Part shown: one piece after another, positions 1-64,000 of the stretch
How positions within the stretch are numbered: the first letter of the stretch is position 1
How the letters are laid out: each line of letters starts with the position of its first letter
From: Minisyncoccia bacterium
Lineage (GTDB): Bacteria > Patescibacteriota > Minisyncoccia > Phycocordibacterales > GWA1-40-21
Direction: 5' to 3'
DNA: 64,000 nucleotides
Assembly: GCA_049287185.1 (NCBI GenBank)
Contig: JBAQFI010000004.1
Location: 8,125 to 72,124 of the forward strand
Translations under genes and position numbers: made by a program
The notes under the pieces: model-generated
The model's database searches: none
What the model was told of the DNA's origin: nothing
Seen by the model: the letters and a program-made list of their open reading frames with translations, nothing else

Positions 1-591
1 TCCAAAACACCAGCTTTTAAAATTCTCTGCAGGGCATGATAAAACCAGTTGGAGGTGACACCTTTGCTTTCCGGGTAGACTGGATAAAGCTGAAAGTCAT
101 CAGCTTCACCACCAAAGAGAGATTGGCCAACTCCCTCGGGAATCTTTTGAATAGTCTCCACTTTGGGATTACTTAAATATAATTCACCCCTAGTAGTAGA
201 GCCAAGCTCACTACGGGACTTCGCCTTACGTTCAGATACTTTTCCTTCTAGCCGAACAAAAGAACCTGGGTGAAGCATCTTGGCGAGATAGGCCTGATGA
301 AACCAAACTATTTTTATCTGCCCAGATTCGTCTTCGGCTACTGCTTGAGACATCGGGATTTTTTTAATATAAGCTTTGGCAGTTTTTATACTATTAAGAC
401 GGGCATAAACCACAGTATTTTCTCCGGCTTTTAAATCGGCAATATTTCTAATTTCTGCTGTATCACCATAGCGAACAGGAAAGTGATATAGCAAATCCCC
501 AGCTGTAAAAAGGCGCAGTTTGGCCAGGGCAGCTTTCTGACTCGGTGCTAGGCGGAATATTTCACTCAGTGGTGTTTGCCAATCTAACATA
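1..591 (-). CDS. recG: ATP-dependent DNA helicase RecG, N-terminal part (gene continues past window start)
   Basis: Reverse-complement translation from ATG at 591 reads MLDWQTPLSEIF...LRLFTAGDLLYHFPVRYGD...PVYPESKGVTSNW. This matches the RecG N-terminal wedge region (E. coli ...LLLHLPLRYEDRT..., PVYP). No stop before position 1. Confidence 0.7.
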
Positions 592-611
592 ATGCTATTT
601 TAGCCTACTTA

Positions 612-1148
612 TTGAGAAAAATACATTTTCTAAGCTTTGCTTCTTATATAGAAAAATATTATAATAATCTTATTATGGATATACAAAATATATTAGCTTT
701 TTTACCCCCACTTCTCACAGCGATGATTTTAGGTGCAATTATTGGTGTTGAAAGAAATATGGCTGGACGACCTGCCGGCATGCGAACCTTTGCCCTCGTA
801 TCTATGGGTTCGGCTCTTTTTGTTACTATTTCAAATTCGCTTGGCAATATTCCTGGTCTACAAACAGTGGATGCTTTACGTTTGACACCACAAATTTTAG
901 TTGGCATTGGTTTTATTGGAGCTGGTTTGGTTTTCTTTCAGGATAATAAAATCAGTGGATTAACTAGCGCCGCTGGCCTCTGGGTGGCCGCTGGTATTGG
1001 TATGGCCTGTGGTTTTGGGATGTATAGCCTAGCTGTCATTGTTTCAATTTTAACCCTAGCTATTTTTTCAGTCCTCTGGATTTTTGAAGATAAATATCTT
1101 TTGAAAAAAGTTCATTATCCTCCAAAGAATGATGAACTAAAGAAATAA
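612..1148 (+). CDS. MgtC/SapB family membrane protein
   Basis: Multi-TM protein with the MgtC-family core LTAMILGAIIGVERNMAGRPAGMRTFALVSMGSALF...GIGFIGAGLVF...AAGLWVAAGIGMACGFGMY. The true start may be the internal Met at 675. Confidence 0.7.
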   Translation: MRKIHFLSFASYIEKYYNNLIMDIQNILAFLPPLLTAMILGAIIGVERNMAGRPAGMRTFALVSMGSALFVTISNSLGNIPGLQTVDALRLTPQILVGIGFIGAGLVFFQDNKISGLTSAAGLWVAAGIGMACGFGMYSLAVIVSILTLAIFSVLWIFEDKYLLKKVHYPPKNDELKK

Positions 1149-1162
1149 TTTAATGTAAAAGA

Positions 1163-1189
1163 AAATCCGCTAAAATAGCGGATTTTTTA
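1163..1189 (+). terminator. rho-independent terminator
   Basis: aaaatccgc-taaaat-agcggatttttt hairpin plus T-run immediately after the MgtC stop. Confidence 0.7.
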
Positions 1190-1298
1190 ATTAGGAACGC
1201 ATTAGTATAATGGGAGACTAAATTTGTTTTAAAAATTAATAATTTTAATTTGATGAGATTATTCCTTTTTTGTTTTTTTACTGGTATAGTTAAATTAT

Positions 1299-3521
1299 AT
1301 GATGAAAAATCTAGTAACTAAGTATTTTTTTCTATGTGTGGTTATTCTTGTTGGGGCCTCATTCTTTTACATTTGGAATCTTAATTCAAGACTGGATTTA
1401 CAGAGGGTTAACTTACAAAATGATTTGAATTATAGAACCAACAATCTAGCCGATAATGTTCTTGAAAATATAAGTGATAAGTCATTCGCTATAAATAACA
1501 TAGGCCAAACTCTTGATAGAATTTCAACTTACGAGAAAATAGTTGACGTTTCTTTTTATGATAAAAACGGTTTACTTTTGATTTATAAAAATAATCAGAA
1601 GAACGAAATTAAGAATGCTGGAGCGCCTGATATCTCTGGGCTGATTACCAAAAAAGTGGAAACAAATATAGAGACTCTCCCTGAATTTACAAGATATCTT
1701 TATACGGTTAAAAACTTGGATGAAACCAAGGGGTATATTGTTATCAGTCAGGACCAAAGATACATCAATGAAAATCTTAGAAATTCATTTGTAAATGGAC
1801 TTGTGAATTTTTATATCATAATGTTTTTGCTATTTACTTTTATTTTTCTTTTTATTTATCTTTTAATTTTGAGGCCAACAAATAATGCCATAGAGATTCT
1901 TAGAAAGATAAGAAAAAGCGTTGATGATCATATAGATCTTCCTGCTAGTTTTCTGTCTTTTTCTAAAGAACTCAAAAAAGAGGTCCATCTAACTATCAAA
2001 AGTTTTTTAAGTGCTAGACAAACCGCTAGGGATGAAGCCAGTCTTAGACAAATCATTGTAGATTCCCCTTGGACGGAAGCCAGGTTAGAGCAGTTTTTCA
2101 TTCAAAGAATGAAAGATAGAGATGTTGTCGTTGTTTCAAATAGAGAACCGTATGTTCATTTTTCGGAAAATAAAAAAATAAAAGTTGGTATGCCAGCTCA
2201 CGGATTAATCACTGCCTTAGATTCCATAATGAAGGCCTGTAAAGGAACATGGATTGCTCATGGTAGTGGTGAAAAAGATGCTGATTTTGTTGATGAAAAT
2301 AACAAAATCCGAGTCCCTGTAGATAAGCCGGAATATTCTCTTAAACGCGTCTGGCTGACAGAAGAGGAGATCAAAGGATTTTACGTTGGTTTTTCTAATG
2401 AGACGATGTTTCCGCTTTGTGTCATGACTCACAATCGTCCAATCTTTAGAGATTCCGATTGGGAAATATACAAAAAAGTAAATGAGAAATTTGCTAATTC
2501 TGTTCTTGAGGAAATTAAGGATAAAGTCAGGCCAATAGTTTTTATTCAGGATTTACATTTTTCTCTTTTACCTGAATATATTAAAAAGCAAAGACCTGAT
2601 GCTGAAGTTATTACTTTCTGGCACCATCCTTGGCCAGCTGCGGAAATATTTAGTATTTGTCCTTGGAAGAGAGAAATTCTCAGAGGTTTATTGGCCTCAG
2701 ATTTGATGTGTTTTCATATTCCTCATTTTGGTAATAATTTCATCGAGACTGTAAAAAGAGAATTAGAAATAAGATTCAATAATGAAAATAATGAAATTTA
2801 TCTGCAGGGTAATAAAACATTGATAAGATCATTTCCAATATCAATACCTTTTATAAATCAAAATAAGAAAAATAGACCAGAAGTAGATATTTCAAAAATG
2901 CTGAAGCATAATTTTAATGACAAAAGAATCATCCTAGGTGTTGATCGATTGGATTATTCAAAGGGATTAATTGAAAGACTGAGGGGCGTAGAGAGTTTTT
3001 ACGACCTTTACCCGGAATATAGAAAGAAAACTATCTTTGTTCAAGTAGCGGCCCCAAGTAGAGAACAGGTTAAAAAATATCGGGAATATGCCAAGGAAAC
3101 AATTGACGAAGTTGAAAGAATAAACAATAAACTTCAAACATCAAGTTGGAAACCAATACTTTTCATTCATAAACAGCTGACTCATGCTGAACTGGTTCCT
3201 ATTTATTCAAAGGCGGATGTTTGTTTGATTACTTCCTTGCATGATGGAATGAACCTTGTGGCTAAGGAATATGTTGCTGAACAAGAGAAAGACGGAGTTT
3301 TAATTTTGAGTGAATTTACTGGTGCCGCCAGAGAAATGACATCTGCCTTGCTGGTCAATCCTTATAGCCCAAGAGAAATCGCAGATTCAATAAAGAAAGC
3401 TCTTGAAATGTCATCTGAAGAAAAACAAGCCAGATTAGAAATCATGAGAAATAAAATAAGTCAGTATAATGTCTACAGATGGGCAGCGGATGTTTTTAAT
3501 ACAGTATTAAATAAATTCTAG
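1299..3521 (+). CDS. otsA: alpha,alpha-trehalose-phosphate synthase (GT20) fused to an N-terminal two-TM sensor-like domain
   Basis: C-terminal ~490 aa has GT20/OtsA hallmarks: REPYVHF, GTWIAHGSG, VWLTEEEIKGFYVGFSNETMFPLCV, FIQDLHFSLLP, VDRLDYSKGL, ITSLHDGMNLVAKEYVA. The N-terminal ~250 aa has a TM helix (aa 9-26), a ~140-aa extracytoplasmic region, a second TM (aa ~168-190) and a HAMP-like linker. Confidence 0.8.
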   Translation: MMKNLVTKYFFLCVVILVGASFFYIWNLNSRLDLQRVNLQNDLNYRTNNLADNVLENISDKSFAINNIGQTLDRISTYEKIVDVSFYDKNGLLLIYKNNQKNEIKNAGAPDISGLITKKVETNIETLPEFTRYLYTVKNLDETKGYIVISQDQRYINENLRNSFVNGLVNFYIIMFLLFTFIFLFIYLLILRPTNNAIEILRKIRKSVDDHIDLPASFLSFSKELKKEVHLTIKSFLSARQTARDEASLRQIIVDSPWTEARLEQFFIQRMKDRDVVVVSNREPYVHFSENKKIKVGMPAHGLITALDSIMKACKGTWIAHGSGEKDADFVDENNKIRVPVDKPEYSLKRVWLTEEEIKGFYVGFSNETMFPLCVMTHNRPIFRDSDWEIYKKVNEKFANSVLEEIKDKVRPIVFIQDLHFSLLPEYIKKQRPDAEVITFWHHPWPAAEIFSICPWKREILRGLLASDLMCFHIPHFGNNFIETVKRELEIRFNNENNEIYLQGNKTLIRSFPISIPFINQNKKNRPEVDISKMLKHNFNDKRIILGVDRLDYSKGLIERLRGVESFYDLYPEYRKKTIFVQVAAPSREQVKKYREYAKETIDEVERINNKLQTSSWKPILFIHKQLTHAELVPIYSKADVCLITSLHDGMNLVAKEYVAEQEKDGVLILSEFTGAAREMTSALLVNPYSPREIADSIKKALEMSSEEKQARLEIMRNKISQYNVYRWAADVFNTVLNKF

Positions 3522-3524
3522 TTT

Positions 3525-4670
3525 ATGAAGATACTGACTAACATTCAGAATAAAGAGATGGGGGGAATAAATAGATTAATGTTTTCTGTTTTGAATTATT
3601 CTCAAAAAAATGAGAAAAATATAGATTTCGTGCTGGTAAGAGTTGATAGTCGATTAGAAAAAATGTCAGATACGGCGAGATTCTTAGGCGACGAAAGTAT
3701 TTTTATGGGGTATAAATGTTATGACAGAAGTTATTCCAAAGAGTATTTTTTAGATGCTCTTGAAAAGGCGGACTCCGTCGAATCATTAAAGGTTAGTTTA
3801 ACTGAATTAATCAATTTTTATAAAATTGTCCTTAAAAAAGAAAAACCAGATTTAGTTTATATAAACGGTACCTATTATAGACCGTGGTGTTTATTGCAAG
3901 CAGCTAAAGATTTAAAAATAAAATATTTAGTTCATTTTCATGGTTCCGCATATCTAGAAAGCTGTGGCTTGGACATTAAAAAAAGACAGATTATTGGTGA
4001 CATGGAAGCTGATTTTTATGAGGAAAATGCAAAATTTATTTTTCCTTCACGGCTAGCTCTAGAAAAATCTCTAATTTTTCAAAAACACCCTAATTTAAAT
4101 TACAGAATTATTTTTAATGCCTTAAATGAAATGCATTTTATTAATTCTAAAAAAATATCTTTGAATAGTCGTAAAATCGCTTTCATCCTCAGATGGGAGG
4201 AAATTAAAAACACCGACTTTGTACTTAGGTTTGCCAAATATAATTCAGTGCAAAATAATCCTTATCAATTGGTAGTTGTCACTGACAAAAACAAAGAATA
4301 TATATTAAAAACTGACATACCTTATATGGAATTCCTTAAACCTATGCCGTTTGAAGAGATTGTTAATTTTTATAAACAGGTTGATTTAGTTATTAACCCA
4401 TCTCATTTTGAAACTTTTGGATATGTACCGGCTGAAGCTATTGCTTGTGGTACACCAGCCTTGATCTCTGAACAACAAGGTGTAGCGGAAGTTTTTAGGA
4501 AAATAGGAATTGATAGACTGATTGTCGATTTTAGTAATGAATCCAAGGTCTTTGACGGAATTAATGAGATTGTTAAAATTGGTATCAGTGAGGAAGAAGT
4601 TTTAAATTTAAAGAAAACAATTATAGACATTAAACTAATCAGAAAAATTTTCGAATATATAAAGAAGTAA
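3525..4670 (+). CDS. glycosyltransferase family 4 (Glycos_transf_1)
   Basis: C-terminal GT4 motif NPSHFETFGYVPAEAIACGTPALISEQQGVAEV. Starts 4 nt after the otsA stop, so probably the same operon. Confidence 0.65.
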   Translation: MKILTNIQNKEMGGINRLMFSVLNYSQKNEKNIDFVLVRVDSRLEKMSDTARFLGDESIFMGYKCYDRSYSKEYFLDALEKADSVESLKVSLTELINFYKIVLKKEKPDLVYINGTYYRPWCLLQAAKDLKIKYLVHFHGSAYLESCGLDIKKRQIIGDMEADFYEENAKFIFPSRLALEKSLIFQKHPNLNYRIIFNALNEMHFINSKKISLNSRKIAFILRWEEIKNTDFVLRFAKYNSVQNNPYQLVVVTDKNKEYILKTDIPYMEFLKPMPFEEIVNFYKQVDLVINPSHFETFGYVPAEAIACGTPALISEQQGVAEVFRKIGIDRLIVDFSNESKVFDGINEIVKIGISEEEVLNLKKTIIDIKLIRKIFEYIKK

Positions 4671-4728
4671 ACTATTTTATCAGTATTTAATGTCACCAAA
4701 GCACCACATCAAGTAATAAAAAATAATC

Positions 4729-5664
4729 ATGACTATTTTATTTGACACACTAATTCTTCTGCTATTGTTTATTGTCTTGGGTTGGTCGGCAGACTTTACT
4801 GTAAAGAACATCAGGTATCTAGGTTCTGTTTTAAAAATTCGATTGTTTGCGTTTGGAATTTTACTTGGTCTTATTACCAGTCTACCAGAGCTTTCTTTAG
4901 GTATAACTGCAACAATAGAGCAAGTTACGATTTTGTCAGTTGGTAATCTACTTGGTGGAGTAATCCTCATGTTAGGCTTAATTTTGGGAACAAGCTTAAT
5001 TTTTAATAGAAAAATAGTTACTGATGGTCGGTTGGCATCTTTGATTCCAACAGTTTTGGTTATTTTTTCTCCAGTCCTATTTGGTATTGATGGAAAATAC
5101 GGTCTGCTTGATGGGTTGGTGATGATAGGTTTGTATATTGGCTTAATCTTTTATTTGTATCGTCTTAACCAATTTATTAATCATAGACACATTGAAATTG
5201 CCGACAGTAATCAAACTGGGAAATCAATTATCCTAGCTATAGCCGGGATTATAGGTATTATTATTTCTTCAAATTGGATAATGGAAATAACCCTGAACCT
5301 ACTTAATTATATTCAAGTTAGTCAATTAATAATTGGAGCGGTGATTTTTTCGATTGGCACAAATTTGCCAGAAATAAGCATTGCCATCACTTCATGGCAT
5401 AAAAAAACGTCCGAACTTTCCTTGGGGCATCTTCTTAGTTCATCCTTCACCAACGTTTTAGTTTTAGGAATTCTTTCTATTCTCAAACCGATTATCTTTG
5501 ATGTGAATTCAACATTTTGGATAATTTCTTTGTTCATGGGAGTTGTTCTGACTTTGTTTTCATATTTTTATTACAGTGGTAAAAAAATGGACCGAAGAGA
5601 AGGAGTAATTTTATTGGTCACATATATATTATTTATAGTAGTTAGTATTTATTTCGCCAGGTAA
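4729..5664 (+). CDS. Ca2+/Na+ antiporter (CaCA / YrbG family)
   Basis: Ten-TM protein with two alpha-repeat signatures (GNLLGG...; GTNLPEISIAITS) typical of cation/Ca2+ exchangers. Confidence 0.7.
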   Translation: MTILFDTLILLLLFIVLGWSADFTVKNIRYLGSVLKIRLFAFGILLGLITSLPELSLGITATIEQVTILSVGNLLGGVILMLGLILGTSLIFNRKIVTDGRLASLIPTVLVIFSPVLFGIDGKYGLLDGLVMIGLYIGLIFYLYRLNQFINHRHIEIADSNQTGKSIILAIAGIIGIIISSNWIMEITLNLLNYIQVSQLIIGAVIFSIGTNLPEISIAITSWHKKTSELSLGHLLSSSFTNVLVLGILSILKPIIFDVNSTFWIISLFMGVVLTLFSYFYYSGKKMDRREGVILLVTYILFIVVSIYFAR

Positions 5665-5782
5665 AAGAGACCCGAAATTGCATGAATAACAGAACACAAA
5701 ATAAATAAATAAATAATTTAAACGTCGACCAGTTGAAGCTGGCTTGCGTTTATGTTAATCTAAACGAGTCTTAATAAGTTTT

Positions 5783-5871
5783 GGAGAGTTGGCTGAGTGG
5801 TCGAAAGCGCCTCACTGCTAACGAGGTGTGGGTCTAAAAGCCTACCGTGGGTTCGAATCCCACACTCTCCG
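5783..5871 (+). tRNA. tRNA-Ser (anticodon GCU), long variable arm
   Basis: Acceptor GGAGAGT/ACTCTCC, anticodon loop cuGCUaa, long variable arm, T-arm GTGGG-TTCGAAT-CCCAC, discriminator G. CCA is not encoded. Confidence 0.8.
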
Positions 5872-5882
5872 CATTTAAAAAT

Positions 5883-5906
5883 CCACTGAAACAGTGTGAT
5901 TTTTTA
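5883..5906 (+). terminator. terminator hairpin after tRNA-Ser
   Basis: cactg-aaa-cagtg followed by gattttttat. Confidence 0.5.
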
Positions 5907-5907
5907 T

Positions 5908-6046
5908 GCGGAGAGTAGGAGTGCTGGGGAGCACTCCGTGTGGGATTCGAAGCCTGTTTGAGCATTTTCTTAAGTTTTCTTAAACGAGAAGAAAATCCAA
6001 ACAGGATACTGCTCCTGTAAGGAGAGAAACTCCCACACTCTCCGCC
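5908..6046 (+). ncRNA. tRNA-Ser-derived tRNA-like element (acceptor + T-arm minihelix with an inserted structured domain)
   Basis: gcggagagt...actctccgc pairs like the tRNA-Ser acceptor. An 8-bp hairpin ggagtgct-gggg-agcactcc follows. The stem gtgtggg...cccacac copies the tRNA-Ser T-arm, but its loop (attcgaa) is interrupted by ~80 nt containing nested hairpins (cctgtttg...caaacagg; ttttctt...aagaaaa; ctcc-tgtaa-ggag). Confidence 0.4.
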
Positions 6047-6269
6047 AAATAAAATTCACACGCATGGTGTATATTTTAATAATGAATTTCATTAACCACT
6101 TGAAATAAGTAATTTTTTCTTGTGTATATTGTAAATAAATATTTTTTTAAAAAAACTATGATAGAATGCTCGGGTAATTATTAAGGATTTTATTAACTTG
6201 CCCGAAGAAATTTCATTCTTACGAAATTTGACGGGTATAATCAACCCGCAAAAATTGATGTCTGACTGG

Positions 6270-6305
6270 ATCCCCGCCTGCGCGGGGACGACAATCAGAA
6301 TTGTC
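6270..6305. repeat. REP-like tandem hairpins (family A variant)
   Basis: tccccgc-ctgc-gcgggga followed by cgacaat-cag-a-attgtcg. Same two-hairpin module recurs at 56778-56813 and 56877-56911. Confidence 0.6.
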
Positions 6306-6328
6306 GACTTTACCGGGTAAACAAAACA

Positions 6329-9094
6329 ATGGCAAAAGAAACGAAGTATGTGTATGTTTTTGGAAACAAAAAAGCTGACGGTGATGGTAGTATGAAGCCA
6401 CTTCTGGGTGGAAAGGGTGCTAACTTGGCGGAAATGAGCCGAATTGGTTTACCAGTGCCTCCAGGCTTTACTATTACCACCGAAGTTTGTACTTACTATT
6501 ACAATAATAAGAAAACTTACCCAAAAACTTTAGCTCCAAATGTAAAAAACGGAATTTCCCATATTGAAAAAATCATGGGTGTAAAGTTTGGTGATAAATC
6601 TGCCTTACCACTTCTTGTTTCTGTTCGTTCCGGTGCCCGCGATTCTATGCCAGGTATGATGGATACAATTCTCAATCTTGGTTTGAATGATGAAACTGTA
6701 AAAGCTCTAGCTTTGGCTACCAAGAATGAAAGATTTGCTTGGGACTGTTACCGCCGTTTTATTCAAATGTATGGTGATGTTGTGATGGGAGTGCAAAAAC
6801 GTGAAGGTGAAGATCACGAACCGTTTGAAGTTTTGATTGAAGGTTTGAAACACGAAGTTTACAAGAAAGATATTGATGACTCCAAACTGACTGTTGAGGA
6901 TTTAAAGAAACTCATTACTCGTTTTAAAGCTTTGATTAAAGAGCGTTCTGGTAAAGCTTTTCCTCAAGACCCATGGGAACAACTTTGGGGGGCGACCGGT
7001 GCCGTCTTTGGTTCTTGGATGAACGATCGTGCCAATGTCTATCGCCGAAAATATAATATTCCAACTGAGTGGGGAACTGCGGTTAATGTTCAAGCCATGG
7101 TTTACGGAAATACTGGTGATAATTCTGGTTCCGGTGTGGCTTTTACTCGAAACCCTGCCAACGGTGCGAAAGAATTTTACGGTGAATTTTTGATTAATGC
7201 ACAAGGAGAAGATGTCGTGGCTGGAGTTCGTACTCCAGAGCCTGTCGTTCAGCTCGCCAATTACTTGCCAGCTGCTTTCAAAGAATTAAATAATATTCGA
7301 AATGTTTTAGAGAAACATTTTAAAGATGTTCAAGATATTGAATTTACTATTCAAGATGGAAAAGTTTTCATTTTGCAAACTCGTAATGGTAAAAGAACTG
7401 CGCTCGCTGCCCTCAAGTTCTCCATGGACATGGTGAAGGAAAAACTTATTGATTGGAAAACTGCAGTTCGTCGTAACCCAGCTGAACAACTTGACCAACT
7501 TTTGGCTCCAATTTTTGACCCTAAAGCTGAAAAAAGTGCCAAGGTAATTGCTAAAGGTTTACCAGCCGGCCCAGGTGCGGCTTCCGGAAAAATTTATTTT
7601 AACGCCGACAAAGCTGTTATCGCCGCTGCTAGAGGTGAAAAAGTTTTGCTTGTTCGGGCTGAAACTACTCCAGAAGATTTGCGTGGAATGATTGCCGCTG
7701 AAGGAATTTTAACTGCCAAAGGTGGAGTTAGTTCTCATGCTGCACTAGTCGCTCGTCAAATGGGTAAGGTTTGTGTTTGTGGAGTTTCTGCCTTGTGTAT
7801 TGATTACGCCAAGAAAACTTTGTCCGCTGGTGCTGACTGCCAAGTTTTCAAAGAAGGAGATTCAATTTCTATTAACGGAACTTTGGGTACTGTTTATGCT
7901 GGCCAAATCAAAACTGCTCCATCAGAAATTATTCAGGTTTTGGTTAACAAAACTCTTGATCCAAAGAAAAGCGAAGTTTATCAGATGTTCAGTACTCTCA
8001 TGACTTGGTGTGATAAAGCCGCTAAACTAAAAGTTCGCACTAATGCCGATACTCCTGAGCAAGTCGCTAATGCACTGTCCTTTGGTGCTACTGGAGTCGG
8101 ACTCGTTCGTACCGAACATATGTTCTTCGAAGGCAATCGTATTGACGCTATGCGCGAAATGATTTTAGCAGATAATCTCGAAGCTCGTAAGAAAGCGTTA
8201 GCTAAACTTTTGCCATATCAGAAATCAGATTTCGTTGGAATCTTCAAAACCTTGAAAGGTTACCCAGCTACTATTCGTTTCCTCGATCCACCACTACATG
8301 AATTCTTGCCTCACGAAGACAAAGCGCAAAAAGATTTGTCAGTAAAAATGAAAGTTTCTATTGATAAAATTAAACAACGCATGAAAGAACTCCATGAGTT
8401 CAATCCAATGCTCGGTTTCCGTGGCTGTCGCCTTGGAATTGTTTACCCAGAAATTTCTGAAATGCAGGCCCGTGCTGTTTTTGAAGCCGCAGTTGAAGTG
8501 CAAAAAGCTGGTATCAAAGTTAAACCAGAAGTGATGATTCCTTTGGTTGGTTTCAAAAAAGAATTGGATATTCAAATTGAAGTAGTTAATCGTGTCGCCA
8601 AAGAAGTTATGGCCGAAACCAAAACCAAAATTGATTACATGGTCGGAACTATGATTGAAATTCCTCGTGGAGCCCTGACCGCCGATGAGATTGCCGAAAC
8701 TGCTCAGTTCTTTAGTTTCGGAACTAATGACTTAACTCAGACTTGTCTTGGTATGAGCCGTGATGATGCCGGTTCATTCTTGCCAGCTTATCAGGAGAAC
8801 GAAATTATTAAACAAAATCCTTTTGCTTCTATCGATCAAACCGGAGTTGGTCAGCTTATCAAGATTGCGGTGGAGAAGGGTAATAAGACTCGCCCAGGCA
8901 TCAAGATGGGTATCTGTGGAGAGCACGGTGGTGATCCGGCTAGTATCGCTTTCTGTCACAAGGCTGGACTCACTTATGTTAGTTGTTCACCATTCCGAGT
9001 GCCAGTTGCTCGTTTAGCCGCTGCTCAAGTAGCGATTGAAGAAGAAATTAAAGCTGCCGCCGGAGGAACAAAGAAAGTTGCTAAGAAGAAATAA
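6329..9094 (+). CDS. ppdK: pyruvate, phosphate dikinase
   Basis: 921 aa. Start [12 protein letters not shown]...[28 protein letters not shown], central phosphohistidine domain ([19 protein letters not shown]), C-terminal PEP-utilising TIM barrel. Full-length PPDK architecture. Confidence 0.95.
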
Positions 9095-9106
9095 ACTTAA
9101 CAAATT

Positions 9107-9136
9107 AAAACCACTTTCCTCAGAAAGTGGTTTTTT
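9107..9136 (+). terminator. rho-independent terminator after ppdK
   Basis: aaaaccactttcct-cag-aaagtggtttttt. Confidence 0.75.
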
Positions 9137-9147
9137 GTTGTAAAATT

Positions 9148-9534
9148 TTACCGATATGGGTTTCCTCTCATCTCGTCAGTGACCTCAATGAGCTGTTGGG
9201 GAACGACACCACTGACAATCTCAGCTTCGTTTTCGGCGAAACAAAAATATTGTCCGGCCATTGGGAAATCATGCTCTTTCCACCATTTGGCGGCTTTGGG
9301 TTTCTCCTGACCCAAAATTTGTAGTGCCTGTTTTTGAGGAACACTGAAGCCATAGCGATTGACGCTGGCTTTTTTCTTACTCAGGACACCGCGTTCGCCG
9401 CCACTATCAGGGAAACCTAGATAGTGACAACAGGGAAGGAGAAGTCCTTTCCAAGCTTGGCGAATCTTAAGCGGTGCTTCACCAATAGGAACTTTTATAA
9501 TTCTAATCACTCCGGTTGCTCTGTCTCTTTTCAT
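9148..9534 (-). CDS. conserved hypothetical protein (128 aa)
   Basis: Longest ORF in this interval with good codon periodicity. No motif I can assign. The overlapping + and - ORFs in the track are shorter. Confidence 0.4.
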   Translation of the reverse strand: MKRDRATGVIRIIKVPIGEAPLKIRQAWKGLLLPCCHYLGFPDSGGERGVLSKKKASVNRYGFSVPQKQALQILGQEKPKAAKWWKEHDFPMAGQYFCFAENEAEIVSGVVPQQLIEVTDEMRGNPYR

Positions 9535-9716
9535 AAAATCACCCTTTCTTGTTGTAAGTTTCTGTCTGTCGAAGATATTAGCACAGATTTCAGTATTTAC
9601 CAGAAAATGGGTCCTTAAAAGTCAGCTGTTCCCATAAGGTAGTAGAATATGCTATTATATGAGCTATATTAATAATCACTCTAAACGCGTAAGCGCGAAG
9701 GGTAAACAAAAATAAT

Positions 9717-9974
9717 ATGCCAGCAAAAGCAACCTCAGCCTTTATGAAGCCTATGAATGTCAGCGCCGAATTAGCAGCTGTTGTAGGAAAGGGTCCTATG
9801 CCAAGATCAGAAGTCGTTAAGGCTCTCTGGGTTTATATCAAGAAAGCTAATTTACAAGATCCAAAGAACAAGAGAAACATCAATGCTGATGCTAATCTAA
9901 AGAAAGTTTTCGGTGGAAAGGATGTCGTAAATATGTTTGAAATGACCAAATTGGTTTCTAAACACCTTTCATAA
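9717..9974 (+). CDS. SWIB/MDM2 domain protein
   Basis: SAELAAVVGKGPMPRSEVVKALWVYIKKANLQDPKNKRNINADANLKKVFGGKDVVNMFEMTKLVSKHL matches the SWIB-domain consensus end to end. Confidence 0.8.
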   Translation: MPAKATSAFMKPMNVSAELAAVVGKGPMPRSEVVKALWVYIKKANLQDPKNKRNINADANLKKVFGGKDVVNMFEMTKLVSKHLS

Positions 9975-9994
9975 TTTTCGTTTTTAGAATAAGT

Positions 9995-10023
9995 AAAAAG
10001 ACCCTCATTTTGAGGGTTTTTTT
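9995..10023 (+). terminator. rho-independent terminator
   Basis: aaaagaccctca-tttt-gagggtttttttt. Confidence 0.75.
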
Positions 10024-10145
10024 TAATGCACCCGATGATTTGATTGGGCATAACATAGTGATATAATGAATAAAAGTTGAATAGTCTCATAAATTTAGTT
10101 AATAAACTGAATTTTTTATTAAGTTGATAATTTGTAAATAAAATT

Positions 10146-10919
10146 ATGAATAAAAAAGTATTAAGTATTGTTTTAGTTGCAATTGTAATTGTGGCCGGGG
10201 TCGCATATTACGGCTTTCAAAAAAGCTCTCTTTCTACCGGGATAGATAAAGATAGTGTAATGGGTATGATGAAGGAGAAAGGTGATACTGTTATGGATAA
10301 AGCGGAATATATTAGTAAATGTAAGGAATCTGATTTAGATACACAGGATATGTGTTATGCCTTAGGAGCTCTTTATTATCGAGACGCTAGTTTTTGTGGT
10401 TTGATAAAAAGTGCTGAAACAAAAGGAAACTGTAATGAAGAAAAAATTGAAGAGTGGTATGTCACCATGAAAAAAACTGGGGCCACTGGTTTTGAAAGTC
10501 TAGGTGGTTTGACGGGTCAATTACCAAATGCTGGCGATGGAATTTCTAATGGGGATGAACCATCACCTGCAGATGGTGATAATGAAAAGCCAATAGATTA
10601 TTACAACTCGACTAAGGATATAACGTCACTTTCCTCTGTGGCAAATGAAGTCAAAACCATTCTTGGTGAAGCTTGTGGGGCAGTTAAATTAAAACAAGTA
10701 CTCAAAGATCCAATGTCTAAAGCTGATATCTTTGTTTATGTTTGGAAGGAAGAGCCAACTGCAGAAAATTTAGAGAGTAGCTTTGTAAAAAATGGCTATA
10801 CTATAGAAATGTCTGGCGAGTCGCTTATTGTAAAGAAAGGAGATCTTGCGATCGCTGTTAGTTGGGTGGAAGAAATGGCTAGTCAAGAAATTGGTGTCAC
10901 ACCATTCAGCGACAATTAA
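10146..10919 (+). CDS. hypothetical membrane-anchored/secreted protein
   Basis: N-terminal TM/signal anchor, Cys-containing acidic ectodomain, no known motif. Confidence 0.45.
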   Translation: MNKKVLSIVLVAIVIVAGVAYYGFQKSSLSTGIDKDSVMGMMKEKGDTVMDKAEYISKCKESDLDTQDMCYALGALYYRDASFCGLIKSAETKGNCNEEKIEEWYVTMKKTGATGFESLGGLTGQLPNAGDGISNGDEPSPADGDNEKPIDYYNSTKDITSLSSVANEVKTILGEACGAVKLKQVLKDPMSKADIFVYVWKEEPTAENLESSFVKNGYTIEMSGESLIVKKGDLAIAVSWVEEMASQEIGVTPFSDN

Positions 10920-10936
10920 TTGTAAGAATAATAATT

Positions 10937-11176
10937 ATGACAAAAGAAGAAATATCAAACCTTATTAAGGAATATAATCAAAGACTATTAGCTAGAGGCA
11001 CAACCTTAGAGTTTATAGATTTTGAGGATAATAATCTTGAATTAAAATTTACCTGCCAAGATAAGACAGAGTTTTTAGTTCAAGGGAAAAGAGTGACATT
11101 TGCCGATGAAATTAAAAAAGAAATTGAAAAATACCTCAAAGCCAAGATTAATAAAGCTAAAATAATTTTTTTATAA
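10937..11176 (+). CDS. hypothetical protein (79 aa)
   Basis: Compact ORF tightly spaced with neighbours; K/E-rich. Confidence 0.35.
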   Translation: MTKEEISNLIKEYNQRLLARGTTLEFIDFEDNNLELKFTCQDKTEFLVQGKRVTFADEIKKEIEKYLKAKINKAKIIFL

Positions 11177-11180
11177 AAAT

Positions 11181-12404
11181 ATGATATTCGATGTTCAAAC
11201 CGGGCGTATTGATTTGGCTGTATCTGGAGAAAGTGCTTTTATTGTGAGAAAAGGGAAAAAGATTAAAATTCCTTCAGTTGAAACTAAAGCCAAATTGACT
11301 ACCGAATTATTAAAATCTGATGGCAAGGATATTGTTGAGATGCAAAAGTTTGAGAAAGAATATCCTAAGCTTACGGACGGTGATACGCTTGTGTCCGGTT
11401 CCAAAACCATAATCCGTGTCAGTAGTGATTTTAATGTTGGTAGAGATAAGCCACTAGAAGGTTATAAAAATAATTCTTCAAAAATTGTCAGTATGGGACC
11501 GAACAGTGAAATGGTGGTCAGTGGTTTTGAGACTTGGGACAAAACCGGCAAGGATAAAAAAAGAAATCATGGAGAAATGATAAAAAACATTGAATTAAAA
11601 AAGGGTTTTTTCTCAGTGTCCTATAGTAATACCGATGATATTTTGGTAACACCAATAGCTAATGTAAAATTTCTCGGCTTTGGTGGCTCCGGTGGTGTTT
11701 TTGATGTTTATGAAAATATTTTATATAGCAATGCTGGTGGGGAAAAAGGGGTTGAATACACAAACAAAAGAACCAAAGCTGTATATCTAGCCAAATCAAG
11801 TTCACCACAGGAAATAATTGTAAATGGCAGCGGAATTTATAAAAGAGGGGTGCTGTCAGCTGATGATCTCTTTTCTATTAATAATGGTCTTGGACTCATC
11901 TCATATTTTAGTAAAGTATTAACTAATTCTGCACCAGAAATTGATCCTAAAAAAATGGCGGATTCATATAAAAGCATACCAGATAATATGAATCAGGTAC
12001 TTGGAACATTTGAAATGTTTAGCCAGATGACCCCTGAAGACATGGAGAGGATGATGAAATTAAGTGAGGAGCATGGGGAAAAAATAGATCCTGAAATGAA
12101 GAAAAAAATTCGAGAGCAGATGAAAGAGCTGCCTGAGGCAATGAAAGAAATGCAAAAAGCTGGCTATATGGACCAAATGAAAAAAGCCATAGCGATGAAC
12201 AAAGGTATGATGGAAGGTCTTGGAAATGCCGGTATAGATAGATTAGCCAAGGCCTCTTCTGGCGCCATGAAACAAGTAAAAGATACTCATGGACAATTGG
12301 CGAAAATATATATAGGTGAAGGAGGGAAGTCAGTTGATCTGTCATCATATTTAGAATCACCAAGAAAATACAAGCCTTTAACTGACGCCAAAAAAGTTGC
12401 TTAA
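11181..12404 (+). CDS. hypothetical protein, paralog A (N-terminal beta-rich domain + K/E/M-rich helical tail)
   Basis: 407 aa. N-terminal segment FIVRKGKKIKIPSVE resembles YIKRGTKKVKLPKSS in the downstream ORF. C-terminal 100 aa is low-complexity helical (MERMMKLSEEHGEKIDPEMKKKIREQMKELPEAMKEMQKAGYMDQMKK). Confidence 0.5.
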   Translation: MIFDVQTGRIDLAVSGESAFIVRKGKKIKIPSVETKAKLTTELLKSDGKDIVEMQKFEKEYPKLTDGDTLVSGSKTIIRVSSDFNVGRDKPLEGYKNNSSKIVSMGPNSEMVVSGFETWDKTGKDKKRNHGEMIKNIELKKGFFSVSYSNTDDILVTPIANVKFLGFGGSGGVFDVYENILYSNAGGEKGVEYTNKRTKAVYLAKSSSPQEIIVNGSGIYKRGVLSADDLFSINNGLGLISYFSKVLTNSAPEIDPKKMADSYKSIPDNMNQVLGTFEMFSQMTPEDMERMMKLSEEHGEKIDPEMKKKIREQMKELPEAMKEMQKAGYMDQMKKAIAMNKGMMEGLGNAGIDRLAKASSGAMKQVKDTHGQLAKIYIGEGGKSVDLSSYLESPRKYKPLTDAKKVA

Positions 12405-12413
12405 AATAAAATT

Positions 12414-14057
12414 ATGGCTAAAAAATCTAATGGACAGGAAAAATCTAAAATAGAAAAGAAAACAAAAAGTACTAGCAAAGAAAGTGACGCTGATTTTCTA
12501 AAAAGGATTATAAGTATAAAAGAAAAGGCAATAAAAAAAGCTGGTGAAAATTCGTCGGCTTATATAAAAGAGATGGAAGAAGCCAGGGCTCAAGGAGCAG
12601 GTATCGGGAAAGATTTAGCCGAAAGGGAAGAGTGTGAAAAAATTGTCGAGGAATTCAAAAAGAATCCGCCATTACTAACAATAAGAACCATCGGTGGAAT
12701 ATCAGTGGAAAGATTTTATGATTCTAAAATTCAACCCAAAATAGACTTGCTTAAAAAATATAATTTATCATTTCCCTCTACTCAAAAAAGAACAGCCATA
12801 CAGCCAATTATTTTTGAAACTTTTGGCAACGCCTATATTAAAAGAGGTACTAAAAAAGTCAAATTGCCGAAAAGTTCCGCAGATTTACCTTTTATAATCA
12901 GAGATGGCGACATTATCGGTACTGAAAATAAATCATTCGTCCTGGAATTGAAAGACGAGAATCAGGATGAAGAAAATAACTTCTGGCACATATTTATCTT
13001 CCCTAACAGTGAGTTAAAAATTTCAGTTAAGGAAACTGTCTCACATCCAGCTCCAGCTTATATGATTCCAGAGCAGGTTCCAGAAGCAGTTAAAAGAGGT
13101 TCATCCTCAACCGTTTACGAGCATAAAATTGAAAAAATTGAATTATTAAGCGGACTTTTTAGTGTTAAGGTAAAAAAGAAAGGACGTGATGTAAATAATA
13201 TTGTTAAATTTGCCGCTGGCTTTCCTCAAATAGAATTTCATCAAACTGGTGGGTTAGCCAATGAAATGGTAAAGACTGAAATGGAAAAGGCTGTCAAAGC
13301 TTTGGGTAATAAATATTTAGCTGTCGTTGCCAATCAGCTTAGTGAATTAAAATCTTTTGACAGTAAAAAAGGTAGTGACGAAATAAATGCTCTTATTGAA
13401 TTAAATAAGGATGGTTCTGTCGTGGTGTTTAATACCAGTAATCGTATTTCCATTGGCGGTTCAAATAAACAAACAAAAAAGATTTCGACAGATATGTATA
13501 ATCCAGTAAAAATAACCGCAGTGGGAGGTTCCTTATATGAAACTGACGGCAGTAAAAATCCTGATCCAAGAATATCCGCCATCATGAAAATGTGGTTGAG
13601 CGTTTCTCAATATACTTATTCAATAAACGTAAAAAATGAGGTCGGAATGAAATCAAGTGAAAAATCATTGAACATTGAAGAAGCTGAAAGATTAGCTGAA
13701 TATGCCAAGACACTTGGTGATAAAGACATGGAGAGTGCAGCAAAAGTAATTTTGCAAAGAAAAAAGAATGATGAAGCTATGATGAAAGGTCTGGCTACAC
13801 GGGCAGCTGATAAAGAAGGACAAAGAAGGGAGGCTAAAGAACAATTGAAATTTGCCGAGGAATCTGGTGAAAAAGAATTAATAGAAGTAGCCAAGGCCCA
13901 GCTTAAGGCGATAGATACACCAAATATTGGCCTAAGTGTCGCTAATGCCGAAGCACGAGTTTTACAAATGGCTGAAGACACTCTAAATAAAGTCGGTTCT
14001 TTGGTTGAGGGTAATTTACCTTCATATAATCGTCCGAGTGGAGCCGATGTTGTATAA
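12414..14057 (+). CDS. hypothetical protein, paralog B (same architecture as 11181-12404)
   Basis: 547 aa. Shares the basic N-terminal module and a charged coiled-coil-like C-terminal tail (EAERLAEYAKTLGDKDMESAAKV...EGQRREAKEQLKFAEESGEKELIEVAKAQLKA). Confidence 0.5.
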   Translation: MAKKSNGQEKSKIEKKTKSTSKESDADFLKRIISIKEKAIKKAGENSSAYIKEMEEARAQGAGIGKDLAEREECEKIVEEFKKNPPLLTIRTIGGISVERFYDSKIQPKIDLLKKYNLSFPSTQKRTAIQPIIFETFGNAYIKRGTKKVKLPKSSADLPFIIRDGDIIGTENKSFVLELKDENQDEENNFWHIFIFPNSELKISVKETVSHPAPAYMIPEQVPEAVKRGSSSTVYEHKIEKIELLSGLFSVKVKKKGRDVNNIVKFAAGFPQIEFHQTGGLANEMVKTEMEKAVKALGNKYLAVVANQLSELKSFDSKKGSDEINALIELNKDGSVVVFNTSNRISIGGSNKQTKKISTDMYNPVKITAVGGSLYETDGSKNPDPRISAIMKMWLSVSQYTYSINVKNEVGMKSSEKSLNIEEAERLAEYAKTLGDKDMESAAKVILQRKKNDEAMMKGLATRAADKEGQRREAKEQLKFAEESGEKELIEVAKAQLKAIDTPNIGLSVANAEARVLQMAEDTLNKVGSLVEGNLPSYNRPSGADVV

Positions 14058-14113
14058 TTGTAGTTAAACGGTATAATTTTAAGAGTATATTATTAGTCTA
14101 ATAAAATAAAAAT

Positions 14114-14401
14114 ATGGGATTTCTTGATGATTTAACCGGTAAGATAAAAAATGAAGTAAGTTGGAAAGTTGGACAAGGAGTGTCCACTGGGATTAGTAAA
14201 GTAGCTTCTAAAATTTTTGACAAAAAAGCACCAGAAGCTAAAGTACCAAAATGTCCAAAGTGTAAGAAGGAGATAACTGATCCAGCTCTGAGATTTTGCC
14301 CAGAATGTGGAGCAAAGTTAATTGTAACCTGTTCAAAATGCAACATTGACTATCCAATAGGAACAAAATTCTGTACTCAATGTGGAGAAGTCTTAAAATA
14401 G
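14114..14401 (+). CDS. double zinc-ribbon protein
   Basis: Two CxxC...CxxC ribbons: CPKCKK...CPECGAKL and CSKCN...CTQCGE. Confidence 0.55.
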   Translation: MGFLDDLTGKIKNEVSWKVGQGVSTGISKVASKIFDKKAPEAKVPKCPKCKKEITDPALRFCPECGAKLIVTCSKCNIDYPIGTKFCTQCGEVLK

Positions 14402-15168
14402 ATTTAAAATCAATGTTGATGAAAAACAAACTACTAATTATTGGTACTACATTAATAATATTTCTAGCTGTCATACTAGGTATTAGATTTTTTTCTGGTG
14501 AAGATAATTGGTTGTGTAAAGATGGACAATGGATTAAACATGGTCAGCCAAGTTCAGAAATGCCGTTAGTCGGTTGTGGTGATATTTCAGAACAAAATAA
14601 GTTACCAGATGGTTATACTTTAAATAGCTATAAAATAACCGAAATCTTAAATAAATCCTGTCAAAAAGATACAGAGTGTGAAACACCAGGAGATTATTTA
14701 ATCAGATCAAATTGCCCATACACCTCTTTATGCTTGGAAAAAAAGTGTACAGTGGTTTGTCCGACTCAAACACAAAACTCTGTGAGCAGTAGTACTTTAA
14801 TTGGAGGAGATAGAGATGAACATGGTTGCCTTGGTCCAGCTGGTTATTCGTGGTGCCCGGCCAAGCAAAAGTGTCTACGCGTTTGGGAGGAAACTTGTGA
14901 AGTGAAGGCTGTCGAACCAAAATGTGAGTTGGAAAATTGTCATGGTTTAGACATAAAATGTGGTGCCAATCCGCCAGAAATTTGTAATGAAATGTATGGA
15001 ATAGGTGATAGATGCTTACAATATGCCAAATGTGGTATTCAGAATGGAAGTTGTCAGCAAATCCAAAACTCTCAATTTACCCAATGTAAATCTTGCGTTC
15101 AAAAATGTGTAGATACTAACAGTGGTGATATTATTAAAGCGTTTGAGTGTGAGAGTAAATGTAATTAA
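14380..15168 (+). CDS. secreted cysteine-rich protein
   Basis: N-terminal signal anchor, then ~30 Cys in repeated CxxxxC/CxxC spacing. No catalytic motif. Confidence 0.45.
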   Translation: MWRSLKIDLKSMLMKNKLLIIGTTLIIFLAVILGIRFFSGEDNWLCKDGQWIKHGQPSSEMPLVGCGDISEQNKLPDGYTLNSYKITEILNKSCQKDTECETPGDYLIRSNCPYTSLCLEKKCTVVCPTQTQNSVSSSTLIGGDRDEHGCLGPAGYSWCPAKQKCLRVWEETCEVKAVEPKCELENCHGLDIKCGANPPEICNEMYGIGDRCLQYAKCGIQNGSCQQIQNSQFTQCKSCVQKCVDTNSGDIIKAFECESKCN

Positions 15169-15355
15169 AATTAGACAAAAATATGATTAAGAAAAATTAT
15201 GAAGGTATCATCTCCATCGTTGCCGCTATTCTAGTCTTGTTTTCGGCTGTGGTTGATCCAAAAGTTTCTATGGTTGTAGCAGTGCTCGCCCTATCATATT
15301 TGGCTTACTATAACTTCATGGAAAAATAGTCTTTGAATCTAGTTCATGATTATCT

Positions 15356-16036
15356 ATGGATAAAAGTGTAAAAGAAATAAATATTGAATCGGAGTGGAAG
15401 GAATCACTCCAAGATTATTTCAATTCTGTAAAATTTAAAGAATTGGCGGATTTTGTGCGAAAAGAATACAAAACAAAAAAAGTTTTTCCCAAACCACAAG
15501 ATATTTTTAATGCTTTTTCGTTAACACCTTTTTCTCAAGTAAAGGTAGTAATTTTGGGACAGGATCCATATCATGATGATGGTCAGGCTCACGGGCTTTG
15601 TTTTTCGGTTCCAACTGGTGAGAATCCACCACCATCTCTTAAAAATATCTATAAAGAAATTGAAAATGATCTGGGAATTAAAAAAGATTTTACCAATGGA
15701 AATTTAGAAGCTTGGGCCAGACAAGGTGTTTTTCTTTTAAATGCCATTTTAAGTGTTGTAGCTCACACTCCTGCTTCCCATCGGGGTAAAGGTTGGGAAG
15801 AATTTACTGACACGGTTGTCAAAACTCTCTCCGATAAACATGAAAATATTGTTTTTATGCTCTGGGGTAATTATGCCCGTAGTAAGAAAAATTTAATTGA
15901 TTCTAGTAAACATTTGATATTGGAGGCACCACACCCGTCACCATTTTCCGCACATTCTGGATTTTTCGGTTGCAAACATTTTTCGAAGGTTAATAAGTAT
16001 TTGAAAGAGCATAGGAAGAAAGAGGTTGAATGGTAA
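15356..16036 (+). CDS. ung: uracil-DNA glycosylase (family 1)
   Basis: Water-activating loop ILGQDPYH, GLCFSV, LLNAILSV, and HPSPFSAHSGFFGC (the HPSPLS leucine-loop motif). Confidence 0.9.
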   Translation: MDKSVKEINIESEWKESLQDYFNSVKFKELADFVRKEYKTKKVFPKPQDIFNAFSLTPFSQVKVVILGQDPYHDDGQAHGLCFSVPTGENPPPSLKNIYKEIENDLGIKKDFTNGNLEAWARQGVFLLNAILSVVAHTPASHRGKGWEEFTDTVVKTLSDKHENIVFMLWGNYARSKKNLIDSSKHLILEAPHPSPFSAHSGFFGCKHFSKVNKYLKEHRKKEVEW

Positions 16037-16048
16037 ATAGTATTTTTT

Positions 16049-16130
16049 CTGTCATTCCCGCGCAGGCGGGAATCCAGGATTAATTGCAATATTTAGAAGA
16101 TCTGGATTCCCGCCTGCGCGGGAATGACAG
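16049..16130. repeat. REP-like element: perfect 29-bp inverted duplication of the family A palindrome
   Basis: ctgtcattcccgcgcaggcgggaatccag (16049-16077) is the exact reverse complement of ctggattcccgcctgcgcgggaatgacag (16102-16130). Each arm is itself palindromic around cccgc-NNNN-gcggg. Confidence 0.8.
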
Positions 16131-16174
16131 AAAGTTATATTTCTAGCTTTTGAGTCATTTTTGATATATATTTA

Positions 16175-17842
16175 ATGATAATTATGAAAGATGCCAAATT
16201 AATTGCTGCCAAACTTTTTCCTGAGGTCAAATTAACAATAGAGGAAATCGAAAAAAAATATCCACCTAGAAATCTGCCAGCAGGTGCTATGGTGACTCGC
16301 CTCGGACCTAGCCCAACCGGTTTTATGCATATTGGTCATCTAGCCTCTGCCCTTGCTGATTATCGTCTAGCCAAACAAACTAATGGTGTTTTTTACTTGC
16401 GTATTGAAGATACAGATCAGAAACGTGAAATAGAAGGGGCCAGCAAAGTCATCATTGATTCTCTAACCCGTTATGATCTTTTGCCGGATGAAGGCGAAAC
16501 AAAAGTCGGGGAGGAGATCGGTGCTTATGGTTCATATAAACAAAGTAAGCGTTTAGATTATTATCATACTTATACAAAATGGCTGGTGGAGAATAATTTA
16601 GCTTACCCATGTTTTTTAACTAGTGAGGAATTAGAAAAAATACATGAGTCACAGGAACAGGCAAAAATTCGACCCGGTTACCGTGGTGAATGGGCAATTT
16701 GGCGTGATAAAGAAGATGAAGAAATTTTATCCGAACTTGATGCCAAGACACCTTTTGTCATTCGTTTTCGCTCCAATGGTAATTTTGAAAATAAAATAAA
16801 AGTTACCGATATGATTCGTGGTGAGCGTGAATTGTCAGAAAACGATTTAGATTTGGTTTTACTAAAGTCTGATGGCTATCCAACCTACCATTTAGCTCAT
16901 GTCATTGATGATCATCTAATGAAGACCACTCACGTTTTGCGTGGTGATGAATGGTTGTCATCTCTACCAATTCATTTACAATTATTTAAAGCTTTTGGTT
17001 GGTCTGCTCCGGAATATGGACATCTTTCACCGATGCAAAAAATTGATGAAGGTGGAAGCCGTCGCAAAATCAGTAAACGTAAAGATCCAGAGGCTAACGT
17101 TCAGTTTTATAGTGACGCAGGATACCCACCAGTCGCAATGATTGAATATCTTCTAAATTTATACAATTCAAACTTTGAAGATTGGCGTAAAGCAAATCCA
17201 ACCACTCCCAATTCAGAATTTAAATTAGACGTTAAAAAATTTAGTTTAAGTGGAGCCTTGTTTGACGAAAATAAATTGTTAGATATTAGTAAAAATATAA
17301 TTGCTAGTATGGAAGCCAACGCTGTTAATCATAGTGCCTGGCGCTGGGCGACCATGCATGATCCGGATTTTGCCAAGCTACTTTCTAGAGACATTGAATA
17401 TACCCAAGCCATCTTTGGTATTGAACGTGGCGGACCCACTGGTCGGAAGGATATCGGAAAATGGTCGGACGTAAAAAAAGAAGTTGGTTATTTTTTCGAT
17501 GAACTTTTCTGTTTAAACCCCGAAGATGCTAAAAAAATACTGGGTGATTTTGACTGGGAGACAGTTAAAGAAGCTGGTAAAAAATTAATTGAGGATTACA
17601 ACGAGAATGATATAAAAGATGTTTGGTTTGATCATATTAAGAAGATTGCTGATAGTCTAGGTTATGCTTCAAGCGCCAAGGAATTTAAAAATGATCCAAG
17701 TAAATATAAAGGACAAGTCGGTGATGTAGCGAGAATCTACAGGGTTCTACTAACTGGTAGGACGATTTCACCAGATTTGCATCAGGTGATGAAAGTTTTG
17801 GGGAAGGAGAGAGTAGTTAGAAGACTAAAAAACTTTTTTTAA
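16175..17842 (+). CDS. gltX: glutamate--tRNA ligase
   Basis: Class I aaRS HIGH motif (PSPTGFMHIGHLASAL) and KMSKS-type KISKRK. Glu/Gln-family catalytic core. Confidence 0.85.
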   Translation: MIIMKDAKLIAAKLFPEVKLTIEEIEKKYPPRNLPAGAMVTRLGPSPTGFMHIGHLASALADYRLAKQTNGVFYLRIEDTDQKREIEGASKVIIDSLTRYDLLPDEGETKVGEEIGAYGSYKQSKRLDYYHTYTKWLVENNLAYPCFLTSEELEKIHESQEQAKIRPGYRGEWAIWRDKEDEEILSELDAKTPFVIRFRSNGNFENKIKVTDMIRGERELSENDLDLVLLKSDGYPTYHLAHVIDDHLMKTTHVLRGDEWLSSLPIHLQLFKAFGWSAPEYGHLSPMQKIDEGGSRRKISKRKDPEANVQFYSDAGYPPVAMIEYLLNLYNSNFEDWRKANPTTPNSEFKLDVKKFSLSGALFDENKLLDISKNIIASMEANAVNHSAWRWATMHDPDFAKLLSRDIEYTQAIFGIERGGPTGRKDIGKWSDVKKEVGYFFDELFCLNPEDAKKILGDFDWETVKEAGKKLIEDYNENDIKDVWFDHIKKIADSLGYASSAKEFKNDPSKYKGQVGDVARIYRVLLTGRTISPDLHQVMKVLGKERVVRRLKNFF

Positions 17843-17898
17843 CTCAAAAATCAAAACTTAAATCTCAAAAATTAATATAAAAAATCAAAAGTAAGATA

Positions 17899-17931
17899 AG
17901 ACCGGATTTTCGCGTAGCGAAAATCCGGTCT
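17899..17931. terminator. bidirectional terminator between convergent gltX and comFC
   Basis: agaccggattttcg-cgtag-cgaaaatccggtct perfect 14-bp stem. It is flanked on both sides by ~55 bp of AT-rich imperfectly inverted sequence. Confidence 0.7.
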
Positions 17932-17990
17932 TAAACTTTTAAGTTTTAATATTAAGTTTTGAACTTTGATTTTCGAGTTTTGAATTTATT

Positions 17991-18647
17991 TTAATGTGCT
18001 ACCGCGACACAAATTACCTTTTTAGCGCCAGCCTGGCGCAAGGTATTTTTTGCTTCTTTCATAGTGGCTCCAGTGGTGATCACATCATCAAGTAAAATTA
18101 TGTTTTTTCCTTCAACATCCGAACTGGCCGAAAAACAATTTTTCAAATTATTAAGTCGCTCAGTACGATTTCTAGTATGAGATTGACTATCTGTTGAACG
18201 AACTTTTTTTAGCCAGTCACTATTTAATTTAAAATTTTCCCCTTTGTCAATTTTAACTAATTCTTTAGCTAGCTTCCCAGCTTGATTATAGCCTCGTTCC
18301 CTTAACCTTTCAGGTGATAGGGGTATAGGCACAATAATTGGTTCAGTAAAATTTTGCCAGGTGGATGCCTCGCTGAGTTCTATTAGCAGATAATCATAAA
18401 TTACCAGCGCCATTTTACGTGTGATGGCTCGGTTACCACGATATTTCATCTCCCAAATGGCGGTTCTAGTTAAAGGGTGTTTGTAAGAAAGAATGGCTAT
18501 TGAATTTTTGTCCGGAAGTGAATCAGACCGTGAAATTTCGCTAATAATCTCTTCGACAGACAACCCAATTAGCCTTTGAACTAAAGGTGGTGGAGGGAAA
18601 ACTGTGTCAATTATAAAGGACACTAATAGGTTTAATCTTGATAACAT
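17991..18647 (-). CDS. comFC: ComF family phosphoribosyltransferase (competence protein ComFC)
   Basis: C-terminal PRTase motif NIILLDDVITTGATMKEAKNTLRQAGAKKV and the ComF-type N-terminal region. Confidence 0.75.
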   Translation of the reverse strand: MLSRLNLLVSFIIDTVFPPPPLVQRLIGLSVEEIISEISRSDSLPDKNSIAILSYKHPLTRTAIWEMKYRGNRAITRKMALVIYDYLLIELSEASTWQNFTEPIIVPIPLSPERLRERGYNQAGKLAKELVKIDKGENFKLNSDWLKKVRSTDSQSHTRNRTERLNNLKNCFSASSDVEGKNIILLDDVITTGATMKEAKNTLRQAGAKKVICVAVAH

Positions 18648-18710
18648 TTTAATATGGTTTATGTTATAATATTACGGTAAATTTAGTTTTTTTGCTAAAT
18701 ATTTGTCGCT

Positions 18711-19826
18711 ATGAATAATTTTCTTTCAAAAACATTTGATTCATTTTTTAAAAAAGAAGTTGGCAGTGTCATTGGTTTGGACATTGGCAGTTCTTCTGTG
18801 AAAATTGTTCAACTAAAGAAAAAGAAGGGTAGAGCCGTTCTTGAAACTTATGGAGAAATTGCTATTGGTCCCTATGCCAACCAAGAAATTGGGCGAGCTA
18901 CAAATTTATCCCTAGATAAACTTTCTGAAGCCATATTAGATTTAATCAAAGAGGCCAATGTTACCTCAAATGTTTGTTGTACTTCTATACCGATAACTTC
19001 AAGTTTAATTTCTTTTATAAAAGTTCCAGATCTTGGAGAAAAAAAACTGGCTGAAATTATTCCCCTTGAAGCTCGTAAATACATTCCTGTGCCAACATCT
19101 GAAGTGACAATCGACTATTGGGTAATTCCAACTGAAGAAAGTGCTTTTTCTGAGTTTCAATCTAGTGCCAAAATTTTAGATGAAAAAATTAAGAATGTTT
19201 TGCTGGTGGTTGTTCACAATGATGCCAAATCTAAAAATGATCAGTTGATGAAAATGTCCGGTCTAGTTGCCGCCTCTTCAGAGATTGAATTATTTAGCAC
19301 CATTAGGGCAGTTACTGAACCAGGTTTGGAAACCCAAATGATATTAGATTTTGGTGCCAGAACAACCAAAATATATATTATCGATAGAGGAATCCTCCGA
19401 GCCTCAAATATTGTAAATCGTGGAGGACAAGACATCACCCTCGCTATTTCTCGTTCCCTCGGTTTAAGTTTTGATGAAGCAGAAAGAATTAAGAAATCCA
19501 CTCCCGGCGGAAGTGTTATCAGAGATGTCAGCGATCTTTCCTCAGTAAATTTAGACTTTATTTTTTCAGAGGTTAAGAGAGTCATTGTTAATTATCAAAA
19601 AAATTATAATAAAAACATTAGCAAAGTCTTTTTGACTGGTGGAGGAGCAAATCTCAAGGGTTTAAATGAATCGGTTAAAGTTGCTCTAGATTTACCGGTA
19701 GAGAAGGGAAATCCCTTTGGTAAACTAGAATACCCCGCCTTTTTGGAAAACGTTTTAAAGTCAGTTGGACCAGAATTCACTGTAGCTATTGGTCTCGCGC
19801 TACGTCAATTACTAGACAATGATTAG
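18711..19826 (+). CDS. pilM: type IV pilus assembly protein PilM (actin-like ATPase)
   Basis: N-terminal GLDIGSSSVKIVQL phosphate-1 motif and actin/FtsA-like fold signature. First gene of the pilM-N-O cluster. Confidence 0.85.
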   Translation: MNNFLSKTFDSFFKKEVGSVIGLDIGSSSVKIVQLKKKKGRAVLETYGEIAIGPYANQEIGRATNLSLDKLSEAILDLIKEANVTSNVCCTSIPITSSLISFIKVPDLGEKKLAEIIPLEARKYIPVPTSEVTIDYWVIPTEESAFSEFQSSAKILDEKIKNVLLVVVHNDAKSKNDQLMKMSGLVAASSEIELFSTIRAVTEPGLETQMILDFGARTTKIYIIDRGILRASNIVNRGGQDITLAISRSLGLSFDEAERIKKSTPGGSVIRDVSDLSSVNLDFIFSEVKRVIVNYQKNYNKNISKVFLTGGGANLKGLNESVKVALDLPVEKGNPFGKLEYPAFLENVLKSVGPEFTVAIGLALRQLLDND

Positions 19827-19900
19827 GCACTAGTCTTTTATTTGCTAAAGTATTATAATATTAGTAGTGGGTTTTAAAATCTAACTTTTACAAAGTACAT

Positions 19901-20545
19901 ATGGATAATAATTTTCAAACATCTTTTATACCAAAGAAACCGATGACGGTAGAAAAGTCTACCACTGGTTCCGGTATCAATATTTTTTTGGTAATTTCTG
20001 TTTTTATCTTTATTATTTCAATTATCTCCTCCGCCGGAGTTTATTTTTGGCACACATCCTTAACTGAAGGCTTGGCTGGTAAAGTTGCTGCTCTGAGAAA
20101 ATTACAAGAGGAGCCAACTACTCTAAGTAATATTATTGCTTTCGATAAACAATTAAACCTAACTGAGAAGATTTTAAATAAGCATGTAGCCGTATCCCCG
20201 ATACTAGATTATCTCGGTCAAAATACTGCTCAAGACGTTCGCTTTAAGAGTTTAACTTTTTCTTACAAAGATCCAACTGTCACTAATATAAAAATGTCTG
20301 GTGTCGCCAGAGATTTCAATACCATTGCTGGTCAGTCCGATGCATTTAAAAGAGCTGGTGGTTTTTCAAATCTAATTTTTTCTGATTTCGTTCCAACTTT
20401 AACTGGAGCCGTATCTTTTAGTTTGTCAGCCGATCTAGACCAAAGTTTGACCAATTATAAAACTATCAAAGAGGCAGTTTCAGAAAATCAAAACCCAATT
20501 ATGGAGCAGGGAGCAGCTCCAGTTGAACAAGTAGATAATTTTTAA
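19901..20545 (+). CDS. pilN: type IV pilus assembly protein PilN-like
   Basis: Single N-terminal TM then periplasmic domain. Position directly after pilM. Confidence 0.6.
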   Translation: MDNNFQTSFIPKKPMTVEKSTTGSGINIFLVISVFIFIISIISSAGVYFWHTSLTEGLAGKVAALRKLQEEPTTLSNIIAFDKQLNLTEKILNKHVAVSPILDYLGQNTAQDVRFKSLTFSYKDPTVTNIKMSGVARDFNTIAGQSDAFKRAGGFSNLIFSDFVPTLTGAVSFSLSADLDQSLTNYKTIKEAVSENQNPIMEQGAAPVEQVDNF

Positions 20546-20549
20546 AAAT

Positions 20550-21140
20550 ATGAATTTAATTACCCCCCTAATATTACTTATAGTTTCTGGAGCCCTATTT
20601 TTTGGCTGGATTAATCCACTTTACCAGGGTGAACATCTTGATGCCAATGGTAAAAATGATAATATCATTACCCTCAAGGCTATTAGTGATTCATATGATG
20701 CTGCTACTGCCAATCAAATCAAATTAAAAAATAAAATAATTTCCTTAACTCAAAGCAAATCAGACATTCCCCAAGAAGACATTACTCGTTTGGATAAAAT
20801 GCTACCAAATAATGTTGATAATGTTCGTCTGATTGTAGAAATAGAAGATATTGCCAAAAGATATAGCCAATTAGGTTTTAAGGGGGTAAGTGTTAATAAA
20901 ACTCCAACAGCTGCTAAAACCAATCAGAATTCTATTGTAACCAGTACCGACGAATATAGTACTTTGAATATTAATTTTACTGTTACTATGGCCTACAACG
21001 ATTTTGTTAATTTTCTCAGGGATTTGGAAGACAATCTTCGTTTGGTTGATATAAATAATGTTTCCTTTAGTGCTAATGACCTAGGCACCTATGACTTCAC
21101 AGTTTCACTTAATACTTATTGGTTAAACACAAGTAATTAA
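20550..21140 (+). CDS. pilO: type IV pilus assembly protein PilO-like
   Basis: N-terminal TM, coiled-coil, C-terminal domain. Synteny pilM-pilN-pilO. Confidence 0.55.
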   Translation: MNLITPLILLIVSGALFFGWINPLYQGEHLDANGKNDNIITLKAISDSYDAATANQIKLKNKIISLTQSKSDIPQEDITRLDKMLPNNVDNVRLIVEIEDIAKRYSQLGFKGVSVNKTPTAAKTNQNSIVTSTDEYSTLNINFTVTMAYNDFVNFLRDLEDNLRLVDINNVSFSANDLGTYDFTVSLNTYWLNTSN

Positions 21141-21146
21141 AACTTT

Positions 21147-21476
21147 ATGACAAAAAATAACATTATTTTAGCAGTCGTCATAATCATTCTACTTTCTGTT
21201 GCCGCCTGGTATTTTTTAGGGAATGACGACACCAATAGTAACAGCGCTATTGTTAGCCAGGGTGCAGGTGTTGCCTCAGCCACTTTAACAGATGAAGGCT
21301 CAAAAATTTTAAGTACCCTAAACCGTGTAAATAGCATTACATTAAATACCGGTTTTTTATCATCTCCTGCCTATAGAAGCTTGAAAGAATCTAGAATTCA
21401 AATAATTACTCAAACAACTGGTCGCGATAATCCATTTGCGCCTGTACCTTTTGACGGTAAAGCCGTTGTAAAATAA
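21147..21476 (+). CDS. small membrane-anchored protein, possibly PilP-like
   Basis: 109 aa, N-terminal TM, position after pilO. No motif beyond context. Confidence 0.35.
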   Translation: MTKNNIILAVVIIILLSVAAWYFLGNDDTNSNSAIVSQGAGVASATLTDEGSKILSTLNRVNSITLNTGFLSSPAYRSLKESRIQIITQTTGRDNPFAPVPFDGKAVVK

Positions 21477-21498
21477 GGTAATTTTTGATTAAATTTAT

Positions 21499-23226
21499 AT
21501 GAGTTTTTTAAATATATTAGCCAAAAAAGGCCTAATTTCACAGGATGATATTCCTAAAATTGAGTCAATTTCTGGACAAACCGGTCAATCAATAGAAGAT
21601 GTACTGGCTAAAATGAATATTGCTTCAGATTCTGTTTTGAATGCTAAAGGTGAATATTTAGATATTGCTACCCGAGTCATTGGAGAAGAGGGTGTATCTT
21701 TTGATATTCTAAAATATATTTCAGAAGATTCAGCTAGACACTACAATCTCGTCCCGCTTGATTTTAAGGATGGAGTATTGGAAGTTGGCTTGGTAAACCC
21801 CGATGACTTGAATGCTAGAAACTCACTAAACTTTATTGCCTCTAAACTCGGAGTGCCATTTAAAATCTTCCTTATTTCTAAGGAAGATTTTAATAGAGTC
21901 GTTTCAAACTACAAAGGTATTTCCAATGAAGTAGATAAAGCCCTGGGCAATGTTGATAGTAAACTGATTGAAGAAATATCAGATATTAAATTGGAAGAGA
22001 AAAGTGAAGTTAGAACTGGTAAAAACGGGGAAGAGACAGTAATTATTGAAGATGCTCCAGTCACCAAAGTTGTGGATACTATTTTACGCTATGCCGTTGA
22101 TGGTGTGGCTTCTGATGTTCACATTGAACCATTGCGACAAGTTATTCGTGTCCGTTTTCGCGTTGATGGACTCCTAAATACTAGTTTAGTTTTACCAATT
22201 ACTTATCATCAAGCCGTTGTCGCTCGTATCAAGGTTATGTGCGATATGAAATTGGATGAAAAAAGAAAACCACAAGACGGTCGTCTAACTAGACAGATTG
22301 ACGGTCGCAAAATTGATTTTCGTGTTTCCACTTTCCCATCTTATTTTGGTGAAAAGGTAGTGTTGCGTATTTTAGATCAAGAAAAGGGTGTAAAACCTCT
22401 AAGTGAAATTGGTTTGGATCCAAAGATTGAAGCTTTGGTTCGTGAAGCCATAAAACGTCCCTACGGTTTGATTTTGATTTCTGGTCCGACTGGTTCTGGT
22501 AAAACTACCACTCTCTATTCCATGTTAAATGAACTTGATCGAGAAGGAACAAACGTCTTGTCTTTAGAAGATCCAATCGAGTATAACATTGAAGGTGTTA
22601 GTCAGTCTCAGGTTTTTCCAGATATTGGTTATACTTTTGCCACTGGTCTTCGTACTACTCTTCGTCAGGATCCAGATGTAATCATGGTGGGAGAAATCCG
22701 TGATAAAGAAACTGCCAAGCTTGCCGTTCAGGCAGCTCTTACTGGTCACTTGGTGTTGTCTACCATTCACACCAATAATTCCGTCGGTGTTATTCCTCGC
22801 CTTATCGATATGGGTGTTGACCCGTACTTGATTGGCCCAACACTTATTCTAGCTATGGCTCAACGCTTGGTAAATGTTATTTGTCCAGAAACCAATAAAA
22901 AAGTTCCAGTCGACGGTGCCATAAAAGCTATTATTGATCGTCAATTTGCTGACTTACCAGAAAAATATCTTAAAGAAATCAAAATCCCTGAAACAGTTTT
23001 GGAAATTGAACCAAGTCCAACCTGCCCACTTGGCACAAAAGGCCGAGCTGCCGTTTTTGAAGCTTTTAAGATGGAAAAGGATGTGGAAGAATTGATTCTT
23101 AAAAATCCTACCGAATTGGGTATTTATGAACTTTTGCGTAGTAAGGGAATGCTTATGATGAAAGAGGACGCCATCAGAAAAGCCTTTAAAGGGGAGATCT
23201 CTTTTGAAGAAGTTAACAAGTTATAA
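21499..23226 (+). CDS. pilB: type IV pilus assembly ATPase PilB (GspE family)
   Basis: N-terminal GSPII_E N domain, Walker A ISGPTGSGKTTTLYSML, Asp box, Walker B and His box (HLVLSTIHTNN), tetracysteine motif (CPETNKK...CPLGTKG). Confidence 0.9.
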   Translation: MSFLNILAKKGLISQDDIPKIESISGQTGQSIEDVLAKMNIASDSVLNAKGEYLDIATRVIGEEGVSFDILKYISEDSARHYNLVPLDFKDGVLEVGLVNPDDLNARNSLNFIASKLGVPFKIFLISKEDFNRVVSNYKGISNEVDKALGNVDSKLIEEISDIKLEEKSEVRTGKNGEETVIIEDAPVTKVVDTILRYAVDGVASDVHIEPLRQVIRVRFRVDGLLNTSLVLPITYHQAVVARIKVMCDMKLDEKRKPQDGRLTRQIDGRKIDFRVSTFPSYFGEKVVLRILDQEKGVKPLSEIGLDPKIEALVREAIKRPYGLILISGPTGSGKTTTLYSMLNELDREGTNVLSLEDPIEYNIEGVSQSQVFPDIGYTFATGLRTTLRQDPDVIMVGEIRDKETAKLAVQAALTGHLVLSTIHTNNSVGVIPRLIDMGVDPYLIGPTLILAMAQRLVNVICPETNKKVPVDGAIKAIIDRQFADLPEKYLKEIKIPETVLEIEPSPTCPLGTKGRAAVFEAFKMEKDVEELILKNPTELGIYELLRSKGMLMMKEDAIRKAFKGEISFEEVNKL

Positions 23227-23329
23227 ACCTTCTATTTCGACATTAGTATATAAGGGTTCTGACGACTTCTCCAAAATTTTATTTACTGGTATAATAAATG
23301 TATTATAAATACAGAATAAACTTAAAAAA

Positions 23330-23743
23330 ATGGAAAATAAAACTGCTTTGAAAATAATGATTGTTGATGATGATAAATTCCTACTTAACATGTATGAAGT
23401 TAAGTTTAAAAATAGTGGTTTTGAAGTGGCGGCTGCTTGCGGAGCTGATGATGCCTTAAACCAATTGCGATTGGGATATCGTCCAGATATTTTGGTTTCT
23501 GATTTGATTATGCCTAAAATTACAGGTTTTGAATTTTTGGAAATGGTTAAGAAAGAAAATTTGAAAGGCGAGGCTGTGGTTATTGTTCTCACCAATCAAG
23601 GACAAACTACTGATATCGAGAAAGCTGTAAATCTTAACGTTGATGGTTATATTGTTAAAGCCACCAGTATTCCTTCAGAAGTTGTGGAAGAAGTAAAAAA
23701 TATTTACGATAAAAAACAAACTGCCAAAAATCTTATTAAATAA
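23330..23743 (+). CDS. stand-alone response regulator receiver (CheY/PilH-like)
   Basis: Acidic pocket IVDDD, phospho-acceptor Asp in ILVSDLIMP, Thr in VIVLTNQ, Lys in YIVKAT. Confidence 0.8.
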   Translation: MENKTALKIMIVDDDKFLLNMYEVKFKNSGFEVAAACGADDALNQLRLGYRPDILVSDLIMPKITGFEFLEMVKKENLKGEAVVIVLTNQGQTTDIEKAVNLNVDGYIVKATSIPSEVVEEVKNIYDKKQTAKNLIK

Positions 23744-23760
23744 AATATATTAATTATTCT

Positions 23761-24822
23761 ATGGATTACAAAGCTGAATTAGATGATTTAATAATAACAA
23801 CCATTAAAGAGGGAGCATCAGACCTCCATCTTTCTGAAGGTCGTCACCCGACTATTCGTGTGGCTGGAGTTTTGTTACCTCTAATTCGCAAACCAGTTTT
23901 AACCAAAAAAGATACTTTGGCCATTACTGAACACCTCTTATCCAAAGAAAATATAGAGAAATTTTTAGCTGAAAAAGAAATAGACTTTTCCTACGGAGTC
24001 GAAGGTGGTGATCGCTTTCGTGGTAATGGTTTTTTCCAACAAGGAGCTGTCAGTTTTGCTCTCCGTCTTATTCCTAAAAAAATTCGTAATTTAGAGGAAC
24101 TAAATCTCCCTAAAATTCTAGAGACTTTTGCTGAAAAACAACAAGGTTTCTTTTTGGTAGTGGGACCAGTTGGACACGGTAAATCCACTACATTAGCGGC
24201 TATGATTGATTATATAAATATCAATCGAGTGGAACATATTATTACTGTTGAAGATCCAATAGAATATATTTATGAACAGAAACGCTCAATCATTGATCAG
24301 CGTGAGGTAAGATTAGACACTAAAGATTTCAACGGCGCCTTGGTTAGTATGTTCCGCGAAGATGTCAATGTTGTCCTCGTGGGTGAAATGCGAGATACCG
24401 CTACTATTTCAACCGCTGTAACGGCCGCTGAAACTGGACACTTGGTTCTTTCTACTCTCCACACCAATAATGCCGCTCAAACTATTAGTCGTATTATTGA
24501 CTCCTTTCCAGCTGGACAACAAGATCAGATTCGTTTACAGCTAGCCGGAAGCTTAACAGGTATTTTCTCTCAACGCTTGATTCCACGCATTTCCGGTGGT
24601 CTCATTCCTGCTTATGAACTTTTGATAAATAACAGTGCTATCGCTAACCTAATTAGAGAAAATCGTATTCATGAAATTAACTCTGTTATCGAAACTGGTT
24701 CTGTTGATGGTATGGTGGATTTGAATCATTCCTTAGCTGATTTAGTGAACCGTGGTGAAATTACAGCTGAAACTGCTTATCAATATTCACTGAACGCAAA
24801 AATTTTAGACCGTTTGATTTAA
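23761..24822 (+). CDS. pilT: twitching motility retraction ATPase PilT
   Basis: Walker A GPVGHGKSTTLAAM, ITVEDPIEY, His box GHLVLSTLHTNNAAQTISRIID, PilT-specific AIANLIRE motif. Confidence 0.9.
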   Translation: MDYKAELDDLIITTIKEGASDLHLSEGRHPTIRVAGVLLPLIRKPVLTKKDTLAITEHLLSKENIEKFLAEKEIDFSYGVEGGDRFRGNGFFQQGAVSFALRLIPKKIRNLEELNLPKILETFAEKQQGFFLVVGPVGHGKSTTLAAMIDYININRVEHIITVEDPIEYIYEQKRSIIDQREVRLDTKDFNGALVSMFREDVNVVLVGEMRDTATISTAVTAAETGHLVLSTLHTNNAAQTISRIIDSFPAGQQDQIRLQLAGSLTGIFSQRLIPRISGGLIPAYELLINNSAIANLIRENRIHEINSVIETGSVDGMVDLNHSLADLVNRGEITAETAYQYSLNAKILDRLI

Positions 24823-24835
24823 TAAATTAAAAATT

Positions 24836-26035
24836 ATGCTTTTCAATTATAAAGCCATAGATAATTCAGGAGTTGAGCGCGCTGGTATCATTGATGCTAT
24901 CAATATTGACGCGGCCATTGCTTCACTTCAAAAACGTGGTTTGATTGTTTCTTCGGTTAAACCAGAAGGGGACAAGAAAGGTTTTTTAAATCTTTCTTTT
25001 GGAGGTGTTAAAAATAAAGACATAGTTATTTTGTCACGTCAGATTGCCACTATGTTCGAAGCTCAGATTTCTGCTCTCCGCGTTTTTCGTATGATTGCTA
25101 CTGAAGTTGATAATCCGGTTCTGGCTAGAGTTTTGACCGAAGTCTCTGATGATATTCAAGCCGGTAGTCCAATTTCTGTTTCCTTGAATAAGCACCCTAA
25201 AATTTTTACCCCATTCTATATCAGTATGGTGCGCTCTGGTGAAGAGTCAGGTCACCTTGACAAGACTTTTATGTACCTAGCGGATTACATGGATCGTGCA
25301 TACGAAGTTTCCTCCAAGGTTAAAAACGCTCTTATCTACCCAATTTTTGTTGCTTTCACTTTCTTGGTTGTGATGCTCCTTATGTTCACTATGGTTATTC
25401 CTAAAATCAGTGATATTTTGAGAGATTCTGGTCAAGCTATTCCATTTTACACTAGTATTATTTTGGCTATTAGTAGTTTCTTAGTTAACTACGGTATCTT
25501 CTTGGTAATAATTTTGATTGTCGGTGGATTCTTTTTCTGGCGTTATTCCCGTACAGAGTCCGGCCGTCTAGTAGTTGATAATGCCAAGATCACTACTCCA
25601 TATATTCAGAAACTTTATATGAAATTATATTTGTCTCGTATTGCTGACAACCTAAACACCTTACTAATTTCCGGTATTCCAGTCGTGAGAGCCTTGGAAT
25701 TAACGGCTAGTGTAGTGGGTAATAAAGTTTATGAGGCAATTCTAACCAAGTCAATTGAAGATGTTAAGGGTGGTCAGCCAGTTTCGCAATCTTTGTCTGG
25801 TAAAAGAGAATTTCCTGGTATTTTTATTCAGATGATTAAAGTCGGTGAAGAAACTGGAGAAATGGGAAGTATTTTGAAAACCATGTCCACTTTCTACCGT
25901 CGTGAAGTTATAAACACAGTGGACACTATTGTGGGTCTCATTGAGCCGATTATGATTGTGGCCCTTGGTCTTGGCGTCGGTATTCTTTTAGCGGCGGTAC
26001 TCGTTCCGATTTACAATATATCTGCTTCGATGTAG
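24836..26035 (+). CDS. pilC: type IV pilus platform protein PilC (T2SS F domains x2)
   Basis: Two GspF repeats and three TM segments. Follows pilT. Confidence 0.85.
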   Translation: MLFNYKAIDNSGVERAGIIDAINIDAAIASLQKRGLIVSSVKPEGDKKGFLNLSFGGVKNKDIVILSRQIATMFEAQISALRVFRMIATEVDNPVLARVLTEVSDDIQAGSPISVSLNKHPKIFTPFYISMVRSGEESGHLDKTFMYLADYMDRAYEVSSKVKNALIYPIFVAFTFLVVMLLMFTMVIPKISDILRDSGQAIPFYTSIILAISSFLVNYGIFLVIILIVGGFFFWRYSRTESGRLVVDNAKITTPYIQKLYMKLYLSRIADNLNTLLISGIPVVRALELTASVVGNKVYEAILTKSIEDVKGGQPVSQSLSGKREFPGIFIQMIKVGEETGEMGSILKTMSTFYRREVINTVDTIVGLIEPIMIVALGLGVGILLAAVLVPIYNISASM

Positions 26036-26113
26036 TCCAGTTGTAGAATTTTAACTTAAAAGACCACCAGTTCGTTTAACGAACTGGTGGTCTTATTTCA
26101 AATTAAAATTTAC

Positions 26114-26147
26114 TACCTTTTTTCTGTCATTCCCGCCTGCGCGGGAA
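26114..26147. repeat. REP-like palindrome (family A)
   Basis: tgtcattcccgc-ctgc-gcgggaatgaca: perfect 12-bp stem, same core as 16049-16130. Confidence 0.8.
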
Positions 26148-26391
26148 TGACAAACAGGGAACAATGTAACTCAAGGCAATATATTGGTATTTCTCCATTT
26201 ATCCACACTTTGTCTTGAATATTTTTATTTTAGTTGTGGTATAATTATTTCACTGACTAATACCCCAAGAGGGTGGCTGGTCGATCCGGTTTTCCGGCAG
26301 TCATAGTCAAGGAAAATTTGCTAGCTTCTCCAAGCTAGACAAAAGTTTTTTAATTAAAAAATTTTTAACAATTAATCGTTCTCTAATTTCA

Positions 26392-26413
26392 TTTTCTTTT
26401 GCGCAAAAGAAAA
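26392..26413. promoter_or_regulatory. 22-bp perfect palindrome overlapping the putative pilA promoter (candidate operator)
   Basis: ttttctttt-gcgc-aaaagaaaa lies 22 bp upstream of the pilA ATG. A gatact -10-like hexamer is immediately downstream. Confidence 0.4.
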
Positions 26414-26434
26414 TGATACTTAAAAACATAAAAT

Positions 26435-26827
26435 ATGTCATCTAAAAAAGGTTTTACATTAATCGAACTTCTAGTGGTTATTGCCATTATTGGTATTTTG
26501 TCTGCTGTTGTTCTTGCTTCTCTAAACTCAGCTCGTAACAAAGGTGCTGACGCTGCTATCAAATCAACTTTAGCTAATGCTCGTGCTCAAGCTGAATTGT
26601 TCTATGACAAAGGTCAAATTTATACTGATGTTTGTACAGATGATGAGGGTATCCTAAAAATGGTAAATGCTGTTACTGCTATGGGTATAACACCTACTTG
26701 TACTTCTTCAGCTTCAGATTGGGCATTTAGTGCTCCTTTGAAATCTGCAAATGCAACCTGGTGTGTTGACGGAACTGGTGTTTCGACAAGTACTACTGTT
26801 GACAGTGCGACAGCAAGATGTAATTAA
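26435..26827 (+). CDS. pilA: type IVa major pilin
   Basis: Class III signal MSSKKG|FTLIELLVVIAIIGILSAVVLASL (G-1, F+1, E+5), C-terminal disulfide-bonded region. Strong terminator follows. Confidence 0.9.
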   Translation: MSSKKGFTLIELLVVIAIIGILSAVVLASLNSARNKGADAAIKSTLANARAQAELFYDKGQIYTDVCTDDEGILKMVNAVTAMGITPTCTSSASDWAFSAPLKSANATWCVDGTGVSTSTTVDSATARCN

Positions 26828-26839
26828 TTTTACACTTTA

Positions 26840-26867
26840 AAAACCCCGCCTTGTGCGGGGTTTTTTT
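26840..26867 (+). terminator. rho-independent terminator after pilA
   Basis: aaaaccccgc-cttgt-gcggggttttttt. Confidence 0.8.
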
Positions 26868-26907
26868 GTTTTTTCTTTTTTCTTAAAAATGCTATAATAA
26901 TTGGAGT

Positions 26908-27387
26908 ATGAAAAGTAATAAAAATAGAGGTTTCACCCTAATAGAAATGATTGTAGTGGTGGGTATTATTGGTATTATTACCGGTGTGGTTTTTATGTCA
27001 CTCGACACAGCTCGCTCTCAAAGTCGTGACAAAAAAAGAATTGGAGATGTTAAAAGCATTCAATTGGCTTTGGAAATCTACTATCTAAAAAATAAATCCT
27101 ACCCAGACACCCTAGCGGTTTTATCCACTGGTTCTGACAAGCAATTACCATCTGTACTGACTGACCCAAATGGTGGTTCATATAATTATGTTTCCTATAG
27201 TCCAAAATCAGGCTCTTCAGAGTGTCAGGCCTATCATCTAGGAACTATATTAGAAAATGACAATAAACAGTTTCGTGATGAATCTAGTCAGTTTGATTCG
27301 GCAGATATAACTGTTACTTGTGGAAGTACAGTCGGTTTTGATGCTACAAGCAATGATAGATATTACGACGTAACACCAAAATATTAA
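26908..27387 (+). CDS. pilin-like protein (prepilin N-terminal cleavage/methylation domain)
   Basis: MKSNKNRG|FTLIEMIVVVGIIGI. Confidence 0.8.
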   Translation: MKSNKNRGFTLIEMIVVVGIIGIITGVVFMSLDTARSQSRDKKRIGDVKSIQLALEIYYLKNKSYPDTLAVLSTGSDKQLPSVLTDPNGGSYNYVSYSPKSGSSECQAYHLGTILENDNKQFRDESSQFDSADITVTCGSTVGFDATSNDRYYDVTPKY

Positions 27388-27389
27388 TT

Positions 27390-28190
27390 ATGTTTGATTT
27401 TCTTTGGTCAATTTTTGTTTTCGGTCTAGGCGCCATTATTGGTAGTTTTCTTAATGTGGTAATTTTTCGTTATCAAACCGGTATGTCTATGGTTAAAGGT
27501 CAGTCAGTTTGTCTGTCCTGCACTAAAACCTTAACCTGGTTAGAGCTAGTGCCTATTTTTAGCTTCTTGGCCCAAAAGGGGAGATGCCGTAGTTGTCTGT
27601 CCAAAATTTCTTGGCAATATCCAGCGGTAGAATTTACCACCGCTTGTATTTTCTTGGCCACTTTTTGGCATTTAGGCGGTTTGCAAGCTCCTATTCTTGA
27701 ATTAGTTTTAACTCTCATCATTTTCTGTTTACTAATTGTTATTGCTGTTTATGATCTTAGACACAAAATTATTCCTGACACTTGGTCCTATTCTCTAGCG
27801 GTTTTAGCTTTTATTTTAACTCCCGGTTTATTGTATTTTAATACAGGGAATAATCTTCCTTGGTATGAATGGATTTCCGGTCTTTTGGTAGCTTCACCGT
27901 TTGCTTTTCTGTTTCTTATTTCCCGTGGTCATTGGATGGGCTTTGGGGATGCTAAATTAGCCCTGGGCATTGGTTGGTTTTTAGGTCTATCACTTGGCAT
28001 TTCAGCGATTATTTGGGGTTTTTGGATTGGCGCCGCTTACGGTCTAACTATTATGGCTATCGGATTGAAATATAAGGGTAAAAAGATTACAATTAAGAGT
28101 GAAATACCCTTTGCACCATTTCTTATTATTGGTTGGTTACTGGTTTATTTTGTCGGTTTAGATTTAATCCATTTAAATACCCTATTGTAA
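27390..28190 (+). CDS. pilD: prepilin peptidase (A24 family) PilD
   Basis: N-terminal Cys-pair zinc motif (CLSCTKTL...CRSCLSKI), 7-8 TM, catalytic Asp pair context (AVYDLRHKIIPD...GFGDAKLA). Confidence 0.85.
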   Translation: MFDFLWSIFVFGLGAIIGSFLNVVIFRYQTGMSMVKGQSVCLSCTKTLTWLELVPIFSFLAQKGRCRSCLSKISWQYPAVEFTTACIFLATFWHLGGLQAPILELVLTLIIFCLLIVIAVYDLRHKIIPDTWSYSLAVLAFILTPGLLYFNTGNNLPWYEWISGLLVASPFAFLFLISRGHWMGFGDAKLALGIGWFLGLSLGISAIIWGFWIGAAYGLTIMAIGLKYKGKKITIKSEIPFAPFLIIGWLLVYFVGLDLIHLNTLL

Positions 28191-28242
28191 ATTATGTTAA
28201 AGTTTTTTCAAAATTTTAAAAATAAATTCTCATCATCCTGCT

Positions 28243-28335
28243 CGTCATTGCGAGGGTGTACTCACCCGTGGCAATCCAGGATTTTTTTGAATAATAAGAT
28301 GGATTGCCACGTCGGCAGACCTCCTCGCAATGACG
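28243..28335. repeat. REP-like nested inverted repeat (family B) overlapping the start of a minor pilin gene
   Basis: Outer arms cgtcattgcgagg / cctcgcaatgacg; inner arms gtggcaatcc / ggattgccac; central AT-rich spacer. gtcatt...aatgac ends resemble family A. Confidence 0.7.
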
Positions 28336-28922
28336 GAAAGAGAGGTTTTACTTTGATTGAACTCTTGGTCACCCTATCTATTTTTGTGATTGTTGGTAGC
28401 GTAATTCTTTTTAGTCAAAGTCAGTTTAATGGTTCTATTTTACTTTCCAATTTATCTTACGATTTAGCTCTCACTATTCGCCAAGCACAAACTTTTGGAG
28501 TCGGGGGTAAGTCCTTTGGTTTTGATGATACACAAAAACCGAGGTACGGTGTCCATCTAGATACCACAAACAGTAAAAGTATTGTTTTTTTTGCTGATTT
28601 AGATGGGGGAGGAACCTATGACGTTGGTATTTGTCCTAAATCTACCATAGATGACAACCTCGAATGTTTAGAGACTTATAATATTAAAAAAGGAAACAGT
28701 ATAAAAAAAATCTGTGAATATCAGGGAGAAAATACGTCCTGTACAGATTCTTATAGTTCAGTAGATATTACTTTTGAACGACCTGATCCCGATGCTGTTA
28801 TATATGTTGAGAAAACAAAAGCAGATTTTTCTGCTGTGGAGATTGTTATTGGTGATGATTCAGATTCCCAAACTCGTTCTGTGGTTGTTACTTCAGTCGG
28901 CCAGATTTTCATTAAAAAATAA
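28299..28922 (+). CDS. minor pilin / pseudopilin (start revised to the ATG inside the repeat; the track ORF starts at 28194)
   Basis: Leader MDCHVGRPPRNDGKRG|FTLIELLVTLSIFVIVGSV. The upstream extension from 28194 runs through the REP-like element and lacks pilin features. Confidence 0.7.
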   Translation: MDCHVGRPPRNDGKRGFTLIELLVTLSIFVIVGSVILFSQSQFNGSILLSNLSYDLALTIRQAQTFGVGGKSFGFDDTQKPRYGVHLDTTNSKSIVFFADLDGGGTYDVGICPKSTIDDNLECLETYNIKKGNSIKKICEYQGENTSCTDSYSSVDITFERPDPDAVIYVEKTKADFSAVEIVIGDDSDSQTRSVVVTSVGQIFIKK

Positions 28923-28927
28923 TTGTT

Positions 28928-29503
28928 ATGTCAAAGAATATTAAACAAATAAAAACAAAAAATAATCGAGGGTTCACCCTAGTAGAAACACTGGTGGCTG
29001 TCGGTTTATTTTCTGTGATTATGACTATGGGTGTTAGTGCTCTTATGACTATACTCGGGGCCAATGCTAAAGCACAAAACATTAAAACAGCTGTAAACAA
29101 TGTTAATTTTGCAGTGGAAACTATTTCTAGTGCTTTGATGACCTCAATACCGGGTTCCATTTATTGTTTAAATAGCGGTTCAGACACCAGGATTGATTGT
29201 GAAGAAGGTGTGGGTTATGAAGGAATAGAATTTGAAAAACAAACAAAAACCCCTCCAAATATTTTATATAAAATATTTTTTGATGGAGATAATTTAATGA
29301 TTAAAAAAGGTAATATATTAGAAAGTGTTCTCATCCCGGCTAGTATTAAAATAAATAATAAAGAAATCTTTCATGTCAGTATTCCATCATATTCAGAAAC
29401 CAAGAGAATTGAAATAGTATTGGATGGTACCACCGGAAGTTCTGCTCGGGGGACTGAAACCACTTTTAATTTGCAAACTGGTGTTACTAAACTCGGACAA
29501 TAA
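28928..29503 (+). CDS. minor pilin / pseudopilin
   Basis: MSKNIKQIKTKNNRG|FTLVETLVAVGLFSVIM. Confidence 0.75.
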   Translation: MSKNIKQIKTKNNRGFTLVETLVAVGLFSVIMTMGVSALMTILGANAKAQNIKTAVNNVNFAVETISSALMTSIPGSIYCLNSGSDTRIDCEEGVGYEGIEFEKQTKTPPNILYKIFFDGDNLMIKKGNILESVLIPASIKINNKEIFHVSIPSYSETKRIEIVLDGTTGSSARGTETTFNLQTGVTKLGQ

Positions 29504-29509
29504 AATACT

Positions 29510-30082
29510 ATGAAAAAAATATTTATTAAAATCACAAAAAATAAATTAGCTACAGGGTTCACTCTAGTAGAAGCTCTGGTGGCCATTTCTATCCTAATGA
29601 TTTCTATTGCTGCACCTATGACCATTGCTCAAAATGGTTTGTCTACTGCTTTGTTTGCTAGAGAAGAAATGATTGCTCAATTTCTTGCTCAAGATGCTTT
29701 AGAATATGTTAAATATGTTCGTGATAACAATGCTTTTCCAGAAGATGAAATAACACCAGCAGACTGGTGGTTGGCAGGACTGGAGGACTGCACTGGTGAA
29801 TACGGTTGTGAAATTGATACTATAAATAATGATATTAATCAGTTGAATAGTGACTCTGAATCTAATCCACTAAGATTTAACGACAGTTTAAAAACCTACA
29901 GTTATGATAACAATATGCCGGTCTCAAATTTTGCCAGAAAGATGAAAATCAATGTAGACACAGCAAAAACTGATGAATCAGGTATTTATTATAAGGCCTC
30001 GGCTAATGTTGTTGTTACCTGGAAAAATAAAAATACTGTTGTCCCTTATGAACTTAATACCAATATTTTTAATATACGATAA
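29510..30082 (+). CDS. minor pilin / pseudopilin
   Basis: KLATG|FTLVEALVAISILMISIAAP. Confidence 0.75.
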   Translation: MKKIFIKITKNKLATGFTLVEALVAISILMISIAAPMTIAQNGLSTALFAREEMIAQFLAQDALEYVKYVRDNNAFPEDEITPADWWLAGLEDCTGEYGCEIDTINNDINQLNSDSESNPLRFNDSLKTYSYDNNMPVSNFARKMKINVDTAKTDESGIYYKASANVVVTWKNKNTVVPYELNTNIFNIR

Positions 30083-30084
30083 AT

Positions 30085-30630
30085 ATGAAAAAAATACTTA
30101 AAAATAAACATGGCTTTGCTATTTTGTTCGCTATTTTAACCTCCAGTCTTTTACTAATGGTTGGCTTGTCAATTTTTAACATCTCTATAAAGGAGTTAAC
30201 TATTACCAGTTTTAATACTGAGTCCAAAAAAGCTATGTACGCTGCTCAAAGTGGTATGGAGTGCTTTATATACGGAACGTTCAATGCCAAAAAAATATTT
30301 AATTTTAAAACAGGAACTTTTTTAGAGGACGTTCCAGACGTTAATTGCGGAAGCAATACCGTCTTTAGTACCTTTGGTAAGGATCTGCCTTTTATTAGTT
30401 TCTCATTTACTTTAACTGATGATGAATCAAGTTCCTGTGCCATTGTTAAAATAACTGATGATGGGGAGGAAATAAACACAGTCACGGGCAGCACAACCTA
30501 TAAGATAATAGCTGATTCCTATGGTTATAATGCTAATGATTGTTCAAACATTGATTACCTAGAAAATAATACTCGTTTAGTGGAAAAATCCTTTCAGGCA
30601 AATCTAGCTGTGCCACAAGATACTAATTAG
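30085..30630 (+). CDS. PilX-like pilus assembly protein
   Basis: Non-canonical N-terminus HGFAILFAILTSSLLLMVGLSIFNIS typical of the PilX_N domain. Last gene of the pilin block. Confidence 0.5.
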   Translation: MKKILKNKHGFAILFAILTSSLLLMVGLSIFNISIKELTITSFNTESKKAMYAAQSGMECFIYGTFNAKKIFNFKTGTFLEDVPDVNCGSNTVFSTFGKDLPFISFSFTLTDDESSSCAIVKITDDGEEINTVTGSTTYKIIADSYGYNANDCSNIDYLENNTRLVEKSFQANLAVPQDTN

Positions 30631-32655
<2,025 letters not shown>

Positions 32656-32775
32656 TAGTCTTTAATATATAGTCTTTCCTTGAGGAATATAAGGACGCGG
32701 TCGCTGTCTTATTATCCCCAACGAAGGAGAATTTTTTGGCTTTTATTTTAACTATGTTTTTGCTATGATACCTTT

Positions 32776-33057
32776 ATGATCGACATTAAAGAAGTAAAAA
32801 ACCTAGCTGAATTGTCTAGGATTAAGATGACTGAAGAGGAAATGGCTAGTTTTGCTAGTGAAATTGATCCGATTTTAGACTATGTGGCCCAGATTAAAAA
32901 AGTAGTCGGTGATTCTACCGAACGCGAAGTTCCTCCACTTCACAATATTACCCGTAGCGACAATATGCCAAACCCAACTGGTGCTAATACTGAAGTTATA
33001 ACTGCCGAATTTCCACGTCGGGGTGGTAATCTATTAAAAGTAAAGAAAATACTTTAA
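32776..33057 (+). CDS. gatC: Asp/Glu-tRNA amidotransferase subunit C
   Basis: 93 aa, LAELSRIKMTEEEMASFASEIDPILDYV pattern of GatC. Immediately upstream of gatA. Confidence 0.75.
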   Translation: MIDIKEVKNLAELSRIKMTEEEMASFASEIDPILDYVAQIKKVVGDSTEREVPPLHNITRSDNMPNPTGANTEVITAEFPRRGGNLLKVKKIL

Positions 33058-33093
33058 ATAGCAGTTAGTATAAGGAGGACAGAGAGAAATAAA

Positions 33094-34515
33094 ATGGATA
33101 AATTTAAAAACATTACAATTGCTACCGCTCGAAAAGGTTTAGACCAAGGTGATTTTACAGCGACCGATTTGGTAAATTATTATTTAGATAATATTAAAAA
33201 TAAGGATACAGACATCCATGCTTATCTCGAAGTTTTTGCTGATGCTCTAGAACAAGCTAAATTGGCAGATGAAAAAATTGCCAAAGGCGAGAAAGGGGAG
33301 CTTCTTGGTATTCCATTTTCAATAAAAGATAATATTTTGTTCAAAGGACACAAAGCTTCTGCCTCATCTAAAATGTTGGAGAATTATACCGCCACTTATG
33401 ATGCTACTGGTATTAAAAAACTTAAAGACGCTGGTGTCATTATTTTAGGCCGAACCAATATGGATGAATTTGCCATGGGAAGTTCGACTGAAAATTCCGC
33501 GTTTGGCCCAACCAAAAACCCAGTGGATTTGAGCCGAGTGCCAGGTGGTTCTTCTGGTGGGGCGGCTGCCTCAGTGGCAGGAGATATGACCCTAATGGCC
33601 CTAGGAACCGATACAGGAGGCTCTGTCCGTCAACCAGCTAGTTTTTGTGGAGTGGTGGGTTTGATGCCGACTTATGGAGCAATTTCCCGCTATGGTATTA
33701 TGGCCATGGGTTCTTCACTAGATCAGATTGGACCAGTAGGGAAAACTGTTACTGACGTTGAAACCGTCTTTAAAGTTTTGAAAGGTCAGGATAGATATGA
33801 CGGAACCACTTTAGATTATTCTTTCCCAGAAATTTCTAAAGATAAGAAATTAAAAATTGGTGTACCAACCGAAATTTTAAAAATTGATGGCGTTGATGAA
33901 ACTGTCAGAAAGAATTTTGCCGAGGCAATTGAGACTCTGAAAAAAAATGGTCATGAAGTTAAAGATGTCAGTATGCCAAATCTTTCTTATGCTCTATCCG
34001 CTTATTATATTTTGATGCCAGCTGAAGTATCATCTAACTTGGCTCGTTTTGATGGAGTAAAATATGGACTACACAAGGATGGCAAGAATATGGTAGATGA
34101 TTATTTTGAAACTCGCCGCGAAGGCTTTGGTAAGGAAGTTCGCCGTCGTATTTTACTTGGTACTTATGTTTTATCTTCCGGCTATTATGATTCCTATTAC
34201 AACAAAGCCAATATTGTCAGACAATTAATTTCCAAAGATTATGATCAAGCCTTTGAACAGGTAGATGTTATTATCACTCCCACCACTCCAACCCCAGCTT
34301 TTAAATTCGGTGAAAAAACCGCTAATCCTCTCGAAATGTATTTGGCAGATATTTTTACTGTCCCAGTTAACATTGTTGGTGTGCCAGCCATCTCCGTTCC
34401 GTGTGGTTTTAAAGAAGTAGAAGGCAAGAAATTACCTCTAGGCTTGCAGTTTACCGCTCCGAAGATGCGTGAGGATTTATTGTTCCATATTGGTAAGAAT
34501 TTTCTTAACGAATAA
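33094..34515 (+). CDS. gatA: Asp/Glu-tRNA amidotransferase subunit A (amidase signature)
   Basis: Amidase signature GGSSGGAAASVAGD, Ser-cisSer-Lys context, GTDTGGS. Length 473 aa. Confidence 0.9.
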   Translation: MDKFKNITIATARKGLDQGDFTATDLVNYYLDNIKNKDTDIHAYLEVFADALEQAKLADEKIAKGEKGELLGIPFSIKDNILFKGHKASASSKMLENYTATYDATGIKKLKDAGVIILGRTNMDEFAMGSSTENSAFGPTKNPVDLSRVPGGSSGGAAASVAGDMTLMALGTDTGGSVRQPASFCGVVGLMPTYGAISRYGIMAMGSSLDQIGPVGKTVTDVETVFKVLKGQDRYDGTTLDYSFPEISKDKKLKIGVPTEILKIDGVDETVRKNFAEAIETLKKNGHEVKDVSMPNLSYALSAYYILMPAEVSSNLARFDGVKYGLHKDGKNMVDDYFETRREGFGKEVRRRILLGTYVLSSGYYDSYYNKANIVRQLISKDYDQAFEQVDVIITPTTPTPAFKFGEKTANPLEMYLADIFTVPVNIVGVPAISVPCGFKEVEGKKLPLGLQFTAPKMREDLLFHIGKNFLNE

Positions 34516-34565
34516 CTATTTGCATATTCGCATCTTTGTTTAAAAACTGATAAAATATACACAAT

Positions 34566-35189
34566 ATGTTTCCAGGCATTGATACCTTACATTCATATGA
34601 TCTTGTCAGTTTAATTAAGGCAATTTTAGACTGGCTTAGGAAATTTTTGAATGACCCGTCTTGGCTTAAAGCACTGGCAGAGTGGTTTAACATCAACTTT
34701 CCTGAAGTTAGTAATACTATTTTAAACCTAGCCCTCTTTATGTCCCTAGTTTTTTTGTGGGGTGTTATTTATTACTCCTCAAAAATTTATAATTTGCATA
34801 AACACGATAATCTTTTGAAGTATGCCGTGCCACCGGCTGATGAAAATCATGGTCTTAAATTAGCCCCTGATATTATGAAGCAACGCTGGAGCAGGGTAAT
34901 GGAACACATTTCCTCACCGGCTGATAATGACTGGAAATTGGCTATTCTCGAAGCTGATATAATGCTCGATGAGATGTTGGATAGACAAGGTTACCACGGC
35001 GAGAGTATCGGGGATAAGCTGAAGAAAGTAGAAACAGCAGATTTCGATTCTATTAATGAGGCATGGGAGGCACACAAAATTCGTAATCAAATTGCTCACG
35101 AGGGTTCAGCTTTTATGTTGAGTCAGCGACAGGCCAAAGAAACCGTTGCTATGTACGAGAAAGTCTTCAAGGAGTTTAGGATGATTTAA
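34566..35189 (+). CDS. hypothetical membrane protein
   Basis: One central TM (LALFMSLVFLWGVIYY). No motif. Confidence 0.4.
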   Translation: MFPGIDTLHSYDLVSLIKAILDWLRKFLNDPSWLKALAEWFNINFPEVSNTILNLALFMSLVFLWGVIYYSSKIYNLHKHDNLLKYAVPPADENHGLKLAPDIMKQRWSRVMEHISSPADNDWKLAILEADIMLDEMLDRQGYHGESIGDKLKKVETADFDSINEAWEAHKIRNQIAHEGSAFMLSQRQAKETVAMYEKVFKEFRMI

Positions 35190-35202
35190 TCAAAATAATA
35201 GA

Positions 35203-35226
35203 AAATCCCCATGGTAGGGGATTTTC
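35203..35226. terminator. bidirectional terminator hairpin
   Basis: aaaatcccc-atggt-aggggatttt, T/A runs on both sides. It sits between a + CDS and a - tRNA. Confidence 0.65.
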
Positions 35227-35235
35227 AAATTTGTT

Positions 35236-35303
35236 GCGGGGCCTGGAATCGCACCAGGGTCTAGAGGTTATGAGCCTCTCGAGATACTGCTTCTCTACCC
35301 CGC
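35236..35303 (-). tRNA. tRNA with CAU anticodon (Met/fMet/Ile2-type), compact
   Basis: Minus-strand read: GCGGGGU acceptor pairing ACCCCGC, anticodon arm AGAGG-cuCAUaa-CCUCU, T-arm CCUGG-UGCGAUU-CCAGG. Only ~68 nt, with an atypical T-loop and 3-bp D-stem, so boundaries are uncertain. Confidence 0.55.
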
Positions 35304-35407
35304 TATATAACTGCAATATCATATCGCAAAAAAACAAAAATGGCAAGGGACTGAAAATAAGGTTGTTTTTCCTCAAAAAAATGTTATATTAGTTTGGTTC
35401 AAGATAT

Positions 35408-35481
35408 GTCGGCGTAGCTCATCTGGCTAGAGCGTGGGACTCATAAGCCCAAGGTAGATGGTTCAAGTCCATCCGCCGACA
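35408..35481 (+). tRNA. tRNA-Met (CAU) (elongator or Ile2-lysidine type; G1-C72 paired)
   Basis: GUCGGCG acceptor/CGCCGAC, D-arm GCUC-AUCUGGCUA-GAGC, anticodon loop cuCAUaa, T-arm GAUGG-UUCAAGU-CCAUC, discriminator A. Confidence 0.8.
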
Positions 35482-35585
35482 CAATTGCAATGTAAATTTT
35501 CGTGTTTTATTTAAACCTTCCCCTAAGAATTTTTAGTCCTCGAAAGTGGTTAGTATAACTGCCTGTCACGTGATATAATAATTAT

Positions 35586-36260
35586 GTGCCAATCTTTAAA
35601 GATGTTAACAAGGATTTTTTCAAAAAATGGACACCCAATATGTCATATGTTTTGGGTTTTTTCGCAGCTGATGGTTATATTACTTTGAATAAAAGAAATG
35701 CAAATTTCTGGTGTATTCAAATTAAGGACAATAAACTTTTGCAAGAAATAAGAAAAGCAGTTGGCTCAAATCATAAAATTAGCGAGAGGTTTAATAATAA
35801 ATATAAGACTACTTTATATCGTCTTCAGATTGGTAGTAAAGAAATGTGTGATGATTTAAGAAAATTAGGATTTTATGAGGGTAAAACAAAGAACCTATCA
35901 GTACCAAATGTCCCTAGTAAATACTTCAAAGATTTTATTAGGGGATATTTTGATGGTGATGGTAATGTTTGGTCTGGACTTGTACATAAGGAAAGGGCTA
36001 AACCATTATTGACTATACGTTGTGTTTTTACTTCCTGTTCAAAACAGTTCCTTCTCGATATTCATGAACGTTTGTTGTGTTTCGGTGTTTCAGGTGGTGT
36101 TTTGAGTAAGGGTCAAGGTAACTATTATAGACTCACTTATAGCGCAAAAAGTACTTTGATTTTTTATGATTTTGTGTATAATGGTATAGTCAAAGATTCG
36201 AGCGGTTTGCACCTTGAACGAAAAAAAAGAATTTTTGATAAATATAGAATGCAGTTGTAG
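35586..36260 (+). CDS. LAGLIDADG homing endonuclease (double-motif, single-chain)
   Basis: Two LAGLIDADG motifs: LGFFAADGYI and RGYFDGDGNV, about 100 aa apart. The track uses a GTG start at 35586; an in-frame ATG (MSYVLGFF...) at 35640 is an alternative. The stop codon lies inside the tRNA-Asp 5' acceptor stem. Confidence 0.8.
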   Translation: MPIFKDVNKDFFKKWTPNMSYVLGFFAADGYITLNKRNANFWCIQIKDNKLLQEIRKAVGSNHKISERFNNKYKTTLYRLQIGSKEMCDDLRKLGFYEGKTKNLSVPNVPSKYFKDFIRGYFDGDGNVWSGLVHKERAKPLLTIRCVFTSCSKQFLLDIHERLLCFGVSGGVLSKGQGNYYRLTYSAKSTLIFYDFVYNGIVKDSSGLHLERKKRIFDKYRMQL

Positions 36261-36545
36261 CTCAATTGGTTAGAGCACTCGCCTGTAGACGTACGTGCAG
36301 CTTTCCTTCTGAAAGGGGGATTGAAACTCTCTGGGATAACGGTGGAGGCTAAGTTCATCAATTTGGTGAATAAGCGAATACCGTGGGAACCTCAATAATT
36401 TGTTGAGGGCGCCGTAGAGACTAGATACCGGAGTACCTAAATTTGCTTTTAGCAAATATGGTAAAGATATAGTCCACGCCATTATGAAAATATTGGAATT
36501 AGTGCACGCGAGAGGTCGCGGGTTCAAATCCCGTCAACTGCGCCA
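36251..36545 (+). tRNA. tRNA-Asp (GUC) interrupted by a group I intron in the anticodon loop; CCA encoded
   Basis: 5' exon 36251-36286 (GCAGUUG acceptor, D-arm GCUC-AAUUGGUUA-GAGC, CUCGC + cugu). 3' exon 36505-36545 (cac + GCGAG, var AGGUC, T-arm GCGGG-UUCAAAU-CCCGU, CAACUGC, G, CCA). Spliced loop cuGUCac. The arms closely match E. coli tRNA-Asp. Confidence 0.8.
36287..36504 (+). ncRNA. group I self-splicing intron (218 nt, no internal ORF)
   Basis: Exon ...CUGU pairs with IGS gcag (U·G at the 5' splice site, P1). The adjacent cgtg pairs with 3' exon cacg (P10). Conserved R-like gccgtagAGACUAgata and S element AAGAUAUAGUCC are present (P7 strands). The intron ends in G (omega G) at 36504. 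Confidence 0.8.
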
Positions 36546-36583
36546 AAATTAAACCGCCTTGTGCGGTTTTAATTTTGGCGCAG
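36541..36583 (+). terminator. long terminator hairpin incorporating the tRNA-Asp CCA end
   Basis: gcgccaaaattaaaccgc-cttgt-gcggttttaattttggcgc (18-bp stem). Confidence 0.7.
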
Positions 36584-36824
36584 TAAAACCAGTTTGAGAA
36601 AACTGGTTTTGTTCATTTGAAAATGAACTGACGGGATTTGAAAGACGGAACGCACCGAACGAAGTGAGGTCTGAATCTAGCAAGATTCAGAAGTGAGTCG
36701 GGGTCGAGAGTTCTGACGAGTGACGACGAGGAAGAAACTCGTGACCAATCATCCCGTCACTATTATCCTAATTACAAAATATCCAAAGAAGGGACTGACC
36801 CTGTAAGGGTCAAATCCCGTCAAC
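36546..36824 (+). other. structured ~280-bp insert downstream of tRNA-Asp, closed by a direct repeat of the tRNA 3' end
   Basis: gggtcaaatcccgtcaac (36807-36824) matches tRNA-Asp 3' end gggttcaaatcccgtcaac (36519-36537) with one deletion. The interior has multiple hairpins (aaccagtttgag...ctggtt; ctgaatct...attcag; tgacggga...tcccgtca closing a ~115-nt domain). Confidence 0.5.
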
Positions 36825-36893
36825 CTGTTATTTTCAAAATTCCACATTTAATTTTCATCTCGTCAATATTTTTCTTAAACTATTTACGTTATA

Positions 36894-37193
36894 ATGCTTT
36901 CTGTTATGTTTAATTTCTTTAAGAAAAAAACCCCGAAGAGTATTGTTAAGAAACAAATCAAATCCGGTCTAATTTCTGCCGAGCAAGTTATTAATGAAAT
37001 ACCTAAAACAGATTTAGATAAAATGGGTGGTATAAAAGGTCTACTAGATCAAACAAAAGTTAATATTGCTGATTCCTTGGCCACTTATGGTTTTACTTAT
37101 GAATCTAAAATCATTATCAGTTTAGATACTAAATCATTTTCAAATATCAAGCAGTTTGAGCGCAATATCTGGAGAGCAGTTGGAACCTGCTAG
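36894..37193 (+). CDS. hypothetical protein (99 aa)
   Basis: ORF with RBS-like spacing. No motif. Confidence 0.35.
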   Translation: MLSVMFNFFKKKTPKSIVKKQIKSGLISAEQVINEIPKTDLDKMGGIKGLLDQTKVNIADSLATYGFTYESKIIISLDTKSFSNIKQFERNIWRAVGTC

Positions 37194-37431
37194 ATCTCCC
37201 CTGCTTATTAATAGGGAATAGTATGTAATTGACGGTTTTTTGTTGTAGAACACATATTTATAGGTGTCAATATATCTATTGACAAATAAGGTAAACTATG
37301 CTACCATTAATTTAGATTGCCATTTAACATATATAACTAAAATATCAACGAACTTATGAAAGGCTGAGAAATACGGCTCTAATTCAAAACCAATCCACAT
37401 CTGGGGTTGTGGACAAATAGAAGAGGCTAAT

Positions 37432-38016
37432 ATGAAATTGTTTACTATGCTGGTAATTATCGTTGCCATGATGTCCACAAACATCTGGGCGAAACCAACA
37501 AATGAAACAAATGAAAAGCTATCTTCCGATACAGTGTATCGGATGGGAATAGTCGAATCAGGATGGAAGGATGGTAGTGTAGGTGACAAAAAGCTTAAAG
37601 AAAAAGCCTATGGTGCCCTCCAGATCAGACAGCCAGCTCTCACTGATGTGAATAAGAAGCTTGGGACGAAATACACGAGCCTTGATTGCATCAATTCGAG
37701 AGAGGTTAGTATCACGGTCGCTATAGAATATACTTCTAAGTATGCGACTGAAAGTCACTTGGGTAGAAAACCTACTCAGAGAGATATGGTGCTTATCTAC
37801 AATGGTGGACCGTGTGCAGCGTTTGAAAACGGTGCAATTGATAAACTTGGCCACCTACCGAAAGATCCTAAGATGGCGGCAAGGGTAAAACTTTGTCAGA
37901 GAAACGCCAGGATCTACGCTCAGAAAGTATTCAGTGTTCCATTGTCTTCTGAGCGAATGGAAAGAGAGGTTCTATGTTACGTTGGTATAGAAAAATTTGG
38001 AAGACCGAAATCATGA
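37432..38016 (+). CDS. secreted lytic transglycosylase-like protein (SLT domain)
   Basis: Signal peptide MKLFTMLVIIVAMMSTNIWA. Catalytic Glu context GIVESGW and AYGALQIRQ (SLT family-1 GLMQ-type motif). Confidence 0.5.
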   Translation: MKLFTMLVIIVAMMSTNIWAKPTNETNEKLSSDTVYRMGIVESGWKDGSVGDKKLKEKAYGALQIRQPALTDVNKKLGTKYTSLDCINSREVSITVAIEYTSKYATESHLGRKPTQRDMVLIYNGGPCAAFENGAIDKLGHLPKDPKMAARVKLCQRNARIYAQKVFSVPLSSERMEREVLCYVGIEKFGRPKS

Positions 38017-38157
38017 ACTTCCAATAAAAACGCTAAAGACGCATCTCCTCAAGGGTGCGTCTTTTTTAATTATTAAAGATTGAAAAAATTTAAGAAATAG
38101 GCTATTATCATCACGTACCAAATTACTGATTTTATATTAGTAAAACTGCCGTTGTAG

Positions 38158-38206
38158 CTGTCTTGGTAGCTCGATAAGTCGCACGCCGTTGTAGCTGTCT
38201 TGGTAG
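38158..38206 (+). repeat. two tandem partial copies of the tRNA-Thr 5' end
   Basis: gccgttgtagctgtcttggtag at 38158 and again at 38185, versus the genuine 5' end gccgttgtagctcagttggtag at 38224. Each copy is followed by ~..gtcg(a)..cac. Confidence 0.6.
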
Positions 38207-38223
38207 ATAAAGAAGTCGATCAC

Positions 38224-38299
38224 GCCGTTGTAGCTCAGTTGGTAGAGCACGTCATTGGTAATGACGAGGTCACCAGTTCAATCCTGGTCAACGGCTCCA
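38224..38299 (+). tRNA. tRNA-Thr (GGU), CCA encoded
   Basis: GCCGUUG/CAACGGC acceptor, D-arm GCUC-AGUUGGUA-GAGC, anticodon arm CGUCA-uuGGUaa-UGACG, T-arm CACCA-GUUCAAU-CCUGG... discriminator U, CCA. Confidence 0.85.
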
Positions 38300-38344
38300 A
38301 AAATAAAATCGCTCAATAAGCGATTTTATTTTTGGAGCCGTTGA
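38288..38344. terminator. 26-bp perfect inverted repeat that includes the last 12 nt of tRNA-Thr (terminator / inverted tRNA 3'-end copy)
   Basis: tcaacggctccaaaaataaaatcgct (38288-38313), caata loop, then agcgattttatttttggagccgttga (38319-38344), the exact reverse complement. Followed by hairpin gtatgcaaat-tt-atttgcatac and ccaggattgaa (reverse complement of the T-loop region). Confidence 0.7.
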
Positions 38345-38539
38345 AGTATGCAAATTTATTTGCATACGTCCAGGATTGAAAGGCACAGCGATGTTTTTCG
38401 AACCACCAGCGAGAAAAACCGCGAGCCGGGGTCGCGAGCACCTACATATTTTGACAGAATATAATTCTGTCAAAATATTTAGTGACTCGAGACCAATCAG
38501 ACGAGTCTTCGAGTCTCCTGGTCAACGTTTTATCTGTTG

Positions 38540-38612
38540 AGCCAAGGGCGAGGATCGAACTCGCGACCTGCTGATTACGAATCAGCTGCTCTACCAACTG
38601 AGCTACCTTGGC
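38540..38612 (-). tRNA. tRNA-Thr (CGU)
   Basis: Minus-strand read GCCAAGG-UA-GCUC-AGUUGGUA-GAGC-A-GCUGA-uuCGUaa-UCAGC-AGGUC-GCGAG-UUCGAUC-CUCGC-CCUUGGC-U. Confidence 0.85.
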
Positions 38613-38856
38613 GGTCGTGACTGATTAGAATAATAAACAATAACACCAGTTATTGCAAAGAAAAATTGCAAAAAACATATATTAATTATATTATCAAATT
38701 CTACCGCCCCTGGAATGATAGTTTTTTGTCAGGTTCAAGTCCCTTTGTTATTTTTTATGGCTGTGCCTAAGAGGAGTTTAACTCTTCTGAACAAAATCAC
38801 TTCCTTTCCAGGGGTGGTTTTTTGTTGAGATATAATTTGCTATACTCATAATCAAC

Positions 38857-39738
38857 ATGGACGACAAAAAACAAAGAATTACGGAAATTGAAAACTTGAT
38901 GGTCCAAACTGACTTCTGGACCAATAAACACCAGGCGCAAGCTTTGATTAAAGAACTCCAGGATTTAAAAGAAGAACTAGCTGGCGTTGGTAAATATGAC
39001 AAAGGTGGAGCAATAATGACTATTCTCTCTGGTGCCGGTGGCACTGATTCGGAGGACTTTTCTAGTATGCTTTTGAAAATGTATTTCAAATATTTTGATA
39101 AGCGGGGTTGGGCGTATCATATTGTGCATCAAAATGAAAATGATCATGGTGGATACAGAAACATCACGATAGAAATTGACGGTAAAAATGTTTACGGTGA
39201 CCTTAAAGGCGAGTCCGGAGTTCATCGTTTAGTCAGGCTTTCACCTTTTAATACTAAAAGTTTGCGCCACACTTCTTTTTCGATGGTGGAAATTATTCCT
39301 AAGTTTGAAAAAGTGAATATTAATGATATTGAAATACCGGATGAAGAAATTCGGGTAGAATTTTCTCGGGCTGGTGGGCCAGGAGGACAGAACGTTAATA
39401 AGCGTGAGACCGCAGTACGAGTAGTCCATATCCCAACCAACTTGTCTGCTCATTCAGAGAATGAAAGGGCTCAAGCTCAAAATCGGGAAAAGGCCATCCA
39501 GATTTTAAAAGGTAAAATTTATGCGGCAATGGAAGCTGACCGTGTAAAAAAAGAGCAGGGAATGTATGTTAGTAAGACTATGGATATTGAATGGGGAAAC
39601 CAAATTCGTTCCTATGTTTTGCATCCTTATAAACTTGTCAAAGATCATCGAACAGATGTTGAGAGTCACGATCCCGAGGCTGTTTTTGATGGAGAACTCG
39701 ATGAATTTATTGAGGCAGAGAAAAAATTAGATAAATAA
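38857..39738 (+). CDS. prfB: peptide chain release factor, RF2-type (SPF tripeptide), compact 293 aa, no frameshift
   Basis: SPF (VRLSPFNTKS), GGQ (SRAGGPGGQNVNKRETAVRVVHIPT), ILSGAGGTDSEDF. Continuous frame from ATG. Domain 1 is shortened relative to E. coli RF2. Confidence 0.85.
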   Translation: MDDKKQRITEIENLMVQTDFWTNKHQAQALIKELQDLKEELAGVGKYDKGGAIMTILSGAGGTDSEDFSSMLLKMYFKYFDKRGWAYHIVHQNENDHGGYRNITIEIDGKNVYGDLKGESGVHRLVRLSPFNTKSLRHTSFSMVEIIPKFEKVNINDIEIPDEEIRVEFSRAGGPGGQNVNKRETAVRVVHIPTNLSAHSENERAQAQNREKAIQILKGKIYAAMEADRVKKEQGMYVSKTMDIEWGNQIRSYVLHPYKLVKDHRTDVESHDPEAVFDGELDEFIEAEKKLDK

Positions 39739-39839
39739 TTCCTTTTAATAGCTATAATTAAGTATATTTTCTGGCTGGCTTTATCATTTTTTTAGAAGTA
39801 TAATTAGAGAATAAAAACAAAAGTTAATTTTAATTACCA

Positions 39840-40520
39840 ATGATATTTTTTGATAAAGTTTCCAAAATATATAACGAAGACTCTATTGCTCTAAAGGATA
39901 TCAATCTTACCATCAAGCCCAAAGAGTTTGTTTCGATTGTCGGCCACTCTGGTGCTGGTAAAACTACGCTTCTAAAAATGATCCTAGCTGAAGAAAAACC
40001 TTCAGAAGGCACAGTTTTTTTTGAGTCCGTAAATATACACGGTTTAAGAAAGAATGATATTAATAAAATTCGTCGTCGCATCGGAACAATTTTTCAGGAT
40101 TTTAGACTTTTGTCCAACAAAAATACCTACGAGAATATTGCTTTTGCCATGGAAGCAGCCGGACGTACTGATGATGAAATAGCCGCGGATGTACCCCATG
40201 TTTTAGAATTGGTTGATCTAAGTTCCAAAGCTTTTAGTTTTCCTCATGAACTTTCTGGCGGAGAAAAGCAAAGAGTAGCGATTGCTCGAGCGATTGTTAA
40301 TCAGCCGGATATTATTATTGCCGATGAACCAACCGGAAATCTGGATCCTGTTAACACTTTGGAAATTATCAAGATTTTAAAGAAAATTAATGATTTGGGT
40401 ACAACTATTATTCTAACGACTCACAATAAGGGGGTAGTAGATTCCTTGGAAAAAAGAGTCATTACTATGGAAGCAGGGAAAATCACTCACGATAACAAAG
40501 ATGGACGTTATGTTATATAA
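39840..40520 (+). CDS. ftsE: cell division ATP-binding protein FtsE
   Basis: Walker A GHSGAGKTTLLKMI, ABC signature LSGGEKQRVAIARA, Walker B IIIADEPTGNLD. Followed by ftsX. Confidence 0.9.
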   Translation: MIFFDKVSKIYNEDSIALKDINLTIKPKEFVSIVGHSGAGKTTLLKMILAEEKPSEGTVFFESVNIHGLRKNDINKIRRRIGTIFQDFRLLSNKNTYENIAFAMEAAGRTDDEIAADVPHVLELVDLSSKAFSFPHELSGGEKQRVAIARAIVNQPDIIIADEPTGNLDPVNTLEIIKILKKINDLGTTIILTTHNKGVVDSLEKRVITMEAGKITHDNKDGRYVI

Positions 40521-40531
40521 TATAAATTAGT

Positions 40532-41464
40532 ATGATGTGGATTAATACAAAAAGAATAGTGAGAGCAGGTTTTATAAATTTTTGGCGTAATCGCTTTGTG
40601 TCTTTAGCTGCCGTTCTGGCTATGACCCTAGCCCTTCTCGTTATTAGTACCATCCTATTTCTGTCAGCTATTTTTAATTTCACTTTGGTTCAAGTTAAAG
40701 ATAAAGTAGACATCAGTGTTTATTTTGTTACTTCAGCCACTGAAGAAGATATATTATCTATTAAAAAATCTCTCGAAAGTTTGCCAGAGGTTTTAACAGT
40801 TAGTTATTTAAGTCGAGAACAAGCTTTAGCTGATTTTCGTAATAAACACATTAAAGATGATGAAATTTTACAAGCTTTAAATGAATTACCTGATAACCCG
40901 CTTGAAGCCGCTATCAATATTAAGGCTAAGGATCCGTCACAATATGAAGGTATTGCAAATTTCCTAAAGAGTAATGATGTCTTATCGAAAGATAGCACAC
41001 CGATTATTCGAAAGATAAACTTTGAGGAAAATCAACTAGCTATTGAAAGACTAAACAAAATTATTGATTTGGCTAATAAATTTGGCTTTGGTTTGGCTGT
41101 AGCTTTTATAATCATTTCTATTATCATTACCTTAAACACTATTCGCTTGGTTATTTATATTTCGAAGGATGAAATCTCTGTCATGAGACTAGTTGGTGCT
41201 AGCAGTAAATATGTTAAAGGTCCTTTTATCATTTCCGGTTTAATTTATGGAGTATTTTCTACTATTCTGGTTCTTTTGATATTATTTCCAATTACTTATT
41301 GGCTTTCGAGCGTAACTGGTCGCTTTTTTGCCGGGTTAGATTTGTTTGCCTTCTACGTCAATTCCAAAAATTTCTTACAGATATCCGGAATTCTTTTAGG
41401 CTCGGGACTCTTGGTTGGAGCCGTCTCATCCTTTATGGCCGTTCGTCGATATTTGAAACACTAA
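40532..41464 (+). CDS. ftsX: cell division permease FtsX
   Basis: TM1, large extracellular loop, then three C-terminal TMs (FtsX-like permease topology). Synteny with ftsE. Confidence 0.85.
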   Translation: MMWINTKRIVRAGFINFWRNRFVSLAAVLAMTLALLVISTILFLSAIFNFTLVQVKDKVDISVYFVTSATEEDILSIKKSLESLPEVLTVSYLSREQALADFRNKHIKDDEILQALNELPDNPLEAAINIKAKDPSQYEGIANFLKSNDVLSKDSTPIIRKINFEENQLAIERLNKIIDLANKFGFGLAVAFIIISIIITLNTIRLVIYISKDEISVMRLVGASSKYVKGPFIISGLIYGVFSTILVLLILFPITYWLSSVTGRFFAGLDLFAFYVNSKNFLQISGILLGSGLLVGAVSSFMAVRRYLKH

Positions 41465-41517
41465 AGTTAAACCGGCTAACGCCGGTTTTTCTCTGGTCAT
41501 TATAAGTTAATAATTTT

Positions 41518-43170
41518 ATGAAGAAGAAACATAAATATATATTTGTGGTTGGAGGAGTGATGTCAGGAGTAGGTAAGGGTATTGCCGCTTCTTCTTTGGG
41601 AAGGATTTTGCAGTCCAAAGGTTACAAGGTTAATCCAATTAAAATTGATCCTTATTTAAATGTTGATGCCGGTACTATGAATCCGGTTGAACATGGAGAG
41701 GTTTTTGTCCTTGATGCCGGAACGGAGTGTGATCAAGATATGGGTAACTATGAGCGTTTTATGGAAGTCACTCTAACCCCAGAAGACTATATGACCAGCG
41801 GTATGGTTTATAAACATGTAATTGATAAAGAAAGGGCATTAGGCTATGGTGGCAAGTGTGTAGAGGCCATTCCACACATTACCGGTGAAATAGTTCGAAG
41901 AATAAAAGATTCGGCCGAGAAAAGCGGATCCGACATAACTCTGGTAGAAATTGGTGGCACCATTGGCGATTATCAAAATGTGCTTTTTATTGAAGCAGCG
42001 CGAGCGATGAAACTTCATAGTCCAGAAAATATTCTGTTTGTGATGGTAAGTTATTTACCAGTGCCAGGAACGCTTGGTGAAATGAAAACCCGTCCAACTC
42101 AAAATGCTGTGCGTCAGTTAAATTCTTATGGTGTTCAGCCAGATATCATCATTGCCCGTGGTACAGTAGCTCTCGATGAAAGGCGTAAAGAAAAAATTGC
42201 TTCTGCCTGTGCCATCAAACCAAATCATGTTATTTCGGCCCCGGACATTGAATCTGTTTATGATGTACCGATTAATTTTGAGAGGGATAATATTGGAAAT
42301 ATTGTTCTCAAAGCCTTACACCTACGACCGAAAAATTTGGAAGCAGATCTCAAAGATTGGAAAAAGTTTGTCGAAAAAACCAAAAATTATCGAGGGGACA
42401 TCAACATTGCCGTGGTTGGTAAATATTTTGACTCTGGAGATTTTGTTTTTTCTGATGCTTATGTTTCTGTTATTGAAGCGATGAAATATTCTTGTTATTG
42501 GCTCGACCGCAAGGCAAAATTAACCTGGATTAATTCTAAATTAATTGAAACTGGAGAAGTAAAACTGACCGACCTAGATAAATTTGATGGAGTACTCGTT
42601 CCGGGAGGTTTCGGTTCATCGGGTATTGAAGGTGTAATATCCAGTATTAAATATGCTCGTGAAAATAATATTCCATATTTTGGCTTGTGTTACGGTATGC
42701 AACTTATGGTAATTGAATATGCCAGAAATGTTTTAGGTTGGAAAGACGCCAATACAGCAGAAATAAATCCAAAATCAAAACACTTAGTAATTGATGTTAT
42801 GCCGGATCAAAAAAAGAAAATTGCCGATGGTAATTACGGTGGTAGTATGAGACTCGGCGCCTATCCAGCCAAAATCAAGTCTGGAACCCTGGCTAGGGAA
42901 GCCTACAAGGAGGAAATCGTTTCTGAACGTCATCGTCACCGCTACGAAGTGAATCCAGAGTACATTAAAGATATAGTAAAAGCTGGTTTGGTTTTCTCTG
43001 GTACTTCACCTGATGAGCTTTTGATGGAAATTGCCGAATTACCAAAGAATAAACACCCGTTCTTTTTAGGCACTCAATTTCATCCAGAATTTAAAGCAAA
43101 GCCATTGAACCCCCATCCACTTTTTACGGCTTTTGCTAAAGCCGCCAAGAAGCGCTCGGAAGAAAAATAG
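41518..43170 (+). CDS. pyrG: CTP synthase
   Basis: N-terminal KYIFVVGGVMSGVGKGIAASSLG, C-terminal glutamine amidotransferase with GLCYGMQ catalytic Cys and HPEF. Confidence 0.95.
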   Translation: MKKKHKYIFVVGGVMSGVGKGIAASSLGRILQSKGYKVNPIKIDPYLNVDAGTMNPVEHGEVFVLDAGTECDQDMGNYERFMEVTLTPEDYMTSGMVYKHVIDKERALGYGGKCVEAIPHITGEIVRRIKDSAEKSGSDITLVEIGGTIGDYQNVLFIEAARAMKLHSPENILFVMVSYLPVPGTLGEMKTRPTQNAVRQLNSYGVQPDIIIARGTVALDERRKEKIASACAIKPNHVISAPDIESVYDVPINFERDNIGNIVLKALHLRPKNLEADLKDWKKFVEKTKNYRGDINIAVVGKYFDSGDFVFSDAYVSVIEAMKYSCYWLDRKAKLTWINSKLIETGEVKLTDLDKFDGVLVPGGFGSSGIEGVISSIKYARENNIPYFGLCYGMQLMVIEYARNVLGWKDANTAEINPKSKHLVIDVMPDQKKKIADGNYGGSMRLGAYPAKIKSGTLAREAYKEEIVSERHRHRYEVNPEYIKDIVKAGLVFSGTSPDELLMEIAELPKNKHPFFLGTQFHPEFKAKPLNPHPLFTAFAKAAKKRSEEK

Positions 43171-43205
43171 TTCTAAAATACTTTACTATTTTTTTAGGAA
43201 AAAAG

Positions 43206-43232
43206 AAAACCGAGTTTTTTAAGCTCGGTTTT
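43206..43232 (+). terminator. rho-independent terminator after pyrG
   Basis: aaaaccgag-ttttttaa-gctcggtttt. Confidence 0.75.
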
Positions 43233-43250
43233 AAAATTTGAAACAATATT

Positions 43251-43490
43251 TCAGGCGGCCAGGAACTTGGCATCGGTCTTCTTTTCGACAGGGAAAAGGA
43301 TTTTTTTGTGATTCACGTCGGTGATGTCCGTGATTCTTACGATGTCGCCAAAGCTTATCTCGACACCACTGCTGTAGGTCAAAAAGCTTTTACCCTTTTT
43401 GTACAGATTACCTTTGTAGAAAATCTGTTCTCTCTTCAACTCAATGACGAACTCACCTTTAAACGCCTCAAAGTCTTCTGGTTTATCCAT
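43251..43490 (-). CDS. hypothetical protein (79 aa)
   Basis: ORF starts MDKPEDFEAF. No motif. Confidence 0.35.
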   Translation of the reverse strand: MDKPEDFEAFKGEFVIELKREQIFYKGNLYKKGKSFLTYSSGVEISFGDIVRITDITDVNHKKILFPVEKKTDAKFLAA

Positions 43491-43602
43491 TCTGGACCCC
43501 TTTTGTTTCAGGCTGACACATCAGTGTCTATTGCCTTTTTGTTATAAAATAAATGAACAGGACCAAGAAAAAGGATACTACACTATTAAAAATAAGTCAA
43601 TA

Positions 43603-44121
43603 CTAGAGTTTACGGCTATCATAGGCCCAATGAAGGACTGCTTGGCGTTGTTTTCTGTGGCAGAAGAAGTCACCCACGCGACAATTTTTTGAGATTTGAG
43701 CAGTATGTCTGGTCATGGCTAGCCAACGTTTTATCTGCCGTTCATCTTCCTTTGGTAGCCGTCTGCCCATGTAATAGCGACAATACCATTGAAACCAGCC
43801 TCGAGGATCTTCTTTGTAAATCCAGCCTTTCTTGCGCCAGACTGACAATGGCTGACTAGCATTAACTTTGAATAGATTAATTTTAGGATCGTGAATATAA
43901 CTATCCTTCTTTTGGAATTTAGCTTTAGTAAACCAATTTTTAGGAAACTCTTCAGTACAATCACGCAGATAGACTCCACCAAAAACACCCAAGGCCAGCA
44001 TTTCTTTAGGCGTAAGTTCTGGTTTAAACCTTGGGTCAAAATTGTTACCAATGGGAGCAGAAAGAACATATTTATAGTTCCTTTGCATTTTGTCGTTTAC
44101 GGTAATAATTTTGCTTCTCAT
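43603..44121 (-). CDS. conserved hypothetical protein (172 aa), Trp/Tyr/Arg-rich core
   Basis: Distinctive segment DPRGWFQWYCRYYMGRRLPKEDERQIKRWL. No family assigned from memory. Confidence 0.4.
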   Translation of the reverse strand: MRSKIITVNDKMQRNYKYVLSAPIGNNFDPRFKPELTPKEMLALGVFGGVYLRDCTEEFPKNWFTKAKFQKKDSYIHDPKINLFKVNASQPLSVWRKKGWIYKEDPRGWFQWYCRYYMGRRLPKEDERQIKRWLAMTRHTAQISKNCRVGDFFCHRKQRQAVLHWAYDSRKL

Positions 44122-44143
44122 AAAAAACTTCTAATATTTCACC

Positions 44144-44299
44144 CTACATACTAAAGAAATTTCCGAGATAGTATGGCCAGATGACTAGCCCAAGAACACC
44201 AGACCAGAATGATAGGTGAAGGTAGCCAATAGTAAACAGCCAACCAATAATCCAGATAAAGCAAACACAACCACTTTGTTCAATTTTAATCTTTTGCAT
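44144..44299 (-). CDS. small two-TM hydrophobic protein (51 aa), possibly Pmp3/YqaE-like
   Basis: Minus-strand translation MQKIKIEQSGCVCFIWIIGWLFTIGYLHLSFWSGVLGLVIWPYYLGNFFSM. It falls below the ORF-track length cutoff. Confidence 0.3.
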   Translation of the reverse strand: MQKIKIEQSGCVCFIWIIGWLFTIGYLHLSFWSGVLGLVIWPYYLGNFFSM

Positions 44300-44359
44300 A
44301 ATATTAAAATTACCTATTAATGAAATAATTGTAGCACATTTATAGTCCTGATCTGCAAA

Positions 44360-44433
44360 GCTGGGGGACCTGGACTCGAACCAGAATACCCGCCTCCAGA
44401 GGGCGATGTCCTACCATTAGACGATCCCCCAGC
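44360..44433 (-). tRNA. tRNA-Gln (CUG)
   Basis: Minus-strand read: acceptor CUGGGGG/CCCCCAG, anticodon arm UCGCC-cuCUGga-GGCGG, T-arm CUGGU-UCGAGUC-CAGG. The exact 5' end is ambiguous by 1 nt. Confidence 0.7.
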
Positions 44434-44568
44434 TTTATAGACCAATATTATTGTGTACAAAAATAATACTAACTCACTTAGAATAGCAGAAAACGCCGTT
44501 TTTTCAAGGTAATGCTTTTTGACTATATTTTTGTTAATAGTATGATTCAAACATAACTTAAATATAAT

Positions 44569-44898
44569 ATGTCAAAAATAATTAATGTTAGTCAAAATGA
44601 CTTTGTAGAAATAGTTTTGAAATCAGAAACTTTAGTTCTGGTGGACTTTTGGGCACCATGGTGTGGACCGTGCAAGATGATGGGACCGGTTTTGGAACAA
44701 TTAGCAGAAATGATGGGGGAGAAGGCTAAAATTGTAAAAGTTAATGTGGACAAACCAGACAATCAAGGTCTAGCCAGAGACTATGAAGTTTTTAGTATTC
44801 CAAGCTTAAAAATCTTTAAAAACGGTCAAATAATCCATGAATTAGGAGGTTTTATTCCAGCTCAACTACTCAAGAAAGAACTAGAAAACTTTCTCTAG
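44569..44898 (+). CDS. trxA: thioredoxin
   Basis: FWAPWCGPCKMMGP active site (WCGPC), 109 aa. Confidence 0.9.
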   Translation: MSKIINVSQNDFVEIVLKSETLVLVDFWAPWCGPCKMMGPVLEQLAEMMGEKAKIVKVNVDKPDNQGLARDYEVFSIPSLKIFKNGQIIHELGGFIPAQLLKKELENFL

Positions 44899-44951
44899 AC
44901 GGCCTGTTCTACAGTGGTATAATATGATAAAGGTCGTTTACTATTTTTAAT

Positions 44952-45164
44952 ATGAAAAATATGAAACTTCTCAACATTACTACATTAATCCTAGTTATCG
45001 TTGGTGCTTTGAACTGGGGTCTAGTCGGTGCTTTAGATTTTAACTTAGTATCATTCCTACTTGGAATGGGTATGTTAGCTAACACCGTTTACGTTCTTGT
45101 TGGTATTTCTGCTGTATATCAAGCTATCGTGGCTTTCAAAAAGCCAGCAGCTCCGATGATGTAG
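44952..45164 (+). CDS. DUF378-family small membrane protein
   Basis: 70 aa, two TM, LILVIVGALNWGLVGALDFNLVSFLLG matches the DUF378 pattern. Confidence 0.6.
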   Translation: MKNMKLLNITTLILVIVGALNWGLVGALDFNLVSFLLGMGMLANTVYVLVGISAVYQAIVAFKKPAAPMM

Positions 45165-45199
45165 TAGTTTAATGATCATGATCATTACGCAAAATCCTC

Positions 45200-45901
45200 T
45201 TATATAAGAGGATTTTGTTTTGGTAGACCGGGTAAGCGGGGAAATTCGTCCGGAGTTTCCCTAATTTTTTCAATAATGATGAGTTGACGGTCAGTTAGAC
45301 CTGCTACGTCTATTTTAATAATCTCTTTAATTTTTCCACCCAAGATTTCAATAGCTCTTTTAGAATCTTCCACTTCACTATCACTAACAGCTTTTTGAGC
45401 AATAAAAATTCCACCAACTCTGACCAAGGGGAGTGTATATTCACAGAGGACAGGTAAATAAGCAACGGCACGGGCGAGTGCGACGTCAAATTTTTCTCGG
45501 TAACGATCGCTCTGGCCGATTTCTTCCGCCCGGTTGTTTATAGCAATAGTCCCTTTTAAGCCGAGTTTTTGAATTACATTATTTATAAAATTTACTTTCT
45601 TGCCAGTCGAGTCGGTCAAAGTCATATTTAACTCCGGTTGAGCAATCTTGATAGGCAGACCTGGAAAACCAGCCCCTGAACCAATATCAATCACTTTTTT
45701 AGCGTCTTTTGGTAGGTAGGGAATAATAGTCAAAGAATCGACAAAATGTTTCTTTAAAACCTCATCTTTTTCTTTAATTGCTGTAAGATTAAATTTTTCA
45801 TTCCATTCAGTTAACTCATTGAAAAAAATATCAAAAGATTCTAATTGTCCTTTTGATAGTCTGATACCCATTTTTTCGGCTTCAACACGTAATTCTTCCA
45901 T
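45200..45901 (-). CDS. rsmG: 16S rRNA (guanine527-N7)-methyltransferase RsmG (GidB)
   Basis: SAM-binding IDIGSGAGFPGLPIKI, FDVALARAVA, overall GidB length and layout. Confidence 0.85.
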   Translation of the reverse strand: MEELRVEAEKMGIRLSKGQLESFDIFFNELTEWNEKFNLTAIKEKDEVLKKHFVDSLTIIPYLPKDAKKVIDIGSGAGFPGLPIKIAQPELNMTLTDSTGKKVNFINNVIQKLGLKGTIAINNRAEEIGQSDRYREKFDVALARAVAYLPVLCEYTLPLVRVGGIFIAQKAVSDSEVEDSKRAIEILGGKIKEIIKIDVAGLTDRQLIIIEKIRETPDEFPRLPGLPKQNPLI

Positions 45902-46244
45902 GAAGACTATCTTAGCATAAATCCTGAAATTTTGAAGCTAAGCTTGCTATTTACAGAGTCTATCCAAGATTTAACCAGAATTAAAAAAGAATTTTATATA
46001 AAAACACCTTGTCTGATAAAACATTAAAATTTTGGCTGCAAATCTGCAAATTATTCGTCAAGAGAGGAATCTATCCTTCCTCAAAATTTTTTCGTTTTAT
46101 CTAGACATTAAATCTTGGACAGACTCTTAATTTTCTGTTAGATTTAAAAAAGAAAATGAACATTAAAAACTAAATTGAAAGGAAAGGAGATCAAACCAGC
46201 ATTTTGTCTTAGATTCTAAACAAAACTAAAGCAGGAGACTTAAA

Positions 46245-47621
46245 ATGAGTAATTATATCCAACCGACAGTTAAGTTATTAGATTGTACACAAATCGACCC
46301 GGCAGTTCTCGCATCACTAGCTGGTAAAACAGCCTACAACGCTGAATTACCGGCTCTTGACGGGAAAATGCTTGATGTAGAAGGGAAGTTGTTTGGCACT
46401 GGCCATCATACCACCCTAGAACACGCATCGTTTGTTTTTGCCATTGATGGTCTATCAGTTTCGGCTGTAACTTTCGGGCTTCATCTGAATCATCCGTTTT
46501 ATAATACGGATCAGAGAAGTGGTCGTTATTGTGCCAAAATGTTTCTCGAACCAAATTTTGAGAACATTGAGGGTTACCTCCGATATTTCTGGCCGGAGCT
46601 TTCCGAAGAAAATGTGAAGCTTGCGATGGATTACGTCAAACAGTCAGTAGCTGTGTATCATAAAAATATTTCGGCGGCTGAAGAATTGGCCCAGAAATAT
46701 TTTGCTGTTGAGAGGCCATTTGCCTCAAAAACGGTAAAGGATAATGCTAAAAAAATTGCCCAGGAGCAGTTGCGGATGTTTATTCCGACGATTTTTCCCA
46801 CTGGGTTACAGTACACTTGTGACTTAATCACAATTGTCAGTATGTGGCTCGTGGCCTGGTCGCCGGAAATGCGTTTTGTCACGGACAAGATGAAGGATCT
46901 GGTTTTGGGAAAATATCCCAGCCTGGGATTCATATTCAATGAATCTGAGCGCTTGAAAGTTGATTGGCATCCAAAGATTCCTCTGTTCGTGGTAGGAGTC
47001 AAACATAAGCCAGAATGTTCAATTCTGGAAAAATGTGATGCCATGAGTGTCGACATTGATCCAGCTCATTTGGGTCCGACCGATCTTTTACCTTTTGCGC
47101 CACAGTATATGAATAATAACGTTGCACTTTTGAAAACGTCAGTTCATATTTCTGTGGCGACTATGGGGCAAGATCAACGCCATCGAACGATTCATCGTTG
47201 CAGTCCGGAATTTTCTGGTTCCTTCTATCTGCCACCTCTATTAGACGAGATGGGACTGGAAGAAGAAATGATGAAAATGTCTTCACAATGGATTGACGTG
47301 TTGCGAAAAGTCTTACCGAAGACTTTGCTTACCGCCTTGGCCCCCTATGGAGCGATGGTACGGTATCGTAAGTCCACTAATCTCAATGCCTTTGCGCACG
47401 AGCAGGCTAAGAGACTGTGCTGGTGTGCGCAAGAAGAAATATACCATCTCAATAGGATATTATATTTTATTGCTGATACCAAAGCACCAGGAATCAGAGA
47501 ACTTATGATGCCACCGTGTTCTAAAGGTAAATGTGCTGAAGCGAAGGGTGGTCGTTATTGCGGACGTTGTCTAAGTAAGGTCCGCAAGTCTGGCGAGTTC
47601 CTTCTCGAAAGAAAAGTATAA
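46245..47621 (+). CDS. tandem ThyX-like protein (two flavin-dependent thymidylate synthase-like halves + C-terminal Cys4 zinc ribbon)
   Basis: N-half GHHTTLEHASFVFAIDG...LNHPFYNTDQRSGRY aligns to ThyX GHETPFEHIVFTFHVKA...FRHRIASYNELSGRY, but RHR is replaced by NHP. C-half has QRHRTIHRCSPEFSGSFY (RHR...SG), RKVLPKTLLT, NLNAF and AQEEIYHLNRIL (the ThyX LP..T / N.R / AQ.EI pattern). It ends in CSKGKCAEAKGGRYCGRC. Confidence 0.55.
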   Translation: MSNYIQPTVKLLDCTQIDPAVLASLAGKTAYNAELPALDGKMLDVEGKLFGTGHHTTLEHASFVFAIDGLSVSAVTFGLHLNHPFYNTDQRSGRYCAKMFLEPNFENIEGYLRYFWPELSEENVKLAMDYVKQSVAVYHKNISAAEELAQKYFAVERPFASKTVKDNAKKIAQEQLRMFIPTIFPTGLQYTCDLITIVSMWLVAWSPEMRFVTDKMKDLVLGKYPSLGFIFNESERLKVDWHPKIPLFVVGVKHKPECSILEKCDAMSVDIDPAHLGPTDLLPFAPQYMNNNVALLKTSVHISVATMGQDQRHRTIHRCSPEFSGSFYLPPLLDEMGLEEEMMKMSSQWIDVLRKVLPKTLLTALAPYGAMVRYRKSTNLNAFAHEQAKRLCWCAQEEIYHLNRILYFIADTKAPGIRELMMPPCSKGKCAEAKGGRYCGRCLSKVRKSGEFLLERKV

Positions 47622-47645
47622 ACCAAGGTTAATTAACCTTAAACA

Positions 47646-47670
47646 AAGCAGCTTGAAAGGGCTGCTTTTA
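47646..47670 (+). terminator. terminator after the ThyX-like gene
   Basis: aaagcagc-ttgaaagg-gctgctttta, preceded by palindrome aaggttaattaacctt. Confidence 0.6.
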
Positions 47671-47691
47671 TTATTCTATATATAGTTTATA

Positions 47692-49227
47692 ATGTCTCTA
47701 TCTATGGATTTTTTGTTAAATTTTTTATCTGGTATTCAGGCGATAGGGCACTGGGGTTATCTCGTGGCTTTTCTTTTTGCCTTCTTGGAATCATTGGCGA
47801 TGGTAGGTGGTTTTATTCCTGGTTCAACGGCAGTAGTTTTTTTGGGCTTTATGTGTTTCCAGGGTTATTTGAATATTTACATATTGCTACTTGTTGTCGT
47901 CATCGGGGCAATCTCTGGGGATAACATAAGCTATTGGCTCGGTACTAAAGGCAAGGGATACTTTAAAGAGGAGAACAAAATTCTTAAGACTCAGCATTTG
48001 CAAGTCAGTGAAAAATTCTTTGCTAAGCATGGAAATAAAAGTATTATTCTAGGACGTTTTATTGGAGTGATTAGGCCAATGGTTCCTTTTACGGCTGGAC
48101 TTTCCAGGATGAAATATAAAATATTTTTGTTTTGGACTGTAGTCGGGGGTATTATTTGGGCCACGTTCCATATTTGTTTAGGTTACTTCTTTGGTGGTGC
48201 TCTAGAATTAATTAGATTTTGGACTCACCGAATTGGTCTCGTGGCCTTTATTTTAATTGTGGCTGTGGCTATTGGTTGGTATCTGCTTAAAAAGGCCAAG
48301 CCAACCGCCATGGCGGTGGTTAAAGTTCTGTCACTTGAAGAAAAATATCTAGACAATACTTCCTTTGTTAGATTGTGTTTTGATTATTTTTCTATCTCGA
48401 ATATAAAAAATAATTTTTATGGTTGGCCATTAGTCGTTCTTGGTTTTGTTGTTTCCGGAGCAGTCATTTTGTTTACATTGTTAGCCGATAATTTCTTAGA
48501 CTCTAACACCCTAAACTATTTTGATGATTTAGTTTCTGGTTTCTTTTATTTTATAAGAGACCCATTATTTGTTGATATTTTTGTTTGGATTTCCTTGTTA
48601 TGTAAGGCCGAGGTTATTATTATTCTAGCAGCTTTTATTGCCTTGGGTTTTTATATATATGATAAAAAATACATAATTCTGCCTTTCTTGCTAAGTGTTG
48701 GAGGTAGTGCTGGTCTCGGTTTATTTATAAAAACATTGATTGATCGCCCAAGACCACTGTTTTTTCCTCCAGTTTATTTTGAGCCAAGCTGGTCTTTTCC
48801 AAGTGGTCACTCCATACTCGCAGTTACTCTTTATGGTTTCTTAATCTATTATTTTTTGCGTTTCTGGTCACAAACCAAGAGTTATCTTTATAATCTTTCG
48901 TTAACTTTATCGGGTCTAATTGTCATCGTTGCTATAGGTTTTAGTCGCCTTTATCTCGGTGTTCACTACTTTTCTGACGTTGTCGGTGGTTATATTATTG
49001 GTTTCTTGATACTAGCCACAGTAATTGTAATCAATGAATGGTGTATATATCGAGGTTTGGATAGAAAAATTAATGACTATTTATTAGATCACACGATTTG
49101 TTCGAATGGTGTGAGAAAAAATACTATATTTATCTTGATTGGTATTTTTATTGTTTTCTTTATAATTTTTGGTCTGTATTTTTATCATCCTATCTATTTA
49201 GTAGATCCAGGTTTGGTTTTGTTTTAA
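47692..49227 (+). CDS. DedA-family (SNARE-associated) domain fused to PAP2 phosphatase (undecaprenyl-diphosphatase-like)
   Basis: N-terminal DedA-type TMs (GYLVAFLFAFLESLAMVGGFIPGS). C-terminal PAP2 motifs KTLIDRPRP, SFPSGHS, SRLYLGVHYFSDVVGG. Confidence 0.7.
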   Translation: MSLSMDFLLNFLSGIQAIGHWGYLVAFLFAFLESLAMVGGFIPGSTAVVFLGFMCFQGYLNIYILLLVVVIGAISGDNISYWLGTKGKGYFKEENKILKTQHLQVSEKFFAKHGNKSIILGRFIGVIRPMVPFTAGLSRMKYKIFLFWTVVGGIIWATFHICLGYFFGGALELIRFWTHRIGLVAFILIVAVAIGWYLLKKAKPTAMAVVKVLSLEEKYLDNTSFVRLCFDYFSISNIKNNFYGWPLVVLGFVVSGAVILFTLLADNFLDSNTLNYFDDLVSGFFYFIRDPLFVDIFVWISLLCKAEVIIILAAFIALGFYIYDKKYIILPFLLSVGGSAGLGLFIKTLIDRPRPLFFPPVYFEPSWSFPSGHSILAVTLYGFLIYYFLRFWSQTKSYLYNLSLTLSGLIVIVAIGFSRLYLGVHYFSDVVGGYIIGFLILATVIVINEWCIYRGLDRKINDYLLDHTICSNGVRKNTIFILIGIFIVFFIIFGLYFYHPIYLVDPGLVLF

Positions 49228-49275
49228 CCCGATTCCACGACTTCTTTTTTAGTCAATTTCTGCTAGAATTAGCCA

Positions 49276-50055
49276 ATGAGATTCATTAAAGAAAACCTAT
49301 GGTCTATAGTTGGTGCTTGTTTCTTACTTTTTTTGTTTCTAGCCGTGGAGTTTCGATGGTTAGAGGCTAGTTTACCTACAGGAGACAATATTTATGTTCC
49401 TTTCACTATTGGTTTTGCTGCCCTATTAGACAGTGTTAATCCCTGTGCTTTTTCTATCCTTTTTCTGACTATCGCTTTTCTTTTTAGCTTGGGACACAAC
49501 CATCGGTATATTTTAACAATTGGTTCAATTTACATATTGGGAATTTTTTCCACATATTTTCTGATTGGTCTAGGTGTTCTTAAAGCCTTGAGTTTTTTTA
49601 ATATTCCCAACGGCCTATCAAAAGTCGGGGCTATTTTTATAATTATTTTTGGTTTGATTGGTCTACTTGAGGTGCTAATTCCAAATTTTCCGATTAGTCT
49701 AAAAATACCAGCTTTTGCTCATAAAAAAATTGCTCCACTTATAAACGAAGGAACCAAAGTGGCAGCACTATTTCTTGGAATAGTGGTGGGTTTATTTGAA
49801 TTTCCTTGTACCGGTGGACCATATCTCTTTGTCTTGGGAATACTACAGGATCAAGACAAGTTATTATCTGGTCTCATTTATCTTTTCATTTATAATGTTA
49901 TTTTTGTATTACCACTAGTTATTATTTTGCTAATATCGAGTAATAATAAAATTGCTTCTGTTATTGACCGAGCCCGTCGAGCTGAGACTAAAAAAGCCCG
50001 TATTTGGCTATCTTTATCAATGATGGCCCTGGGTTTTGTAGTTTTGAATTTATAG
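49276..50055 (+). CDS. ccdA: CcdA/DsbD-family thiol-disulfide transporter
   Basis: 6 TM with Cys in TM1 (LDSVNPCAFSILF) and TM4 (FEFPCTGGPY), the CcdA pattern. Confidence 0.7.
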   Translation: MRFIKENLWSIVGACFLLFLFLAVEFRWLEASLPTGDNIYVPFTIGFAALLDSVNPCAFSILFLTIAFLFSLGHNHRYILTIGSIYILGIFSTYFLIGLGVLKALSFFNIPNGLSKVGAIFIIIFGLIGLLEVLIPNFPISLKIPAFAHKKIAPLINEGTKVAALFLGIVVGLFEFPCTGGPYLFVLGILQDQDKLLSGLIYLFIYNVIFVLPLVIILLISSNNKIASVIDRARRAETKKARIWLSLSMMALGFVVLNL

Positions 50056-50114
50056 TGTCATACGAGACTTTCCCGGTGGTAAATACCGCTTTTATAACAT
50101 ATAATTAAACCGTT

Positions 50115-50642
50115 ATGGAAAATACAAAAATAGATAAAACAAAATTTGAGGAGATTATTAAGAAAATTGAGGACTTGAAAAAAACTGGGGAAGTGGATAT
50201 TACTTCAGAGGAAGATTTGAGTTTAGCCGTTATGAATCTGATTGGAGTAGAAGAACATTTATATTTTACGGCTGAGAAAACCAAAAAACCTGTTTACTTT
50301 GAAATGCTTCATGAAGCTCGTGAGGAACGTAAAAAGTTAATGAAGAAGTTGTTGCCAAAAAATGAGGGAGAAAGCTGGTGTTTGTCCAAGCATCTCCTAT
50401 CTACCACAATGCGTATGATGGAAGTGGGAACTAAGCTTTTTACTGATGGTAAAAAAGATGAAGCAAAGGAGATGTTTGACGGCGCTTACAAAATCTATTC
50501 TATGTTTTGGGCCCTACGATTTGGAATTATGAAAGCTCATGAAATACAAGCCTGTGCTATTCCAGGAACAGAGACAGATGAAAATAAACCAATGACTATG
50601 GAAGACATTGTTAGTAAATTAGTCGATTGTTGTAAAGAATAA
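50115..50642 (+). CDS. hypothetical protein (175 aa)
   Basis: Helical, Cys pair near the C-terminus (DCCKE). No family. Confidence 0.35.
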   Translation: MENTKIDKTKFEEIIKKIEDLKKTGEVDITSEEDLSLAVMNLIGVEEHLYFTAEKTKKPVYFEMLHEAREERKKLMKKLLPKNEGESWCLSKHLLSTTMRMMEVGTKLFTDGKKDEAKEMFDGAYKIYSMFWALRFGIMKAHEIQACAIPGTETDENKPMTMEDIVSKLVDCCKE

Positions 50643-50653
50643 AACCAACATAT

Positions 50654-51043
50654 ATGGAAAACAGTAAAACTCAGAAAATGGTGATGACTATTGTTGGAAT
50701 TTTAGTGACAGTTTTTGTCTTTGGAGGAATCTATTGGACGATTAGTCATCAAGCTAAAACAACTACAGGAGAAGAGCTGAAGCCATTTGCCCAGTGTTTG
50801 TCTGACAAAGATTTTACTATGTATGGTGCCGAATGGTGTTCACATTGCAAGGATCAAAAAATATCTTTCGGATCAGCTTTTAGTTTAATTAATTATGTCG
50901 AGTGTCCTGATAATGAAGCACTCTGTACAGCTAATGGTGTGGTTGGTTTTCCAACTTGGCTAAGTAGCACCACGGGCGTTAAACTAGAAGGTTTCCAAAG
51001 TTTAACCAAACTCGCAGAGGTTAGTGGTTGCGTTCTACCATAA
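50654..51043 (+). CDS. membrane-anchored thioredoxin-fold protein (CxxC)
   Basis: N-terminal TM then FTMYGAEWCSHCKDQK (WCxxC). Sits adjacent to ccdA. Confidence 0.65.
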   Translation: MENSKTQKMVMTIVGILVTVFVFGGIYWTISHQAKTTTGEELKPFAQCLSDKDFTMYGAEWCSHCKDQKISFGSAFSLINYVECPDNEALCTANGVVGFPTWLSSTTGVKLEGFQSLTKLAEVSGCVLP

Positions 51044-51052
51044 GAAACTGAT

Positions 51053-51637
51053 ATGAAAAAAATAATTTTAATTATACTGACAGTTATTGTTTTAATTGGG
51101 ATGTTTTGTTCAATTTTTATATTTGATTTATTCAGAGATAGAAAAGTTTCTGTTGATTTCGAAGATTGTTTAAAGTCGGGTTTCCCAGTGATGGAATCTT
51201 ATCCTCGACAGTGTCGAGATGACGCCGGGCGAACTTTTATAGAAGAGATAGGTAATATTTTAATTAAGACAAATTTAATTAATCTAAGTAATCCCAATCC
51301 AAATAGTGAGAATATTTCACCACTTAAAATTACTGGCCAAGCTCGGGGTCTTTGGTTTTTTGAGGCCAGTTTTCCCATTAAAATCCAGGATTTAGAAGGC
51401 AAGACGATTGTATCAGGAGTGGCTACCGCCAAGGATGATTGGATGACAGATGATTTTGTTAATTTTGAGGCTGAATTAAAATTTAAGGTTTCTACTACTA
51501 CCAAGGCAGTTTTAATTCTTGAAAAGGATAACCCTTCCGGGTTAGAGGAGAATTCTGACTCATTATATTTGCCAATAGTTTTAATGCCAGAGCCAACAGT
51601 TGATAAAACATCAAAATTGGAGGTTGAGGATAATTAA
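51053..51637 (+). CDS. hypothetical secreted protein
   Basis: N-terminal signal anchor, beta-rich. Confidence 0.35.
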   Translation: MKKIILIILTVIVLIGMFCSIFIFDLFRDRKVSVDFEDCLKSGFPVMESYPRQCRDDAGRTFIEEIGNILIKTNLINLSNPNPNSENISPLKITGQARGLWFFEASFPIKIQDLEGKTIVSGVATAKDDWMTDDFVNFEAELKFKVSTTTKAVLILEKDNPSGLEENSDSLYLPIVLMPEPTVDKTSKLEVEDN

Positions 51638-51653
51638 TATATAATACATACAT

Positions 51654-51941
51654 ATGAAGACATTAATTCATGCTGATATATTCTTTTTTATTACTACTAT
51701 CATTGCTATTTTAATTGGGATTTTTATTATTGCCGTTCTTATTTATATTATAAGGATTTTACGTGATGTTAAAAAAGTTTCCAAGACTGTTCAAGAGGGG
51801 ACAGAAGTAATTGCCGAAGATTTAAAAAGCTTTCAAGGGGCACTTAGAGAGGAAGGTGGACAGTTGCGCAGTTTATTTAAATTCTTAACTAGTTTTTTTA
51901 CAAGAGCCACAAAACGGTCAAAAAAGACTAAAAAAGAGTAA
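51654..51941 (+). CDS. hypothetical small membrane protein
   Basis: One TM (FFITTIIAILIGIFIIAVLIYII), basic C-terminus. Confidence 0.35.
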   Translation: MKTLIHADIFFFITTIIAILIGIFIIAVLIYIIRILRDVKKVSKTVQEGTEVIAEDLKSFQGALREEGGQLRSLFKFLTSFFTRATKRSKKTKKE

Positions 51942-52025
51942 TTATTATTAGCTAATCAACCCGTAAAAATTTTGACTGAAAAATCTCCGATTTTTAACTA
52001 GTCAAAACTTTACCGGGTAAATATT

Positions 52026-52370
52026 ATGGCAAAAAAAGTAAAAAGTCATGTTGGTGGAAAAGTCGCTTTAGGTTTAGCGGTTCTCGCTGCTGGAGCCGCA
52101 GGTGCCTATTTCCTTTATGGAACCAAAGAAGGGGCCAAGATGAAGAAACAAATTAAAGGCTGGACCGTTAAAATGAAAGGTGAAATTCTTCACAAGATGG
52201 AGAGTATGAAAGACGTCAGTGAGGTAAATTATCACAAACTTATTGATGAGGCTCAAAAGAAATATCGTGGAGTAAAAAGTATTGATCCAAGAGAATTAGA
52301 TAAATTAGTCGCTGAATTAAAGAGTCACTGGAAGAATATCAAGAAGGAGTTTGAAGCAGGACAAAGATAG
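52026..52370 (+). CDS. hypothetical membrane-anchored protein
   Basis: N-terminal TM GGKVALGLAVLAAGAAGAYFLY. Terminator downstream. Confidence 0.4.
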   Translation: MAKKVKSHVGGKVALGLAVLAAGAAGAYFLYGTKEGAKMKKQIKGWTVKMKGEILHKMESMKDVSEVNYHKLIDEAQKKYRGVKSIDPRELDKLVAELKSHWKNIKKEFEAGQR

Positions 52371-52410
52371 TATGTAGTATAAAGTATTTAGTATATAGTA
52401 TAGAAAAGAT

Positions 52411-52454
52411 AAATTCCCAGTTTCGTTTTACGAAACTGGGAATTTATATTTTTT
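52411..52454 (+). terminator. rho-independent terminator
   Basis: aaattcccagtttcg-tttta-cgaaactgggaattt + T-run. Confidence 0.75.
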
Positions 52455-52473
52455 AGATTTTAAACTTTGAGTT

Positions 52474-53259
52474 TTGGTTTTATTTTTGTATACTTGCTTA
52501 ATGAATGAAAAACGCACGTCATGGAATAAAGTAGCTACTTGGTATGACACTTTATTGTCTTTGGATGATACCTATCAAAAGGAGGTAATTTTGCCGAATT
52601 TACTGAGAATATTAGATCCCAAACCCGGAGTTAAGATTATTGATATCGCTTGTGGACAGGGCTATTTTGCCAAGAATTTCGCTAATTTGGGTGCAGAAAT
52701 AGTCGGTGTGGACATTTCCTCTAATTTGATTAAATTTGCCCAAAAGGATGCTAATAAGAATGAAAAATATTATGTGTCTTCAGCCGATAAATTAAGCAAG
52801 GAAATTCCAAGTAATTACTTTGATAAAGCAGTAATTGTCCTGGCCTTGCAGAATATTGAAAACATTGCCGGCGCTTTGGCAGAAGCAAGCAGAGTTCTGA
52901 AAACGGGCGGAAATCTATGTTTAGTTTTAAACCATCCGGCCTTTAGAATTCCTAAACAGAGTAGTTGGGGTTATGATGAAGTTGCTCAAGTCCAATATCG
53001 TCGAGTTGATGCCTATTTGTCAGAAGCAAAAATTGAAATCGAAATGCACCCAGGGCAAGAGAAAAGTGAAAGCACGATTTCTTTTCATCGACCACTTCAA
53101 TTATATTTTAAAAATCTAGCCAAAAATAAATTTGTCATTACTCGTCTGGAAGAGTGGACATCACACAAGAAAAGTACGAAGGGACCGCGGCAAAAAGCGG
53201 AGGATAAATCTCGTCATGAAATCCCTTTATTTATGATGATTGAGGCTAAGAAAGAATAA
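52474..53259 (+). CDS. class I SAM-dependent methyltransferase
   Basis: Motif I IIDIACGQGYFAKNFANLGAEIVGVDIS, post-I acidic, motif II region. Confidence 0.7.
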   Translation: MVLFLYTCLMNEKRTSWNKVATWYDTLLSLDDTYQKEVILPNLLRILDPKPGVKIIDIACGQGYFAKNFANLGAEIVGVDISSNLIKFAQKDANKNEKYYVSSADKLSKEIPSNYFDKAVIVLALQNIENIAGALAEASRVLKTGGNLCLVLNHPAFRIPKQSSWGYDEVAQVQYRRVDAYLSEAKIEIEMHPGQEKSESTISFHRPLQLYFKNLAKNKFVITRLEEWTSHKKSTKGPRQKAEDKSRHEIPLFMMIEAKKE

Positions 53260-53273
53260 ATCATCATATTGTA

Positions 53274-53317
53274 CACCTCCCCAAATAAGCCATGGCTTAT
53301 TTGGGGAGGTTTTGTTT
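53274..53317. terminator. bidirectional terminator
   Basis: cctccccaaataagcc-atgg-cttatttggggagg, 15-bp perfect stem between convergent genes. Confidence 0.75.
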
Positions 53318-53335
53318 AAGGCTATTAAAAATTTT

Positions 53336-54505
53336 CTACTTCGTATCCTTAAGAGTAATGGCAAATCTTAGACCGTATAACATTATAAGACCCAGAACAA
53401 AAAACATAATTCGTAAATCGAAAAATAGCAGGAAAGCAGTGGCTGTGAGTGGTGCAATAACGCTAGCGAGCGGTGCAATAGAACGGTAAGCACTGATTAA
53501 ATTGGCATTATCCCCATTAACCTTTTTAAAGAAGTAAGTTTCGGTCATCATTTCAATTGTGGCGGCACCAATACGAGTGGTGAAAAGAATAACGGCCAGA
53601 ATTATCATGCTTGTTGTGTTTAGAAAAGTCAGCGAAGCAGTACTCAGTGCAATTATTACTAGTCCGGCAATCAGCATCTCTTTTTCACCAAGCTTTTTAT
53701 CCGCTAAGCGTCCTAATGGGTAATCTAAAATAACAAAAGGAATTAACATAAAGATAAGGACAATACTAATTTGCCCCCAAGACAAGTGTATATAATTATG
53801 AAGATAAATCGGAGTATAAATAACCATCCAGGTATAAAAGAAGCGAAGCAGAAAGTTAATTATATATATTCTTCTTAAGTTGAGATTATTCCAGATTTGT
53901 TTTCCAGCTAAAAAGAGGGAAGGCTCAGTATATTTAGGATCAGAAAAATCACTAAATTTAAAATAAATAATTAAAATAATCGGAATCAAAGGTATCGCTG
54001 AAATTAAAAATATTTTCCAGTACTCATTATTTGTTAGCAGAAAGGCGGAAACCAGTGGTGACAGTACCCAGGCCATGTTAATACTAGTTAAATAAAAACC
54101 ACGGATTTGCCCAGTCGCTTGATTGGCCGAATATTTTTCCAAAAAAATATCAATACTGAAGGATAATAAGCTTATGCTTATTTGATTAATAATAAAGAAC
54201 ATTATTAGCATAACTGGATCTTTGCTAAGTACTATGCCAATTAGTGACAAGAAGGCAATGATGGAAAGAGTTAGGGTGGTTCGATAATTTCCAAAGCGTC
54301 GTAAAAAAGTTGGAATGACAAAAAAGGCAATCAAAGTAATTAGCGCTGAAAATGAATATATTAGACCAACGGCTTGTTCGCTAGAGAGATAAGAGAGAAA
54401 AGTTGAAGTAACATAGGCGGGAATAGCCACCTGTAAGGAAAAGAGAAAACCCAATATATAAACGGTATAGAGATTATTGGATAGGATATTGATAACGCGT
54501 TTCAT
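53336..54505 (-). CDS. MFS transporter
   Basis: 12 predicted TM; MFS-like loop motif LGRLADKKLGEKEM between TM2 and TM3. Confidence 0.6.
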   Translation of the reverse strand: MKRVINILSNNLYTVYILGFLFSLQVAIPAYVTSTFLSYLSSEQAVGLIYSFSALITLIAFFVIPTFLRRFGNYRTTLTLSIIAFLSLIGIVLSKDPVMLIMFFIINQISISLLSFSIDIFLEKYSANQATGQIRGFYLTSINMAWVLSPLVSAFLLTNNEYWKIFLISAIPLIPIILIIYFKFSDFSDPKYTEPSLFLAGKQIWNNLNLRRIYIINFLLRFFYTWMVIYTPIYLHNYIHLSWGQISIVLIFMLIPFVILDYPLGRLADKKLGEKEMLIAGLVIIALSTASLTFLNTTSMIILAVILFTTRIGAATIEMMTETYFFKKVNGDNANLISAYRSIAPLASVIAPLTATAFLLFFDLRIMFFVLGLIMLYGLRFAITLKDTK

Positions 54506-54648
54506 GGTTTGTTAAATAATGTAAAATGTAAAAATCAAAATGTAAAATGACAATTTAAAATAAAAAAATATAAGAAATAGAAGAAAAGAAATAATTTAGT
54601 CTTAATCCCATAATTTTGATATTTGATTTTTGCATTTTGATATACTTG

Positions 54649-56757
54649 CTATACCCCGATTAGAACTGGAATTACCATTGGGCGCTTGTTAGTCTTTTGG
54701 TAGAGGAATTTACTCACATTGTCTGTTAGATTATTTTTAACATAATCAAAGTTAATCGGATTCATACCGTGTGTGCTTTCTTCTATGGTCTTTTTAATAA
54801 TGTTTCGAGTTTCTTGCAGGAGTTCTTGTGATTCACGTAAATAGACAAAACCACGAGAGATAATGTCCGGAGATTTACGAATCTTACCAGTGCTTGGGTT
54901 AATACTAGCAATAATCACGAACATGCCGTCTTGAGCGAGCATCTGGCGGTCTCGAATAACTACCTCTTGAATATTTCCAACAGAAAAACCATCCACCAAA
55001 ACCAAGCCTGATGGAGCCTTTTCTTTTAATTTAACAATTTTCTCACCCTGATCCTGAATTTCAATTACCGTACCGTTGTCGGGAATAATAATATTTTTTT
55101 CAGGCATACCTAGTCCAAGCGCAATGTCAGTGTGAACGCGTAGTGAATGGTGATAGCCGTGAATTGGGATAAAATATTTTGGATTAATTTTCTTATGAAC
55201 CCAAATAATTTCATCGCGATTAGCGTGTCCTGACGAGTGAACGGCCTCCATTTTGTAGTGGATGATTCTGGTACCATGACGGGAAATATTGTCTTTCAAT
55301 TTTTGTACCGCCATTTCGTTACCTGGCACGACTGAAGAGGAAAGAACAATAGTATCTCTCTTGGTTAGTTTAATATACTTGTGGCTCTTGGTAGACATTC
55401 TCATTAGGGCGGCAAATTCATCACCTTGAGCCCCTGTTGCTACCACCACTATCTTGTCTGGTGGATAACTTTCGATATTATCAACTGGAATAATGGTGCC
55501 CGGTTTAGCTTTGAGAACACCCATCTTCTTAACAATCTCAATATTGTTTTTCATACTGCGGCCTTCAATCACAACTTTCTTGCCATATTTTTCAGCAATT
55601 TCAATTATTTTAATTATACGCTCCAAAAGGGAAGAGAAAGTACCAACAATCAGTCGTCCTTGAGCCTCACGAATAATTTTTTCGAGATTTTCAGCTACCA
55701 CTCTTTCGGGTAGAGTAAATCCGGGATTTTCGACGTTGGTAGATTCAGCCAAGAGCAACAAAGTTTTTTCCTTTGTGAAACGAGAAAATTCTGCTTCTTC
55801 TTTCTCTGTCGGCTTGCCGTTTTCAGTATCAACCTTAAGGTCACCGGTGTAGATAATATTTCCATAAGGAGTTTTAATAATGAGGCCCATGGCATCGGGG
55901 ATAGTGTGGGTGACTTTAAAAAAGCTGACAGATATACTTCCAAAAGTCACAATACTTTCCTCATCAACCACTTTGTAATTGATGTCTGCTAAATGAGGAA
56001 ACTCTTCCTGACGTTTCTTGAGCATCAAACTGGTAAGCTCTCGAGTATAAATTGGTGGATTACCTATGAGGTCCATAATATATGGTACAGCCCCGATATG
56101 GTCTAAGTGACCATGAGTAATAAACAAACCACGAACCCGACCCTTATTATTTTCGAGATACTTAGTATTAGGCAAAATATAATCGATACCTGGAGTTTCA
56201 TCTTCTTGAAATTGAAAACCGGCATCAATAACAATAATATCCTGACCAATTTCAATCATCGTCATGTTCTTACCAATCTCCTCAACTCCTCCGAGTGGAA
56301 TAATACGGATATTTCCAGGTGCCAAAGGTGGTATTTGTTCTTCTCTTTTACCATGAGGAGCACTCGATTCGGATAAATTAAAAGTTGTCGGGTCCTTAAA
56401 AGCGCTCAAAGCGTCATTGTGAGAGTTCCTGTTTATTCTTTCAGATTGTGGACGAGAATGATGTTGGTTTGGTTGGTAAGGTTTTTTATTAAATGAGGAA
56501 CCTGGAAAGCCACCAGTATTGGTTCTTGGTCTATTATAATTGCTAAATCTTTTGTGGTCAGTCTGGGGCTGTCCAGGATGAAGATGTTTAGCTGGGGTAG
56601 TGTGACTCGGCACATATGGACCAGTATTTCTAGTTTGAGGGTGAGCGGGATGAGAATGCATTGGTAAAGTAGCACCTGGTGTTTTAGGACGTAAACTAGC
56701 AAAGATGCTAGAGCTATTATTCGTACGGCTTGGAGTTCTTTTTGTATATCTATTCAT
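54649..56757 (-). CDS. rnj: ribonuclease J with ~150-aa basic low-complexity N-terminal extension
   Basis: Metallo-beta-lactamase HxHxDH (LFITHGHLDHIGAVPYI), beta-CASP and RNase J C-terminal domain. The N-terminal 150 aa are rich in P/H/N/R/K/S (RTPSRTNNSSS...HPAHPQTRNTGPYVPSHTTP...NQHHSRPQSERINRNSHND). Confidence 0.8.
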   Translation of the reverse strand: MNRYTKRTPSRTNNSSSIFASLRPKTPGATLPMHSHPAHPQTRNTGPYVPSHTTPAKHLHPGQPQTDHKRFSNYNRPRTNTGGFPGSSFNKKPYQPNQHHSRPQSERINRNSHNDALSAFKDPTTFNLSESSAPHGKREEQIPPLAPGNIRIIPLGGVEEIGKNMTMIEIGQDIIVIDAGFQFQEDETPGIDYILPNTKYLENNKGRVRGLFITHGHLDHIGAVPYIMDLIGNPPIYTRELTSLMLKKRQEEFPHLADINYKVVDEESIVTFGSISVSFFKVTHTIPDAMGLIIKTPYGNIIYTGDLKVDTENGKPTEKEEAEFSRFTKEKTLLLLAESTNVENPGFTLPERVVAENLEKIIREAQGRLIVGTFSSLLERIIKIIEIAEKYGKKVVIEGRSMKNNIEIVKKMGVLKAKPGTIIPVDNIESYPPDKIVVVATGAQGDEFAALMRMSTKSHKYIKLTKRDTIVLSSSVVPGNEMAVQKLKDNISRHGTRIIHYKMEAVHSSGHANRDEIIWVHKKINPKYFIPIHGYHHSLRVHTDIALGLGMPEKNIIIPDNGTVIEIQDQGEKIVKLKEKAPSGLVLVDGFSVGNIQEVVIRDRQMLAQDGMFVIIASINPSTGKIRKSPDIISRGFVYLRESQELLQETRNIIKKTIEESTHGMNPINFDYVKNNLTDNVSKFLYQKTNKRPMVIPVLIGV

Positions 56758-56777
56758 TATTGTTTATCCGATTAAAT

Positions 56778-56911
56778 CGACAATCCTGATTGTCGTCCCC
56801 GCGTAGGCAGGGCTCCAGTCAGTTTGTCTTCTTTTTTTCGGGTTGATTATCTATTAATATTTTTTAAGATTGGATCGTCTCCTGTGCGGGGACGATAATT
56901 AGAATTGTCGA
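56778..56911. repeat. pair of REP-like two-hairpin modules in opposite order flanking a 63-bp AT-rich spacer
   Basis: 56778-56813 cgacaat-cctg-attgtcg + tccccgcgtaggcaggg. 56877-56911 cgtctcc-tgtgc-ggggacg + ataatt-ag-aattgtcg. Same module as 6270-6305. The second copy abuts the stop codon of the SBP gene. Confidence 0.6.
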
Positions 56912-58666
56912 TTATTTTATTAAAATTTTCCAAACATTTTCAGTTTCCACATACCACTTACTAACATCAAGAAAGCGTTCAGAAGGAGTCGTCATCGTAG
57001 TCATATAAAAGTTTTTTAATTTTGTCGGAGTAACATATAAATATTTATGTGAGTAAGCAAAGATGGCCGGCAGATCTTTTTTGATTTCTTTTTCGAACTG
57101 CAAATATTTCTCGGCTTTTTTGGCTTTGTCGTCTAGTTTTCGAGAATCCTCCAAAATTTTATCTACATTTTTATTAGCAAATCCTGAAAGATTTAAACCT
57201 GATCCTGTGCGCTGTGAGGAATGCCAATAACCATAAAAATCTAAATCCCTACCGATAACTTCACCCAAAAGTAAAACATCATATTTTCTGGTGCGAATAA
57301 TGTTTTGGTTTAAATCGCCAATTTCAAAGAATTTTAAATCAACGCTAGCTCCCAGTGCCTCCCAGTTCTCCTTGGCAATATTTGCAGTAACGCGTAATTC
57401 TGGAGTATCAAGAGTCGTGATAGTAAAACTGAATTGTGTAGTTTGCTTACCGACTTTTTTTTCTAAAATTCCGCCCTTATTTAGTTTCCAACCAGCGGTT
57501 GATAATTTTTTTATAATCTCAGTACTAGACGCAGTAGCTACATTTCCTCCACCATTATAAAAGTTCAAGGGTAATAGGGCATTTGGAATAGGACTTTCCA
57601 AAACATCACCATATCCGGCTAGAGCCTCGGTAACTATTCGGCTACGGTCAAGGGAGTCATTCAAAGCCGTGCGTATTTCCGGACTAGTAAATAATTGATT
57701 CTGACTTTGGTTTAGGAAAAAACCATAGATGTGGGTTAGAGGCACTCCCTTAATCTCAAGTTTTTTATCTTTACTTAAAATATTTAAATTATCTGGTGAT
57801 AATCCGCCGGCACTCTCAATCAGGCCAGATTTTATTTCCTCAAAAAGTTTTGCCTCACTAGGATAAAAATGAACATAGAAATTCTTTATATAAGCTTCAC
57901 CCTGAGTGTAATTGTCAAAAGGAACCAAAGCATAATAAGAAATTATACCAGAAGCGTCACGAGTTAGACTTCCAATTTTATATGGTCCAGAACCAACCGG
58001 TTCAGTATTGTAAATACTAAAAGGAAAATTCTCTGCATTCAGATCTTTCCATAGATGTTTTGGTAAAATACCTATGGTTAGATTACTTAAAAATGGGGGA
58101 TATGGTTGAGGTAAGATGAATTCAATCTGTCTATCGTCAACAATATTTACTTTAATATTTTTCCAATTGGCCATTTTAGGACTCTTAATAGTTGGGTCCA
58201 AGACTTTATCAATCGTAAATTTAAGGTCATCAGTAGTTATTTTTACTCCATCATGAAAAATTAAATCTGGTTTTAAAGTAAAAGTATAAGTTAAACCGTC
58301 ATCAGAAACAGTATAATTTTCTGCCAAATCATTTATTAGGTCACCATCAGCGGTATATTTAAGTAATCCAGAGTAAATAAGAGTAGTCATGTCACGGTCG
58401 GCATCAGAGATGGCAATAATCGGATTAATGTAGCGTGGTGTACCAACAATACCTTCATGTAGTGAACCACTATAATTTGGTACTTCAACCATCAAAGCTT
58501 CATTAGCACTTTTTAATATATTTAAACCAGAAAAAACAAAAATAAAAATTAAACTATAAAAAATAATTTTTTCGGTTAAGTGCAAATGTTTAAAAACCTC
58601 AGAGATTTCTTCTAGTTTTTTGATTGTCCATCTTTTTTTAAAAGCTTGCGAGACTATTTCTTTCAC
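56912..58666 (-). CDS. ABC transporter substrate-binding protein, family 5 (peptide/oligopeptide type)
   Basis: N-terminal signal anchor, ~550-aa SBP_bac_5-like architecture. Confidence 0.5.
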   Translation of the reverse strand: MKEIVSQAFKKRWTIKKLEEISEVFKHLHLTEKIIFYSLIFIFVFSGLNILKSANEALMVEVPNYSGSLHEGIVGTPRYINPIIAISDADRDMTTLIYSGLLKYTADGDLINDLAENYTVSDDGLTYTFTLKPDLIFHDGVKITTDDLKFTIDKVLDPTIKSPKMANWKNIKVNIVDDRQIEFILPQPYPPFLSNLTIGILPKHLWKDLNAENFPFSIYNTEPVGSGPYKIGSLTRDASGIISYYALVPFDNYTQGEAYIKNFYVHFYPSEAKLFEEIKSGLIESAGGLSPDNLNILSKDKKLEIKGVPLTHIYGFFLNQSQNQLFTSPEIRTALNDSLDRSRIVTEALAGYGDVLESPIPNALLPLNFYNGGGNVATASSTEIIKKLSTAGWKLNKGGILEKKVGKQTTQFSFTITTLDTPELRVTANIAKENWEALGASVDLKFFEIGDLNQNIIRTRKYDVLLLGEVIGRDLDFYGYWHSSQRTGSGLNLSGFANKNVDKILEDSRKLDDKAKKAEKYLQFEKEIKKDLPAIFAYSHKYLYVTPTKLKNFYMTTMTTPSERFLDVSKWYVETENVWKILIK

Positions 58667-58753
58667 GTTTTTAATTTAGGAGAACTTATAATAGACAGAA
58701 AAGTAGGTAAGAGTAATTAATACTATATATAATATTTAGCCTCGAAGTGCGGA

Positions 58754-58993
58754 CTATCTTATTGCCAAAGCAATTAAAGAGGAAGCAGCAAATAATATGG
58801 TAATAACTAGACCACCAATAAACAAAACTTTTTCAAAACCACGACGAGTATGAAAAGATGAGCTAAAGTTGTCAGAACCACCAAAAACACCACCAGCGCC
58901 GGCTTCTGAACGTTGAATTAATATTACTATAATCAATAAAACTGATAGGCCTATCTGAATATAAGGTAAAATTGCGATTATTGTTTCTTTCAT
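58754..58993 (-). CDS. secG: preprotein translocase subunit SecG
   Basis: 79 aa, two TM, Gly-rich loop LIQRSEAGAGGVFGGSDNFSS typical of SecG. Confidence 0.7.
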   Translation of the reverse strand: MKETIIAILPYIQIGLSVLLIIVILIQRSEAGAGGVFGGSDNFSSSFHTRRGFEKVLFIGGLVITILFAASSLIALAIR

Positions 58994-59227
58994 TGTTTGA
59001 CCATTGTAGCAGATTTGTAATTTTTGAGCAACCCGGTTGTGAGTTTTGGCATCGTTTTTTAAAATTGCACTTTAAAATGTATTTTATTTCAACATCACAA
59101 CGAAGCCTAGCCCCTTCTTTTGATAAATTAATTCAAACAAAAAACCAATTTTAATGCCAAATTCTACAACGGGGCAACCCGGATAGTGGATTTAGTTGTT
59201 AAAATGGAAAGTAAATATAATTAAAAA

Positions 59228-59251
59228 GGCCCCGCTTTACTAAGCGGGGCC
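59228..59251. terminator. terminator hairpin
   Basis: ggccccgc-tttactaa-gcggggcc immediately downstream of the minus-strand gene 59266-59751. Confidence 0.65.
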
Positions 59252-59265
59252 TCGAATCCTTCCTT

Positions 59266-59751
59266 TCAAGAATGATAGAAGAAATTGTAGGCTTTGAGAT
59301 CGATTTTCATATTGGGACTGATTTTGATGATCCTGTCCCAAGGGTCTAAGATCATTTCCTCCTTCTTGCTGGTTGTAAAATATATCTTTCGCCCTTGTCT
59401 GGTGCCGATTGATACATTGTTGCAGGGGAGAACTGTTTTTCCGGTCTTGGTCAGAAGACCCCAGCGACCATTTTCCATCACGCGAATGAAAAACTTGTCA
59501 TCGTTAGGTAAATTTAAAATGTTTACCTTTTGATAATGTTTTTCATTGATCAATTTGCCGTTTACAGCGGAATGGATTGAGAACCTCCCGTTCTTTTCTT
59601 CCTGAATGTAAATACTTTCATTCAGAAATGTTACACCAGCTTTTTTGAAACCCTGTGAAATCTCACGAAAGATTCTCAAAACCTTGATCGTGCCCGCTGG
59701 ATCCTCTTCAGTAGCCGACTTTTTAACTTTCCCCATGACAAATTTAACCAT
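59266..59751 (-). CDS. hypothetical protein with WG-containing repeat
   Basis: ENGRWGLLTKTGKTVLP resembles KWG/WG repeats. Confidence 0.35.
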   Translation of the reverse strand: MVKFVMGKVKKSATEEDPAGTIKVLRIFREISQGFKKAGVTFLNESIYIQEEKNGRFSIHSAVNGKLINEKHYQKVNILNLPNDDKFFIRVMENGRWGLLTKTGKTVLPCNNVSIGTRQGRKIYFTTSKKEEMILDPWDRIIKISPNMKIDLKAYNFFYHS

Positions 59752-59925
59752 AAACCCTCCCTTTGTTCGTTTTAAAATCCTTTCTACTCACTATTATATA
59801 CCTAAATATGAAATTTGTCAATGTATAAAAATTTAGCCAAAAGCCAGCAACATCTTATATTTAGTGTCTTTTTATGGTATAGTTGAAAAACTACTTTAAT
59901 TTTAGTAGTTTAATTTTAATTTAAT

Positions 59926-60480
59926 ATGATTATATACATCCTTTTAGCCATAGTTTTGTTTGTCGGTTTCTTATTTGTGTTCGCTTATAACGGTTTTATT
60001 AAGAAAATCAATCAGGTTAAAGAAGCCTGGGCGGACATCGATGTCCAACTCAAACGTCGTTACGACCTTATCCCAAATTTAGTGAATACTGTTAAAGGTT
60101 ATGCATCTCACGAAAGTGAAACTTTTGCGAAAGTAACTGAAGCTCGAGCGATGGCGATGAAAGCCGGAAACCTAGCCGAAAAAAGTCAGACTGAAAACAT
60201 TTTGACCGATACTCTAAAATCGCTTTTCGCCGTTTCTGAAGCCTATCCAGAGCTCAAAGCCAATGAGAACTTTTTGAGTTTACAAACCGAATTATCTGAC
60301 ACAGAAAATAAAATCCAATCTGCTCGAAGATTTTATAACGGTAATGTTCGCGACTTAAATATTGCCATTGATTCCTTCCCACAAAACATTATTGCCGGTA
60401 TGTTTCATTTCCTAAAAATGGAATACTTTGAATTGGAACAAGACAATGCAGCCAAGGAAGCGGTGGAAGTGAAGTTTTAG
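59926..60480 (+). CDS. lemA: LemA family protein
   Basis: N-terminal TM then QLKRRYDLIPNLVNTVKGYASHE...NENFLSLQTELSDTENKIQSARRFYN (LemA consensus). Confidence 0.8.
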   Translation: MIIYILLAIVLFVGFLFVFAYNGFIKKINQVKEAWADIDVQLKRRYDLIPNLVNTVKGYASHESETFAKVTEARAMAMKAGNLAEKSQTENILTDTLKSLFAVSEAYPELKANENFLSLQTELSDTENKIQSARRFYNGNVRDLNIAIDSFPQNIIAGMFHFLKMEYFELEQDNAAKEAVEVKF

Positions 60481-60639
60481 TTTCAATAATAGTAATTGTT
60501 GAAAATTTAAAATGATAAATTCAAAATTTACCTGTCCTGTAATAAACAGGGAAAACAATTACTCAATTTAAAATTTTTAATGTAAGAGTTTTTAAATTGT
60601 TTTTAAATTTTAAACTTTAAATTATAAATTTCTTTAATT

Positions 60640-61536
60640 ATGGCTACTCTTTACACTCAGCAAAATAAAAACGTTAACAAAACTTGGCTCCTGATGGGGG
60701 CGATGTTAGTTTTGATTGTGGCCATCGGTTTTTTCTTGAGTCAGTATTATAGCGATCCAGGTATTCTGTACGTCGCTATTATTTTTAGTTTACTTTTAAA
60801 TTTTGCGAGTTACTGGTGGTCCGCCAAAATTGTTTTAGGATTGTACCGGGCAAGACCAGCAAGTATAGAGACGGAACATAATCTAATTAATATTGTGGAA
60901 AATTTGGCTATTACCGCCGGACTCCCAATACCCAAAATTTATGTCATTCCTGATCCAGCTCCCAATGCTTTTGCTACTGGTCGCAATGCTAAAAATGCGG
61001 TTGTGGCTGTAACTTCTGGCTTATTGGTGATGTTAAATAAAACCGAACTTGAGGGAGTGATAGCTCACGAGATGTCTCACATTGGTAACCGGGATATTTT
61101 ACTCAACACTGTAGTGGTTGTTCTAGTTGGGTCATTGGCCATTCTTTCTGACATTTTTTTACGCAGTACATTTTTTGGTTCTCGAAGTAATAATGACAAA
61201 GGTGGGGGAATAATCATGATCATTGGTTTAATATTAATGATCCTGTCACCAATTATCGCTCAAATGATTCAACTTGCTATTTCTCGCAAACGTGAATTTT
61301 TGGCTGATGCTTCCGGAGCTCTACTTACTCGTTATCCCGAAGGTTTGGCCGGCGCCCTACAGAAAATTTCGTCTTTTCCCGGACAAATGAAAATGGCCAA
61401 CAATGCCACCGCTCATTTATTTATCTCCAGTCCTTTTGGAAAAGCTGGCAATAAAATATCCAATCTTTTTATGACGCATCCACCGGTCGAGGCTAGAATT
61501 AAAGCCTTGCTGGGAGATCGTGAATATGAAAAATAA
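60640..61536 (+). CDS. htpX: HtpX-like M48 zinc metalloprotease
   Basis: HEMSHI (HExxH) in VIAHEMSHIGNRD, downstream Glu (REFLADASGA), 4 TM. Confidence 0.85.
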   Translation: MATLYTQQNKNVNKTWLLMGAMLVLIVAIGFFLSQYYSDPGILYVAIIFSLLLNFASYWWSAKIVLGLYRARPASIETEHNLINIVENLAITAGLPIPKIYVIPDPAPNAFATGRNAKNAVVAVTSGLLVMLNKTELEGVIAHEMSHIGNRDILLNTVVVVLVGSLAILSDIFLRSTFFGSRSNNDKGGGIIMIIGLILMILSPIIAQMIQLAISRKREFLADASGALLTRYPEGLAGALQKISSFPGQMKMANNATAHLFISSPFGKAGNKISNLFMTHPPVEARIKALLGDREYEK

Positions 61537-62188
61537 AATACTATACATTTGGGGTGAAATAGTAGATTTTGTTTTAGCAAAAAAGGAAAATGTGAGTGCT
61601 TTTCAAGTACCACGTCCAAGATATATCACCAAAATAACTTTTTTTGACAAAATTAATGCGGCTACCGCACTAAAACTTTTTCCCATAGATGTTAAACCAA
61701 ATCATCTAACAGTTTTTCGTTTTTTAATGACCCCAGTGGTTCTTATCGTTTTACTTTTAGATTATAAAGTTTTAGGTTTAGTTCTTTTTATAATTACGGC
61801 TTATTCAGATTCTCTAGATGGTTCAATGGCTCGCACCAGAAATAAAATTACCGACTGGGGTATTGTTTTTGACCCTTTTGCTGATAAGTTGCTCATCGGC
61901 AGTGTAGGTTTTTTGGTTATTACTCAATATTTGAATTTTTATATCGCACTAACTATCGTTTTCTTGGAATTAGCGCTAATTATTTCTTCATATTTACGTT
62001 TTAAAGGGAGAGTTATTCCAGCCAAGACGACTGGTAAAATAAAAATGTTTTTACAATGTTTGGGTATTATTTTTATTCTTTTCTATATGGTAATTGGGGA
62101 TCCATGGCTGCTACCGGCTGCCACCTATACACTTTATTTATCAATTTTATTTTCTATTTTAAGTTTGACGGTTTATCGGTCAGTTTAG
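61520..62188 (+). CDS. CDP-alcohol phosphatidyltransferase family protein
   Basis: DGSMARTRNKITDWGIVFDPFADKL fits D-G-x2-A-R-x8-G-x3-D-x3-D. 5-6 TM. Confidence 0.75.
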   Translation: MNMKNKILYIWGEIVDFVLAKKENVSAFQVPRPRYITKITFFDKINAATALKLFPIDVKPNHLTVFRFLMTPVVLIVLLLDYKVLGLVLFIITAYSDSLDGSMARTRNKITDWGIVFDPFADKLLIGSVGFLVITQYLNFYIALTIVFLELALIISSYLRFKGRVIPAKTTGKIKMFLQCLGIIFILFYMVIGDPWLLPAATYTLYLSILFSILSLTVYRSV

Positions 62189-62210
62189 TGTTTTATTTTG
62201 CAAAATAATC

Positions 62211-62286
62211 TGTCATTACTACGCAGACAGGAATGACAACGGGCCACGCATCGTGAGGCAAGGCCTCACGATGAGTTGCCTCACGA
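62211..62286. repeat. REP cluster upstream of the transposase: family A-like inverted repeat + family C 25-nt palindrome + extra half-site
   Basis: ctgtcatt...aatgaca (62211-62240). catcgtgaggc-aag-gcctcacgatg (62249-62273). gcctcacgatg again at 62276-62286. Confidence 0.7.
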
Positions 62287-62311
62287 TGTAGAAAAAGATA
62301 ATATTATTCAC

Positions 62312-62977
62312 ATGTCTGCCAGATCAAAAAAATTTGTCTCAGGTGAGTTCTATCACATTTATAACAGAGGAAACAGTAAACAGAAAATTTTTCATGATGA
62401 GGAAGATTATCAGAGGTTTACTTCTTTACTCTTTCTGTCAAATAAGATGAAAAAATTCGATATTTTCGATCTTCGAAAATATAAAAATAAAAATACATAC
62501 AAGCATGAAAACAATAAGCCGATTGTAAGTATTGGATCGTACTGTCTAATGCCAAATCATTTTCATATTCTGATTACTCAAGCTGAAAGTGAAGAGAATG
62601 GTATCAGTAAATTCATGCATAAATTGGGCACTGCCTATTCAATGTATTATAATAAAAAATATAAGAGAACGGGTGGATTATTCGAAGGTAAATTTAAATC
62701 GCAGTATATTGAGACAGATCGACACCTAAAATATTTATTCTCATATATTCATTTAAACCCGATAAAACTTATTCAAAAAGATTGGAAAGAAAAGGGAATT
62801 GTAAATAGGAAGGAAGCTATTAGTTACCTAAATAACTACTTATTTTCAAGCTATATAGATTTTATGGGGGAAAAAAGGTTTGAAAATGAAATCATAGACA
62901 CCTGGGCGTTTCCAAAATATTTTCCTAAAAAAGAATCATTTATTAAAGAGACTTTAAATTGGTTAAGTTATAAATAG
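62312..62977 (+). CDS. IS200/IS605-family Y1 (HUH) transposase, REP-associated tyrosine transposase (RAYT)-like
   Basis: From ATG MSARSKKFVSGEFYHIYNRGN. HUH motif CLMPNHFHILI, catalytic Tyr helix YLFSYIHLNPIK, GGLFEGKFKS. The track's TTG start at 62276 lies inside the palindrome. Confidence 0.75.
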   Translation: MSARSKKFVSGEFYHIYNRGNSKQKIFHDEEDYQRFTSLLFLSNKMKKFDIFDLRKYKNKNTYKHENNKPIVSIGSYCLMPNHFHILITQAESEENGISKFMHKLGTAYSMYYNKKYKRTGGLFEGKFKSQYIETDRHLKYLFSYIHLNPIKLIQKDWKEKGIVNRKEAISYLNNYLFSSYIDFMGEKRFENEIIDTWAFPKYFPKKESFIKETLNWLSYK

Positions 62978-63005
62978 TTTACTAGATTTTTATAGTTGTT
63001 TAAAA

Positions 63006-63030
63006 CATCGTGAGGCAAGGCCTCACGATG
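63006..63030. repeat. family C palindrome, identical copy downstream of the transposase
   Basis: catcgtgaggcaaggcctcacgatg, identical to 62249-62273. Confidence 0.8.
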
Positions 63031-63103
63031 TTTTAAATTTAACGATATATTGCTTAATTTTGATTGATAATTAAACCATTGATTGGTATAATAATCAGTA
63101 ATA

Positions 63104-64000
63104 ATGCCATTTAAAAAAGTTTCAAACTTATTCAGAACCACTTTGATTGTCTTAACGTCCCTAGTTTTGTTTTTTTCAGCTGTTAATTTAGTTTCTGCTG
63201 AAGAACCAGTGTCTTGGGGTATAATCCCAACTCAACCCCTATCAGTAATTGATAAACTATTAAATTATTTTGGCGCGGGGACTATTCCAATTTCTGGTGC
63301 CAACCAACTCGACTCAAGTAGAGGAATAATCGCCGATCTTTTTTCTCAACTTTCTAAACAAGATGACGTTTGGGTAAATATTCCAAGTGGAGATTATGTT
63401 CGAGCCACTTTTGAACGTGAGTTAACCAACAAAAACGATATTACTGTCTACGCCAAAGGCGCGGGTTCTATCGAAGTCTATAGAAAAGATTCCACTGAAA
63501 AAATAATGGACATTAATATTGCAGGTGAAAAAACTTATCGTAAACTTTTAACCAATCTCCAGGGCCCTGAAATTATTTTCGATCTAAAAATTGTTGGTGA
63601 TATTCAGCTGGATTATGTGACGGATCCAACTTGTTCTGCAACAGGAGGTACTATCACTCAAGTCAATGGTTATTGTATTCACACCTTTACATCTAACGGA
63701 AACTTTTCTCTTCCTGGTGAATCTACTATTGATGTCCTGGTTGTTGGAGGAGGTGCTTCAGGTGGAAATAGAATCGGTGGTGGAGGAGGTGCTGGTGGTG
63801 CCGTTTATCAACAAAATAAAACTATCCAAGGTAGTACTTATCCTGTAACCATCGGCGCTGGTGGCGCAGCAGTTACTGGTTGGGGCGCGGGAAATAATGG
63901 TCAGAATTCAATTTTTCATGATGTAACTGCTTTTGGTGGTGGCGGTGGTGGAGTTTATGCTGGTCATCAAAATGGATTTGATGGAGGTTGTGGAGGTGGA
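63104..64000 (+). CDS. secreted glycine-rich repeat protein (5' part; open to window end)
   Basis: ATG at 63104 with signal peptide MPFKKVSNLFRTTLIVLTSLVLFFSAVNLVSA. Open frame to 64000 without stop. Second half VLVVGGGASGGNRIGGGGGAGGAVYQ...TIGAGGAAVTGWGAGNNGQ...FGGGGGGVYAGHQNGFDGGCGGG. It is absent from the ORF track because no stop falls in the window. Confidence 0.55.
   Translation, partial: MPFKKVSNLFRTTLIVLTSLVLFFSAVNLVSAEEPVSWGIIPTQPLSVIDKLLNYFGAGTIPISGANQLDSSRGIIADLFSQLSKQDDVWVNIPSGDYVRATFERELTNKNDITVYAKGAGSIEVYRKDSTEKIMDINIAGEKTYRKLLTNLQGPEIIFDLKIVGDIQLDYVTDPTCSATGGTITQVNGYCIHTFTSNGNFSLPGESTIDVLVVGGGASGGNRIGGGGGAGGAVYQQNKTIQGSTYPVTIGAGGAAVTGWGAGNNGQNSIFHDVTAFGGGGGGVYAGHQNGFDGGCGGG

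Follow-up and report, generated by a model that had tools for sequence, protein, structure and literature searches.

A Y1/HUH tyrosine transposase gene of Patescibacteria flanked by cognate hairpins: a probable self-contained REPtron/TIRtron-like unit

INTRODUCTION

Among bacterial transposases, RAYT-type Y1 enzymes have been cited as the first to be domesticated (PMC8266576). One group of these enzymes has been described under three names: subclass 2.1 of TnpA-Y1 (Quentin et al. 2018, PMC6006769) corresponds to RAYT Group 1 (Bertels et al. 2017, PMC5581495) and to TIRYT/TIRtron (Di Nocera et al. 2013, PMC3733652). For subclass 2.1, no REP-like structures were found by Quentin et al. (PMC6006769), and flanking TIRs, which share the sequence GGGGWSAS, are all that has been reported around TIRYT genes (Di Nocera et al., PMC3733652). 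In RAYTs of subclass 2.4, REPs were found to be inserted in frame inside the gene (PMC6006769). REPs tagged with CGTC or TGTC, on the other hand, were reported without a dedicated transposase (Di Nocera et al., PMC3733652).

Here we describe a Y1 transposase gene flanked by hairpins and compare it with these systems. The gene lies in a 64-kb stretch of Minisyncoccia DNA, the whole of which is called the window below, and all positions refer to this stretch. The gene belongs to a very large Patescibacteria clade, of which no description was found in the searchable literature.

RESULTS

The unit and its hairpins

In an initial annotation of the window, the gene was described as bracketed by two identical perfect palindromes. 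Direct reading of the sequence and a pattern search confirmed the 25-nt palindrome CATCGTGAGGCAAGGCCTCACGATG (CATCGTGAGGC-AAG-GCCTCACGATG) at the two places reported, 62249-62273 and 63006-63030 (Table 1). Outside the two flanks of the gene the palindrome occurs nowhere else in the 64-kb window, even with three mismatches allowed; no match was obtained in 100 shuffled sequences, and the 11-nt core AGGCAAGRCCT was likewise confined to the two palindromes. The gtcatt...aatgac element noted upstream was found at 62212-62237. The additional half-site is also present, but 2 nt from where it had been placed (62278-62288, not 62276-62286). The left edge of the unit should lie between 62238, where the preceding hairpin ends, and 62249. 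Positions 61063-62576 of the window, which include the upstream junction, are matched with 100% identity by an independent Logan contig (L203).

Table 1. Positions of the unit and of the features in and next to it
Feature	Position	Strand	Basis or remarks
Degenerate TGTC-tagged REP-like hairpin ctGTCATTactacgcagacaggAATGACa (gtcatt...aatgac)	62210..62238		71% identical to the family-A repeat of the window; neighbor, outside the unit
Whole unit (hairpin, promoter, Y1 gene, hairpin)	62240..63040, approximate (~790 bp)	+	Comparison with the empty site (L201/L202)
Upstream cognate hairpin	62249..62273		11-bp perfect stem, loop AAG
Half-site	62276..62288	+	Loop-proximal bases and 3' arm, TTGCCTCACGATG; 3' arm GCCTCACGATG at 62278-62288
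Putative -35 box TTGCCT	62276-62281	+	17 nt before TAATAT
Putative -10 box TAATAT	62299..62304	+	7 nt before ATG
Y1/HUH tyrosine transposase homolog, 221 aa	ATG 62312..TAG 62977	+	Pfam Y1_Tnp, motifs, model, homologs
AT-rich perfect palindrome inside the CDS	62460..62482		10-bp stem, z = -2.5
Downstream cognate hairpin	62999..63037		Core 63006-63030 identical to upstream copy

The two hairpins of the window have the same loop orientation (direct). The upstream loop is flipped relative to most homologs, in which the upstream loop reads TCTTG or CTT. The downstream stem is extended to 18 bp by the flanking TTTAAAA/TTTTAAA. When folding of the single strand was compared with that of shuffled sequences, z-scores of -5.1 and -9.3 were obtained for the upstream region and for the downstream hairpin, respectively. 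The downstream hairpin probably doubles as a terminator; it was not called by the terminator scan because it has four T's instead of five. An antisense promoter reading out from this hairpin, looked for by eye, was rejected as there was no -10 box at the right spacing.

The unit holds no second ORF, and the statement of the initial annotation that tnpB is missing was thus correct. The window contains no Y1 paralog, and an Rfam search of the window returned tRNAs only.

The encoded protein

The start codon was fixed by the N-termini of the homologs. The protein carries the motifs N82-H83-F84-H85-I-L-I, with the HUH residues at 83-85, and Y145-I-H-L-N149-P150, as originally annotated. Among 43 relatives H83, H85 and N149 were invariant and Y145 was conserved in at least 90%. 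Searched with Y1_Tnp and RAYT profiles, the protein scored above the gathering threshold of Pfam Y1_Tnp (PF01797; 33 bits with a cutoff of 23, residues 68-147), but remained below the cutoff of NCBIfam REP_Tyr_transpos (NF047646; 46.4 bits with a cutoff of 80).

An AlphaFold2 model (pLDDT 80.6, pTM 0.80) placed Tyr145, together with Asn149, on a catalytic helix comprising residues 137-153. In a Foldseek search of the PDB with this model the best match was 4ER8, the E. coli TnpA-REP in complex with a REP hairpin (E 4.9e-5), followed by the TnpA proteins of IS608 and ISDra2 (top entries 4ER8, 2VIC, 2XMA and 2A6O); the TM-scores normalized to the target (0.50-0.58) point to a TnpA-type fold. A phmmer search of the PDB with the single protein gave no match and the family profile gave weak matches only; judged by these searches, the family is remote in sequence from all solved structures. 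Residues ~155-221 form a helical C-terminal domain specific to the clade. No DnaA_C or HTH domain (Bac_DnaA_C, HTH_23, HTH_28) was found by Pfam in the 221-aa protein.

Both motifs (NHFH and YIHLNP) and the length of 221 aa agree with the signature of subclass 2.1 (NH[YF]H, Y[IV]HLNP, ~238 aa; Table 1 of PMC6006769). In hhalign comparisons with two proteins, the family profile aligned with a P. aeruginosa plasmid protein that has the 2.1 signature at 99% probability (E 2e-18) and with E. coli RayT at 38% probability. The alignment to the 2.1-type protein stopped at residue 153. By its motifs and these two comparators, the protein appears to group with TnpA-Y1 class 2, subclass 2.1 type (TIRYT).

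A search of a protein collection yielded more than 7,900 cluster representatives, and all those that were named belonged to Patescibacteria (Nomurabacteria, Paceibacterota, Minisyncoccia). An identical protein is present in a Minisyncoccia MAG at NCBI. A phage- or plasmid-borne unit was considered and rejected because PHROGs contained no matching family, viral contigs yielded one distant relative, and on plasmids there were only relatives of less than 34% identity.

Pairing of gene and hairpin in related loci

We collected 96 loci encoding relatives of 45-92% identity, 76 of which had enough flanking sequence for comparison. The 120 nt upstream of the gene were compared with the region around the stop codon. 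In 56 of these 76 loci, from relatives in other Patescibacteria, the upstream and downstream flanks had an exact word of 15 nt or more in common; the median length of the shared word was 20 nt, as against 8 nt for mismatched pairs of loci. The shared word was always a perfect hairpin, located upstream at a median distance of 26 nt before the ATG and downstream at or overlapping the stop codon.

For a covariation count one hairpin was taken from each of 65 loci. Only perfect stems of 7 bp or more were accepted, and GG/CC had to adjoin the loop; this choice fixes the two G-C pairs and makes the percentage of pairing partly circular. The lower stem and the loop vary between genomes, with all four types of Watson-Crick pair occurring at stem positions 6-9, while the top of the stem, A-G-G/C-C-T, is constant (the G-C pairs by selection). 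The A-T pair below the G-C pairs was not selected for and was invariant in the 65 loci. What is informative is this invariance, together with the fact that at each locus the copies on the two sides of the gene are identical.

Where two paralogs (38-52% identical) reside at the same locus, each is flanked on both sides by a hairpin of its own, which is the rule described for tnpA-REP genes. Taking into account that most homolog loci carry matched hairpins specific to the locus, and that these differ between co-resident paralogs, the palindromes can be regarded as cognate to the gene, as had been proposed, and on this comparison of loci the hairpin is seen to co-evolve with the gene across the clade.

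The orientation of the loops was inverted in 27 pairs of hairpins and direct in 15, the window being among the latter; therefore no single geometry, IS200-like or REPtron-like, holds for the clade as a whole. In a subclade of 45-52% identity a third cognate hairpin occupies nt +151 to +167 of the Y1 gene, in frame. In the window, the AT-rich palindrome of the CDS occupies the codon position of the in-frame cognate hairpin of these more distant homologs, but its sequence is unrelated to that of the flanking hairpin and its significance is uncertain. Outside the hairpins no conserved tag, target or guide tetranucleotide, including GT[AG]G, was detected in the window and 25 relatives.

At some loci the hairpins formed doublets or arrays, and at many loci one arm was tandemly duplicated beside the hairpin.

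Inheritance of the gene and the empty site

Rates of divergence were determined between two loci (L001 and L197) that share the common TPR-MurJ-Y1 context. The following values were obtained for dN/dS (with dS in parentheses): 0.064 (0.70) for the Y1 gene, 0.074 (0.78) for MurJ and 0.117 (0.79) for TPR. As these values are similar for the Y1 gene and its neighbors, the three genes must have diverged together under strong constraint, and purifying selection on the Y1 gene is as strong as on MurJ. The 25-nt hairpin is unchanged between the two loci. The gene is single-copy, as stated in the initial annotation: there is one copy in the 64-kb window, and in 784 kb of homolog loci no near-identical duplicate was found, the co-resident copies being 38-52% identical. 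In related genomes the Y1 gene thus behaves as a conserved host gene and not as a jumping element. In more distant lineages it is found beside different neighbors.

A different picture was obtained with two related loci (L201/L202) in which the same genes, encoding SBP, SecG, LemA, HtpX, a CDP-alcohol phosphatidyltransferase and a Gly-rich protein, follow each other in the same order as in the window (80% aa identity between the CDP-alcohol phosphatidyltransferases). The spacer that measures 916 nt in the window is 110 nt long in these loci, and it contains neither the Y1 gene nor the AGG...CCT cognate hairpin. Homology resumes at ~63040-63058, immediately past the downstream hairpin, where the following gene has its conserved TTGATA-17-TATAAT promoter. 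Related genomes either carry the entire unit or lack all of it, so that it represents a discrete insertion or deletion. The event could have been an insertion in the window or a deletion in the relative.

Presence and absence between syntenic genomes would be expected if the unit were an active autonomous insertion sequence of the IS200 type, consisting of tnpA only, whose left and right ends are the hairpins and which moves by single-strand peel-and-paste. The compact size of ~790 bp with hairpins at the boundaries, as in IS200, the direct orientation of the window hairpins, as in IS200/IS605 ends, and the different neighbors in different lineages fit this explanation as well. It is less easily reconciled with the class 2 motifs NHFH and YIHLNP, which replace the DH[VI]H and Y[IV]ENQ of subclass 1.1, with the extra C-terminal domain of the 221-aa protein, with the inverted hairpins of most clade members and with the absence of a conserved target motif outside the hairpins. 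Moreover, the gene occurs only once in the 64 kb, the 784 kb of homolog loci contain no near-identical copy, and in the L001/L197 comparison the locus is shared and the dS of the gene is that of its neighbors, at a dN/dS of 0.064. We therefore consider an active IS200-type element unlikely; a canonical multi-copy IS200 was rejected on account of the class 2 motifs, the lack of near-identical copies in these 784 kb and the neighbor-like dN/dS and dS.

Copies of the hairpin elsewhere

A scan of 185,579 species-representative genomes, which do not include the source genome, gave 104 matches to the palindrome in all. Most of these were chance matches from unrelated phyla and had other loops. The exact hairpin with an AAG/CTT loop was found eight times, always in CPR genomes and with one or two matches per genome; one match adjoins a Y1 homolog, and some of the others resemble terminators with A and T runs. 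In 347 kb flanking the homologs there were 11 further cognate hairpins (0.03 per kb), so a low level of spread is evident. Some of these extra hairpins bracket small neighboring genes (methyltransferase and toxin-antitoxin genes), and one is located in frame inside ligA. Extrapolating genome-wide copy number from the window and the relatives, we conclude that the palindrome is not a dispersed high-copy REP.

These counts bear on the possibility that the locus is a classical REPtron, i.e. a domesticated RayT with cognate REPs present genome-wide in high copy number, the other hairpins of the window included. The initial annotation had recognized a RAYT/REPtron signature, and part of it stands: a single-copy gene lies between its cognate palindromes, the protein resembles TnpA-REP (4ER8) most closely in structure, REPIN-like doublets or arrays flank some homologs, and a few dispersed and intragenic copies exist. 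What is missing, compared with the REPtrons of subclasses 2.2, 2.4, 2.5, 2.7 and 2.8, is the GT[AG]G tag at the foot of the hairpin and the high-copy REP population: there are no extra copies of the palindrome in ~62 kb of this genome, the CPR species representatives that have the same-loop hairpin hold one or two exact copies each, and the other window hairpins are unrelated in sequence. Taken together with the sub-threshold NCBIfam score and the 38% hhalign probability with E. coli RayT, these data make a classical REPtron very unlikely.

The other hairpins of the window are mostly unique terminator-like stems. The repeated ones, TGTCATTCCCGC-GCAG-GCGGGAAT-CCA and CGTCATTGCGAGG..., correspond to the REPs with CGTC or TGTC tags described by Di Nocera et al. 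(PMC3733652). Such REPs were not enriched near genes of the Y1 family (0.063 as compared with 0.043 per kb). As the sequences of the other hairpins bear no relation to that of the cognate palindrome and these REPs are not concentrated around Y1 genes, the gene is not a plausible source of them, contrary to what had been suggested, and a link between the Y1 gene and the family A/B hairpins was rejected.

The promoter region

A hexamer that agrees with TATAAT in at least five of six positions precedes the ATG by no more than 25 nt in 62 of 81 homolog loci, most often (30 loci) with a gap of 6 nt; no Shine-Dalgarno sequence was found at the loci surveyed. This geometry suggests a promoter that gives rise to leaderless mRNA. 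In most close relatives the loop and the 3' arm of the upstream hairpin read TCTTGCCT, which puts TTGCCT 17-18 nt before the -10 box. The upstream hairpin of the window, being flipped (loop AAG), lacks the TTG, and there it is the half-site that reads agTTGCCTCACGATG. The half-site may be present because it restores the TTGCCT -35 box missing from the flipped hairpin. The location of the -35 box in the hairpin or half-site suggests autoregulation. The putative promoter was not called by a promoter scan because it matches the consensus weakly, in 8 of 12 positions.

That the hairpins are ordinary expression signals (a promoter or operator upstream, an intrinsic terminator downstream), unlinked to any DNA chemistry of the enzyme, would agree with the overlap of the hairpin or half-site with a -35-like TTGCCT correctly spaced from a -10 box, with the A and T runs flanking the downstream hairpin, and with the resemblance of solo copies in other Nomurabacteria to bidirectional terminators, but is highly improbable since it fails to explain copies that are identical within a locus and different between loci and co-resident paralogs, the in-frame third copy that one subclade has inside the gene, and the appearance and disappearance of the hairpins together with the gene.

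DISCUSSION

The observations described above are probably best accounted for by a self-contained REPtron/TIRtron-like unit, belonging to a Patescibacteria-wide clade of class-2 TnpA-Y1 (RAYT-type) HUH enzymes. By analogy with TnpA-REP and IS608 TnpA, the protein would bind the hairpins when they are folded in single-stranded DNA, and would cut and rejoin the DNA at the feet of the hairpins by means of Tyr145 and a metal bound by the HUH residues. Occasionally, this chemistry might move the whole unit and, at low frequency, the same chemistry might seed isolated or intragenic hairpins. At the same time, the upstream hairpin or half-site would carry the -35 box TTGCCT of a promoter for leaderless mRNA, so that binding of the protein or extrusion of the hairpin could repress the Y1 gene itself, and the downstream hairpin would also serve as terminator.

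A more far-reaching interpretation, for which we see little probability, is that the Y1 enzyme and its hairpins constitute a conserved single-strand-DNA recombination system of the ultra-small Patescibacteria, with a role beyond self-maintenance. Such a system might mobilize neighboring genes as hairpin-bounded cassettes, an option raised by the cognate hairpins that in homolog loci also bracket methyltransferase and toxin-antitoxin genes or, in one case, lie in frame inside ligA. Alternatively, it might have a host function at hairpins formed during replication; if true, this would explain why more than 8,000 protein clusters are under purifying selection of housekeeping level in genomes that otherwise shed non-essential genes.

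Whatever its role, the probable REPtron/TIRtron-like unit offers a minimal case for studying the host function of RAYTs and the spread of REPs. The genomes are smaller than 1 Mb and have almost no repeats, and the combination of one gene with two co-evolving hairpins provides a natural table of protein-hairpin specificities. In addition, the promoter appears to be built into the hairpin, and comparison of related genomes reveals the unit as a clear insertion or deletion. These results do not alter what is already known about the nature of such enzymes.

Comparison with the described systems shows that the gene is neither a canonical multi-copy IS200 nor a classical E. coli RayT. With IS200 (IS200/IS605 family, subclass 1.1) it shares the size of ~0.7-0.8 kb, the presence of tnpA only, the perfect subterminal hairpins at both ends and the Y1/HUH fold. 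It differs in that IS200 encodes a core-only protein of ~150 aa with DH[VI]H and Y[IV]ENQ (Y..NQ) motifs, whereas the window protein has 221 aa with NHFH and YIHLNP, and in that IS200 occurs in several near-identical copies per genome, as opposed to one copy in the 64-kb window.

E. coli RayT (TnpA-REP, subclass 2.2; 4ER8; PMC3479197, PMC8266576) is the best structural match, and it resembles the present gene in being a single-copy, housekeeping-like gene located between cognate palindromes that co-evolve with the protein. The Patescibacteria unit, however, lacks the GTAG tag, the bulged stem and a REP population of high copy number throughout the genome, and its relatedness to RayT in sequence is weak (hhalign 38%; NCBIfam below cutoff). 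Furthermore, it shows presence and absence between genomes, whereas no mobility has been reported for tnpA-REP. The third cognate hairpin found in frame in the CDS of the 45-52% identity subclade is reminiscent of the RAYTs of subclass 2.4, but it is located at another position of the gene, and in the window gene that place is taken by the unrelated AT-rich palindrome.

The likeness to subclass 2.1 extends to NHFH, YIHLNP, a length of about 220-240 aa with a C-terminal extension and low copy number. By the orientation of the loops, the repeats flanking the gene are inverted in most members of the Patescibacteria clade (27 inverted and 15 direct); the flanks in the window are formally inverted repeats because their stems are palindromic, but are direct by the orientation of the loops. 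Differences were found in the 'W' motif, which is FE here and not WE or FQ, in the C-terminal domain, which could not be aligned with the 2.1 protein and in which Pfam found no DnaA_C/HTH domain, and in the flanks, where GGGGWSAS is absent and which consist of short perfect hairpins whose top, AGG/CCT, is invariant. For subclass 2.1 (Group 1), in which no REP-like structures had been found (PMC6006769) and only flanking TIRs reported (PMC3733652), the hairpins of the Patescibacteria clade would fill a gap.

Hairpin copies within and around the Y1 gene

In a subclade of Y1 transposase homologs with 45-52% identity, the Y1 gene itself contains, in frame at nt +151 to +167, a third copy of the hairpin specific to its locus (L136, L140, L142, L152, L153, L159-L162, L168, L171, L181, L190 and L191, loci from related genomes). 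This third copy is located 5' of the HUH strand, encodes peptides of the xQGxxL type and varies in step with both flanking copies. The codon position at which these more distant homologs carry the in-frame cognate hairpin is occupied in the window by an AT-rich palindrome, a weak signal (z = -2.5) whose sequence is unrelated to the hairpin flanking the unit.

At many loci one hairpin arm, together with about 4 nt, was found tandemly duplicated immediately adjoining the hairpin. In the window the duplicated arm supplies the -35 box of a predicted promoter. Slippage or enzyme-mediated rejoining are candidate general causes of the duplication. The promoter downstream of the unit is kept in L201, a relative with the same gene order and an empty site.

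Two independent Logan contigs were compared with the unit at its inferred left edge. L203 (window 61063-62576) continues across this edge, and L204 (window 61333-62240) ends exactly at it; this could mean that the assembly breaks at the hairpin or that the population is heterogeneous for the unit.

Locations of hairpins, promoter and tRNA repeats (window coordinates unless a locus is named)
Feature	Location	Remark
AT-rich perfect palindrome, 10-bp stem	62460-62482	within Y1 CDS
Arm duplication	62263-62288; L009, L133 and L163, downstream	
Arm duplication	L123, both sides; L118 and L139, upstream	three copies in L139
Strong promoter TTGATA-17-TATAAT, TG upstream	63064-63092	serves downstream Gly-rich secreted protein
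Repeated hairpins TGTCATTCCCGC-GCAG-GCGGGAAT-CCAG and CGTCATTGCGAGG... pair	16046-16133, 26118-26157, 6262-6324, 56760-56822, 56868-56911; 28243-28335	
tRNA 5' half, three partial tandem copies	38148-38257	directly upstream of and overlapping tRNA 38224-38296
tRNA genes, inverted pair, 86 nt	38223-38308 / 38528-38613	

Hairpins away from the Y1 gene

Cognate hairpins also bracket small neighbouring genes (L005 5130-5976, L137 1-620 and L159 140-860): a methyltransferase, a toxin resembling PemK/MazF and a RelB/YafQ-like pair, as named from reading ORF translations only. One cognate hairpin is carried in frame by ligA, and the locations of hairpins beyond the Y1 gene include L189 6269-6290. The bracketed small genes and the hairpin in ligA hint at cassette-like mobilisation or REP-like spread.

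A hairpin identical to that of the window, TCGTGAGGC-AAG/CTT-GCCTCACGA, occurs as solo copies in Nomurabacteria GW2011 genomes (L076, L080 and L111), with A and T runs on either side, and no Y1 gene was found in the sequence block around them. These solo hairpins look like bidirectional terminators.

Other repeats in the window

The window also contains tRNA repeats, which may be the scar of tRNA-site integration or recombination.

Inverted doublets are present among the copies of the TGTCATTCCCGC-GCAG-GCGGGAAT-CCAG hairpins. For REPs with a CGTC/TGTC tag (Neisseria dRS3 type, PMC3733652), a dedicated transposase has been reported to be absent, and it is this class that the repeated hairpins of the window match, here in a Patescibacteria genome.
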